A DNA stretch of 63,924 bases, counting the filler, from Circinaria calcarea (taxonomy: Eukaryota): the NCBI GenBank assembly GCA_051942165.1. It is 3 parts of 3 records of this genome, joined end to end, with 100 filler letters (N's around TTAATTAATTAA, not from the genome) between each part and the next. Parts side by side here need not be neighbours in the genome. Positions count along the whole stretch, not along the records: positions 23,302 to 46,461 come from JAVECS010000123.1; 2 more parts are not named here. One strand, given 5' to 3'. The first letter of the stretch is position 1. The number at the start of each line of letters is the position of its first letter. Shown piece by piece: positions 1-63,924 of the stretch. The notes under the pieces were generated by a model. The model had not been told where the DNA came from. It did no database searches and saw nothing but the letters and a program-made list of their open reading frames with translations. The position numbers were made by a program, and so were the translations under genes.

Positions 1-405
1 TTCAGCTTTCACTTTGTAATGAAGTCAACTTGAGCTTTTCTAAATGTCCCCATGCCACCTATTTCACACCATCGCAGATTTTAAGTCGTCAAGGCTACTA
101 AAGACAACTCGGCTGTCCTCGCTGAATGAGTAACTAGATGATAAAGGTTGTATTAACAAGAGTTAATCACTGTAAGGCCTAGGATTTCGGAGTGCTCTCT
201 CTATCATCCGGCGGGAGACAAAGCTGAAGGTATGCATGATCCATAAGTCCGTTGAAATCATCCAGAGAGACGGTTGGGCGAAACTGTATTGCAGGTAATA
301 ACCCGACTGAACTAGGGCTCTATCATTTAAACAGCTAAGCGAGATATCAATATTAAAAAGATTGTCCCTATATCAAGCTCTAGTTTGCGTGCTCTACAAG
401 AAAGG

Positions 406-1346
406 ATGGCCTCTGCTGTATTTTCCGTGCAGAAATATTTATTGCGACTACCTCCAGTTGCCCGACTGACCATGTTCATCCCTTCCAGAACGTTTTCTGT
501 CCTCAATCGCCCCCCTCCAAATTATGACGGCCATATCCCCCTCACACATATCGAGCGAGGTGCTCTGGCTGGAGGATCAGCGATTATGTCTTTACTCAAT
601 CCACGTCGCGGGGGTAGGTATGAGCACAGTCAGTCAGGCAGCATACACTCATCCGAGTGGTAGATCTCATTGCCGTCCTCGGGGAAACGACCGCAACACC
701 ATATTTCATCTATCGCTTACGTGACGCAATGCTCTCATCTCCTTGCGGGCGACGTATTCTCCGGGATCGACCGCGTATCACCTCTCAGACCATGTCTATG
801 GCGCATCTATGTACACTTCCCGCCAACAGTGTTGGGCGGACGTATGCAGCTTGGCTAAATAGGGAGGGCGTCAGCCCCGATACGAGAGACGTGGTCAAAT
901 ACATCGATGATGAAGAATGTGCCTACGTAATGCAACGTTACAGAGAATGTCATGATTTCTACCATGCCTTAACAGGCTTACCGGTCATGGTCGAGGGCGA
1001 GGTAGCCTTGAAGGCTTTTGAATTCGCGAACACGCTGTTACCGATGACGGGTTTAAGTCTATTCGCGGTTACAAGGCTGAAGCCAGCGGAGAGGTCGAGA
1101 TTCTGGAACATCTATCTGCCTTGGGCACTACATAATGGGATCAGAAGCAAGGAGATAATCAACGTCTATTGGGAAGAGGAGCTGGAAAGAGATGTAGGCG
1201 ATCTGAGGAAAGAGTTGGGCATTGAACGACCACCAGATCTAAGGCAGACGAGGAAAATTCTCAAAGAGCAGAGAAAGGTGGCAGGCGTAAAGAAAGAAAC
1301 CATGAGCAGACCGATGGCTGGTTGGGTCTTGATGCTTGACAAATAG
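406..1346 (+). CDS. COQ4: Ubiquinone biosynthesis protein Coq4 (2 exons, intron 614-663)
   Basis: ATG at 406. A GT..AG intron joins NPRRG to [11 protein letters not shown]. Contains [18 protein letters not shown] (HDxxH) and EVALKAFEF, typical of Coq4. Confidence 0.95.
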
Positions 1347-1455
1347 TGTTGTTGATATAGTCGACGACAGTAGAAAAAGCCGTGGTGTTGCTGTGTACAA
1401 CGCTTTCCGTTGCGCCGATGAAATCCTTCCATTACAATGAGGTCCAAACTCTACT

Positions 1456-2044
1456 CTACCAGTCACCTAGATCATCGTCATCCTCCCATCCACCTTTCCT
1501 CCGGCTGACTACTATCTTCCCCGTGCCCCCCTCTTTCTCGCTACTTTCTGCTACCGCCCCCAGAAGCTCCTTTAATTGCTCTTCCGTAATCTTCGACCTC
1601 AGCTGGCCGGATCGTGCCAGCATGATTAATCGGTTCTCGATGTCTGTAGCGCGTGACTCTTTGACGAGGCGGATACGGCCGAGGCGGTCGGCAGCTTCGG
1701 GAGTAAGGATTTGGGAGAGGATCGAATTGCGGGCATCGGCTGTGGGCGTGGACGATTAAATTGGTTTAAAGGGTGTTGGAAAGATATGGAAGGAGGAGTG
1801 GCAACCTACCCTCACGTTGACTATCGCAGACCCGTCAGTGGGATGTTGAAGGCTTAAGATACGGGGAGAGTCCGGCATACTGCTGCTGGCCATCCTTTTC
1901 ACCTGGATCTCCCCCGCCTGCCCCGCCCTGCTGCTGGAGCTGCGCAAGGCGAGCTTTTCGTATCTATTGGCCGAGTAGCTTTATTAGTACTGTGCTTAAT
2001 GAAGAATGCGACTGTCCTACCTCCTCTAAATCTGCGTCGGACAT
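1456..2044 (-). CDS. PDCD5-like double-stranded DNA-binding protein (4 coding exons including an 11-nt microexon at 1810-1820)
   Basis: Spliced translation MSDADLEE-IRKARLAQLQQQGG...QQ-HQRE-ADARNSILSQILTPEAADRLGRIRLVKESRATDIENRLIMLARSGQLRSKITEEQLKELL...WEDDDDLGDW*. This matches the PDCD5 family. Not represented in the ORF track. Confidence 0.9.
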
Positions 2045-4088
2045 TATTCGGTGCTCTGTGCCATAGAACCGTTAGCACCGTGGTTGTTGATAGTTAGCCG
2101 CGCGTGGAGTACCGGCCTCTGGTGCAAGGTTCGTTTGAAACCGAGCTAGCCTACCAACACGTGCCAAATCCTTGCAGTAGCGTGCTCAGCGGGTGATACT
2201 GTGGTCGCAAGGGAAATTGGTGTTAGCTCGACACTAGTAGATCATGCCTGTTTTAGTTAGACTCTGGAAAGACTTCGTTGGTTATATCTGATTTTTAACG
2301 AAGGTGAATTCGTGATACTTAGTAGTAGAATAGTAGTGCTGTAGTAAGAAGAATAGGCAGTAGCATGTCTGAAAAATTCAGTACATTTATAATGATTTGA
2401 GCGAGTATTTCAATGATTTTAGCGCCGAGCTAACACCAATTTCCCATCCGATCACAGTATTGTATCGTCAGTTCTTTCGTACAAAACATCGAGCATGAAC
2501 TAATCGTCGGTTGTGGAGGAGGCCCTTCGAGCGGCTCAAGGACCAGTTCCCCATCATCCCTCCTGGATATCGCGAATCCTCGGTGCATCCCGCCCACATC
2601 ATCTCTGGCTCCGCGGAACGTAGCAACTTACTTGGCGTTGATTTTTGCTTGTCAGGTCCTCCTGAACCTGAGGCAGCTGGAATTGCGTGTGTGAAATACA
2701 TAGCATAGAGGGTTGAGTACGGAGTATGGCGATCTAGACCCCATGCCTCTTTGCTGTTATACGCGCTTCTAGAATTCTGATCGAACCTGGACTTTTTAAA
2801 GAACCAATAGGATACCGAATAGCGGGAATATGTAAAGTGTTTGAACGGCAAGCTCCCGCGTGCTATCATGTGGGAATGCCCACGGCCAAACACGATTGAG
2901 TCTGCGGAAAGGGGAGAGGAGATGGTGCCCTGTGTCTTTTGTTGCTTGAGGCAGATTCTAGGAAGCACCTTTGTTGGTGCCTAGGTGGAATGTTACAGCA
3001 TCAGGTAAACCGGCATGCAGGAAGGGTGCCCGGCAGTAGCATATGATGCGCAGTAGCCCGAATCAATTTACCAGCAAGGCATGACAGTGCGCAGCATCCT
3101 GCATGAGCTGCGAACTATGCAGGACTGCATGCGGGATGAGCCACTTCTCCCTGACGCTCCCCATCCGGCATGATGGTTATTGTTCTTCCGAGACGACAGT
3201 TGGCATTGTCAGCATAGGACAGGCTGACGTTAGTAACGGTGAGAACTAGAGGCGCGGTAGTGGTATTTTCATGCAGACTTTGTCCACGTCCATCTGATTG
3301 TCAAGCCTCGATCACTGTCAATACACAACACAGACGCATATGTAGAACGATCCCCTACTCTGTGTTGATGAGATGTAGAGTAAAGACTCTACGGTTGTCC
3401 AAGTCGGTATACTAATACTCTATAATACCTTGGACCTTTGGGTAGGTACTCCAGATTGATGGAAATGTGGCGATGTGAAGGATATCCGGCATGCGGGGGA
3501 ATGAATCATCGAACGTCACAAATTATGTGCAAGGGTCGTATTACTACAATACCGTATTATTGACAATTCGCAATGACATAGCCGGCCAAGCCAACCCTGC
3601 CTTTTTGCTCGTGATTGGTGCAATTCAAGGGGAAAGGGCTGCAGGGCACAGCAAAAACATCCCCTTACCCCGTCGCCAGGAAGGAAGAGGAAGGACGCGC
3701 GAGAGAGAGAGAGTGAGTGTCCGCAACCAACTTACAACACGACGCTTTCGACTGTAGTCTTTGGTCCCCCGGTTGGCTACGAAGTGAGGACTTTCCGCCA
3801 CAGTCAGTCGTTTGCTGAATCACGGGCAATCATGCGCTAAAGTCATCCTAACACCGTCAAACCACTACCATCTCCGTTGACCTGTTTTTTGCCAGCAAGT
3901 CCTGGCGCAGTCGGAGCTTTCTGGCTGAAAGCCTGAATGGTCCAGGCCGGCCGAGTAAGTGCATGCACCGGAGTCATTCTCACTTTCCCCCATGACCGCT
4001 AGATCTCCAAGAGAAACCTTTGGATGGTGGAACGGTGCGCTGATGTCTATATCATCACAGCTACCGCCTACCCCCAGATCGCGGTGAG

Positions 4089-6231
4089 ATGCATCTTGGT
4101 GCCCCTCGAACCTCCCCACTTCGTCGCTCGGCCTCGATAAGTCCAGGTTTGTCAGCAACCCGCGGAAACGCCGCCAGGGCAGGTTCGCTTTCAACAGAGC
4201 CGACCATGGCGACAGTGATTACGGCCCCTGGACTACCTCCGTCTGGTCTACATCTTGAGGCGAGCTCGCTAAGCACTTTGCCCGACCCTCGAAGCCCAGA
4301 CGTATCGCCAAGGCTCTCCAGGAGCGCTTCCTCATCTCCGCACCCAGATCTGAACAGCGAGGTGGCTACATTGAGTAACAAGTTAATCTCGGCCATAAAC
4401 TATCAAACCAATCTTGATGACACTTTGACGGGGACCCGGCACGAGCTGGCGGCGGCCAAAGAGCGGATTCGGCAGCTTGAAGCCGAAGGCAAAGAGCACG
4501 CGAGGCTACTTGCCACCGGACTGCTCGTCAAAAAAGCAGAAGTGGAGGATGAGTCCGGTAAGCTCATGGCGAAGCTGGCGGAAGAACGTCAACGAAGGAC
4601 GGTAGTCGAGAAGGATAAGAAGGGTATCGAGCAAGAACTAATGAATCTAAGTACGGCTCTATTTGAGGAAGCGAATGAGGTACCTGATTTCCGCTCCCTC
4701 ACGACCAAATCCGGCTTACAGGAAGTAGATGGTTTCTGTTGCACGGAAGGAGCGGGAAGTGGCTGAACGCCGAAATGAACAACTCCGAGCTCAATTGAAT
4801 GACACGGAATTACTCTTGGCCTCGCATCAAGAACAACTCGCTGAGCTCAAGGCGGTTATGCAGCAAATGTCTGATCGTGAAGATCCAGATACCAACACAA
4901 ACGGATCAACAGCACCTTCAACTCCGGCTTTACCGAACCATGGCGATCTCAACAAGGTATTCGACGCTTTGCACATTCCTACGACAGCGCCTGGAGTAGA
5001 TGACATCTCACCAGCTCCGCCTACCAGCTTCTCTCAGCTTTTCTCTCCAGTCTTACGAACAGACCTCCAATCTTACGAGGACTTTCGGTCACTGATGCAG
5101 ATTTCGCGCAGATCAGCACCGGGGAGTCGGGTCACCAGTGGGTCATATAGCGGAGTAAACGTATTAGGATTGGGCATCGCGAGTAACCGAGATACCAACC
5201 ACCAGACTGGTCACGTAGCATCCAATGGCTCAACTACGTCCCTCTCGACCTCTGGCACCGTAAATCCATCACCTATTACTATGCCGAACACTCCAGCATC
5301 CTCAATCGCTAGTGTTCCATCTCCTGGAATGGCCTTGAAAGAGACGCGGTTCTATAAACGTGCTCTTGCCGAGGACATTGAACCCACTTTACGTCTTGAC
5401 ACGGCTCCAGGCCTTTCATGGCTAGCCCGTCGGACGGTGATCAACAGCATGTCGGAAGGCAGTTTAGTCGTTGAGCCAATGCCAGCCTCTAACAAGATGA
5501 ATGTTTTCTCATGCGCCCTTTGTGGCGAGAGTCGAAAGGGGGAGGAGTTCACGAGAACGCATCGGTTTCGCACGAGCGAAAATGAAAATGCCCAACGCTA
5601 TCCTCTTTGCAGCTATTGTCTCAACAGAGTCAGAGCGTCATGTGACTATCTTGGATTCCTGAGAATGATCAAGGACGGCCACTGGAGGGTTGACGGGAGC
5701 GAAGCTGAGAAGGCGGCATGGGAGGAAAGTGTTAAACTACGGGAAAGGATGTTCTGGGCTCGGATAGGAGGCGGTGTTGTCCCTGCGTTTATACACGCTC
5801 GAGATTCCCCACGGGTATCAGTTGATGATGCAAAACCGATTACGCCTTATAGTGCTCCGCCTGTCCTTAATGGTGATAGTATAGCTGACCAGAAAGGAGG
5901 TCCGTCTAAGGAGAACGATGATCCCTTCGGTTCAAGCACGAAGCGGGTAACTCTTGCGAGAAGGATTCTATCCCGTAACGATAGCGATGGAGACGATTGG
6001 GAAACAGCCAGGAAAGCGACAATTTTTGATGATACACCTCCGACAGGAACGCCACAGAAGGCCGTGGATCCAGTAGCAAAACAGCTTCAAACCGGCCTTC
6101 GCGGCTCCTTGAAATCGAAGCAAAGACCAGACTCGAAGGCCGAGGTTATCAATAAGGAGAAAGCAGACGCACCTCAGTCTCCGAATGAGTCGGGACTTTC
6201 AATTATCATACCTGGTGCATTCAATTTCTAG
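4089..6231 (+). CDS. SEC2: Rab GDP/GTP exchange factor Sec2 (intron 4680-4728; start codon uncertain, 4089 or 4207)
   Basis: Coiled-coil GEF core IEQELMNLSTALFEEANE|MVSVARKERE. C-terminal EDIEPTLRLDTAPGLSWLARR, CALCGE and YPLCSYC...RERMFWARIGGG motifs. Confidence 0.92.
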
Positions 6232-6667
6232 TCCCTTTAGCGCTGCATGATAGATTCTGCTTAAGTTTCCGTTACGAACGGGGAGGTCATGTGACGAGGT
6301 CGATATCATCAAATTAGAGGAATGCCACACACCGGCCCTAATGTATTTATACGCTTGTTATTCTTTTTGGTCAAAGTATGTAGCCAATTCATATTGAATG
6401 GAGGGGATTTATGAATATAAAACACTTCTTCCAGACGCTGCTCATGAGCTCCCAGAACATCTTTCTTGGGCACGAAGCGTACTCTGTATTTTCACTGTCA
6501 CACTCTGAAGCTCCGAGTAGGCTGAGGCAACTCGTTGAAGAGGTTATTTTTAGCACACGGCGTTTGACGCCTTGGGAAGCTTAGGTCGCTTTCTTCCATC
6601 TTCCCAGACAAGCTTGGAAATATGTACTTGCCGGTGAGCTATCCACCGCCCACTTGAAAGAACTCAC

Positions 6668-8360
6668 CTAGAACCCCTTGGCCTTCTGATGAATCTGCCT
6701 AATCTGCTCCTCCAGACTGAAGCCCTCCCTCGCACCACTTCCCCCCTTCTCCGCTGCACTACCTTGTCCGTCATAACTCCCCAGCGCCACTTTTTTCCTC
6801 CTTGCCGCCTCCTCTTCGCTGATGACTGGCTGCCCTGTTACTCCGTCAAACACGTCGCTCCGCTGAGAAGCCAACCGCTTGAGATTGGCCGCTACGTCGC
6901 TGGTGGAGAGATTGGTGGTGGATTGACGGAGGTCTGACTTGAGACGCTGCTCTTTCCAGCGAGGATCAAGTAGTTCAACTGCGCAGGGGAATGGTCAGCA
7001 GCGATTCCAAAAAGAAAGGTCCGGTTACGGTTGAAGTATACTTACTCCTCATATGTTGTTCTAACTCATCATTCGGTATCAACTCCTTGCAGTTCGGACA
7101 TAAAGACATCGTTACTGTCTGCCGCTTTGCTTGCGCCCGGGGTACGTAGTCATTCCGAATACGCATGGGCTGCCCTGCGCCGCCTTTGGCTGCTGCTTGA
7201 GCGGCGTGGGCACGTTCGCGGGCTTCCACACGCTCAGCAATGGCGCGCTCTTCTTCCTCGTCCTGAGCTAGTCTTGAAGGAGGCGTTTGGTTGATTTGAT
7301 AGTCCATGGATTGTGGTTGCTGGGCTTCGTAGGGGTTGTATGTCTGAGGAATGGGTGGGGGTTGCATGGAGAATTGTTGCTGTTGCTGCTGTGGTTCTTG
7401 CTGTGCATAGGGATTGTAGTAAACACTGTCATCGGTAGGCATTGACTCTTCAATACGCATATTGTGAGGTTGAAGCGACATTGCGGCTTTTTGTTCCAGA
7501 GAGGCAGACTGGAGGTCATTCAGGGAGGTCGGGGGTGGTAAGTCTGCTTGATCATCCGCTTCGGTAAATAGTACGGTTTCGACCACCACAAAATCATGCC
7601 AGTCAATTTGAGCGTATTCTAACTGCTCTTTTTCTTCTTCCTCCTCCTTCTTCTGTTTCTGCTGCTCCTTGAACTTCACCCATTCTGCCCTCTGCTTAGC
7701 CCGACCGAGAATATGGAAGCGGTCGGTAACGTTATTTTCAAGTTCTTGCATCCTAGCTTTCTGTGCTTTCCCTCCATCGACACTCGCTGCTTGCAGTAAT
7801 TCTGTATACTGGTCTACCAGACGGCTGAAGAACTGATATAGACTGTGCTGTGGTCGTAGGAAATCGAATTGGTAGTTCCGGGTTTCTCTTTGGGATAGAG
7901 TGGTCATGAAGGACCTCCCGTTCTTTGCAACGAACAGAGCCGTCAGCCTCACTACCTCCAAATCCTGTGCGTTGATGTTGGGCATTCGCGCAGAGAAGTG
8001 AAAATCCGGAGGCTGCGCCGGGCCCTTGGGCTTCTCTGGCTCCGCAGCGGGTGCGACCTCACCTGCTCGTCCTGCTGAGATGGCTGTCCCCCTGCCTTCC
8101 CTGACCTCGGTAAGCCGCCAGGCGTAAAAGGGGTTGTAAGCATCGTTTGCGCTCAAGAAAGAGAATTTCGGATTGTGCTTCTCTTTTTCCCGTATCCGGT
8201 CTTCGAAGACATTTCCGTTGCGCGCTACATATCCTGCAGTCTTCTCAACGATGGCTCGGATGTCCTTTGGAGGCAGAACGACTCCAGCAGGAGGCTTGCT
8301 CACTTCATCGGGGAGGGAAACTGTTGTTGCGCTATCACTGTTGATGGCAGAGGGCGCCAT
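6668..8360 (-). CDS. PRP21: SF3a splicing factor subunit Prp21/SF3A1 (intron 6979-7045)
   Basis: Two SURP domains (IVEKTAGYVARNG; VVRLTALFVAKNG), YAQIDWHDFVVVETV, CPNC...HMR|IELLDPRWKEQR. ATG at 8360; the ORF-track extension to 8705 is not supported. Confidence 0.93.
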
Positions 8361-8815
8361 CTCGAATGTATCCTTTGATCCTCCGATCTGATTTTGTCTG
8401 TCGTCCGTAGAAATTGGTAGAGGAATTCCTGGAAGCAAGGGAGTCGACTCATTCAGCCCTACCATGTCCGACGTTAGCGCCAAGATCCCTGGAGCTTCGT
8501 GCTTCCCTCTTTTCCCTCGCTTCCCTATAGAACTACCTGCCCTCGTGTGCCTCGTCAGGAGCGTGTCCTGAACAGCTAAGTCTAAGGAAAGCTTTCCATG
8601 GCCTGCCGGAGTTCTGCTCTGTCCGGTGTAGAGAAAGATTGCTAAGGGATCACTTTTACCCTTCTTACTTTCGTTTATCCTTATTTGACCAAACTTAACC
8701 ACCAACTCCTGCGAAGCGAGAGGGAGGCTGCCCTCCGTCGCGATTTTCTCTTCGCAACTGAGGTAGCCATCTCCTAGTTTGATTATACCATTGACCAGCC
8801 TGAGCTACGCCGGAA

Positions 8816-11800
8816 ATGGCTCCGAAGGGTTCGAACCGAGCGAATTCACAGAACGATGCTGTTCAGAGGCTGGAGATCCCGCGTGGAACCCAGGTATCTA
8901 AGGGAAAACCAAGCGATTACAGCTCGCACGGTGTTACCGACAATGACATCTTTCTATTACCCTCCTCAGACCTGCAACTCCTTGGGATATTAACCGCAAT
9001 CGCGGCTGCGATACGCCTATTCAGAATTTACCAGCCTAGCAGTGTCGTCTTCGACGAAGTGCAGTGAGCGATGAATGACCCTTTGCCTGACCGTGATGCA
9101 AGCTAATGGTAGTTCACAGCTTCGGTGGGTTTGCATCAAAATACATCAAAGGAAAATTCTTCATGGATGTACATCCACCTTTGGCAAAGCTCCTTATCAC
9201 TCTCGCGGGTTGGCTTGCCGGCTTCAATGGGGATTTTGACTTCAAGGATATTGGGAAGGACTATGTTGAGCCTAGTGTCCCATATGTGGCTATGCGGTTG
9301 CTCCCTGCTTTGATGGGCGTCATGACAGTACCCACCATATTCTTAACGCTGAAAGCCGCTGGGTGCCGTACGATGACTGCGGCCATGGGAGCGGGACTGA
9401 TTATTTTTGGTACAGCATCATATCAAAAATCGTCAGAGGTTGAAGCTTATAGCGCATACAGAGAATGGACTTCTTACACAGTCTCGTCTTATCCTCCTTG
9501 ACTCGCCATTGATCGTCTTCACCGCCTTCACCGCCCTTGCTTGGACATGCTTCACGAACCAGCATGAACAAGGCCCTTCGAGGGCATTCGATCCCAGCTG
9601 GTGGTTCTGGCTTACAGCTACTGGTGTCGGGCTTGGCGCAACTGTTAGTGTGAAGTGGGTTGGACTCTTCACCATTGCGTGGATCGGAAGCTTGACTATT
9701 CTACAACTATGGGTGCTTCTCGGGGATACCAAAACAGTCACTCCGGTATGTATAAGTTCTATGTAAGTCAATATGTTGCTTTAAGCTGAACTGTCGGATA
9801 GCGTCTCTGGTTTAAGCACTTTTCCGCAAGGGTGTTTTGCCTAATCATTATACCAATGGCCTTCTACATGGCTCTGTTTGCCATACATTTCGTGTGTCTT
9901 GTCAACCCAGGCGACGGTGATGGCTTCATGTCTTCGGAATTCCAGGCTACATTGAACTCGAAGGGAATGCAGGATGTCCCGGTAGATGTAGCATTGGGTA
10001 GCAGGGTCAGCTTGAGACATCACAATACACAGGGTGGCTACTTGCATTCGCACAATCACATGTATCCAACCGGTAGCAAACAGCAACAGATCACCTTGTA
10101 TCCACATAAGGACGAGAACAACATTTGGCTACTCGAAAACCAGACACAACCAGAGGGCTTAGATGGTCCCATAACGGGACCGAAAGCTTGGGATACGTTA
10201 GATCCGATTTTCATCCAGGACGGTGCCATAATCAAGCTGTATCATATTACCACGGACCGTCGTCTACATTCTCACGACGTGCGGCCTCCGGTCAGTGAGG
10301 CTGAATGGCAGAACGAAGCTTCCGCCTACGGATATGAAGGGTTCGAGGGCGATGCGAATGACCTTTTTAGGGTCGAAATAGTAAAGTCTATGTGCGACGG
10401 CGCAGAAGCAAAGAAACGGCTTCGGACTATCCAAACGAAGTTCAAGCTTGTTCACGTGATGACCGGCTGCAGTCTCTTCTCCCATAAGGTCAAATTGCCT
10501 GATTGGGCCTATGAGCAGCAAGAGGTTACCTGTGCTAAACAGGGTACGCTTCCCAACAGCATTTGGTATGTGGAGCAGAACGAGCATCCTATGCTCGGGG
10601 CAAACGCTGAAAAGGTCAATTACCGCAACCCAGGTTTCTTAGGTAAGTTCTGGGAACTGCAGAAAGTTATGTGGACCACAAACGCTGGACTCGTTGACTC
10701 TCACGCGTGGGACTCAAGACCACCATCTTGGCCAATCCTTCGTCGTGGGATCAATTTCTGGGGAAAGGATCACCGCCAGATTTACCTTATCGGAAATCCA
10801 GTCATCTGGTGGTCGTCTACTGCAGCTATCGCCGTTTACCTTACTTTCAAGGGATTGTCCATCTTGCGCTGGCAACGAGGCTACCAAGATTATGATAACG
10901 TCAACTTCAAGCGTTTTGACTACGAGATCGGGACTACGGTTTTAGGCTGGGCGTTCCATTACTTCCCATTCTATCTTATGCAGCGCCAGCTCTTTCTACA
11001 TCATTATTTCCCAGCCTTATATTTCGCGATCATGGCTTTGTGTCAGATATACGACTTCACCACGAATCGCATTAGTGGTCTTGGTCTCAAAGAGCGCCCA
11101 GCTATTGGGAGAGGGGGGATTGCAGCCTTCTTAGCTCTATCGATAGTTGCTTTTACGCTGTATGCGCCTTTGTCGTATGGTAATCCGTGGACCCAGGATG
11201 CCTGCAAGAAAGTGAAGCTTTTTGATACTTGGGACTGGGACTGCAATACGTTCCATACTGATGTATGATCACTCTTCGGCCCTTGTGCCTTCTGTAAAGA
11301 TCCTAGTGTAAGAGAGCTAACTGATGATTAAATTTAGCTGGCGCAATACTCGGCAGGGTCACCGAGTGCGGCGAATGCAGAAAAGACTGGCACACCATCT
11401 GCAAACCTCCAGAACGAGGAGCAAACCCCTGGTAGCGACGCCAATGTCACTCCACAGCCCTCCGTGGCGGAGTCGATTCTTAACCGTGAGGAGAAGGTTG
11501 AATATCGCGACCAAGACGGAAACCTACTTGATGAGAAGCAAGTCGCCGAACTAGAGGGTAAAGTCTCATTCTCAACTCGATACGAAACTAGAACAAGGGT
11601 TGTTGATGCCGACGGGAATGAAATCGCAGATGGGTCAGCAGGCGCTGAGGGCTTCGCACCACCGCATCCTGATGTGGATAGGGAACCTGAGACGGCTGCT
11701 GATGTGCCCGAAAATGATGGGCGAGACTCTCCGGCTACTGCGTCACTTGACGGAGACATCGGCAAGGAAAAGGCTGTGAACGAAGCGAAAACTGGAATGC

Positions 11801-11838
11801 CACGTCCGGCAAGCGAAGCAAAGGAGGCTACAAAGTAA
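8816..11838 (+). CDS. PMT1: Dolichyl-phosphate-mannose protein O-mannosyltransferase, PMT1 subfamily (5 exons)
   Basis: VVFDEVH-FGGFASKY...MDVHPPLAKLL, MIR domains (GGYLHSH, RRLHSHD), RQLFLHHYFPALYF and an acidic C-terminal tail EEKVEYRDQDGNLL. Canonical GT-AG introns link the ORF-track fragments. Confidence 0.93.
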
Positions 11839-12190
11839 CACATAATGCTATTGTTTCCACATGTACATTACGGTTTAGTACTTTTAGAAGAGACTTGAGA
11901 TTGAACGATTGGCGCTGAGAGAATAGAGTGACCATCACGTGTCTCCCTTCGGAAAAGTCTTCTCTTGACATGGTGGTAGCACTATCGCTGCCGGAACAGT
12001 ACAACAGATCGAAAATACAGGCCAGGTCTTTCTTGATGAGTCTATCGAAGGAGTACTCCTTAATGTAGATTATTGGACGAATTGCCTCCGAGGTCATGGA
12101 TTAATCATGAACGCGTTGTTGAAACTTCGGCCATTGCTCTATACCGATAAATTCTCATACTTAGGAATTCCCTTCTTTCTCACTCCGAGT

Positions 12191-12823
12191 TTAATACCCA
12201 TCCTTCCCCCACTTGTTGTACTTGTCGTGTAAGTGCTGTTGGTAAATCAATCAGCCACTGTCCTCGTTTGCGCTTTACCAGCTTGACGAAGAGGGCTCTC
12301 TACCTTTGGAAGGTTGACATTTGGAACTATGACGCTGTGGAGCGCACTCGGTGCGTCTTTGGGAGCTTTGTTCGGGTCTCCACCGGGATGATATTGGTAT
12401 TTGAAGTGCTCGCCTGCTCCCTGCCCTTTGGAGCTCTCGACTTGCCACGGCATGCTACCTTCAGCCATACTGACGGGCGCTTCGGAGGAAGATGCAGTAG
12501 GTTTACGACCTACGAAATTAGCAAAAGAGCGGCATACCCCAATGGGGTAAGTAAAGGAGACGAGTTACCTACCAAAGTGGAAACCCGCGAGGGCAAAGGC
12601 ACCAGACATGATAGCTAGGAGAATCTGTTTGTACCTTGAGCTGCGAGATCTGCGAACGAACCAAAATGTCGTTTTAACATACATAGAGCTCGGGGTCTTT
12701 CTTGGCTCCCTTCTGAAGAACACCAGCCGGCTTGTCTGAGCTCCCCGACTCGGCCGCTTTACCGACCGCTTTCGTTGCTGATTGGCTAATCTTGCTGGCC
12801 GCACGACCTATTGTTGCCGACAT
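12191..12823 (-). CDS. Small single-TM protein, probably mitochondrial, B12D/MLRQ (NDUFA4)-like (4 exons)
   Basis: Spliced: MSATIGRAASKISQ...QKGAKKDPELY|ILLAIMSGAFALAGFHFG|...AEGSMPWQ...FKYQYHPGGD...APSALHSVIVPNVNLPK|HLHDKYNKWGKDGY*. The gene structure is clear. The family call rests only on the KDPELY-plus-TM resemblance. Confidence 0.6.
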
Positions 12824-13344
12824 GTCGCTTTCCACGTGGATGTGTGAGCAGTCAAAGGTGGTTATTCACTGTCTTTGCATGCAATCATGAGTGTCACAAT
12901 TACCGTACGTGAGTACCTGACGTCGACCGGAGGGGCGGGCGGTACGTACAGTAGCGGGACACTAGTCCGTTTTCTTTAATCCGGGAACCGGGTTGCTTAA
13001 TGGACAGTAGAATACGGTAAAGGCCTCGCCTCGCCTCGCCTCATTCGCCCCTTCCGTTTGAAATACTCTTAGTTACAACGTATTGTACATGTTCCCTTTC
13101 TGTTTGATCTGTGGGCAGCAATGGTAGCCTTCGATTCTTCTTGCAGTACGCTTATACCAAGACCACATACGTCCTGGTAAACCTCTGAAATCCCCCTTAA
13201 CGACCGGGCTCTGTCTTGCAAGGAACATTTGTCACACCAAGCTTTCATACCCTCTTCCTCCACACCCTCTACCGCAGTCCTCGCGTCTTACTCTTTCACT
13301 TCATGTCCTAACCATCTCTCGCCCCGATCTGTTTTGGTGGGAGT

Positions 13345-15374
13345 ATGAGTTTCCCTCCTAGGGGTTCTTCACTCAATCCTCCAAGTCCTCAGCCCAACCA
13401 AGGAATTGAATCCCACCATGCTCCGAGCATTGTATCCTCCCGCTTGACTGACGTTATTTCTGAAGATGGTGACGAATATTATCCGGAAGGGGCGGCAGCT
13501 GCAGCGGCGCAGGCAAGAGCGCGTGCTTTTGCTGGAGATCAAGGACGTACGGCGTCATCGCAGCGCCGTCAGGGTGTACCTGTCGCTGGGGGATCTGGGG
13601 AATGGAGACCAAGCAACGCATTTGGGGGTCTGGGAGCAACCATGTCAAACACAAGCAGGCCTCAAAGTGCCATGAGCCGGGGCAGTAGGACTCATGTACC
13701 TTCCCTGACTTCACATGCCTTCTTCCGCCCTATGAGCTCGCAGCGTCTCCAGGCTCAACGGGGAGGACGACCTTTGACATCTGGACAGACTGGGACAGGT
13801 AGTACAGGTCATAGCAACACCGGAAGCGTATTCCACAGACAAAGTATAGGTTCAAATCAAACGGGGTATCAGGACAATGATCTCCCACCGCCGTCGAGAG
13901 GTACCGAGTATACCGAGCATGATCCACGGGATCCAGCATCTATCAATCCGAGTCCGAGCGGCAATCTCACGACGCAAAGCGTGGACGAAAGCACCAGGCC
14001 TCTTCATAGGCGCTCTTCCTTTCCAGAACCAGTCCACCTCGATTTCGCTGCGAACTACAAGCAAAACACCAGTGGAATTCTACAAGCGCAGAAGTCTACG
14101 GGATCATTTAGGTCAACCTTTATTTTGCCAGCCAGGGGAAACCCTTCACAGCATGATAGACAGAGGCGTGAGCAACCTTCTTCAAAAAATACGTCACTAG
14201 AACCAGAACATTCCAAGGCATTACAAACAGCTAAGGTACAAACTGGGAAAAACTATCAATACTTCGCTGGAAACACGGTGTTTGGCCTGGGTGGCAGACT
14301 TCAAAACTCAAGGCAAAAGCCTATCAACATCGCCACCGGAGTTCTTGTTGTATTGCCTTCAGTCTTATTTCTCGTCTATTCGTAAGCATTACGGCGCTTT
14401 TTATTCTCAGCAGGTACCTCATCTAATACTTGGCAGGGCCCCCTATTTCTGGCGAAACGTCTCGCCTGCAATACCTATTTTCTTTGTTTACATATTTCTT
14501 ATTTGTTTTTCTTCATTCCTTCATGCTTCTGTCACAGATCCTGGGGTAAACGACTCTTCCCGATATTAAACAAGCAGGCCCTTACTGACTATAAGACCAT
14601 CAGATTCTGCCCCGAAATCTCCATCCTCTTCCAAGCCCTGAAGCTTCTGAAGATCCTCTTACTCTAGGGCCATCGTTAACTGAATGGATCCCCATCAGGT
14701 CGATGGGCTCGAATTCCGCCGTAATGGAATTTCCTGCCAAGTATTGTAAAACATGCAATATCTGGCGCCCGCCGAGGGCCCATCATTGTCGAGTCTGCAA
14801 CAGCTGCGTAGAAACGCAGGATCACCATTGCGTTTGGCTCAATAACTGCGTCGGACGACGCAACTATCGATACTTCTTCACCTTTGTCAGCTTCGGCACA
14901 TTTTTGGGTGCTTCCCTAACCTTCGGGAGCCTCGGGCACCTATTACGGTATCGCTCGACCGAAAATATCTCCTTCAGACAAGCCATCGAAGTTTGGCGAG
15001 TCCCTTTCGCGATGTTCGTTTATGGCCTATTGATAACACCTTATCCCTCTAGTCTCATGGCCTATCACCTGTTCCTCATAGGACGCGGAGAAACAACTCG
15101 GGAATATTTGAATTCACACAAATTCTTGAAGGTCGAGCGATATCGACCGTTTACCCACGGCAACTTCTTGAAGAACTGGGTTGTTGTCCTGATGCGACCA
15201 CGTCCACCGAGCTACCTCCGATTCAAAGGCGCTTATGTGGAAGGAGATCAGAGATTTGGCGCTCGTAGAAGGACACTGCAGGCTGTCGCCCAGCAGCACG
15301 AGGGCATGGAGATGGGGAATATTGGAGCTTCATTCCATGGTCCTTCAGCAGTCCGGGGTATGGCACCTCGATGA
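13345..15374 (+). CDS. ERF2: DHHC palmitoyltransferase Erf2 (3 exons)
   Basis: [54 protein letters not shown], and [11 protein letters not shown]...GGRLQ. Long Ser/Pro-rich N-terminus. Confidence 0.92.
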
Positions 15375-15942
15375 GATACTCATGGAGATGTCCTTGATTC
15401 TGTCTTTGCGTCTAGCGATTTAGCGTCCCTTTCTTTTCCTGGACTTATACACCGGGCTTCGCGATTCAGGACAGTCGGTGGATAATCCGTGTAAATACAG
15501 GCAGATGAGATGCTCTCATGTATATAAGAATAAGAGCTAATTTCAACAACGCTCTACTGGCCAACGAGCCTAGCAGCTGACATGCCGACCATGATTGGAG
15601 TGTGGTGTGGTACTGTTGATTGGGTATGAATGCAGCAGGTGCGATTGTTGTGCTTCATGCCGTCAGCCCTAAGGGAAATAGGAAAGCATATAAACGAGCT
15701 GCAAGCTCTCCATGTTTATTGTCGGAACAACCGCACCGCTATCAAAGTCACCGGGCATGCCTACCGTCGCCTTTAGTAACTAAGTCACTCAAACCTGACC
15801 CGCTCAGGTGCATTCCACATTCACTACAGAGTCTTACCAGCTTCGCGTTTGCGGCCGCTCGCCTGTTCTTCACAGCCTGCGTCGCGTTTAGGCCTATGTT
15901 GTAACCTGCACACTGCTCCGACCATACTAATTCTGATCTATA

Positions 15943-18265
15943 ATGGCTCGTTTAAGTATGGCAAGATCCACCTCAACTTCTTCCACGCTCTCTTGCATCA
16001 CGGTCGGGAACAACCAATCCTCGACCACCTCGCTTGCATCTTCAGCTACACCTCCTACAAGTAACTCAGACGCGACCAGCGTATCGCCCAGAGATGTCGG
16101 GAAGCTGTCGTCCTCCACCCTCGCGGAACAATACGTAGGACGCGTTGGTATGGGCGCTGGTGGCTCAAATGAGAGATCACTGGCTAGCAGCGCCGGACGC
16201 ACTTCCAGATGGAAGAGCGGCGATAAGGAACACCGAGAGATAGCAGGTAATACCCTAGCGGCGGCTGGAGGACACAGACAAAGACAGCTTGTGCAAGACA
16301 GCATACAAGTGTTGGATTTGGATTGGAAAGTCGACGCCATGCCTGGGGACATGATGAAGGATACGACTAAGCCTACGGGTATTAATACACAAAGGCGGAG
16401 ATCTACACGTCTGGATATACTTGAAAGGGCATCTAGTCTTGTGGAGAAGACGAAGAGTACACTCGGAAAGCGGGGACGAGACGCATTTGAACTAGGCAAA
16501 GAGAGGTTGCAGGTCCTGAACAGGAGGGAGGGTTTACGGCCACGGGAATCGGATGTCGGCGGTCCTGCTGACAAGAGAACCCGGGTTTCTACAACTCTCG
16601 ATTCCCACAAGGTAATTTTCCAGCCACCAAAGGCGAGCCAAAAAGTTTCCATTAGGCCACGGTTCAAACGATGGTTATCTCAGGGCCTCTATGTTGGTCA
16701 GGATCGTGATTTCGATGCAAGACTTACAGAGACCAAGAACAAGTTAAAAAGAGCTTCTACCGGGCCATCCGAACCTCCCAAACGATCAGTCCTGCCCCTG
16801 CCCATGTTTGCTGGTGAAAGGACCTTGGAACTCGGTAGAGATTTCCGATTACCATTCGATGTGTTTTCACCGCTACCACCTGGGCAGCCCAAACCCGAGG
16901 AGTGGAGGAAAACACAGAAGAGTATGCACACGTTCAAATTGCATCTCAACTAATGCTAATCGAGCGTCCCAGATGTTTTTGTCGGCGACGCCGCACAGGT
17001 ATGGAAGGTAAACAAGAACCTCGAAGCCTCGACATGTATCTGCAAGCCAGACTTTGGTTGCGATGAAAATTGTTTCAATCGATTCATGTTTTACGAATGT
17101 GATGACAGTAACTGCGACATTGGTTCCGAATTATGCACTAATCGAAGCTTTGAAGGGCTGCGGCAACGATGCAAGGCCGGCGGTAAGTACAATGTTGGGG
17201 TCGAAGTCATTAAAACGCTGGATCGAGGGTATGGCGTTCGCAGCAACCGGACATTCGAGCCCAACCAGATCATTGTCGAGTATGCGGGCGAGATCATCAC
17301 GCAAGATGAGTGTGACGATAGAATGAGGAACTTGTATAGAGACAATGAGGTAAGTTTAGATTAGTACAATTTTTCCACGTTATTTTTGACAAGGAGGCAG
17401 TGTTACTACCTTATGTCGTTCGATCAAAACATGATTATAGATGCTACTCGAGGTTCTATAGCGCGATTCGTCAATCACTCCTGTGAGCCAAACTGCAAAA
17501 TGATTAAATGGACTGTTGCGGGGAAACCACGAATGGCACTGTTTGCAGGAGAGAAGGGTATCATGACGGGCGAAGAGCTTACATACGATTACAATTTCGA
17601 GTAAGGCGACCTGAATCCATGATTGATAGCCCCAATATGTAATCAATTAACCTATCGATAGCCCTTTCTCCACCAAGAACATTCAGCAATGCCGTTGCGG
17701 CACCGATACATGCCGTGGGGTTCTTGGTCCAAAACCGAAGGAAGGAACAAGCAAGTCGAAGGATGTCAAAGACGCGCTGGAACCCTTGATTAAGACCAGT
17801 GCCAAGCGTAAAATCCAGGAGGCCATTGGAGACTCCCTACGGTCTATTGTCAGTAAGAAGCGTCGACTTGCGATTCCTTCCCCTATCAAGTCGGTTTTTC
17901 ATACCGCCAGAGCACAAGGCTCGTCTTATCTAGCAAAAGCACACACTCTGAGTTCTTCGGACTCAGAGAAAGCCCATCGGGTCAAAAAGGCCTCGGAGAG
18001 GTCTTTGAGGGGTTTAAAGAGGTCACGGACAGTTCAAGCAATGGGGAGCACTTTGAAAAAGCACACCGCTGTTACATACACACGACGACGTTCGTCGGGC
18101 ATGTCTGCAGTTGATAAAACGCCCGAGAATGTTCAACCTGTTAGCAGGCGAAACAGCATCCGCACCGCAGCCGCTAGTGTGAAGGAGAACGTTGTCCGAA
18201 CGGTGAGGAGGTCCAATCGCCCGGCAGTTCATGGAAAGACGATCAGGGTGATTGGCAACAAGTAA
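15943..18265 (+). CDS. ASH1: ASH1-type SET-domain histone H3K36 methyltransferase (4 exons)
   Basis: [12 protein letters not shown] and LPLPMF...[13 protein letters not shown] cysteines, SET core RGYGVRS...[13 protein letters not shown]...[10 protein letters not shown], and post-[16 protein letters not shown]. Confidence 0.88.
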
Positions 18266-19055
18266 GCATGGCAGCTATGCCAGGGCAACAGTAGGCGTTC
18301 TTCGATGGATAGGTAATGGAAATCCAAAAATGCCTCAGATGGCCGATGTTTCCTGCCCGTTTGGCACTGTTATCTTCATCACCTTTTTATTTGAGTTGGC
18401 CTCTGAATTGGTCTTATAATGTATCCTATTTTTATTATCATTGCCCGTTATCGATATATATGAACCTCTCAACTGTCCCGTTGTCGGCTAAATGGGCACC
18501 TCCGTTATCGTTGATAAACTGAGAACAGAACTATGTCTCGGGAGTTTCGAGTTTCGTGCTCAAGTTATTCTATCTGCTACATGGCCGGGTTCAACCACCG
18601 AATTGTGTAGTTGATGAACCATCTAACTCTCTGCTTTATATAGCCTGCAATCAGCGGACCATGACCGCTCTGATTCTCTAATGGTATATCTTCACGCCAT
18701 CTCATTATAGAAGATTTTCTTTGCACTGATCTATCCGTACAAGAGCAAACTCGGTGAATTTTACGGCATCGACAAACACTTCCCCTCCGTGTCATCTCAA
18801 TCACCTACAATGGACCAGTCTCGCACTGTTCCTGGTACTGCTCATATCCCCGAAGGATATTAACGAGGCGCGTCAAGGTCTCTAGATTGCAGGCTAAAGC
18901 GGAAGAGGCTAGGCCAGCCGACTTTCAACCGGTCCCCGACTGTGGGGGCGGGGTTCCAATTCCAACTGCGGAGGCGCCATTCTTATTCCTCCATCTACAA
19001 CAGTCCATTGAGGCACTACACCGCCGTCTACTCTTACCGAAAAGCCCTGCACGAA

Positions 19056-20381
19056 ATGACACCAACATCCACTCCGCGCGCCAGCCCCCAGCCCCCAGCC
19101 AACACCCGACAATCCCTCCAATCTCTCCTCACCTCTGCGCGCCCCGACCTCGCACCTTACGAAATCTTACGCAAACATTTCCACTCCCACCCAGAACTCT
19201 CCCTGCAAGAATCCTCCACCGCCGACACCGTTGCCTCACACCTTCGCGCCCTCGGTGTGTATGAAATCCACGAAGGCATCGGCGGCCACGGTGTCGCGGC
19301 CGTGCTGCGGAACGGCGGCGGGAAGACTGTCCTGCTGCGCGCCGACATGGATGCGCTACCCGTGGAGGAGAAAACGGGATTACCATTTGCGAGTACGGTG
19401 ACGATGAAAGATACGGACGGAGTGGTGAAGCCGGTGATGCATGCGTGCGGGCATGATGTCCACGTGACGTGCCTCCTTGCGGCGGCGGAGGCGCTGGCTG
19501 AACTGGCGAAGAAGAGCGACGATACGTGGAAGGGCACACTGGTACTCGTTTTCCAGCCAAATGAGGAGAGAGGGGGCGGGGCCAAGGCGATGGTGGATGA
19601 TGGGCTCTATGACAAGGTGCCTATTCCGGATGTGGTGCTAGGACAGCATGTTCTGCCCTTCAAGGCTGGCCGATTAGGGTCGAGGGTGGGGATCATGCTC
19701 GCAGCTAGCGACAGTTTCAAAGTGACCTTGTCCGGTCGAGGGGGTCACGCCTCGATGCCGAACCGGACAATAGACCCGGTGGTGATGGCGGCTTCCGTCG
19801 TGATGAGGTTGCAGACGATCGTCAGTCGAGAGGTGGATCCTTCGGGCATGGTGGTTATCACCGTTGGAAGCTTGCAAGCGGGGCAGACGGAAAATGTGAT
19901 TTCGGACCGAGCGGAACTCCGACTTAATGTGAGGACGATCGACAGGGACACGCGGGAAAAGGTGCTGTCGTCGATCCGAAGAATCATCAAGGCCGAATGT
20001 GAAGCCAGCGGAGCCTCTGAGCCACCTCTGATCGAGTCGACCTCGAGCTTCCCGGCCACAGTCAATGACCAGGAAACCACCGAAACCTTGCACTCCTCGT
20101 TCCGTGACTTCTTTGACGAGTACAATGATGACCAACCCCGCATGAACGGCAGTGAGGACTTTTCGTATCTGGGCACTGCCATCGGCAAGCCGTGTTCCTT
20201 TTGGTTCATTGGGGGCATCGATCCGGATTTATGGGATGAGGTGGAGAAGAAGGGAAGGATAGCGGAGGAGATACCGGTGAACCACTCGCCTTTCTTTGCG
20301 CCGGTCATGCAGCCGACGCTGAGGATCGGGGTGGATGCATTATGTCTAGCGGCAATGACCTTTTTACGAGTTTCCGGGTAG
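19056..20381 (+). CDS. M20-family amidohydrolase (hippurate hydrolase/Acy1-like), intronless
   Basis: HSHPELSLQE, LLRADMDALP, MHACGHD, FQPNEE, GRGGHAS, GSEDF and NHSP motifs. First ATG at 19056. Confidence 0.92.
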   Translation: MTPTSTPRASPQPPANTRQSLQSLLTSARPDLAPYEILRKHFHSHPELSLQESSTADTVASHLRALGVYEIHEGIGGHGVAAVLRNGGGKTVLLRADMDALPVEEKTGLPFASTVTMKDTDGVVKPVMHACGHDVHVTCLLAAAEALAELAKKSDDTWKGTLVLVFQPNEERGGGAKAMVDDGLYDKVPIPDVVLGQHVLPFKAGRLGSRVGIMLAASDSFKVTLSGRGGHASMPNRTIDPVVMAASVVMRLQTIVSREVDPSGMVVITVGSLQAGQTENVISDRAELRLNVRTIDRDTREKVLSSIRRIIKAECEASGASEPPLIESTSSFPATVNDQETTETLHSSFRDFFDEYNDDQPRMNGSEDFSYLGTAIGKPCSFWFIGGIDPDLWDEVEKKGRIAEEIPVNHSPFFAPVMQPTLRIGVDALCLAAMTFLRVSG

Positions 20382-21160
20382 CAAATCCTTCAGCGACGTC
20401 AGAGATATCCTTGTGTAAAATGCAAAATGATGTGGTAAGCTTGGACGTGGAGGCTTGGCTACCTTGGATACCTCCATGGATTTATTAGGCGTACATGTAT
20501 CCCCTAAAGTACTCGTTCGTACACCAACTTCTTATATCCTAGCATGTAAGAGAGAGCTGGCTAGATGCATGTCCATCATCCGACTCGATATGGTTCCACA
20601 CGTACAGCCTCAAAAGTGCGCTTTCCATCATCTGTGCAAACTCGCTCATTTGCTGACCCCTGGATCATGTATCTAACGCCATGACGAGCTTGACTGGACA
20701 CTAAGAGTGTCCATGCCTTTGAAGTAGCTGCCCGTGACACGATCATTAATGAAAAGTAACCCCCACCAGATATTGGAAAAAAGGCGGCCACAAAGCTCAG
20801 CAGCAGAGATTTCAAGGATTAAGCTAGTTAACCCTGAAGAGGTAGATCGCACGCGTGTCATACAGAGTCATAGGCCTTGGAAAAGAACCAACCACCAGAG
20901 AGTATGGAGCATGGTCCCTAACCGCAAGCTGAATAATAAGAATACACTCTAGCCAGGCAGCTCGCAACAGCATCATACATGCAGCATCTCCTCCTTGCTC
21001 CTGGGTCCTGGACTGTCTGGTTGTTCACGTAGTTGACATAATCTCGCCCGACTCGTGTCGCCACTTTAGAAAGAACTTGGCCGCCTGTATCAAAACTCAC
21101 GACGGCCCATATAACCAAAGGTCCCAATCGAGAACACATTGGCCCTCAGCTGGCCAATGT

Positions 21161-21721
21161 CTAGTTTGGTGGCCAAGGTATTAACATGCAGTTTCCACAA
21201 TAAACGTGGCCACATTCACTACACATGGCTGGCATCCGACTATAGGCTTTCCTATCGTTACATTGACAGCACCACAATGCCACCTCATGCCTTGTAGACT
21301 CGCTAGTACCGTCGGCTGGGTAGCTTGCGCAGATGTCACAGCAGCGTAGCCGGTTATTGGACGGGTTGCGCTCACCTTGAGGAGTTTCCTGGGAGATTGA
21401 GCCCGATGGTGTTATTGTGGTGGGAAAGGTGATTGTGTTTGTTTGAGTGTCCTGTATCTTGACCTGAGGGGATCTATCTGCTACAGAGGCCTGTTGAGCT
21501 TCGGCGAAAATTCTAGAATTAGACGGTTTGGTTCGTGCGCAATCTCTGCAAGCTTGGTGCAGACAGTGGTGACAATATCTTGGTATATAGGACGCCTGAT
21601 ACCTGCAGTCGAAGTTACAGCAGTGGAAGCTGTTCGTTTCGCTCGATAATCCTTCCTCACCGGAGCTTGAAGACCCTGTTGCCACTGGCTTCATCGTCTG
21701 CGTACGGTTTTCTTTTTCCAT
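21161..21721 (-). CDS. Cys/His-rich hypothetical protein with two zinc-ribbon-like repeats
   Basis: About 186 aa. Contains FHCCNFDC-x9-CHHCLHQACRDC and LWCCQC-x11-CSECGHVYCGNC. An apparent 5'UTR intron (about 21740-21790) and a TATA-like element (about 21903-21909) lie upstream. Confidence 0.6.
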   Translation of the reverse strand: MEKENRTQTMKPVATGSSSSGEEGLSSETNSFHCCNFDCRYQASYIPRYCHHCLHQACRDCARTKPSNSRIFAEAQQASVADRSPQVKIQDTQTNTITFPTTITPSGSISQETPQGERNPSNNRLRCCDICASYPADGTSESTRHEVALWCCQCNDRKAYSRMPAMCSECGHVYCGNCMLIPWPPN

Positions 21722-22417
21722 ATGGGAGCTCCTCGTCACTGTAGATGATAACTTATTCTCTGTGAGGTGGCTACTAGCCCATCCGGTACGTCTTGGTAGC
21801 GTGCTGGAATCTTCAAGGTGCGATGTATCGGGTGAGTTGGAGATGACTTCAGGTTTGATGTTTGGCTCGAGGAGAAGCTGAAGGAGTAGATGAAAATGCC
21901 TGTATATAAGGTCCTCTCGGAACTCAAGAGTCGGGAATGGTAATTTCGAGACAGAGGAAAGGGAAAGGTTCTCGGCCTAGAGGGAGATTCTCTGGATAAC
22001 TTAGAGGATACGTGGTGAAGGACTCATATCTATTCACCTGCAATGTAATCCGTTATGAGTGAAATGCTGTCATTAGTTATTTTTTAACTCCCACGAGTAC
22101 TTCGCAGCGATGTTGCCAGCTACGCACACCGCAGTCTTTCTCCTAAGGTCAGAACCCAAAGTGGTCGACGAAGCGTATTGCCTACACGCCTCTGCAGATT
22201 TTGACTAGTTATTTGCCTTATATGACCGATTGATAGAACCTGTTAGCCCTAGTTGAACCGTTTGAAACCCCTATGATATAACCAGCCGGGGCAAAGACTC
22301 TAGTGATATGTGATTCTGACCATGATTAGACGAGATGGAGGACTAAACAGTTGGTATTGGATTTTGGTATAACTTGAGTAGTAACGTGGAGTAAACATAT
22401 ATGGTTCTACCTTGTTC

Positions 22418-23201
22418 CTATCCATTCCTATCCAGGTGCCTCTCGAAACTAGCCAGCAGGTCCTCATCACCGTCTGGAAACCGATCTTCCTGATCCTCGC
22501 GTTGCTTTTGCGGTTCAGCTAAACCATTTAATGGGTTATGTCCCGCAGGCAACTGAGGATTGCCATCTGATAGCAGCTCCGGCTGCTCGATTTCAACCTG
22601 ATTGGTCACATCGATCTGATATTGACTAGGAGCTGGTAGAATGACGTTTTCTTGCATTACCGGTTGTGCTTTGTAGGCTTGGGCGGCAGCCAGGGGAAGA
22701 TCGGGGGAGCTAGAGATGTCCCTCATTATCGGGTTAGTACTTTGTAGTGTATTCCGATTGAATGCGTCGTCTGAGTTGACAGGCTCGATAATCCTTGGGA
22801 TAGGTTTCGCTGGGGATCCCGACAAAGAGCCAGGGGCATCTGCATCAGGCGATGGTGATAGCTCTCCCTCCTCTCGATCTCCGTCTTCTCCATCTTCACC
22901 ATCTTCATCATCGCTTTCGCTGCCTTCTTCGCCGTCTAGTAAAATCGAGTCGTCGCCCATATCGATATCCCGATTTCCTGCAACGTCGGCAATCGAGTTC
23001 TCTTGCTTGATGGTGTTGTCCCCTGCATTTGGCCCCTTGTTCACGATATCACTGTTGCGTGCTGCTGCGTTGGAGCCTGTAACTCCCTCTGCGATATGCA
23101 GACGCTTCTTCTTCCGACCCCGACCTGGCCCCTTTGGCTTTCTCTTCGGTGGAGGCGGCCTTCTTCTCGGTGGAGTCGGCATAACCTCGCCTGCGATGAC
23201 A
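22418..23201 (-). CDS. 3' part of an uncharacterised, probably nuclear protein; 5' end lost at the gap
   Basis: The frame is open from the gap edge: PTPPRRRPPPPKRKPKGPGRGRKKK (NLS-like), an acidic tract, and C-terminal DLLASFERHL. Confidence 0.7.
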
Positions 23202-23301
23202 NNNNNNNNNNNNNNNNNNNNNNNNNNNNNNNNNNNNNNNNNNNNTTAATTAATTAANNNNNNNNNNNNNNNNNNNNNNNNNNNNNNNNNNNNNNNNNNN
23301 N
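23202..23301. other. Artificial contig-joining spacer
   Basis: 44 N + TTAATTAATTAA (stops in all six frames) + 44 N. Confidence 0.97.
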
Positions 23302-26300
23302 GAGTTCGTAAGGGGTTGCGTGGCGGGGGAGGAGAGTTGCGGTTGAGGGGTAGGAGGCTGTGTGGAAGGTCGCGTGGTGGATAAGGCGTTGGCCGATGAG
23401 GGATTTGGGATCTATCAAGTTTGATACATCAGGAATGTGGTAAGGTATTGGGTTAAATTGAAGGAATTGGGGTGATTAGAGACGTACGTTCAGGGTCGAA
23501 TTGGAGTACATGTAAGTTACTGGAAGCATCGAAGACGACAATGTAGAGTTGGTCGGCATAGGGAAGAAAGTCTCCCGTGATCACTTCGATGTGCTGAGTG
23601 GATTTGCTGAAGAGGCGGAGTTGGTATGGATCCTCCTAGAGATTAATTAGTATATGTGTTTGCAAATGATATCATGTGACTCGGCTGTCCTTGGCATACA
23701 GTATATCCAGCGAACCAGACACCTTTGACAGCGTCCCCCATTAAACACAATCCAGTCCCTTTCAACTCTTTGGCCAAACTAACATAACATTGCATGTCCA
23801 TGAATGACACCGGAAGCAATGTACCATCTTCTTTCAATCCTCGCACCATACATTTCTGACCCTGAGCTACTAATAGAAATCCCTCGGTTCCGATTTCAGA
23901 AAGGGCTGTTACGCCGCCTTTGTTGTCTTCCTTGGCTACCAGTTTGAGCTTGAGTCCGGTCTCGGGACGATCAGGCTCAGGCACTACTTCGATGATATCG
24001 AAGACATATATCCGACCTCGAGCTGGAAGATCCTCACCAAGGAGGAAAGTGGTACCAACGGCTACTAGTGATCGACGTGCAGACGTATTCTCCGAAGTTT
24101 CTAGATTCACGGTTTTGATAGACATCACTACCTCGGCAGGGTCAAGATCATACCTGGATAGTCAGCAAACATGGACATCTGCGCCGGGTGATGTCTTACG
24201 TATCGGTGATGGACCAGGTAGATGGGTCAAGAATTTTAATTGATCCATGATCCAGCTGGGGCAAGAAGTTGGTTGCTGCGCAGAAATAATCAGTCGTCAA
24301 ACCCACCGAATTGAGTTTGGTAGCTTACTTTCGGCAGCCCACTCGTAGTGTAGCTCATCCTCTGGTAGTTTAAAATCTACTTTCTGGGATGTGCCCAGCA
24401 CGTATCGATTGGTTCGCTCATGATAATCGAATGACTCTATATGCTCTCCTGAAAATAATTGTTGCGTTACCCAGCCCGTGCTGTAGTCATAATCATGGGG
24501 TAAATGCGCGGCTGATACGTTGCCCTAAAACAGTCAACTTGTACCTACACTTTGTCTTAAATTGGTTCTTACCTCAGTGTCAGAGTACATAAAGCCTCGA
24601 TGGCAAACTGGACTGTGAAAGCTGCTCAGGCTTCGGATACCTCGTAACCGCAGGCTTATTACCTGAGGCAGACTAGATGCAGGTTTGACTATTAAAGCGG
24701 GAGCTGCTCCAGGAACGCAGACGGTACTATATCCGTTGACGTCTTGCAAGGATCGAAGTGGTTGCTTTCGATCCTCAGTAATGCCATAAAGAAGCTCATC
24801 GGCAGTGGGCTGGGTCATGTAAGGATTGGGAACTTTGAGAAAACGCAGCACTGTGTCTGCTTCTCCTTTGAGGGGACATTGAAAAGGCTGATAGATTGTT
24901 ATATCATCATTTGCAGAGCGAAGCTAGGAGCAGTTAGTGTCGTACAGCAATGAACATCCAGGTAGAAGTACAATCATATACGGAGCTTTGGCGGCAGAAT
25001 CACCCAATTCAGCAACCAAAATCTCAACTAATGCCTCCCTCGCAGCTGAACGACGGACTGTGAAATCAGAAGCGAGGAATGGCGGTAAGAAGCTCAATCC
25101 GTCCGCAGTATAGATGGCTTTATCCAAATTTGATAGATGATAGACCTGCAAACACGTATCAGCACTAAATTGTTCCACTTACCGAGGTCGGATATAACGG
25201 GAACTGACCTTCAAGGCGCCTTCGGCACTTAACAAGAACATGAGAAAATTCCCTCCTTCTTCTTGGCTCTCATCATCTGCCTCCAAGTGGAAGACATCAT
25301 TCAAATCGTCAAATAGAGAACCAGAAAGCCACTTGCTGCATTGTAGATCATCTCCATGACCAACCTCTTCCAAATCACCAGATTCCTCCGCCTTAACGAG
25401 CATTACACTAGAGTCGTCCCGGATGAGAAGTACGTAAGGTTCAGCAAAACTTGCGCTGACAACTTTTGGATCGGATTCAGTACTATCTTCAGACAAGGCA
25501 AATATCTGGGCAAGACCGAGGTCTACACTTGTCAGTTAATGCATCTTCTGAGATCTGCAATTCTTTGGAAGATACGGCACGCAATACACATGGACCGAGT
25601 GAATAGTATATAATATATTGTATTGTTACTATCGAATACATTTTTGGAGAGCAAGCTGCAGACACGGTAGTGACTCATGGGCTTATACTGTTCGACTTCT
25701 ATCGTGCCCGTGTACAGCTCACTGTGCAATGCCCACCCTCTGCTACCATCCATAGACTTGGTACAGGATACGAGGGAGTCGACTCTTGGCTGGAAGCCCC
25801 AAGAAAACTGCTTGAACGTAGTACAGCATGTGGAAAGCTTGAAAAATAAATACGCGCACTTACCGCCATCATAAGTTCGAATCTCGCTTTTCAGCACTTG
25901 GATTATTCGCGCGCCACCGCCAAATACACCCACATCAATGGTACCCCCAGCTGTGTCGAAATCGGTTTGTGCAGGCTCTTCCAGGGTTCCAGAGACGAGC
26001 TCATACACGGCCGAATTTTCATTACCCATGTCGCTGGCTCTGGATACAATCAAAATATTGTCATGTTGATCCGGATTCTCAACAATCAACTCCGGCGCCA
26101 TCCCTTCTGGAGAAGCCTTCTGAGCATGTATAGGCCAGACACCATATATATCAGAGATATCCAAGGTATCGTCCACGATGGGAACAATCTTGCGACCTAC
26201 CTTGCAGAGTGATCCAGCTCGACCCTGTCCGGTTGATACTAGCATTCCCTGATTCGGCAGGGACTGAAGCGGTACACCAGCGTTCGACTTCAGATCCTTT

Positions 26301-27919
26301 ACTCCAGTAAATATCACATCACCCAAAGGTGCAAGATTTTTCAACTTGTCATGTATCCGAAATGCATAGTCATCCACTTCACTATTGGTTCCTAGGGATG
26401 GAACTTCAAGCGGAGTTACTCCTTCAGGCTTCGAGCCCGCATACAAGTCATCTTCATCCTCCACATCGTCTTCGTCAAGATCTGAAGCGCTGGCTTCTCC
26501 GTCGATATCCATCTTCAGACCGTATCGTTGCTTCTTAGTCTTGCCTGATCTACGTGACCACCCAAGAACAATAGAGTCTCCGTCTTCGCTCCCGACAAAT
26601 ACTCTGCCGCGTCCGATGTTTGCTGAACATGATGGCGTGGTGCATAAAAGAGATCCACCATTGCGAGAAGCCACAAGTCGTAATGTTAACCCAGAGACTG
26701 ACCTCCCATCCTGTTTGAAGCCTAGTACGGCCAGTTCTCCCGTATTCAGGATAAGTAGCAGTTCCCCGTTCGACGTGCCGAATGGTTCTAGGACACATCT
26801 TTCCAGTCGAAGATTCAGTTCTGACATGTTCGGTAATGCAAAAGAGGAGCATTGCCTAGCAAACTCATTCACAGCAATACCATTTGTTTTACCAGCCTGG
26901 TCCACGTGTATCAGTTCATTGAAGCCGATTAAGAGTGCGCCGCCAACAGGCAAGGGCAGAGGTAGAATCGTATGCAGATCGTAAGGCAACCCTGTGACAG
27001 ACAATAAGGTTGTTGAAGCACGTTGCTCCAGATCCAGCGTGTAGACGGTGTAAGAAATCGTATCCTGTCTCTCAGGTAGCAACGCTGAAGAGACTGCACT
27101 CCGTGACGATAAAACGCCAAAAGTTGGCTCACGATATTCATGTAAGAATGCGAGGTGGATTGGGTGAGTAAGGTTGGGATCCAGTATCATCAGGGGCAGG
27201 ACGAATGAAGCATTGTACGGGGTCTGTGGTAGTAATGTATCACCATTCGTAAGTTTTGCGGGAGATGTCATAGGTTTCGTCTGTTCGTTATCTGCCTCGG
27301 GATCATAGTCGTCCATCACAAGATCATCGCCAGCTTGGTGAAATGGGAGGATGGCTAGATTTCGAGGACCAAATTTCAAAGCTGCACACCGACTGTTCGG
27401 ATCTACAGTCAGGATATTGACACATTGCCCGAATTCTGGCGACCAAGGAGGACCGCGAAAATCTTCTCTCTCGTAAAAGTGTATCGAAATGGTTGATATA
27501 CTGTATCTCTCGGGGTCCCATTCCACCAAACTCAGCTTCGCATCCTGGAGAGCCACAAGCAGAGCCTCGCCCCCGGACTTGGACTGCATGGTCTTGACTC
27601 GACCAAGTGCGGTAACGACCCCTGACAGCTCATACTGGGCAATGAGGACAAGTTTTGTTGTATGGATCCGTTCACCACGATGTGACTTGCGATTATGGGC
27701 CAGAGAATCGAGGTCACCACCTTGGACTGGCCGTCGAGTTGCGCCAGTGTTTTGCCTTCTATTCCCTTCGTTAGTATCCGAGATAACCGACTTCAGCGAG
27801 AATATCTGCAGAAGAGAAGTCTTAGCAACAACGAGATTATTCGCTGCGGCCGAAAGTAATGGCAAGGACACGGCGTGTGTCACTGCCGTAGGAGGGGTGA
27901 GGTCGGTATAGCACTGCAT
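23302..27919 (-). CDS. CFT1: Cleavage and polyadenylation factor subunit Cft1/CPSF160 (multi-exon, 3' truncated by the gap)
   Basis: [27 protein letters not shown]...[59 protein letters not shown] and [12 protein letters not shown]. Confidence 0.95.
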
Positions 27920-28294
27920 GGCGGCAATGCTCAGTTTGGCCCTCTACTCACGCCGACGCCAAAACAATAGACAGTATGGAGCTGGCATGGGTGCATTGGT
28001 CCGGGTTACACATGGGCGCGAGCAGCGGCTGTTTCGGACATGAAATGTTTGAGACGCGCTGGGAAGCCTTGTAGGGCTGATGCATGCGAGCGGGCATGAC
28101 GTTTTGTAGGGCGATGATGGTGTCCAAATTCAAGGAAGCCGCACTCTCAACCCCGCGCGTAATCCATCTCCCTCCTCAACTTGACAGCCAATAGGTACAT
28201 GAAAGGTATAGTCACTGCTTCGTGACCAGCTTGATTCCTGTAACTGACAAACATACAAGGTGGCAGTTATTGAAGCTGTATAAATCCAGCATTC

Positions 28295-30230
28295 ATGGCG
28301 TTGATTCAGATTGCCCTCATCTGGGTGGTCTATGCCGTCGTCATTGTCCTCCTGGCAGCAGTCGCTTCGATTTTTGTTTATCTCTACCAAGCGCCTCGGG
28401 AGAGATCGATAGCAGTCACCATCGTCTCCATCTTCACGCTCACGGCGTTGCTAGCCACCGTGCTCCTACTCCCGGTAGACGTTGCCTTGGTATCTTCGAC
28501 CACGTCCTCGAGGCATGGCACTCGTAAAGAAGGGGTTACGCAGCAAGACGTGGATAATATACTCAAGACATTGAAGATTGTCTACTACAGCCTATACTCC
28601 CTCGATGCTCTCCTCTGCTTGGTCGTGGTTCCATTTACGTACTTTTGGTATGAGGAATACGACGAGGTTGCAACCGAGGAGGGCAATCAATCCTTCGGCC
28701 AGAGGTTCTGGGGCGGCTTCAAATACACCATCGCATTTATCTTCTTCGTGGTTGTTATCTTTCTCGTCGGTTTCTTCGTGCCTGTAGCGAAAGACCGAAA
28801 AGGCGGTCACTACGACCTCGACTATTTCAAGAACCTACTTACAGAGAACCGTATGCCTCTCCTTTTCTTTTCTCGCCATTACTCAATGCATCATCTACCC
28901 GCGTCTAACTAACAATGACCTGTAGACGGAGAGAGAGCATTGACTTTCGCACTTGGTCTTCTCATTACCATCGGAACCCTGATCTACGTTCTTTACACAT
29001 CTGCTGGTCTCGCCCTTTTACCGACTGCACTTATCAAGTCGGCTCCCGCCATTTCAGCACCTAGCTTGGGTGCTACGACATCTTCCCAACTTGAAAGGAA
29101 CCGCGAAAGACAACGCCAGCTGGAAGGTCGAAACAACGGCCGCCAAGATGGCTTACCCGCCAAAGACCAAAGGGAGCTCGATGCCCTGGTACGGGAAGAG
29201 CGTACTCTTGTCCGTCGCGAACGATTAGCAGCTGAAAACAGCGGGGAAGGCCAAGGTTGGCTCATGAAGACCTGGATCAAGATCGAAGCCATTTTTCGTC
29301 CCATCAAATTACTTGGCGGTCTATTCCTGATGCTGGTTTCCCTCTTTATCTGGGTTTCCATGCTCTTGACTGGTATCGATAAAGCCAAGAACTCCATCTG
29401 CAAAACGCACTGTGGCTATATCCTAGCGCACATCAACATCTTCAACCCCATGAACTGGGTCTTGGTCAAATCAGCCAAGATCTTTCCGATCGACTATGTT
29501 ATCTTCCTGCTCCTTGTGATGTTCTTCTTCGCAAGTTCAGTCGTCGGCATTGCAGCCATAGGTATCCGCTTCCTCTGGCTGAGGATCTTCCAGATCAGGA
29601 AGGGTCACACATCTCCACAAGCTCTACTCATGGCTACGGTGATGTTAACTCTCATCTCTCTCGCAATAAATTACTCTGTGGCCATGATTGTGGCTCCTCA
29701 ATACTCTCACTATGGGCCCCAAACATTCTGCGACCACCCCCTCCGCCACGCGGGTGAACAACCAGACTGCAGCGATCACCCTAACCATATCAGACCCTGC
29801 TCCGAACTCTCCGAGAACCCTGCTGCGAGGAACGTTTGTACACCTAGCGTAGGCAGTACATTCCTCGACCGCATAACCGTCAATTTTTCATACTTCGGAG
29901 TCGTGGATTTCTGGGCTCAATTCGTATTTCTCGGTATGATACCTCTTTCCTAGTCATTCTCCTCCCAAATTTTCCCTTACCTCTCGCTAACTTGAAAATT
30001 TCCTCACAACAGCCATCTTTCTCATCATCTTCATCACTGCCCTTTTCCGCGTTCCCAAACTCGACGAGTTCCAAGCCGACCAGGACGCCGAGGAAGACGA
30101 GGAAGAAGGACTCCTCGCCAGCACGGGACGAAGGTTCGGCGCCACGTGGCAAGATATTACGGGAAGAGCAAGCAAAAGTACGGCGAATAGGACGAATGGG
30201 AGGTCGGTGGCTGATGAGGATGGGGTTTGA
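28295..30230 (+). CDS. LMBR1-family membrane protein (LMBRD1 / 'lysosomal cobalamin transporter'-like, 3 exons)
   Basis: Multiple TM helices, [51 protein letters not shown]. The last exon [12 protein letters not shown]...EDGV* ends at 30230. Confidence 0.88.
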
Positions 30231-30994
30231 AAGACTGAATTTGGAGGTTTGGGAATGATGGTGAATGATGGAAATCATGAGATTGTTTTTCCTTTTTCCG
30301 AGTACAGTGCAGTTCCCAGTTTTGAGATTTGGAGTAAGACGAAAATTGTGAATTGGGTGAGGTAGTTAATGCGTTGGGAGAGCTGTACAGTACTGCGTTT
30401 ACCTCTTTTTTTACTTTTTTTCCCCTGCTAAGTCTGTAACTTTGGAATTCCCAAGTCGCCAGCAAAAATCGTGTGTACGTACGTACAGTATGTAAGGCAA
30501 GGCAAGGCAAGGACACGCCGACTAATAGGTAATCTAGAATTTTGCAGGGCAGGGCTGGCAAGCAGGCAGGCATTTCCTTTTTTTGGGGGGTTTTGAGTAC
30601 GCGATGTAATAATTTAAATTGAAAAATACTTGATCAGTTTTCGGCTCCGGGCTCAAATTGTAAGATATCTATGTATCTCCTTGCCCGTGTGGTGAAGAAA
30701 GAAAGAAAGAAAGAAGCCGAGGAAGGGTTTGTTTGCGTGATACCTTTATATGTATACATACATCGGGCAACATTCAATGAAGTTGGTAGAGTAAAAAAGT
30801 ACAATACCCACATTTTTTGCAAGCTATGAGGTACCGTAAGTGTAAAAGGATACTTACAGTGACAACTTCTGCCAAACCTGCCAAAAAAGGAACGCTATCG
30901 ATACTCCAGAGACTCAAAGCCACAAACGCCCCAGTAATCAAAAAAAAGCCTTCTTTGTCCGTTCTCCTCCTAGTCTCGTCCCTCCCTCTAGACC

Positions 30995-33206
30995 TCATAT
31001 TTCCAAACTCGGCGTCTGCCCCTGTACCCGCCCGATGACGATATCGGCGGCGTATTTGGGAATAACCTCGTCATCGTGCAACATTTCGAATTCTACAAAC
31101 CCATCATTAGCCATCATCCCGGATTTGACACCTTATGGGTAAGAGAAAAAAACAAGAAGCCTACCTTCCGTCGCATCCTTGCCCATGTGCGAAAACAGTG
31201 CCTGCGGGCCTCCCGGGTGCTCATCGAGCCAATCCGTCACATTCAAAACCACGCCTTTGACCACGATCCACAGGTCGTCCTTCTTGTTGTGCTTCTGCAC
31301 CTCTTCCATCGAGTATTCCGTCTCCGGGACCTTGAACTCGACGGGGTCGTTGGGCTTGGTTACCTTACCGGGATCTTTGCTGTCAGCTTTTTCGCCTTTC
31401 ATGACGGGAGCGACGGATTTTTGGCTTTGCTGGTCGAGCTTTTGCTGACTTCCAGACTGAGCGGAGCCGGAGCTAGAGGATGCTGATTCGCCATTTGCCC
31501 ATTCAACGGATATTTTACCGGGTGTGTTGGGATCGATGTGCAAGGAAATTTGACCAAGACGTTGGGCAGCGGTCGAGATGCCTCCGGTAAGGACTTTCTG
31601 GAAGAGGTATTGGCTTGCAGACTCACCCGCAACACGGCCATAAACAACGCAGCCTAGAAGTGATGAACCACCAAGTCGGTTTGCCCCGTGGACACCACCG
31701 GCGAGTTCACCACAAGCGTAGAGACCTTCGAATGGTTTGCCCTCGGCGTTTAGGACCTGAGCTTTGTCATTGATTTCGATGCCGCCCATGGTGAAATGTA
31801 GGACTGGTTCCATGAGAGCAACGTGAAACGTGTCGTTGATGTCGAATGGAAGGTTGTGGAAGAACTTCTTGCCAAAGGGGTCTTTTACTTTTCCGTCGGC
31901 GATATCATTATAGTTCTGAAAAGTTTTCTGAAGGGCCTCTTCACCACAGCCAATTTCCCTTGCTAGCTCCTTGCCACTCATCTTCTTCATCAGACCACGT
32001 CCTGAGTAATGACGGGTATGAAAGTCGAGCACGTTCGAAGCTTTGGAATTGAGGACCAGACGGATCGGCCACTTCTTGGCCTCTTTTTCCTTCCACATCT
32101 CGCCTGATACGTAATCTCGGTGGCCGAGCTCATCTGCAAAACGCTGGCCTTCAGAGTTGAGCAGAAGACCTCCTTCACCGCGGAGAGCTAAAATTGATTA
32201 GCCGATAATGTCAGCGTAAAGGAGCCAACTTCGACATACCTTCCGCAGCCAAAAACTTCCATTTCGAGCCCGGGTCTTTGGGATCAACGAGTCCAGTAGG
32301 ATGGACCTGAACCTTGTCAAGGTCAATCCCCTGCCCACCGATTTCCATCAGCATCTTCAGCCCATCACCGGTTGCATGGGTTCCATTGGTGCTAGCAAGG
32401 TGAAAAGTGTCTGGCCGATGCTTCTTAAGGAGTGAAGTCTCCGAAAAGTCCGCAGCATATCCCCCAGTAGCCAACACAACCACACCGTCCACCGAGTTCT
32501 TCTCGCCTCCAAACTCATATGTTACACCAGTAACCTTATTACCCTCCTTGTTGACGGAGGTGACACGGGCTTTCTTGATGATTTGCACCCGTTCAGGGTC
32601 GGTTTCCACCAATTCCTCTAGTCTTTGCATTAGTGCGTAGGTGATTGCCATACCGGGGAACTTGGCATCATGGCCTCTATGCGTGCGTGGTTGCGAGTGG
32701 CCCCTAAATGATACTAATTAGTCCTACGATATGGGCCTTTGAACCCTGGACAGACTTACCCTAGACGGGAGACGAGAGTAAGGTCTAGGTTGAAGACATC
32801 TTGTAACCATTCAACAGCCGACGCAGACTTGTAGGTGAGAACCTTGATCAAGTCGGGGCGCGCCTTGTCTCTCGCCGACTTGATGGTATCGTCGTAGAAT
32901 TGTTGGACGCTATCGGCAATCTTCGCGTCGACCTGTGTTCGGGTGAGAGCGGCATTGATACCAGAGGTAGCCTTTGTCGAATTTCCCCCAAAGAAGTCTT
33001 GCGGAGAATCAGCAAACATGAACCTTCAGAGATAGGATTGATGAGCCTACTATTCTTGTCGAGTAGCAAGACGTTTCCACCGGCGAGGTAGGTGGTGTGT
33101 GCAGCGCTCAAACCAGACACTGTTGACCCGTTAGCCCATGTACTTTGGATCCTCGACAGCTTCGATGCTTACATCCACCACCAACGACAATTACCCTGGG
33201 TGCCAT
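30995..33206 (-). CDS. FAD-dependent fumarate reductase (Osm1/Frd1-like) with a C-terminal cytochrome b5 domain (6 exons)
   Basis: MAPRVIVVGG-GxSGL Rossmann fold, GGNSTKATSGIN, QVHPTG, HFTMGG, GGVHGANRLGGSSL. The b5 domain carries WLDEHPGG and ends PSLEI*. Confidence 0.92.
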
Positions 33207-34246
33207 GACGAAAGATGTGTGATGATTCTGTAGAAACTGTGACTGGGGAAAGAGAAGACCACAGAGACTGCTTATACAACGGCCAGGAAATAGTCGTGGC
33301 GGGCCGAGTGCGTGAATCGAGGACAGCTGACGTTGCCGAGGTAGAGATTCACCTTTGCTGATTGCCCGCTATCGGTACTTTTATACTGTGTATTGGAGCG
33401 AGATTCTTCCTGGTTCAAAGAACAAGATTAAGATGTCAATCTTGAATGCGACTGCCTCGAAGGATCCTGTCTCTCTCAAGGCAGGTGGATTCCAGTTGCT
33501 GGTTATAATATATTCTTCCGGCAAAAGACAGTTGTAGTTCTCCGAGCCCTACCATATGTCCGACAACAAGAAGCATGTGAAAGGATCCGGGGAAGCTTCA
33601 TGTGGGGGAAGTATGCCATTTTGATCATCTGCCTTTCCCTTTGCCTTCAAATGGCCATTCAATTGGATGCCCCTTTCTTGCAGTATGACCAGATCTTCTT
33701 CGAAGTTTGGTCCGCGGGCTGTTAGTACATAATCATCGAGCGGCCGGTACTGGTAAAGCCTCGACAACTGTTTTTGGCCGGTTTGCCATATTTTGGCATG
33801 TGATTCGGCCTTTTTCTACTTCATCTTCGTCACTCCATTTACATACATTTGATTGCAGGTTCTCACAAACGGTGGGATATGCCTCATCGGCCACTGTGGT
33901 AACTTGTCCCGGTCAATCCTCCACTATGCATATTCCCCGGCTCTACTTCCTGTTTGTCAAACCATCAAAAAGGATCCCGCAAGTGCATGGCAGAAAATCG
34001 GTCCCGTTTGGCAGAGAATGCCTGGACTGTCTGTGCAAAATCATACATGGCACCGTTCTGAGTATAGATAACCCAGGGTAGATCATCATGAAGGACCATG
34101 TATGTCGAAGCTCTAGATTTGCTCTATCGATATTGAATGCAAGCGTGAACAGTTGATAGGGTCCGCGCGTTGTGAGCCTCCGAAACGCCTGCTGTAGAAA
34201 CCCCAATGACCCCCTTCCATGCTCTATACCAGATTCGATCCCACTT

Positions 34247-34925
34247 CTATTCGTAATTCATCACCCCTTTGATAACCCAGACCTCTCCATTCGCCACCTG
34301 ACTTGCGACGTTTGAAACCTCGATGTTTCCAGGCTGAATCTACGGCATCATCAGTAGATACACCACAACCAGTATGGCGAATACCTACGATCCGCTTGTC
34401 ATCTTTAGTCTCCCACCAGACCTTCCTTCCCCCTAGACTTTCAACCTTTTGGCCCTCCTCCCACGGACTGAGAGGTACCACATGCGCCTCGACGAACCTC
34501 CTCAGATTCTGGTGCGCTCTGTCTTCGCCTTCACTCCCTTCATATGCGCTCTCCCCAAGTTTTCCATAATCTTTGGGATCCTCCCACGGTTTCCGCGGTA
34601 GTTTCTGGAGCTCCGAGTTGACAGGGGCCAGAACAGTAGCGTTTTGTTCATTGCTTTCGAGGCGCCTAGAAATAACCTCGACATCTCGTGTGAAGCCGGC
34701 AAAGATGTTGATAGCGCGTTCGTTACCGATAACATCGGATATGGTCAGTTCACCCGAAGGCTCCGAAGAAGATCCGAATTGGGGGAGGGGGACGTTGGGG
34801 AAGGGCATGATCGGGGCCTGATTGTGGTTGAGCGAAGGAAGCTGCTCGCTTGGAATACTGCGCGACGAGACTGATGGCGCATACGTGCTTATGAGGGAGA
34901 GGAGCAGTGTCGTTGCGATCTTCAT
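34247..34925 (-). CDS. Secreted FAS1 (fasciclin)-domain protein (2 exons)
   Basis: Signal peptide MKIATTLLLSLIS, TVLAPVNS...LPRKPWEDP, NLRRFVEAHVVP. Spliced end IQPGNIEVSNVASQVANGEVWVIKGVMNYE*. Confidence 0.85.
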
Positions 34926-35713
34926 AGTTTGTTTGTGATAGTAGTGTTGAATAGAATTTTCTGGTCAAGTAGCGCTGATGGCAATCACCACAGACGGGCG
35001 GCCTTCAGGCTTAATGACGTAGGTTGGAGCTGAGTACTTGGGAGGTCACATCGGTATCATTCCAGATTTGATTACCGAAGCAAAGAGCTTTACGGTGACT
35101 TTGTCGCGCGAGGTACTGCTGCAGACACACGGCCTATTCTACAGCACCGGAGGAGTCCATTTAATACGATGATCCTCAAAGTCTTGTGGACAAAGCACGA
35201 GATCTGGCATCCTTCTAAGGAGTACTATGTCTTCTCGGGCCTCACTAACAGCTTCCTGTCCTCGGACCGGAACAATCATTTCCCTTATAGTTGACTGGGA
35301 TTGCGGCTAGTCGTCATTCGCATGGTAATAGGGTCCAGCCAGAGTTATGCTCGTGAACACAGAGCAGTGAAGGTCTGCTCATTCACACGGTTCTGCGGCT
35401 GTCACCATTCGGGCTTTCGTACAGCATATCTTAACGCGAACTCAAGCAGAGGGGCACAGAAGCGCTTCTCGATGAGTATGCCTCGTGTTTTCGTAGCTAT
35501 GCTATAGAAACTTCCTCGAGGAGGAAACTCACCAGATCACGACGCCCACAAGCAACCAGGTTAAAAGGCATTACGCACAGGATTTTTGATAAGTACGAGG
35601 AATCTATCCTTCTATACTTCTGTGAGCAACCCTATCTGGTTCCCATCTTTCCTAGCTAATCTCAACTGGGGACATAGACACCATCTCTCCCTCTCCTCCT
35701 TTCGATCGTAACC

Positions 35714-38700
35714 ATGAACCCTCAGAACGGCAATGGATGGCCACCAACAACTGGGCCTGGGATGCCTTCAGTCAATCCCGAACTTCACCCTCAAATGCAA
35801 CAGAGAATTATCAGCAGCTTCGGGTAAGCTGCGCACCATTTCCGAGCTCCGGTACTGGCTGTCGCGGTCTAGCCATGAAAAGTCTCTGTCCCATGTTAAG
35901 CTGCTTGCTGAATGTCGTGTCTTGTAGGCCCGGTCATCCTTTACCGCAAGGCCCACCGTCCCATATGGCAAATCCTGTTGCGCATATGGGGAACTCTGTT
36001 CTGCCCCCTCCTGGTAAGGCCCTTCTCTGGTCCACCGCAGCAATGCCTTCATCGAGACTGTCTAGGGAGTTTTAATCTGACTCAGTCGTGCACCTTTCAG
36101 GTCCCATATATGGAGGCCAGTCGAACGGATCTTCCCTTCACGCGCTCGCTGGCATGACCCAAGCTTCTCCCTTGCAATCTGCACGGCCGGTTCCTGCACC
36201 TCTGCACCAACAGCAACAGCAACAATCTCCCTCTTCCATTCAGCAGCATCATCAAGCACAGGGTCTTCCCCCACCTCAACAAGGACCTGGATACTCGCTA
36301 CCCGGTATAAGCCATGCCATCCAACAGCAGTCGCCCCGCTCTGCATCGAGCGTTGACCGCGAGAGAGAATACCGTCTACAAGAATCGCGGGATCTCGATG
36401 AACGGCAGCGCCAACGCGCACAAGACATTCGAGATATCGATGAGCGACAACGTCAGCAGGACTCCATAATGCGTGATCCGGACCGTGAACGAGAGTTGCG
36501 AGAACCTCAGCAGCCCCCGCACGAGACAAATGCTGGATCCATACCTCTTCAGCAGCCAGTCGCTTCGAGACCAGCCATGTTGCATGGACCAAATGGGATT
36601 CTTTCACCAAACTCCCATGTAGGTAGCACTCTAGCAACGGGTTCTCTCGGCGCACCCAACGGACCTATAAACGTTTTCGCGTCGAGCGTGTCAGCTGCAC
36701 ATGATACCACGGGAAGAGTGTTACTTCAGCATCAAGGACAAAATATCCCTCCACAGCAACTCCTTGGGTTGGGTGCCGCAATAGTACCTCAGCAGCTTCA
36801 GAACGGCATGGGGGTACTCACTCAAGGCCAACAGCCTATCTTGAACGATGCCTTGAGTTATCTGGACCAAGTCAAAGTGCGCTTCGTAGAACACCCAGAT
36901 GTATACAATAGATTCCTGGATATCATGAAAGACTTCAAGAGCCAGGCTATCGATACTCCGGGAGTTATTGAGCGTGTTTCAACACTGTTCAATGGCCATC
37001 CAGAGCTCATTCAAGGCTTTAATACTTTCTTACCCCCTGGGTACAGGATCGAATGCGGCACCCATGACGATCCCAACAGTATCAGAGTTACCACGCCGAT
37101 GGGAACGACGACGTCGCAAATGACATCTCTTCCGAATCACATCAACGGAGGCGTTAACGGTCATTCAGGTGAGAGCTCCGGATTGTCCCCTCGGCCCAAT
37201 TATGCGGAAAACACTTACAGGGCGATGGGAGGGAACTGGCTACACCCTGCTCCGGTAGATAGCCTACCTGAGGAAACTTTTAGTCCTAATTCAGTCCCTC
37301 GAGCGCTCGAGATGTATGCGCATGAAGATTCCAACATACATGGTCGTGAAGATGTTTATGGTGGCCGAGGAGAAGATGAATTTGTTGATGCTGCTGCGCT
37401 AGCTCACCAGCAGGAGCAACAAGGAGTCTCGCAGTTGCAAAACGCTGTAACTGCAGCAACGAATGGCGGGCAGGTTCGACCTTCGATGATGCAGGAATCA
37501 CCTGGTGGTGAGTCGACCATGACACTTGGTCAGGCCGTTGCGGGTTTAAGCAACGGTGCTGTTGGTGCCCCACCCACAGCGCAGTTGGGTATGGAAAAAA
37601 GAGGCCCTGTAGAATTTAACCATGCGATTAGTTATGTCAATAAGATCAAGGTATGGTGTTCAATGCGTTGTTTCAAGTTCAATGGGTTATCTAAAACCCG
37701 GGGTTCTTCTATTGACATTTAATTAGAATCGCTTCGCGACCCAACCTGAAATCTACAAGCAATTTCTTGAAATCCTACAAACCTACCAACGAGAATCAAA
37801 ACCAATTCAAGACGTCTACGCTCAAGTCACTCAGCTTTTCAACGCTGCGCCTGACTTGTTGGAGGACTTCAAGCAATTCCTACCAGAGTCTGCGGCTCAG
37901 GCTAAAGCTCAGGCAGCCGCGCGACAGGCCACCGAAGACGCCGCCATATTGAGCAACGTACGAGGAGAGCCAAGTTATCTTGCGAACATTCCAGCTGCGC
38001 AAGCTCAAACACCAAGGCCAGACGCCAAGATGCCACCAATCGGGAACTTTGCACCACCACCAAGTGCTGGTAAAGAGAGTAAGAAGCGACGGGGTGGACC
38101 TGGTTCTCAGATGACTGGCGGTGCAGCAGCTATGGATACTGGGTCTTTGGCGGGCAATCAAGGCAATAGAGTCAGTAGCATGCAGAGCGGTAATCCACCC
38201 AAGGTAAGCAGATTTCTCATCAGCTCGGAACGTTTGTAACCATCAACCTACATTATCCGATCATGTGTTTCGTACTTTTCACCTTACACTACAGCGACTA
38301 CATACTTGACTTGACGGTGTTTCTTTCTCCTCCTACTTGGATGTTACGAGCTACTTTTACACCCAAGCAAGGAAAGAGCACTGGCTAATCTTACATCCAT
38401 CCAGCGAGCTAAAGTCCAGCAGACTAAGCCAACGACTACTGATGCTGCTACCGTCTCCCCTTCCTTAAACCCAGCTCTTCCACAGCCCCTACCGCCTGCT
38501 ACCTCTGCTCAGACTACCATGGAGGAGATCGCTTTTTTCGACCGAGTTCGTAAATTCATTTCCAATAAGCAAACATTCAACGAGTTCCTCAAGCTATGCA
38601 ACCTTTTCTCACAGGACTTGATTGATAAGAATGTCCTCATCCAGAAGAGCGCGAACTTCTTCGGAGGGAATCCTGACTTGATGTCATGGTTCAAGACGTT

Positions 38701-41161
38701 TGTCCTCTATGATGGACGAGACGAAGTCATTGAGAATAAGCCTGCTCAAAACGAGACCAAGGTAGAACTGAGTAACTGTCGTCTCTACGGGCCAAGTTAT
38801 CGGTTACTCCCGAAACGTTCGTGGCTCAAACACTGCAGTGGGCGAGACGAAATGTGCCAACAAGTCCTCAACGACGAATGGGCATCGCATCCTACCTGGG
38901 CCTCGGAGGATTCGGGCTTTGTTGCTCACCGAAAGAATCAGTTCGAAGAAGCGTTGCACCGAATGGAAGAGGAGCGGCATGATTATGATTTCAACATTGA
39001 GACCTGCTTGAGGACAATCCAACTGCTGGAGCCAATCGTACATCAAATGAAGGTAATGAACGAGGAAGAGAGACAGTCATATCGCCTACCTCAGGGACTC
39101 GGTGGGCAAAGTGAGGCAATCTACCAACGCGTCATCAAGAAAATCTACGGTCGGGAGCGAGGAAACAAGGTCATTGAGGATATGTTCTTGAGACCGGCCG
39201 CGGTGTGCCCAGTGCTTGTTGGTAGACTAAAGCAGAAGGCTGAAGAATGGAAAACTGGTCAGGTATGTCATCGCACTCTTCTGCACGGTTGGACTCTGCT
39301 TACAGTGGACAGCGCGAATGGGAGAAAGTTTGGAGAGAACAAACCCATAGGCAATTCTGGAAAAGTCTCGATCATCAAGGCATCAGCGCAAAAGCTGATA
39401 CCAAGCGACAATTTCAGCCTAAGCAGCTGCAGAGTGACATTCAGGCCAGATACGAAGAGCAGAAACGTCAGAGAATTGTCAAGTGGGCGGATACGCCGAG
39501 GTATCAATTCGAGTATCATTTCGGCGATACAGAAGTAATTCAGGACACTTGCCATATTCTTCTCGCTCATCTGCATTTCATCCATACACAAAACGGTGGC
39601 GACCAGGCAAAGTTACAAGCCTTTTTCAAAACCTTTGTGCCTGTCTTTTTTGGTCTAGATCGCGACGTATTCCAGAGTAGGATGAGCGACATCTATGATA
39701 CCTCGCCTCCGAACGAGGAGATGGAAGACGACCTACCAATCAATGAGGACTCGACTAGCCATCGCGGTCGCCGAGCTGTCAACGGTAAGAAAGGAAATCT
39801 TTTACGAGGAGTACTAGATCGAGGTCCGAACGGAAAGCCGGGAAGAAAGGACAAGGAAGGCAACGCGCTTTTGGACAGCAAGGAATCTACGCCTGATGTT
39901 ACCTCTGTGGAAGACGACCCTACAACGCCAGCAGATACGTCTACCGATCAGTCTTCTCGCATAGACAATACGGAGCATCGATGGATGGAGCATCCACCAA
40001 ACGCACGCAATAGGCTGGATCTCAGACATAACGAGCCATTCCCGCGTGATTCTTTCAGTCTCTATGCCAACGTAAATATTTACTGCTTCATGAGGATGTT
40101 TCAACTGCTCTACGAGCGGTTGCTAAAAATCAAAGAGGCGGAGGAGCAGGTCCATGAGAGTGTGCGCCGGGCCAAGGCTTTCAAGCCAGCGTTTGACCTC
40201 AAGATAGCAGACAAAAGTCCTTCCGACTTCTTTGTGGACACGAGTCCCAATGCCAGTTATTACCAACAAGTCCTCAAGATGTGTGAGGGTGTCGTCAAGG
40301 GCGAAGATGATATGGTTCACCTCGAAGATACTTTGAGGCGCTTCTACTTGCAGCATGGATGGCAATTGTTCAACTTCGACAAGATATTAGCATCAATCAC
40401 CCGGTTCGCTATGCAGCTCGTTGTCAGTGACACCAAAGACAAGAGTAATGAAATCATCAACCTTTTCTACAAGAATCGCAAGGAGAATGAGACGACCCAT
40501 CAAGCCGAGATTGATTACCGCAAGCAGGTAGAAAAACTTGCCAAGGATAGCGACATATATCGCATCGTTTATGTACGTATCTTCTCAGTCCGCTATGACG
40601 TTTTGAAACATACTTACCCAACCGCAGAACCAAGTCAGCCGGCGTGCGACTATCCAGATCTTCAAGAGAGAGGATAAGACCTTCGAGACCGACGAAATGA
40701 CGGTAGAAGCCATGTGGTCCTACTACATCTCCTCGTACGTCATGCGGGACCGGACTGAAGGTGTTCCTCACGCCATCCAGTGGCCTTATTTGCGTCGAAA
40801 TTTACCTTCCAAGCTCCATACGGAGGAAGATTACAATGCTGTATATTTGCCGCAATGGAATGAGGATGGCCTAGTGATCCGGATCTGTCCCAATAGTTAT
40901 CATCTCCTGTATGATAGCGGAACTACCGATTGGTGGGTGCATCACGACAAGGTCCGCCGAAGAGGGTTGAAATCGATCAAGGATGTCAAAGAAGAAAGAG
41001 ATCGTAAGTTCCGGGAAAAGTTCTGTGACAGCAATAAGTGGATGCAAGGCATGAATCCAGACGAAATCGCAAGAGTCAGCAAAGGCTTCGAGAATTGGCC
41101 AAGCTCTGGATCAGCGGCGGCGGAGGAAGGGATCGCATCAGGTAATTCTGCAATCGCATAA
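35714..41161 (+). CDS. SIN3: Transcriptional co-repressor Sin3 (multi-exon)
   Basis: PAH1 [10 protein letters not shown]...[17 protein letters not shown]2 [17 protein letters not shown]3 [10 protein letters not shown], and the HDAC-interaction domain GPSYRLLP...CSGRDEMC...HPTWASED. Start at 35714 is inferred from two 5' introns. Confidence 0.95.
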
Positions 41162-42132
41162 AGGTTCGTGACGAGAACATGATTGGATTGGGCTTAGAGG
41201 GCGGGAAATGCTATCTCGATGTTGCTTGGTTTTTATCTAGGCGTGATAGTATGAAGAGTTGTGCTTGGACAAGGTGCATTGGAAATGCGAGTACCCATGA
41301 AGTCAGTTGGCAGCCATGGACGCTGTTTGTGGATAGGAGATCTATGATAGGATGGTTTGCTTCTATGGTGGAAGACGACGGATCTACGAGGCTTAAAACA
41401 TGATGGTTTTGTAATACAAGTCACAACGTGATTGAATGAGCCAAGGATATGATGTGTGTTCCAAGACCATTCATTGTAAAGCTTGAGGCGAATCGTCTCG
41501 CAGAAATGCGGGCTTGTTGTGCCATCCAAGTTTGTGCCACAACATCTGGTGCGAGCTATTCCAAGATTATGTACAGGTAAGGTCTCCTTCGACGGCATGC
41601 GATCTGTTTCTCTCCAGTACAGATGTTATTCTAAAAAACACCCTATAAATATTAACATCGATATTCAACCATGCTCCTTAAAAGTGTTCTTTAGGACTGA
41701 GGAGCTTTTATTGAAGGCACTGTCTCTGAGAGACGGAGAAGCTACTTGCAACCTGAAGACCTCGGGGCGATGGAGTGGGAATTCGCCTTGGGTGTTTTGT
41801 CACGGCTTGCGTGGCAGCAAATGAAGTTGGTCAGTGGCGATGATTATGGCGATAACCTGTGGCGCGGCGGCGTATTGTAGGGCCGTAGAATGTAGCTACG
41901 TTTGTCTAGCGAATGCGATGTGGGATGTCACCAAGCGTTCACTAAGCACCAAGGCCTACGAATACTGTCCCCCATAACCTTTCACCATTCTGTCCTTTCA
42001 TTGTTCCCATCTCTCACATGGATAAGGTGCATTGAGTCTTTCAGGCACGACACCCAATTCATTCCTCCAGTTCCCATACCTACAAGAATCTCTTTAGGCG
42101 CATGAAGCTGCCTTTGGACTAAGGAGGATACT

Positions 42133-45100
42133 ATGGTATGTGCTGTGGTCCACTAGTCGTATAGATTAGGATATCAGCTAAAATTTATTTAACAGGCAGT
42201 CACAAAACGGGCCGGACGCAAGAAGGATAACGCCAATGTAGCTGGAACATTGGGCGGGGGAGGGGGACAGCCCCAGGTGAAGAAAGCCGTCTTCGAAAGC
42301 ACCAAGAAGAAGGAAGTCGGGGTATCAGACCTCACTCTTATCAGCAAGATCTCCAATGAGGCTATCAACGACAACCTCAAGAAGCGGTTTGAGAATGCTG
42401 AGATATACGTACGTTGGCATCATTTGATTCACGTGGAGGCAGCAGGCCTACTGATAATGGGTCCTAGACTTATATTGGCCATGTCTTGGTTTCGGTCAAT
42501 CCATTTCGAGATCGTAGGTATCATCAAGGGCTGGCCTCCCTGGCTCGAAGAGAGAAGCTGATCTTCCGTAGTCGGGATTTATACCGATAAGGTCCTTGAT
42601 TCGTATCGTGGAAAGAATCGATTGGAAGTCTCCCCTCACGTCTTCGCCGTTGCAGAGTCCGCCTACTACAATATGAAGGCCTATAAGGACAACCAGTGTG
42701 TCATCATTTCTGGGGAGTCGGGAGCGGGAAAGACGGAGGCGGCCAAGCGCATCATGCAGTACATTGCGAATGTATCCGGTGGAAAGGACTCTTCTATTCA
42801 GGAGATCAAAGAGATGGTGTTGGCAACGAATCCTCTACTAGAATCATTTGGGAATGCAAAAACGCTACGGAACAATAATTCCTCACGGTTCGGAAAATAC
42901 CTGGAGCTGCAATTCAACGCTCAGGGAGAACCCGTCGGTGCCAATATTACCAACTATCTTCTTGAAAAGTCCAGGGTGGTCGGCCAGATTATGAATGAGC
43001 GAAACTTTCACATCTTTTACCAGTTTTCAAAGGCAGCATCCCAAAACCACAGAGGTGAGCTCCTCTTCCTAGTTCCAAGGCGGAGCTAATAGTAATACAG
43101 AGATCTTTGGCATACAGACTCCGCAATCCTATCTGTACACCAGTCGCTCCAAGTGCTTTGACGTGCCAGGCATCGATGATCATGCTGAATTCAAAGATAC
43201 CTTGAACGCCATGAGAGTTATTGGACTCTCTCAGACTGAACAAGACAATATTTTCCGTATGCTGGCTACTATTCTCTGGCTCGGCAACGTCGCCTTCGTA
43301 GAGGATGATAGCGGCAATGCAGCGATTGGTGATCAGTCTGTGCTTGATTTTGTGGCATACTTACTTGAAGTCGACCCTGCGCAAGTCAACAAGGCCCTTA
43401 CACTGAGGGTGGTCGAAACTAGTCGAGGTGGCCGAAGAGGATCGATTTACGATGTACCATTGAATATCACCCAGGCCACTGCAGTTCGGGATGCCTTAGC
43501 AAAAGCGATATACTTCAACCTCTTTGACTGGATCGTGGAGAGGGTTAATGCCTCTCTTAAGGCTCGAGGGTCTGTGGCAAATTCTGTGGGTATTCTAGAT
43601 ATTTATGGCTTTGAAATCTTCGAGAAGAACAGTTTCGAACAGCTTTGCATCAATTACGTCAACGAAAAGTTACAGCAGATTTTTATTCAGCTTACTTTGA
43701 AGACAGAACAGGAGGAATACGCGAGAGAACAGATCCAGTGGACCCCCATCAACTACTTTGATAACAAGATTGTATGTGAACTGATTGAAGAACGAAGGCC
43801 GCCTGGCGTATTCGCCGCCTTGAACGATGCTTGCGCAACAGCTCACGCAGACCCCAGTGCTGCTGACCAGACCTTTGTATCAAGGTTGAACGCCCTTTCG
43901 TCGAATCCACATTTTCAACCACGACAAGGGCAGTTTATCATCAAGCACTATGCTGGAGAAGTCAGCTACGCCATCGAGGGTATGACGGATAAGAACAAAG
44001 ATCAACTCCTCAAGGATCTATTGAACCTAGTTGGAGAAAGCTCCAACAATTTTGTGCATGCTCTATTCCCTCACCAAGTCAATCAGGATGATAAACGTCG
44101 ACCGCCCACAGCAGGTGATAAGATCCGATCGTCTGCAAATGAACTTGTTTCAACCCTAACGAAGGCTTCGCCATCATATATCAGAACGATCAAACCGAAC
44201 GATAACAAGTCCCCTACTGAATACAACACTGGCAACGTCATGCATCAAATCAAGTATCTTGGACTTCAGGAGAACGTTCGCATTAGGAGAGCCGGGTTTG
44301 CGTATCGACAGACATTCGACAAGTTTGTGGAGCGATTCTACTTACTTTCACCAAAAACATCCTATGCCGGTGAATACACTTGGACCGGAGATGCCCTATC
44401 GGGTACAAAGCAGATCCTCAAAGATTCCAGTATACCTGTCGAGGAATACCAAATGGGTATCACAAAAGCATTCATCAAGACACCGGAGACTCTGTTTGCA
44501 CTGGAAACAATGCGAGATCGATATTGGCATAATATGGCAATCCGAATACAAAGGGCCTGGCGAAATTATTTACGCTATCGTATCGAATGTGCTACCCGGA
44601 TCCAAAGATTCTGGAGGAGAGTCAAGGGTGGCCTTGAATATATTCAACTCCGAGATAAAGGCCATCAAATACTTCAAGGACGTAAAGAGCGTAGGAGGTT
44701 CAGTCTCATCGGATCCAGAAGATATCTAGGTGATTATCTTGGCGTGGGCAATGTGGGCGGGTCTGGAGAATTGATTAGGAAATCAATCAATCTGGGAAGT
44801 AAGTCGCAAACAACTGTTACATCCCATACCTCAACTCACACATGTTACAGGTCACGAGCGAGTACTTTTCTCATGCAGATGCGAACTCTTAGTCACCAAG
44901 TTCGGCAGATCCAGTAAACCAAGTCCTCGAATTCTGGTTCTTGTGGGCACCCTCAGACCATTTGTTAGTGTATTTGCTGATCATCCCGCAGACCAACAAG
45001 AACGTGTACATTGTCGTTCAAGCTATGGTGAATCGACAACTCCAGATAGCTTCAGAACGAACAATTGCTCTTGGTTCTATTAAATTTGTGGGAACTTCTA

Positions 45101-46431
45101 CGCTCAAGGACGACTGGTTTTCATTGGGGATCAGCTCGCCTCAGGAAGCAGACCCGCTCATCAATTGCGTATTTAAAACCGAATTCTTCACTCATCTCAA
45201 GCTGGCCATGCAAGGTGGCTTAAATCTGAAGATCGCTGACTCGTGAGTGGTTTCCGCTTTTCGGTTTGAAGCAGAGAGCTGATAAAAGGCAGAATTGAAT
45301 ACAATAAGAAACCAGGGAAACCCGCAATGATCAAGGCGGTCAAAGACAATACAATACCAAGAGACGATATATATAAAAGTGGTACAATCCATACAGGGCA
45401 AGGAGAACCTCCCAACTCGGTATCAAAGCCGACTCCCAAACCTAGACAGGTGGCATCGAAGCCAATCACGAACGGAAAGTTGCTTCGTCCAGGTGGTCCT
45501 AAGGGTGGTCCATCGAAGTTTCCATCTAGACCGGCTGCTGCTACCAGACCGATTCCGCAACAAATTCCCCAAACCCCACCTCGTCCGCAACCAGCTACTT
45601 CTCAACCTCGACCGATTCCCCAAAATGTCGCAACTCAAGCCCGACCTATCCCTCAGCCTGTTGCAGCTCAAGCAAGACCTATTCCCCAGCCTGCCGCAGC
45701 TCAAGCAAGACCTATCCCTCAACCTGTCACTGCAATTAACGGCGTCAACAATGGGAGAGCCGACTCGTCTAGCTCTGCAAATCGAGCCCCTCCACCACCC
45801 CCTCCCCCACCATCCGAGCCTCCAGCAGCCAGGAAGAACATTTACCGAGTACTATACGATTTCGGGGGTCAAAGCCAGACTGAGATAGCTTTTGTACAAA
45901 AAGATGAGCTTCTTGAGGTGCTTAAGATGGACACCAATGGTACAGCCAATGTTTCTAGTCTTCCCAGTCACTGAACCGCCCATACTAATGGTTCTTCACA
46001 CAGGTTGGTGGCTTGCTAAGAAACTGGACGGTTCATCAGAAGGTTGGACTCCTTCAGCCTACTTAAAGGAAGAACCTGTCCAGCGTCCGACTCCCGCTCC
46101 CGCTCCCACACCTCCACCTTCTCTTCCCCCACCATCAACGAACAGCCGTCCTATGTCCGCAAGAGTCAAACCCGCTCCGCCTGCTCCCCCATCCAAACGT
46201 CCTGCCAACTCCGTAATGGTGGGAGGTAGGAAAGCGGTTCCGGGGCCGGCAACACCAAGAGACAGTGCCGTCAGCATGACGATGAATGGAGGTAGTAGCG
46301 GTGGGGAAAGTGGGAGGGCCACACCGGAGGGAAGTAGAGCGCCGAGTTTGGCGGGAGGATTGGCGGAGGCGTTGAGAGCCAGGCAGGCGAGTATGCAGGG
46401 GAAGCCCAGGGACGATGATGATGATTGGTAG
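42133..46431 (+). CDS. MYO1: Class I myosin (MyoA/Myo1); first coding exon is only ATG
   Basis: GESGAGKT P-loop, [20 protein letters not shown]-site [11 protein letters not shown] motifs, TH1, SH3, and the acidic Arp2/3-binding end DDDDDW*. Confidence 0.97.
45601..45732 (+). repeat. Four copies of a 33-nt coding tandem repeat in the myosin I tail ([15 protein letters not shown])
   Basis: Units begin CTCAA at 45601, 45634, 45667 and 45700. Confidence 0.9.
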
Positions 46432-46461
46432 TTGTTCTTCTCTTTGTGATACGAAAGAATG

Positions 46462-46561
46462 NNNNNNNNNNNNNNNNNNNNNNNNNNNNNNNNNNNNNNN
46501 NNNNNTTAATTAATTAANNNNNNNNNNNNNNNNNNNNNNNNNNNNNNNNNNNNNNNNNNNN
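46462..46561. other. Artificial contig-joining spacer
   Basis: 44 N + TTAATTAATTAA + 44 N. Confidence 0.97.
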
Positions 46562-48500
46562 TTCGCTTCGTACGCCATTTCGTCCTGAGCCGACTCATCC
46601 TCTTCAGCAGCGTTAGCACGGTGTTGAGGCAATGTGCTGTCCTCCAACGCAGATTCCTCTTCTTTCAGATTACTATCACCGGCATCCTTTCCATTCCCAG
46701 CGGTATCTTTTCCGTTGCTCGTGGCATCTCTGGCGGCTGATTTTTCGGCTTGGACCTTGCTGTCGATTTTGTCTTTCTCGTCCTTTACTACCTGCTTTCC
46801 CCTCTTCGTCGCTTCCTCCTGCTTTCTCTTCACATCTTTAGCTTTTTCTCCCACTTTTTCATTGATACCCTTGAGACGGCCCATCGCGCGGTCGATCTTC
46901 TCCTGGATTTCAGCTGGGATTTCCGTCTCATCGTTTCGCTGCTCGTCGTCCATGGCTTCGCGAATCTCGCGCTCAATGCCTTTGATTGCATCCTTGCTGG
47001 ATTTTTCTAGCTTGTGCTCATGTGTAGGATGAGGGGTTTTTGAGCTGGTTCGGCTGATGTATGAGCGAATGAAGAATCGAATGAAGAGCCATCTATAGCT
47101 TATTAGTGCCTAATAATTAATTCATCGTTGAAGAAAGGGCTTCGATAAGATATGGGGACGAAGGAAGGGGCGGGCTCACGTCAAAGGCGCGAGGTAGAGG
47201 ACATTCAGCCATATAGCAAAGGCTTGGCCGGATGTATCGAGACAGTTGACCACCGGGTATTCCAGTCGATATCGAGTTTCCTGTCGAGCCTCTTCGGCTT
47301 CTGGCACTTTGACTGCCTCAGCGCCAAATAACTCGCCCTCTTTATTCCGAACATTTTCAGCTAAACCTTCTTCTCCTGCTGCTCTCAAAGCAATCTTCTT
47401 CAATATAGGCCCTAGGCCAGCTGATGCTGTTGCGGAGACCACTGCCGAGGAAATGGACGACGTTACGGCAGGAATGACCCTTGAAATGTTGTAGGTGAAT
47501 AAATAGGGCGTGTTAACCGGGATGGAGTAGGCAACGAAGAGGTGAGCCGCTGCGTAAGATGCACCTACCACGAATTGTACAATTTGTAATGTCGTTAGGG
47601 TTCGCTTCACAATGACAGGAATAGGGACGGAGAGCGCGGACAAGGTGTAGTACGTATACTAAGATCCTGTTAGCTTCCCTAGGGCTTTGGCTTTAACGAA
47701 ACGCATGACAGACATACCATCAACGCATGTATCCCTGAATTAATGAAGACGAACAGCCATATCGGAGGAGACATATATCTGATACCCGCCCACACGCACA
47801 TCATTGCGCCCGCGTGGTGATACGTCTGTAATATTGAGCTCTTTTTGCCTTTTACGAGGACAATCAGTGTGTCCATGACCTCGTAAAACTTCGAAAGGTA
47901 GAAGAGCCAGCCGTAGTACGCAAGGCCCTCGTTCCAGATGCGTCCAACATCAGTGTTATCCGGACTTCCATTGAGGAGCTTGATGTCCTTATTCGTGACA
48001 CCCCATGCGCTCTTCGAGGAATTGTACGTTGCGGCGTTGCCTAGTCCTCGCGGACCATTGATTTTACACATCGCGTCCACCACCCCCGTTAGGCCATCCT
48101 CCCCGTTCCATCCTGGCCACGCGTGCATTGCAGCATTTGCCATTCCAACAAATGTCCATGCTGAGTAGATGGCAAGGAAAATGTTATGCAAGATCACAAA
48201 AGCGTAGAATGCTCTGGATTTGCTGATACCCCATGGCTTATTGCCTTTTCGGGTATTGTATCGATTGGCAATGGTAACAGTCGTAGCGTAGATTAGGGCA
48301 ACGGTGATTGGGATCTTGACATCCAGGAGTTTGTTGTACGTCTCTGGATTTATATTGAATGGTCGCGCGAGCGTATGGTCGGATATGGGTGGAGAGAGTG
48401 CCTCTGGAAGAGGCGCGGGCGGGAACCGGAAGAATGAGGATGGAGGATGAGTAATGTGGACAGATGGAGCAGAGATAGTAACCGAGGGTACTAGGAACAT
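46562..48500 (-). CDS. GNS1/SUR4 (ELO) family fatty acid elongase-like protein with a charged C-terminal tail (3 exons, 3' truncated by the gap)
   Basis: FYLSKFYEVMDT, LQTYHH, NSGIHALM|YTYY, TTLQIVQF and YLAPLT|WLFIRFFIRSY motifs. Confidence 0.9.
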
Positions 48501-49360
48501 GTTGCAGACTGATCGGTTGTTAGTATCTTGCAGAAGCCACTACCGAGTAATGCGCGAAGTAGAGCTCGCCCACGCGACAAAAGCCAGTTGAGGTGACCCT
48601 AATACCTGTAACTTAAAGCTACCAGTACGTCCAACGGGGCTAAAACGAAAGTTCTCTTGAACATCAGAAATCAGAAGGGCTGCGACCACTGAGTCAACTG
48701 CGCAAAGCCCAGAGCCAATACCCAGCTCCCCCCCAGACAAGAACGTGGATAGAAAGTCGCGTCGTTTGTTCGTGCACCCACTCACCTCCTTGATCAATGT
48801 GCTGGAAGTATTCGACACTCGCTGTTCACGAGCCTGCCTGTCCTCCTGATTGACAAATCCCACTTCCTGCCGTGATCGAAGCGAAACCTGATGGTTTTTG
48901 CCCGCTGGTTGAAGCTGTCGCCTACGTCAGATGGAGCTCATGAAGTTTACTCCGTAAATTGACGCCACAAACAGCTTAAGCGAGTTCTTGTGGGTGGCTC
49001 AAGCTTCATCCGGTTTTAGTTCCACCTACTCCGTACGCGTCGTCAAAAGGGTTTGACGTTACGACACTTTGTACTCTATACAAGTCAGATGGAACCAGGT
49101 ATGCTTGATGGCTCTGCGAAAAGACAGACTGCTGGCTCCAATGCCGTTACGCGTTGAAAGTACCGAGTAGCATCAACAGATGTGGGTAAAACGTAATTGT
49201 GGTTCCTATTCGTCTGCCCATACGTCTTCAACCGGCAACCTATGTCGGTGCTTGCAGGTAGTGTCAGGCTCGATCACTACCTAATTTGCCTTCCCTTCTA
49301 TTATGCATGTGTGGTGGAAAGTATTCTCCCCTACACTCATAAAAGTCACTTGTTTAGGCC

Positions 49361-50862
49361 ATGGCTTCTTTCTTTAAAGGTCAGGTATTGGTGGGCCTTC
49401 GAAACAGCTACAGACTCCTTGAACAAGCACACAAGCACAGCCCCAATGTCTGGATTGGCACTGCAACAGCATCTGGGCCTATCTCTTCCTGGGGGTCCAG
49501 TACTGATCTCAGCCCCGAACTTAGTCCTTGTGCAAACCCTGAATCTAGCGCTAGTTCCAGCCCCATTTTGGGCACAGGTCCATTCGAAAATGCAGATGGT
49601 GAAGGTACGAATGGGTAAGTGGCTCGCGGTGTTTGATTGTTCTACTCTTTTGTACTGTTCGCAGAATCCCTTACCTTTCTAAGCAGGACAAGAGGCATTG
49701 AAAGCAATGTCATCATCAAAACGGCCTCCAAGTATCTCAGAGCAAGAGAAACGCATTATCTGACCCTTCTGCGAGACTGCAAAGATGAGGAGAGACGTAA
49801 ACAAAGGCATATCCGTCAGATGGTAGATTCCATAGCCGATCCGCCATCGATGGTTCTGGAGTACATGGAGGATGACCTTTGGAACCTTTGTGGGCGCCGT
49901 TGCTTCCAGAGGGCTGAAATCAAGACGATAGCTCGTCAACTGTTATCAGCGCTCTCGTTGGCTCACTCCAAAAACGTTGTGCACACGGATTTGATGCCAG
50001 CAAATGTACTCCTCTCCGGAGTGACGGAAGATGGATCGGACCACAGAGATATCATAGTAAAGTTGGCAGACTTTGCAACAGGTAAGTAAGACAATCTCAT
50101 GGTAAGCCGCCTCAATGAGGGTGTAATACTAAGACTTCTTTGCAGCCTCTGCGCCGTCGAATCACGAGATTACGCCTTCATCTTTTCGCGCTCCCGAGGT
50201 TTGGCTTGAGCTTCCATGGGATACCAAAGCAGACATCTGGTCATTTGGATCCATTGTAAGGCTTTCGGCCCTTTTGCTCGACGTTCTGTTCCTAACGAAA
50301 TCCTCTGTAGATTGCCATGCTAATGAAAGGTGTTGGTGGAGAATTACATGGATCGTATGGCAAGAAAGATACGGTAACCGCCGACATGGAGAAGTTGCGA
50401 GCCCAAAACCAGGTGATGGGTAGATACCCAGCCGAATTGCGCTCACGTGCTTCTCAAAAATGGCAATCTAAACTCGAGGAGTTCGACCAACTGGACCAGA
50501 AGAACTTTCCTTGTATATGGCCTATTTCATGTATGCTGCGTGAAATCACGTTGGAAGATAGCCAATTCATAGAGAGGGTGATGAAGCATATCCCAGAAGA
50601 GAGACCGAGTGCGGACGAATTACTCATGGATCCATGGTTCGACGAACCTTCTGGCGAGTACATTCAGGATCTTGATGCTCGCCGCAAGGCCGGTATCAAA
50701 AGGGGAGTGGTCTTGACTAGGGACTCGAATGGGAACATCGAGATTGACATCACTGATGGATCCGAAGCTCCTGGGGATACAGACCGTGATGTTAATCAGC
50801 CCACTGATGGATCCGGACCTCCTAAAGATACAGACCATGATGTCAATCAGCCCATCCAGTAA
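49361..50862 (+). CDS. Divergent Ser/Thr protein kinase-like protein (4 exons; introns about 49615-49663, 50082-50145, 50256-50310)
   Basis: NVIIKTA, MVLEYMEDDLW, VVHTDLMPANVLL, KLADFA, FRAPEVW...KADIWSFG and RPSADELLMDPWF are joined in frame by canonical introns. Confidence 0.85.
50751..50852 (+). repeat. 51-nt tandem duplication in the kinase C-tail
   Basis: CACTGATGGATCCG...GATACAGACC...AATCAGCC occurs at 50751 and 50802. Confidence 0.9.
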
Positions 50863-51549
50863 CCGCGTGATTCGACTTTCCGCCATCACGCCATACCTTG
50901 CATCCGGTTTGAGGTAGTCTATACATCTCAATCTCTAATCATAACAGAGTGGGGCCTCTCAGCTTCTGGTATCCTCGTCGTACCAGACACAAATGGCAAA
51001 TAGATGCTATCGCATGGCTCTACTAATCTTCCCTTGGCGATTCTCGTTACTCTCCTCCCAACGGTAAACTCATAATAGAGCATTGCAAAACAGCCTACTT
51101 TGGATCAATGTACCTACCCAATACCATCCATCAGAACCAGGCAAAATTCCCCTCTCCACTCAAGCAAATCAAATCACACTCACCACTTCTTGCACAATGT
51201 ACAAGACTCTGTACTGTCTTCTATTGACGACGATCCATCTTCTCCTCTCATTCGGTAAGTCGTACAGAACGGTACCAATCAGTTTCTCAATCGAAACACC
51301 TACTAATCTAGATGCCGTATCTCAGAAACTCAAAAGATCCCCTCTCCAACTTCCCTCTCGTCCGACCGCCCTCGCCGTTCCCCCGATATGTTGCATCCCT
51401 ACCTTTTCGAATTGTCCGTGTCTCGAGCACTCACAATAATGAAACAACGAGTCAAAGTCGGAGTCAGACATGCTGTAATTGGGAACTATAGCTAGTCTGT
51501 ACACTTGGCGAAAAGTCCAAAAAGAAATCAGAACTATCCATCGACTTAA

Positions 51550-53260
51550 AAAACCCCGCAAACCTCTTCCCATCCCGTCACCTTTTCGTGATCAGCACGT
51601 GTAATATAAAGCTTTGCCTTTCTCAACCGCATAATGAAATTGTAACGTTCCTTCGTCTACAAGGGGAGAGAGAGCGGGGAGTAGCCCGAAAATTCCCCCA
51701 TCCCCATCACCTGACACGAAACGAACCCCCGATACGTAGCGCCCTCCTTTTTTGAGTTTTGACGCAACCAAAAAGCCCCCCCCGGTAATCCCTTTTTCTT
51801 TTTCTTTGTCATTTATCTCCCGGAACTCCCAAAACGGAAAGGGGAAAAAAAAAACCTGCCAAAGCTTCAAATGGAAAAAGAAAAGAAACACATGGGATGT
51901 ATTTGGGATATGAGGGGTAGTGCGAAGGTGGATGAGAAAAGCGCCATTATCTTTTGCTGTGAATTTTTTTTTGGGGGTTTTCGTTACGAGGGAGAGGGAG
52001 AGGGAGGGGAAGGGGAAGGGGAAGTGAGATGGGGTAGTTTAAAAGAGGTGGCGGTTTGTCCTCCGGATTGCTACGCATATTCTTTGTTTTTCTTTTCTTG
52101 GGAAGTAGCAGGGTGGGGGTATTTTCCAAAAACACCGGTTTTATTATTGCCCATTTATTTTTCCTTCTACATGTAAGTTTTTTTCGAGTTAAAACCTACA
52201 TGGTACGTGTGTTAAATAGAGAGCCAAGCATACCGTATGCTATGCAGAAGTTCTGTACCATACTGCCCATATTAGCACTAGCGTGGGTTGTAGAGTTTTC
52301 CCCTTAGTCTCGCACTTTACGAACTATACAACTTACATAGATCTTGTATATACAGTAATATACGCATACCACTGCCACTATGCATTACTTAGGTCTCTCC
52401 CTACCATATATTCAATAATGTGCATTTTTAAAAAAAAAGAAAAAGAAAAAAGGGGGGGGGGGGGTGGTATAGTCAATCTGTAAGGATGGATCCTTTCCGA
52501 ATAGTATACTGATCTTACGAATAAGGGTCGGGTAAACTTGTGTGATAATGTTGCTCCAATGGGTTCGCATAGCAGTATGAATTATTGCTAACTGAGGCCC
52601 GTAGAGTTACTTTTACTTGGAAAAGTATCCCCGAGGCTAAGTAAGGCATTATGGTAGTTAGGGTACGTGGGTCACGTGAAGAGGGGCACGAGCAAAATTA
52701 CGAATGGCTAATATGTGGGGTGTTAATTCTTACAGGGAAAAAAAAGAAGAAAAAGAAGAAGAAAAAAAGGTGTAGCGTGGAAAAAGACGCCCCAGTTACC
52801 ATAAGCGGAGAGTATCGCCCCACGAACCCTACGGGTGAATTATATACCGAGGTCACGAGGTATTGGCTTAGCGAGGAAGGTTTTCTCGCGAAGTGTTATA
52901 CCAGCTCCCGGGACAAATTACTATGTAAAATGGGGCATTTTCTTCTCCGCTGATTGGTTCAGAAATAAGAATTCTTTGTTACCGTGCACGGTTCTGTTCC
53001 GTATGAGCAACGGTTTAAGGGATACTTTTGTCCTCTACTCTAATCTGGGAGAACTGGGTTGGAACTTTTTTTTTTTTTTTTTGGGAATTGGACCATGGAA
53101 GACAATGTGGTAGTTGGGTAATTTTCAAGAGCTTATTGAATTACTGTTAAAATGGGTTAAATGTTCGAGGACCCCCCCCCCTCCACAATGCCTGAAATTC
53201 CCGAAAACCCTCCGCTCCGTGGCATGCTGTGGATTAAAATTCCCCCCTTTTTTGTTTCAG
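51550..53260. repeat. Homopolymer-rich low-complexity intergenic tract
   Basis: Dense A, T, G and C runs, e.g. G13 near 52452, T17 near 53066, C11 near 53171, and (AAG/A)n at 52738-52768. Confidence 0.8.
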
Positions 53261-53392
53261 TCCACGAATGTTTACCAACAGACTCTTTCTCTCCAGGGTA
53301 TAATGGTGTAGCAATGTTCTTCCCGCTTCATATAAGCACTAGATGTAAAAACGCCGGAAGCGCCATGCTGAAAGAATTCATGCCGGTAATCA

Positions 53393-54496
53393 TCATATCA
53401 TGTAGCGCGGACTCCTTTCCGGCACATTATCTTCCGAATCCACGGCCGACACAAACGATAGCTCGTCCAGATCCCGGGTCCTCCGCCCTTGCGACCCCTG
53501 ATCAAAAGACAGCTCTGAGACGGTATCGCTCGCTCGGTTCGCAAAGGGGTTCTGAGGCGTCCCTCTGTCTCTCTCCGTGCCAGTACCTGCATAGCTCGAG
53601 GACCGGGATACGCTGGAGACTCGTGAGTGGGTCGAGGATGGGGGCCTCAAGTTGGAGGAGTGCGGATTGTAGGCCAGTGGCGGGTCCGGCAGGGCCTTGC
53701 TGGAAGACAGCGGCCACGACTCGCGCACGTGGAAGGTGGGGATTGAAGGGGAAGGGAGGATAGGCGAGGGAGCACGAGAAGTTTCGCTGCTGGGCCGGTC
53801 AGACAGGCCGAGGGAGTTGCTTCTGATTCGCTCGGTGTCACTGAAGGGCGAGGTCAGGGAGATGGAATTGTGCCGGGACTCGAGGAGTTGAGTTTCTGGC
53901 GGGAGGTGGAGTTCAGGCAGGGCGCGGAGGTCGCGCTTGCTGCGCCGGCGGAGATAGCAAATGTAGAGGATTGGAATGATGGCTAATAGAACGAGAACTG
54001 GGACGAGGATGGCTGCGATTTTGCGGCCGTTGAGACCATGGTTCACTACTGCGGAGGATTGAGATGTTGAAGCGGCCGTGGTAGTTACAGTCACAGCTGT
54101 TGTCGAAGTAGTAAACACACCGCTAGGAACTGGAGACGGTCCCGTGGCAGTTGCGATGAAGGTCCCAGTTGGTTGGCTCGGAGAGCTCGGCGCAGAAATA
54201 CCTGATAGAGTCGAGAGAACTGAAGCTGCTGGTTCATGTGACGATTTGGAAGTAGCTGGTTCCCGCGTTTGATAAGGTAGATGGGAAGTGCTCGGGGAAG
54301 TCAAAGAAGAATAATCTTGGCTCGAGTGACGAGGTGAAACCCGTTCGCCATTTTGGGATGATTGGTAATGCTCTCCATCGTCCTGGATAGGCTGTTAGCT
54401 GCAACGAGATACCAACATTATTGATATTCTAGACTATCTTATTCTAACCTCATTGCCAGTATATTGTCTGATATATAAATCATCTGAAGACATCAT
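53393..54496 (-). CDS. Single-pass membrane protein with a Ser/Thr-rich ectodomain (2 exons inferred)
   Basis: S/T-rich region, TM IAAILVPVLVLLAIIPILYICYL, then RRRSKR. The upstream exon MMSSDDLYIRQYTGNE splices in frame through a GT..CTAAC..CAG intron. Confidence 0.7.
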
Positions 54497-56253
54497 TTCG
54501 CAGGCGGGTCACTGACATTTGCATCACAAAGCTGTAATTGAAAAGAAAGGAGAATGTCAGCGACAGATAAAAGAGACCATCACCTACTGTTACGAGTCAG
54601 TCCCCCCGTCGTAGTAGCGCTGTGGACTTTCCAATGGCGCGCAGGGCGAAGCACAAAGTGACGGTCTGAGCCTCTCTGCAGTCGGCTACTCAGGCACTAA
54701 GGGGATCCCGACCCCCCTGCTGCAGATCCATCTATGTCGCACAAAGCCGACCAACGGAGCCAATCAGCATCCGGCGGGGGACCTGTGAACCAACATCAAA
54801 CAATTGCTGCTTTGCTGTACCGTACGGTCGCATGCATGGCGGAAATACGGGCTGCAGGCTGCGGGCTACGAGACCTTTTCTATCATCATGCAGCTTCAGC
54901 CGAGTGGAATTGATTTGATCAGCTGTCTGTAGAGCGCCAATTTATCGAGACACGACATACATGAAATCTGTTTCAGAATCTGCGGCAGCTTGGATCCAGA
55001 ATACAGAAAGTCCAGTTGCCGCGAAACATGCCCTCTACACGAGAAGCATGCGAATGGCCCGCGGCATAAAGGATTCTTGCCCCGCCAAGCCTCAATCGAT
55101 GTCGCCAGCCCCCAACCTCACCGGGCAAAAGGATGCTTACTCCGTACGGGGAACGCATCTCCCAGCCACTCGGGACTGGACTCCTTAGGCCACTACTCCC
55201 GGCGCTGGTGGTCCACTTGGATGTCCTTGATGCTTCGCGGGCAACAGACAACCACCTGTATCACGTCTGCAAGCGTAGGGCAAGTTGAGCCTACCTCTAG
55301 TCGCCAACGAGGCTGCGAGAACGATGCTTAATTTTAGAATCAGCGTCAGCAGTGTCAATCTTCGCGTAAGCGTAAAGTAATATGGTGATTATCCTCGAGC
55401 CATTGCTTATGCTATACTGCTCGAGACTGATACGGACTTGAAGCGTTCAGAGGTGATTTATCCTTGTTGCAAAGGAAATCCACATCCTTCTAACGGCGCG
55501 GAGTGGAACATGTTCCTCAAGTGCATGTCATACAGCCACGGAAGGTCGCCTCGGTGCATCATCTCGTTTGTTTATATCAAAAGTTTCCAGAAAAATCTCA
55601 GTGGGCTATACGTGCCAGAAAACAACTCAGGACGTTCACAGTCTCTATCGAATGTTATGAGTTCATACAATGCACTATCCCCTAAATATTACCGTCGACG
55701 AAACTGCTGTAGCCTCCTCGCTTCGACTACTTGTCGTAATCCCAAGGCTGCATCATCATCTACCCACCGTGCCACCTTTATTCCCAGGCGCTGACTTTGA
55801 GGGTACCCTACTTTAATCGATGACGCTCAGCGCATTGAAGGATTAAGGATTCCAACCTACCATTGGTCGTAGATCGATGTTGTTGGATGACGCCGGCTGA
55901 CAGGGGAAAGGCGGTTACGCTGAGGGTACAGAATATTAGCCTGGGGTAGAATCCCCACAAGATGATAGGATTGTCCACCATCATCAGCAGTGCCGGAAAG
56001 AAGTATTAGACGTCGTACAGAGTAGAAAAGAGGGAGCTGAAAGTCAGGAATTGGATTATTTGGCTGACATGGCGAGGGCGTGGAACGCCTTTTGGAGCCG
56101 CAAGTAATCTAAACGTGTGTAAGCGCGTCAGCAAGGAGAGTAGAAGTCGCATCAACAATGAAAGAATCTCGCATAGTCAACGTTCATGTTGACATTGAGG
56201 ACATTGGATTTTTATTATAAGTGGACCAAAGGGGATTGGAGGTGAGGCTTCTG

Positions 56254-56263
56254 CCGATAACGG
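56254..56263. promoter_or_regulatory. Leu3/LeuB-type binding site CCG-N4-CGG
   Basis: CCGATAACGG lies about 120 nt upstream of the LEU2 ATG and matches the established Leu3 consensus. Confidence 0.7.
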
Positions 56264-56380
56264 AGCTTGGGGCCCTTCGAAATCCCACCTCGGGGTACTT
56301 CCCCCCCCACAACAATGAGAAAAAGCATACTCTTGGCTGATTGATTATTCAATGTTTATCAAAAGACACATGGCTTGAGG

Positions 56381-57747
56381 ATGCCTACTTATAAGATTGT
56401 CGTCTTTGCAGGTGATCACTGCGGCCCTGAAGTGAGTGGTCACTCGTCGAGCCACCAACATCATCTACTAACACTTTTGATAGGTTACAGCAGAAGCCCT
56501 TAAAGTCAGACGAACCGCCATGGGAACACTCGATATGCTGGACTAACATCTTGACTCAAGGTCTTACGGGTGATTCAAAAGGAGAGGCCCGACGTTGACT
56601 TTGATTTCCAAGAACACCTGTTGGGCGGAGTGAGTATGCAGTCGGCCGTCCCGATGTCTAGTTTAGTAGCTAATATTTCTAGGCCTCAATTGATGCAACG
56701 GGCTCGCCATTGACAGACGAGGCACTCGAAGCAGCAAAGGCAGCTGATGCAGTCATCTTAGGTGCCATTGGCGGACCGGTATCAGACCTGCCCCCACCCT
56801 CGCCTTTAATCACTGACAAAGGCTGCAACAGAAATGGGGAACAGGCAAAGTCCGACCTGAGCAGGGCCTGCTGAAGCTCCGAAAGGAGATGGGCACCTTC
56901 GGAAATCTTCGACCTTGCAATTTCGCCTCCGACTCGCTTGTTGATATTTCCCCTCTGAAAGCCGAAGTTTGTCGTGGTGTTGACTTTAACATTATCCGCG
57001 AGTTGACGGGTGGCATATACTTTGGTGAACGGAAGGAAGACGACGGAGATGGATACGCTTGGGATACGGAACCATACTCGCGTCCGGAGATTGAGCGGAT
57101 AACGAGATTGGCCGCACATCTTGCTTTACAGGCAGATCCCCCTCTGCCGGTATGGAGCCTGGACAAGGCCAATGTGCTTGCGACTAGCCGACTGTGGAGG
57201 AAGGTTGTGACCGAGGTCATGGCAAACGAGTTCCCACAATTAAAAATTGGACATCATCTTATCGACTCGGCAGCGATGTTGATGGTCAAAAACCCAAGAG
57301 CGCTGAATGGTGTCGTCGTGACTAGTAATCTGTTCGGAGATATTATCAGTGATGAGGCGAGTGTAATACCGGGGAGCTTAGGGCTGTTGCCAAGCGCAAG
57401 CTTGAGCGGAATCCCTGATGGGAAGAATAAGGTGAATGGCATATATGAGCCAATCCACGGTAAGCTCCAAACCCTTGGCATCTTGGGCAGTGTTGATAAC
57501 TTCTACAGGATCGGCACCCGATATATCTGGAAAAGGCATTGTGAATCCAGTTGCGGCAATCCTCTCTATCGCTATGCTTCTTCAGTATTCATTGAATCTT
57601 CCAGTTGAAGCGAAGGCCGTAGAAGAGGCGGTTAGAAAAACAATTGATAACGGCATACGAACAGGAGACATCGGTGGCAAGGCTACAACTAGCCAAGTGG
57701 GAGATGCCGTAGCTGGCGAGCTTTTAAAAGTGCTTTCGGGGAGATGA
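56381..57747 (+). CDS. LEU2: 3-isopropylmalate dehydrogenase (6 exons)
   Basis: [27 protein letters not shown]...[46 protein letters not shown] and YEPIHG|SAPDI. Confidence 0.97.
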
Positions 57748-57972
57748 TAGACGTTGAATGTCAATAAGCCATGCATTTTGAGCTTGGTGATTCTGGCCCT
57801 TCCTTCGTCGACATCACCTGTTTAAGACCCATTAGTGCAGTAGTGTGAGGATCCAGTAAAAAGAGCTTACGAACAATCAACCGCTCTGGACTCCAAACGA
57901 CCACCCACCATACTTGGACTGTATGGTGAACCTTCTTAGAACCATACCAACCGGCGCCAGCAAGATCTTCCA

Positions 57973-58786
57973 TCATCTCAACTCCGGTTCCACCATCCAC
58001 TCTGGCTCTTTTGACCCCATAATTGGTTCCATCTCCCGCTCATCACTGGGGCCTCCTCCTTCCTCTTCAATCCCCTCAATTGTCCTCCTCTCTCCCCTGC
58101 CCCTGTCATCCCTTGCAAAAATCTGCACTCCCCTGACATGCGTATCCTTGCCATTTTGATGGTTCTCCAGTACCTGAATTTGTAAACACATACACCTCAA
58201 CACACCTCCTTCTCCCTCCTCATCTTCCCTTCCGACCCCGCCACCGCACCCCTCTAGCCCTATTTCCACCCATCCCCTCGGGCCTTCCCCCTTCCACTCG
58301 CCAAATTCCACGAGTCCGTATTCGCCCATCCCCGCCGCAAACACCATCCGCGTTGGGGTATAACTTTCATCCAGCTCAAAGTCCAGATACACGCGCAATC
58401 TCACAATGGAGACGAGTTTGAAGAAATGGATGTTGAGCAGGTGGGGCTGCGGGCCGTCGGATTGCCAGAAGGAGGTGGTGGAAGGGGAGAGGAGAGCAGC
58501 GACACCGCAGCCGGGTTTGTGCGTGCTGACGGTCCAGGAGGCGAGAGATGAGATTTCGCGGAGGTGAGAGGGGAAAGGCGGGCAGGAGGTGGCTGTATGC
58601 GGTGTATTAGAATGATTTTATAGGTTGGGGGGATGGAAGGGGAGAAGGACTATCTGATGGATGTAGGGGGTCCTCTTCTGACGCTTCAGAGGAACCCTGG
58701 CCGCCCTCCTCAGAGTCCTCTTCATCGTTGTTGACCATCTCTCCCATGACAAGGGGGGGGTTGGTGGGTGGGTTATTCCGAGGCAT
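57973..58786 (-). CDS. APC10: Anaphase-promoting complex subunit Apc10/Doc1 (2 exons inferred)
   Basis: LREISSLASWTVSTHKPGCGV, FWQSDGPQPH, DESYTP, ENHQNGKDTHVRG and a C-terminal LR tail. The donor site is weak (GTCCTT), so exon 1 is less certain. Confidence 0.9.
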
Positions 58787-59143
58787 TGTTCGGGCTATTG
58801 AATTGGAATTGATTAAGGATAAGTGAGAAACAACCTTTCCGGTCCAGATTCAGAGTAGATACTGTTAAGTTCCATCATGTAGATGTTGAACTATCCTCGT
58901 AGAGTAGCCAGTGGCTCTCGTCGAACAATTGACGAAAGAGCGCATTGTTTAAGGGTTTGGCGTGCTTGTGCCCTGCACATGATGGCCAAAGCTCAGCCTT
59001 AGGCAGGGGCCTTTTTAGGTTAGCTCTGGACATTCAATACCATTCATGTACAGCGACTACTACACATGTGAAATAACAATATTTTCGTAGGCGGTCTTCT
59101 GATTCTGTAGCTCTTCCTCATCAATAGTCATATTCCAGATATT

Positions 59144-60229
59144 ATGGCCTCCAGCTCCTCCTCAAACCCAGATCCCATTCCGCCTAGTGACGACGCCTAT
59201 GTTTCCTCCGAGGATGAAGATTTTGACCCTACAACGGGCGATGTAAAAAAGAACGGAGAGGATTCAAGCGAATCGGAGGCTGATGAGGGTCGTTCTGGTT
59301 TTCAACTATCCAAAACTAAGGAAGCAAAGGGGAGGAGAAAGGATGGCGAAGCTGAGGACTTGGGGTTCGAGAACTCGGGGGATGAGGCTACAATCCAAAA
59401 AGGCAAGAAGAGGAAGAGGAAAGATGGAGCAAAGGCAGACGAAGAGAGTGGTGGGGAGGGTGGATTTGTGAAGACAAGAAGGATGAGGGCGGTGGAGTGA
59501 GTGAGTCCTTGTATTTTCATATGCGGTTACTAGCTCAAATACTATTATTCTACGGAAGTGAAGGCCTACTAATTTGAGTAATGTTTTAGAGAAAAGGAAA
59601 GGAAACCACTCACTAGTACTGATACCGCGACCATTGATGTTGATGCGCTATGGAAGAGCATGAATAGTAAGGAGGCGCCTTCGAGCAAGAAATCAACCTC
59701 CAACGTTGTGCCTGGAAACACATTTGTTCAAACCACAAAAGACTTGCCAACTAAGGAAGATGCCAGCTCAGACAATGCACCTATCCAGCCACCGACATCC
59801 ATACCTTCCGAAGACATGATCACTATTAAGCGTACTTATGTTTTCGCTGGCGAGACGATTACAGAAGAAAAGGTTGTGCCTAAGACGTCCGCCGAAGCAC
59901 ACCTTTATCTCCAGAACCAGCAAAATCTTTCATCTGGGCCTCCCACCCATCCACCTTTGCGACGGCCACTAAAACGAAAGTCAAGGTTCGAACCGAATCC
60001 AGAAGGAATAGTGAAAGGGCTACCAGCTAGTGCAAATAAAGGACCAAAATTAAACGTCGTCGAGAAGTCGAAGCTAGATTGGGCCGGTTATGTTGACAAG
60101 GAGGGTATGCAGGATGAGCTAAAGAATGCGGAGAAAGCGAAGGACGGATACCTTTCAAGGACAGACTTTCTGGGAAGAGTGGAAGCGAAACGGGAGGATG
60201 AGCTAAGAAATGCGAGATCGAAACAATGA
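59144..60229 (+). CDS. SWC5: SWR1 complex subunit Swc5 (BCNT domain; 2 exons)
   Basis: Acidic N-terminus YVSSEDEDFDP, GGEGGFVKTRRMR, ITIKRTYVFAGE and the BCNT signature VEKSKLDWAGYVDKEG...GYL...FL. Confidence 0.92.
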
Positions 60230-60854
60230 AGGAGAACTGATTTCACTACCGACCATCCTGTTTCAGTTGAGCATAATGACCGAGTTTTTGGGGCGTGTGA
60301 GGTCTTCGGGTCTACTACAAGCACTAGAAGCGATGGAGCTCTTTGCTCAGCTTATACAATCTTCGAAAACTGATACCTAATGAATAAGGTATTTTCTTCT
60401 CCTCCCTCTCCGAGTAATCGCCCAATCCTTCTATGACTTTAGAGCCCAATACAGACTTTGCTCAAGGTGCAACTCTCTGAAGAATACTGTGACAGGCTAT
60501 CCCAGTAAACTTTGCTGCGCTCTGATAACGCATAGTAGATCGACTCCCTCCGTTTGCACAAAGGTAGTTCTAGCGGTGAAGCACCCAATTGATTAAATAC
60601 CGCCATTGATCATACAAAGCTACAGGAACGCCATGTAAGGCGTCATTGTCCCTCTCTCGGATGCAGCGGCCCGGTGACTAGCGTAGACATTCAACGTCCT
60701 TTCCTCTTCAGTGTTGAAAGAAGTCACTCTTTTGGTAAACCCCGTCTGCCCTTGAAGCGCTCATGATCCCTCGGCCCGCCGCTAGGCGCCTACAACGCAA
60801 CTAGTAGAATAGAGAGCGCCAGGAAAATAATTGAGCGGGAGGCGGTAGAGTTGA

Positions 60855-61499
60855 TTGGAGAGTAAAGATCTAGGAGAGGGCATCCGTTTCTTCATGACGG
60901 TGACCTCGACAGTGAGGAAGAGCCTGAGACACCCATCTAAGAGAGATGTGGAGGAATTGGTCTTCCTCAAAAATAGCATGTTCAAGGACCTTTATCAACA
61001 ATTTAAACGCCTTACACTTCATGATTATGCCTCCGTTGCCGAATACACTGCTGCTTTCAGAAAGAACACGACGCAACTGCGAACCTTGCACCAGAATGCG
61101 GTCCTACCAGAGGCCATTCAGATCATTCAGTATCTAGAAGGACTGGGTGCTGCTTACGAGATATGGGAGACCATCTACACGCAGACCCATGACCTCGTGG
61201 GCGACAACGCCGTCAAATTCGAAGTCGTGATCCAGGCCGTAATGAATGAGGAAATCAACCAACGGACCCGGAACGGCGAATCGTCGGTGGCACTGGTAGC
61301 TGCTGGTAAGAATCGAAGAACCACCACTGAAGGCGAAGATGTGCCTCGTAGTGACAGGCTCTGCACCTTCCCCAAATGTCGGAAGAAGGGGCACTGGGAA
61401 CGGGACTGCTTTATGAAGCATCCGCACCTAAAAGCTTCATACGAACAGGGAAAGGGGAGCCGAAAACGCAAATGGGACGAACGAAACAGCGGCAGATGA
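60855..61499 (+). mobile_element. Solitary Ty1/copia-like gag ORF with a CCHC zinc knuckle; no pol or LTR seen
   Basis: SVAEYTAAFR...LPEAIQIIQYLEGLGAAYE capsid-like helices and CTFPKCRKKGHWERDCFMKHP. First ATG at 60894. Confidence 0.7.
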
Positions 61500-62534
61500 A
61501 GCTGTTCTGCTTTCATTGTCGTTATGGCCACCAATGGATGCCCTCATGGAACACACTATGGCCTTTTTTTCTTCTCTTCCCAATTATGCTTGCTAGCCAA
61601 CAATGCGTTACTCCTTCTGCCGAGTATGCTCTGCATTCATGTCGACACCTCATGAAATAAACAGTCGCATCTCCACTAGTTGCTGTGGGTCGTCCCACGT
61701 GTAATTGTATGCTTTGAACGCTTGAGCATGGAAAGTGTCAACCCTAATTGTTCTTCTCAACGATTTCTCAGCATATTTCTTTGGTCGTATGCTCAGGATT
61801 TCGAGAGAGGAAGGAGGTTCACTCAGACAAGTTCTTCTTGCCCAGGTTCCCTCCTGCTGTATGGGTGTCGCGGTTGAACTCTATCGGTTGCTATGGCTCA
61901 AGCATGTCCCAGTCTCCAACTTTCTGTCTAGCGATCTAGTCTTGCATAGCTACAACTCTGCCTCTGGTGGTTGTCGACTCGGTTTAACTTCAGTCACCCT
62001 CCACTTCGTTTTCTGCAGACGACTTTGACCAGTCTTCGTTGAAGACCTTGTGCTCGAGGACCGTCGGCAATGCCAAAGCCACTATCGAGGCCCCAATACT
62101 TTCTTACCCGCTTGAAGCAACACTATACCTTAATCCACGACGCTGCTTGGAACGGGCTCTTGAGTCCTATTAATCAAGCGCGTCCTCTTTTCTGTCCTGA
62201 GAGTCCTTCTGTCAAATTGTTCCGCCCGAGGATCTTGGAATACTCTGTTGGACTCATCAGTCACCTATACATAGCAGGAGTTATCTTGGTACTTCACTAT
62301 ATAAATGAGCATTGGGCCTGTCGGCACATTATCACTCGAAAGTCCAAAGGTATAATCAAATCCTTGTGCACTCGGATTCTATATTACACGGCTTTCCGCA
62401 TATCAACAAGTCTCTAAGGAGGCCGAGAACCTCAAGCAGTAGAGGCCTTGAAGATCTGGACTGTTTTCAACATTCGGGGTGCAAAGCAGCATTGCTGGTG
62501 TCGCCGAGGAATTTAGGGCTGACGACTAAGTAAG

Positions 62535-63924
62535 ATGGAAGATAAATACGCAACCCATCTTCCATCCAGTTCACCAACCTCTCCTTACTTTTTGCTACCT
62601 CCTTCAACCGCAGATGTCGTTGCTTTGGAGCTTGTACCCACCTCTAAGCACAACAGTGCTAGCTCTGATAACGCTCTACTCGTCCAATCCTTGACGGAAC
62701 ATCTACAAGCCCCAAAGGCGAAGACATTAGCGCAGCCAGGCATCACAGAAGAGTTTGACGCGCCTGATCTTCATTCGCCTTTGTCTTTACACGTTCGTGC
62801 TCACACACAAACACCACCAATCAGTACTACGAACTCTTCACGTAGCATAGCATCTACAGAAAGTAACCTCTCGGACGCTGTTGATAAGGAACCTGCACTA
62901 TTGTCATCAAACACGGCTTTGTTTTCAAACACAGTAAGTAACTCTGTAGAGTCTGCTGACCTTGAAGGAGGATCTCCACCTACTGACCAAGGTGTAAGGA
63001 CATTGATGTTCGTGACTTCATTACGCATCCAGTCTTGACAGCTGTAGGTGTCCCACAGGTATGCTCTTGTTCCGTGTTTCTCCCGTAACACTCTTGTTGC
63101 TCACTTGCTCTAGGAAACAGACAGTCCTTCTAGCAAAGCACCAAACTCTTTTGTGAGCTCCAAAAAAGAAGTAAGACATCTTAGAGACATTATATACCTT
63201 TTGCTAATATCTTCCAGGCTCAGCTCTTCTCTGTCGTGTCTCCTGAACCACAAGTCATAGAAAACATTGCCGAGATCCAGGTTAGCGTTTCTTTAATGTA
63301 TTCCAAATTATCATCGACGCTGACAGTCTTTTCTACCTAGCATAACCGTTCTCTTACAACATCCTCTTCGCGAAGATCATCTCTCGATTCGGTTCGGTCC
63401 ATCAGACCAGTATTCATCCCACAAGGACTTGGCAGTGTACACAGACGTGTATCAGGCTCGTCCATCAAATCAACATCGTCTGAAAAGCATCTGGCACTCC
63501 CTCGCTACTTAGGTTCCTACCACGGTAGCTGCGCATATTCTCGCTTGACTCGTGCGGCCTCCAGTCCAGCCGTTGTTTCTAACCGAGGCAACCTCCCTCG
63601 GAAGTCTTTTTCTTTGTCAAGGAGAGCTGAAAGTCACTTCCGAGCCTCTTCGCCGCTCTTGATCGATATTCAAGGTCCCATCGACTCGGAGATCGAATTC
63701 CCCGGAGATCATTTACACCAAGTGGTCGCCGCCTCCCCCGACCCGCCACACCTTCGGAAGACGCCCCTGTTCGTGCCCCGACACATCCAGCGTCGGCATA
63801 CTATGATGAATTCTTCCATGGAGGCTACCGCCTCCGATCAATCGATCCCCGAGGCGGACCTCGTCAGCGTTAGCGACTTTTTTCTTGAGGACAGTCGCTC
63901 CCCTCCCTCCCCCACCAATCCACC
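62535..63924 (+). CDS. Multi-exon Ser/Pro-rich hypothetical protein running off the window end
   Basis: ATG at 62535. Several GT..CTRAC-like..AG introns lie between 62994 and 63340. The frame from 63341 is open to the window end. No recognisable domain. Confidence 0.55.

Follow-up and report, generated by a model that had tools for sequence, protein, structure and literature searches.

The question raised by this locus is why one intron of CFT1, the gene for CPSF160, stays open in the reading frame of its host gene almost to its 3' end. The window, that is the whole stretch of Circinaria calcarea DNA that was analysed, is 63,924 nt long including filler, and carries the gene on its minus strand. 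Identification of the host gene rests on the best fungal CFT1 matches (E = 1e-245, 56% identity, 99% coverage), and both similarity and propeller domains place it in the RSE1/DDB1/CPSF1 beta-propeller family. Pfam family PF10433 was found at CFT1 residues 87-454 (59.3 bits, cutoff 26.9), and PF23726 matched partially and below cutoff at the end of exon 1 (profile positions 12-92 of 327); the product of exon 1 comprises the first beta-propeller but no more than the start of the second. In tblastn, residues 1-679 of Letharia lupina CFT1 (P0009) aligned to 27919..25868 and residues 681-1204 from 25523 onward. These breaks in the alignment make the intron boundaries exact and the intron phase 1. 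The gene structure around the intron is as follows:

25864..27919, minus strand: CFT1 exon 1, ATG at 27919..27917, 685 codons plus 1 nt (tblastn with P0009, P0002 and P0015)
25523..25863, minus strand: phase-1 intron of 341 nt, CFT1 frame open from the donor to the TGA at 25534..25532
25858..25863, minus strand: 5' splice site GTAAGT, of consensus strength
25531..25535, minus strand: branch point CTGAC, which holds the first in-frame stop (TGA, 25534..25532)
25523..25525, minus strand: 3' splice site TAG
25209..25522, minus strand: CFT1 exon 2, starting (G)AC CTC GGT, the D L G of DLGLAQIF

An earlier note on this DNA had singled out the intron for its length and its open frame, and both properties were borne out. 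The seven other CFT1 introns that could be placed measure 48-76 nt, and each of them has an in-frame stop within 16-54 nt, whereas in the 341-nt intron the frame continues for about 110 codons. For the window intron alone, the chance of such an open frame was 0.003 in dinucleotide and 0.004 in mononucleotide shuffles (20000 each), close to the 0.5% estimated in the note. Contigs of a relative with 90-95% similar DNA span the intron, with no indel inside. The length is not explained by a snoRNA, a possibility for which the note had proposed a scan, or by a repeat: the only Rfam match in 25300..26100 was snoR66 on the opposite strand, at chance level (14.2 bits against a gathering score of 43, E = 9.2), and blastn and tblastx found no second copy of the intron or repeat in the 64-kb window beyond the self match. 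No stable fold was obtained for the window intron (single-sequence z-score +1.23), and RNAalifold predicted 0 conserved pairs in 23 anchored sequences.

Orthologous introns occupy the same codon in 63 metagenome loci. Among 72 informative loci, to which the window is additional, 44 have a long intron at this codon (200-454 nt), 19 have a short one (46-62 nt) and 9 have none. The long-intron loci resemble Lecanoromycetes, Leotiomycetes, some Dothideomycetes and a Sarea/Trichoglossum-like group, and the donors of the orthologues are mostly GTAAGT, GTGAGT or GTATGT. Loci L028-L030, Cadophora-like Helotiales, show 99% identity to the protein of C. malorum. This conservation argues against a recent insertion such as an introner-like element or a repeat; that many lineages have lost the long intron indicates, at the same time, that the device is dispensable. 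As a side observation on species coverage, the nearest ORF calls to Botrytis and Sclerotinia were only 86% and 81% identical.

The AU-rich block AACAAUACAAUAUAUUAUAUAC, which the earlier note had placed at about 25606-25627, is present at 25627..25606, and its 5' half turned out to be the core of a deeply conserved element with the layout of a poly(A) signal (PAS). The element and its surroundings comprise:

25618..25641, minus strand: conserved element AUGUAUUCGAUAGUAACAAUACAA, with the core UAGNNNCAAUNNAA at 0 mismatches (alignment and anchored comparison)
25619..25624, minus strand: PAS-like hexamer AAUACA, AAUGAA in many orthologues
25606..25617, minus strand: UA-rich block UAUAUUAUAUAC, directly 3' of the hexamer, equivalent to the U-rich 'UUUA' stretch of the orthologues
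25583..25609, minus strand: predicted cleavage zone, +9 to +35 nt after the element, deduced from the end of the constraint and the Neurospora layout
25576..25580, minus strand: GUGCC block, semi-conserved, GUGCY in many orthologues

The consensus of the element is CAUGUYnnAUAGCAUCAAU[G/A][A/C]AA; positions 1-3 and 6 of the hexamer are near-invariant and positions 4-5 are variable. Of 38 unique long introns, taken from loci that resemble several fungal classes, 32 hold the core pattern without a mismatch. The pattern is also specific: when 0.99 Mb of loci and the window were scanned for it, 38 of the 42 matches fell in this intron, and the element is essentially absent from the 3' regions of other genes (about 1 Mb). 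Its distance to the acceptor is confined to 95-128 nt in the orthologues. For the poly(A) signal of Neurospora, PMC5869017 describes cleavage between C and A, preceded by U-rich sequence from -10 to 0 and, between -30 and -10, by an A-rich hexamer that is most often AAUGAA. The intronic element matches this layout as a resemblance in sequence, AAUGAA or AAUACA being followed by the U-rich stretch (UUUA) and then, in orthologues, by CA (CCA). CA dinucleotides lie within the predicted cleavage zone at 25601/25600 and 25592/25591; this zone, about 25609..25583, would overlap only the upper end of the interval 25560-25600 in which the note expected poly(A) sites. Unlike the Neurospora 3'-UTR signal, the CFT1 element contains an extra invariant AUAGCAUC part, and the element is essentially confined to this intron. 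Since it is far more conserved and more intron-specific than a generic PAS needs to be, the element may bind a specific factor that has another role.

The UGUA motifs fared differently. All five internal motifs reported in the earlier note are present on the gene strand (first base at 25825, 25765, 25716, 25640 and 25588), a sixth overlaps the acceptor, and the window intron is marginally enriched (6 observed, 3.2 expected, P about 0.045). The density is not conserved, however: 24 lineages together have 48 motifs where 34 are expected, and 5 of the 24 have none; the role proposed for them as CFIm sites is not supported. The UGU at 25640 is the only part of a UGUA site inside the conserved element. 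Of the cross-species features anticipated in the note, length and avoidance of in-frame stops were thus found in the orthologous introns, and UGUA density was not.

Stop codons were counted in 24 representative lineages with the long intron. From the donor to the element, the CFT1 frame contains 6 stops in 1468 codons, compared with 50 in 1492 and 44 in 1480 in the other two sense frames (binomial P = 6e-14, Fisher P = 6.5e-11, with the shared ancestry of the 24 representatives ignored). The few upstream stops belong to three of the 24 lineages (one each in L022 and L006, four in L017), and the constraint is therefore not absolute. Farther downstream, starting 36 nt beyond the element and extending to the acceptor, in-frame stops return to normal density (36/490 vs 32/486 and 27/486). 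In every intact lineage the CFT1 frame remains open until at least 15 nt past the element, and most lineages have an in-frame stop 5-60 codons past it, while 5 of the 24 have no in-frame stop anywhere in the intron. Stops are scarce in all frames over the first 50 nt or so past the element, and the end of the constraint can therefore only be bracketed, between +15 and +35 nt. An antisense gene as the cause of the open frame was ruled out by the normal stop density (4.3-5.5%) of all three antisense registers.

Database ORF calls around exon 1 were used as a separate sample. The element is traversed by 84 of 120 such calls (60 in one frame, 24 in the other), and none of them has a stop within 5 codons after it. 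In 66 Leotiomycetes-like ORFs from a further search the two open frames are used by 30 and 21, and the UAG of the element itself is in frame in only 4, which end there; 8 of the 66 end early. The remaining 54 ORF calls of that search are more distant (48-55% identity): 41 have tails shorter than 40 aa (median 14 codons) and 12 pass the element. No lysine run, as a trace of poly(A), was seen at the ends of the intron-derived tails among those listed.

The open frame is conserved, and the peptide that it encodes is not. Upstream of the element, intron sequences from different lineages can mostly not be aligned, and the element itself occurs in two reading frames, which can differ even between related species (e.g. 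L076 vs L080). Identity in the intron-encoded tail is 0.54, compared with 0.75 and 0.87 in the flanking exons, and no Pfam family matched the tail. Substitutions between close relatives look neutral at the codon level, with 15, 11 and 11 at codon positions 1, 2 and 3, 12 of them synonymous and 25 non-synonymous.

These observations are best accommodated by a mechanism in which CFT1 transcripts ended at a conserved intronic poly(A) site lack a stop and are removed by non-stop decay, with feedback as a plausible function; we consider that this has about an even chance of being correct. The poly(A) signal of the intron, probably a sub-optimal one, would lie some 95-128 nt from the 3' splice site and would be made up of an upstream AUGUY..AUAG, the AAUGAA/AAUACA hexamer, the U-rich stretch and a CA cleavage site. 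Whenever cleavage and polyadenylation outpaced splicing, the transcript would end a few to about 30 nt past the element. With selection presumably holding the CFT1 frame stop-free from the donor through the element, a transcript ended prematurely in this way would lack a stop codon. Translation would then proceed into the poly(A) tail, the mRNA would be removed by non-stop decay and the nascent chain by ribosome quality control, so that the truncated half-protein, consisting of propeller 1 and a fragment of propeller 2, would not accumulate. In yeast, truncated RNA14 and CBP1 transcripts are natural non-stop substrates. Since CFT1 is the scaffold of the complex that recognizes the poly(A) signal, negative feedback on CFT1 output would be the most likely purpose, as the earlier note had suggested. 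The broader proposition, that CPSF160 contains in several filamentous ascomycete classes a 'non-stop trap' composed of a weak intronic PAS and purifying selection against stops, appears to us somewhat less probable than its negation.

Feedback through intronic polyadenylation is already known in animals from CstF-77 and PCF11. The CstF-77 genes (Drosophila su(f), human CSTF3 intron 3) have a conserved intronic cleavage/polyadenylation site (PMC3708835; PMC5869017), which is described as mediating feedback, with short transcripts that yield no apparent protein (PMC3708835). CFT1 is likewise the gene of a core 3'-end factor with a conserved intronic site, and it shares with CstF-77 the evolutionary conservation of that site and the PAS layout, the latter as judged from the letters of the element. 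It differs in being the fungal CPSF160 orthologue and in the size of the intron, only 200-454 nt. The donor differs as well: the 5' splice site of CstF-77 is weak, and that of the CFT1 intron is strong (GTAAGT; GTAAGT, GTGAGT or GTATGT in orthologues). Furthermore, the frame of the CFT1 intron is kept stop-free, and its cleavage site is a predicted one. To our knowledge, no stop-free reading frame has been described for CstF-77. Vertebrate PCF11 limits its own full-length mRNA through premature cleavage (PMC6458999, PMC6428223); the factor, the organisms and the sequence elements are others than in the CFT1 case, and no stop-free frame is reported for PCF11. For Arabidopsis FPA, stop-codonless transcripts are described as arising by regulated premature polyadenylation at NLR genes. 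These stop-less products come from exons, where the frame is open by necessity, and intronic sites are stated there to introduce premature stops, in contrast to the CFT1 intron, which appears to be kept open by selection. No literature on feedback of this kind was found for CFT1/CPSF160 or in fungi, and the words 'intronic' and 'autoregulat' are both absent from a 2025 review of fungal alternative polyadenylation.

Among other explanations, regulated intron retention is one that we regard as unlikely. The element would bind a splicing regulator, unspliced full-length transcripts would be exported, and ribosomes would have to read at least as far as the element, for instance so that a bound factor is dislodged or the fate of the retained-intron mRNA is decided. 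The high specificity of the element, far above that of a generic PAS, and its uniqueness to this intron would fit such a regulator, and the narrow distance to the acceptor hints at an interplay with recognition of the branch point or the 3' splice site. A retained transcript would, however, always run into a stop at some later point, either towards the end of the intron or, out of frame, in exon 2, and there is thus no simple reason for excluding stops only upstream of the element; nor do we know of a precedent. A further alternative is a short protein isoform, made on purpose, for which retained or prematurely polyadenylated RNA would be translated through exon 1 and a tail of irrelevant sequence as far as a stop codon within the final third of the intron. 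Although such stops exist in most lineages, and the frame ends at the element's own UAG in the four Leotiomycetes-like cases, we judge this less likely still. The tail is unconserved and read in different frames, 5 of the 24 lineages lack any stop in the intron, and an arbitrary tail gives no reason to forbid earlier stops. Exon 1 moreover ends within a beta-propeller, the second, a point that we count in favor of the non-stop reading.

Two readings would turn part or all of the intron into exon, and both seem improbable. The invariant, Y-rich AUAG could be an internal acceptor that leads to a frameshift and nonsense-mediated decay by an alternative 3' splice site or a poison exon: CAUGUCCUAUAG is acceptor-like, and the semi-conserved GUGCY lies 20-38 nt downstream. 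But the +5 G of fungal donors is missing from GUGCY, the putative exon varies in length without pattern (34-49 nt), and splicing to AUAG would remove the upstream part of the intron and hence cannot explain the stop-free frame there. More improbable again is an exitron-like reading, in which the 'intron' would be a facultative coding insert that adds an in-frame loop to CFT1. It is true that a Letharia-like group, making up 20 of the 120 ORF calls, continues in frame across the entire intron and into exon 2, and that 14 of the 15 inserts measured have 107-110 codons (the other has 152, possibly an artefact of junction finding). Nevertheless, the lengths of the 24 representative introns modulo 3 take all three values, the tail is not conserved as a peptide and the element is read in two frames, and the insert is absent from annotated proteins and from the cDNA-like contig L019. 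A variant with a coding insert plus a short 3' intron was rejected, as no consistent in-frame internal donor was found and several lineages have none. That the long intron just happens to be open, or is a neutral by-product of hosting a snoRNA or a repeat, deserves next to no credence: the shuffle probability for the window alone is not extreme, but the pattern recurs across classes with a combined P of 1e-10 or lower (shared ancestry ignored), which effectively refutes chance, and the Rfam, repeat and folding results given above offer no by-product to host.

If the non-stop reading is true, the trap would destroy every prematurely polyadenylated transcript together with its nascent protein and would be a clean homeostatic sensor of cleavage/polyadenylation activity. 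Premature polyadenylation would be usable as a switch without harmful truncated proteins, and the absence of intronic stops would here, for the first time, itself be the selected trait. A stop-free intron upstream of a conserved PAS would then be a signature that can be searched for in other genes, and the deeply conserved cis element of about 25 nt would be of use in work on how filamentous fungi recognize poly(A) sites. On the side of annotation, mechanical ORF callers systematically yield 'CPSF160' proteins of about 750-830 aa from this intron.

The CFT1 (CPSF160) gene of the window runs down the minus strand from 27919. Database searches returned fungal CFT1 proteins as its best matches (E = 1e-245, 56% identity, 99% coverage), and over the whole gene (22400-27919) the best named relatives were Lecanoromycetes, at 56% identity. 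One biocrust metagenome run contained DNA 90-95% alike to the gene. By tblastn, the Letharia lupina CFT1 protein (P0009) was aligned in two stretches, residues 1-679 matching 27919..25868 and residues 681-1204 matching from 25523 on; because the alignment breaks there, the 341 nt from GTAAGT to TAG match no residue of the homologue. The features of this intron are:

25863..25858, minus strand, 5' splice site GTAAGT
25641..25618, minus strand, conserved element resembling a polyadenylation signal, AUGUAUUCGAUAGUAACAAUACAA
25534..25532, minus strand, first in-frame stop TGA, within the branch point CTGAC
25525..25523, minus strand, 3' splice site TAG

The intron is in phase 1 (splice TAT GAT GGC G/AC CTC GGT), and the exon 1 frame remains open for about 110 codons into it before reaching the TGA. 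The homology boundaries and the position of this stop thus bear out the claim of the earlier note that the frame stays open to the branch point. The chance of so long an open frame was 0.003-0.004 in shuffles. The seven other CFT1 introns that could be placed in the window are 48-76 nt long, and all seven have an in-frame stop within 16-54 nt. The window contains four N runs of 44 nt (23202-23245, 23258-23301, 46462-46505 and 46518-46561); the first two fall within the 3' part of the gene, and the CFT1 model therefore ends at about residue 1300, before the C-terminal exon(s).

An alignment of 24 CFT1 proteins served to scan metagenome contigs, and the best 80 of 181 confirmed relatives were used as loci; both exon flanks were recovered in 72 of the 80. 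At the identical codon (YD-x/D, phase 1) the intron was long (200-454 nt) in 44 of these 72 loci, short (46-62 nt) in 19 and absent in 9. At least one of the nine, L019, is a cDNA-like contig (a single unbroken HSP over residues 1-1147, 96% identical to a Rutstroemia protein), hence absence at these loci need not always mean genomic absence. Intron-less, cDNA-like CFT1 contigs in the collection are L019 and probably also L040, L059 and L060. With lineages assigned by the best-matching named protein, the long intron was found in Lecanoromycetes-like loci, in Leotiomycetes/Helotiales-like loci (99% identity to the CFT1 of Cadophora malorum at L028-L030), in part of the Dothideomycetes-like loci, those close to Lepidopterella, Dothideales and Coniosporium, and in a Sarea/Trichoglossum-like group. 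In Onygenales-like and Pleosporales-like loci the intron was short or missing.

In most of the 38 unique long introns the first in-frame stop was near the branch point (for example at position 233 of 254 nt, 266 of 269, 308 of 328 and 329 of 341) or missing altogether, as in introns of 314, 317, 326, 337 and 454 nt. Stops were counted in 24 representatives, whose upstream intron parts were mostly unalignable with one another.

Stops per codons in 24 representative introns (CFT1 frame; other two sense frames)
Donor to element: 6/1468; 50/1492 and 44/1480
Element to +36 nt: 2/385; 18/386 and 24/387
+36 nt to acceptor: 36/490; 32/486 and 27/486

The deficit of stops in the CFT1 frame gave a binomial P of 6e-14, and per-lineage shuffle tests on the 24 representatives gave P = 6.5e-11 by Fisher's combination, both values ignoring kinship. 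Upstream in-frame stops occurred at L022 (one), L006/L020 (one) and L017/L018 (four). The core idea of the earlier note thus stands up to the check that it proposed, in that long orthologous introns avoiding in-frame stops were found. The peptides encoded by the introns are unrelated from lineage to lineage, and no Pfam family matched the intron-encoded peptide. Between close relatives, substitutions at codon positions 1, 2 and 3 numbered 15, 11 and 11, with 12 synonymous and 25 non-synonymous changes in the intron frame, and the frame in which the same nucleotides are read differs between related species (L076 versus L080; L027/L073 versus L022). Judged by sequence comparison, the absence of stops is the sole conserved property of the intron frame, and the comparative signal itself can be regarded as secure.

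Simple explanations for such an intron found no support. The snoRNA suggested as a possible source of its length was not found, the sole Rfam match being at chance level and on the wrong strand. The 341-nt intron folded no better than its shuffles (z = +1.23), no second copy was present within the window, and all three antisense registers had ordinary stop density.

Mean column identity in the intron alignment was 31% outside one block, the element, with the consensus CAUGUYnnAUAGCAUCAAU[G/A][A/C]AA; of the 38 unique long introns, 32 carry its core UAGNNNCAAUNNAA without a mismatch. In the stretch 25631-25523 of the window and in the orthologous introns, the distance from element to acceptor is narrow (95-128 nt), and the upstream part ranges from about 100 to 330 nt. 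The core pattern had 42 matches across 0.99 Mb of loci plus the window, both strands included, and 38 of these were in the CFT1 intron, which argues that the element is not common to every gene's 3' end. Its hexamer is AAUGAA or AAUACA, with positions 1-3 and 6 invariant and 4-5 variable; the invariant positions correspond to those at which CPSF30 zinc finger 2 and the U3-A6 pair hold AAUAAA. The element is followed by UUUA and then by CCA or CA. As judged from sequence, this layout is a good match to that described for Neurospora in a 2P-seq study, namely an A-rich hexamer at -30 to -10, most commonly AAUGAA, a U-rich stretch at -10 to 0 and cleavage mostly between C and A (PMC5869017). At 20-38 nt past the element stands a semi-conserved block, GUGCY (25580..25576 in the window). 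All frames are stop-poor for about 50 nt past the element, so the 3' limit of the stop-free constraint is only bracketed, at +15 to +35 nt.

All five internal UGUA sites were found in place, as was the AU-rich block, which begins within the element. The argument for CFIm built on them did not hold: over 24 lineages UGUA occurred 48 times against 34 expected from mononucleotide shuffles, it was missing in 5 of the 24, and conservation extends to the UGU at 25640 alone. The heptamer AUUGCAC at 25730-25724 (minus strand), which we take to be the U1A-binding loop sequence, lies outside the conserved blocks and is probably there by chance.

A frame open through the element, with no later constraint and a free peptide, is most simply explained by a translated transcript ending just past the element. 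The biologically relevant transcript would thus end there and be translated; an in-frame stop would make it a normal mRNA for a half-protein broken inside the second propeller, and without a stop it would be a non-stop substrate. The putative cleavage at the intronic site may be followed by decay of the transcript, and feedback on the polyadenylation machinery would be the obvious purpose, by likeness to CstF-77 and PCF11. The whole reading, from intronic poly(A) site through stop-less CFT1 transcript to non-stop decay and feedback, has in our estimate roughly even chances. A full-text search covering the main text of openly available papers turned up no description of fungal CFT1 with an intronic poly(A) site or with an intron free of stops. 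The words 'intronic', 'autoregulat' and 'non-stop' are absent from a review from 2025 on alternative polyadenylation in fungi, and cft1 goes unmentioned in the main text of a paper that maps transcript ends in Aspergillus fumigatus. An Arabidopsis study describes regulated premature polyadenylation yielding stop-less transcripts in exons, whereas intronic poly(A) sites are said there to bring in stops (PMC8116057).

Database ORF calls joining exon 1 mechanically to intron read-through supplied more open-frame sequences, which are not evidence of translation. A search with a Botryotinia query listed 66 Leotiomycetes-like and 54 more distant ORFs. Among the 66, two open frames were used by 30 and 21, the element's own UAG was in frame in 4, 8 ended early and 3 were unclear. 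In P0252, P0253, P0262 and P0283, which come from four Leotiomycetes-like lineages, the invariant UAG of the element is itself the stop codon of the CFT1 frame (..HVL, then stop); a prematurely polyadenylated transcript would contain a stop in these lineages. The more distant ORFs had tails shorter than 40 aa in 41 of 54 cases (median 14 codons), as is expected from unconstrained sequence.

A search around the end of exon 1 of the window listed 120 matches, of which 117 carried an intron-derived tail. The element was read through in 84 of those listed (60 as ..SINT/SINE.., 24 as ..IASIQ/IASMK..), and the tail was shorter than 40 aa in 14. In the 64 tails ending within the intron the distance from element to stop was at least 5 codons, with a median of 27; P0121, 93% identical to the window protein, has a tail of 111 aa. 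Reading continued in frame right into exon 2 in 20 of the 120 listed, a Letharia-like group (P0151, P0158, P0162, P0175, P0180 and others) in which the whole intron is stop-free and a multiple of 3. Intron retention would add about 110 residues in frame in this group, where identity is 0.54 in the tail versus 0.75 and 0.87 in the flanking exons.
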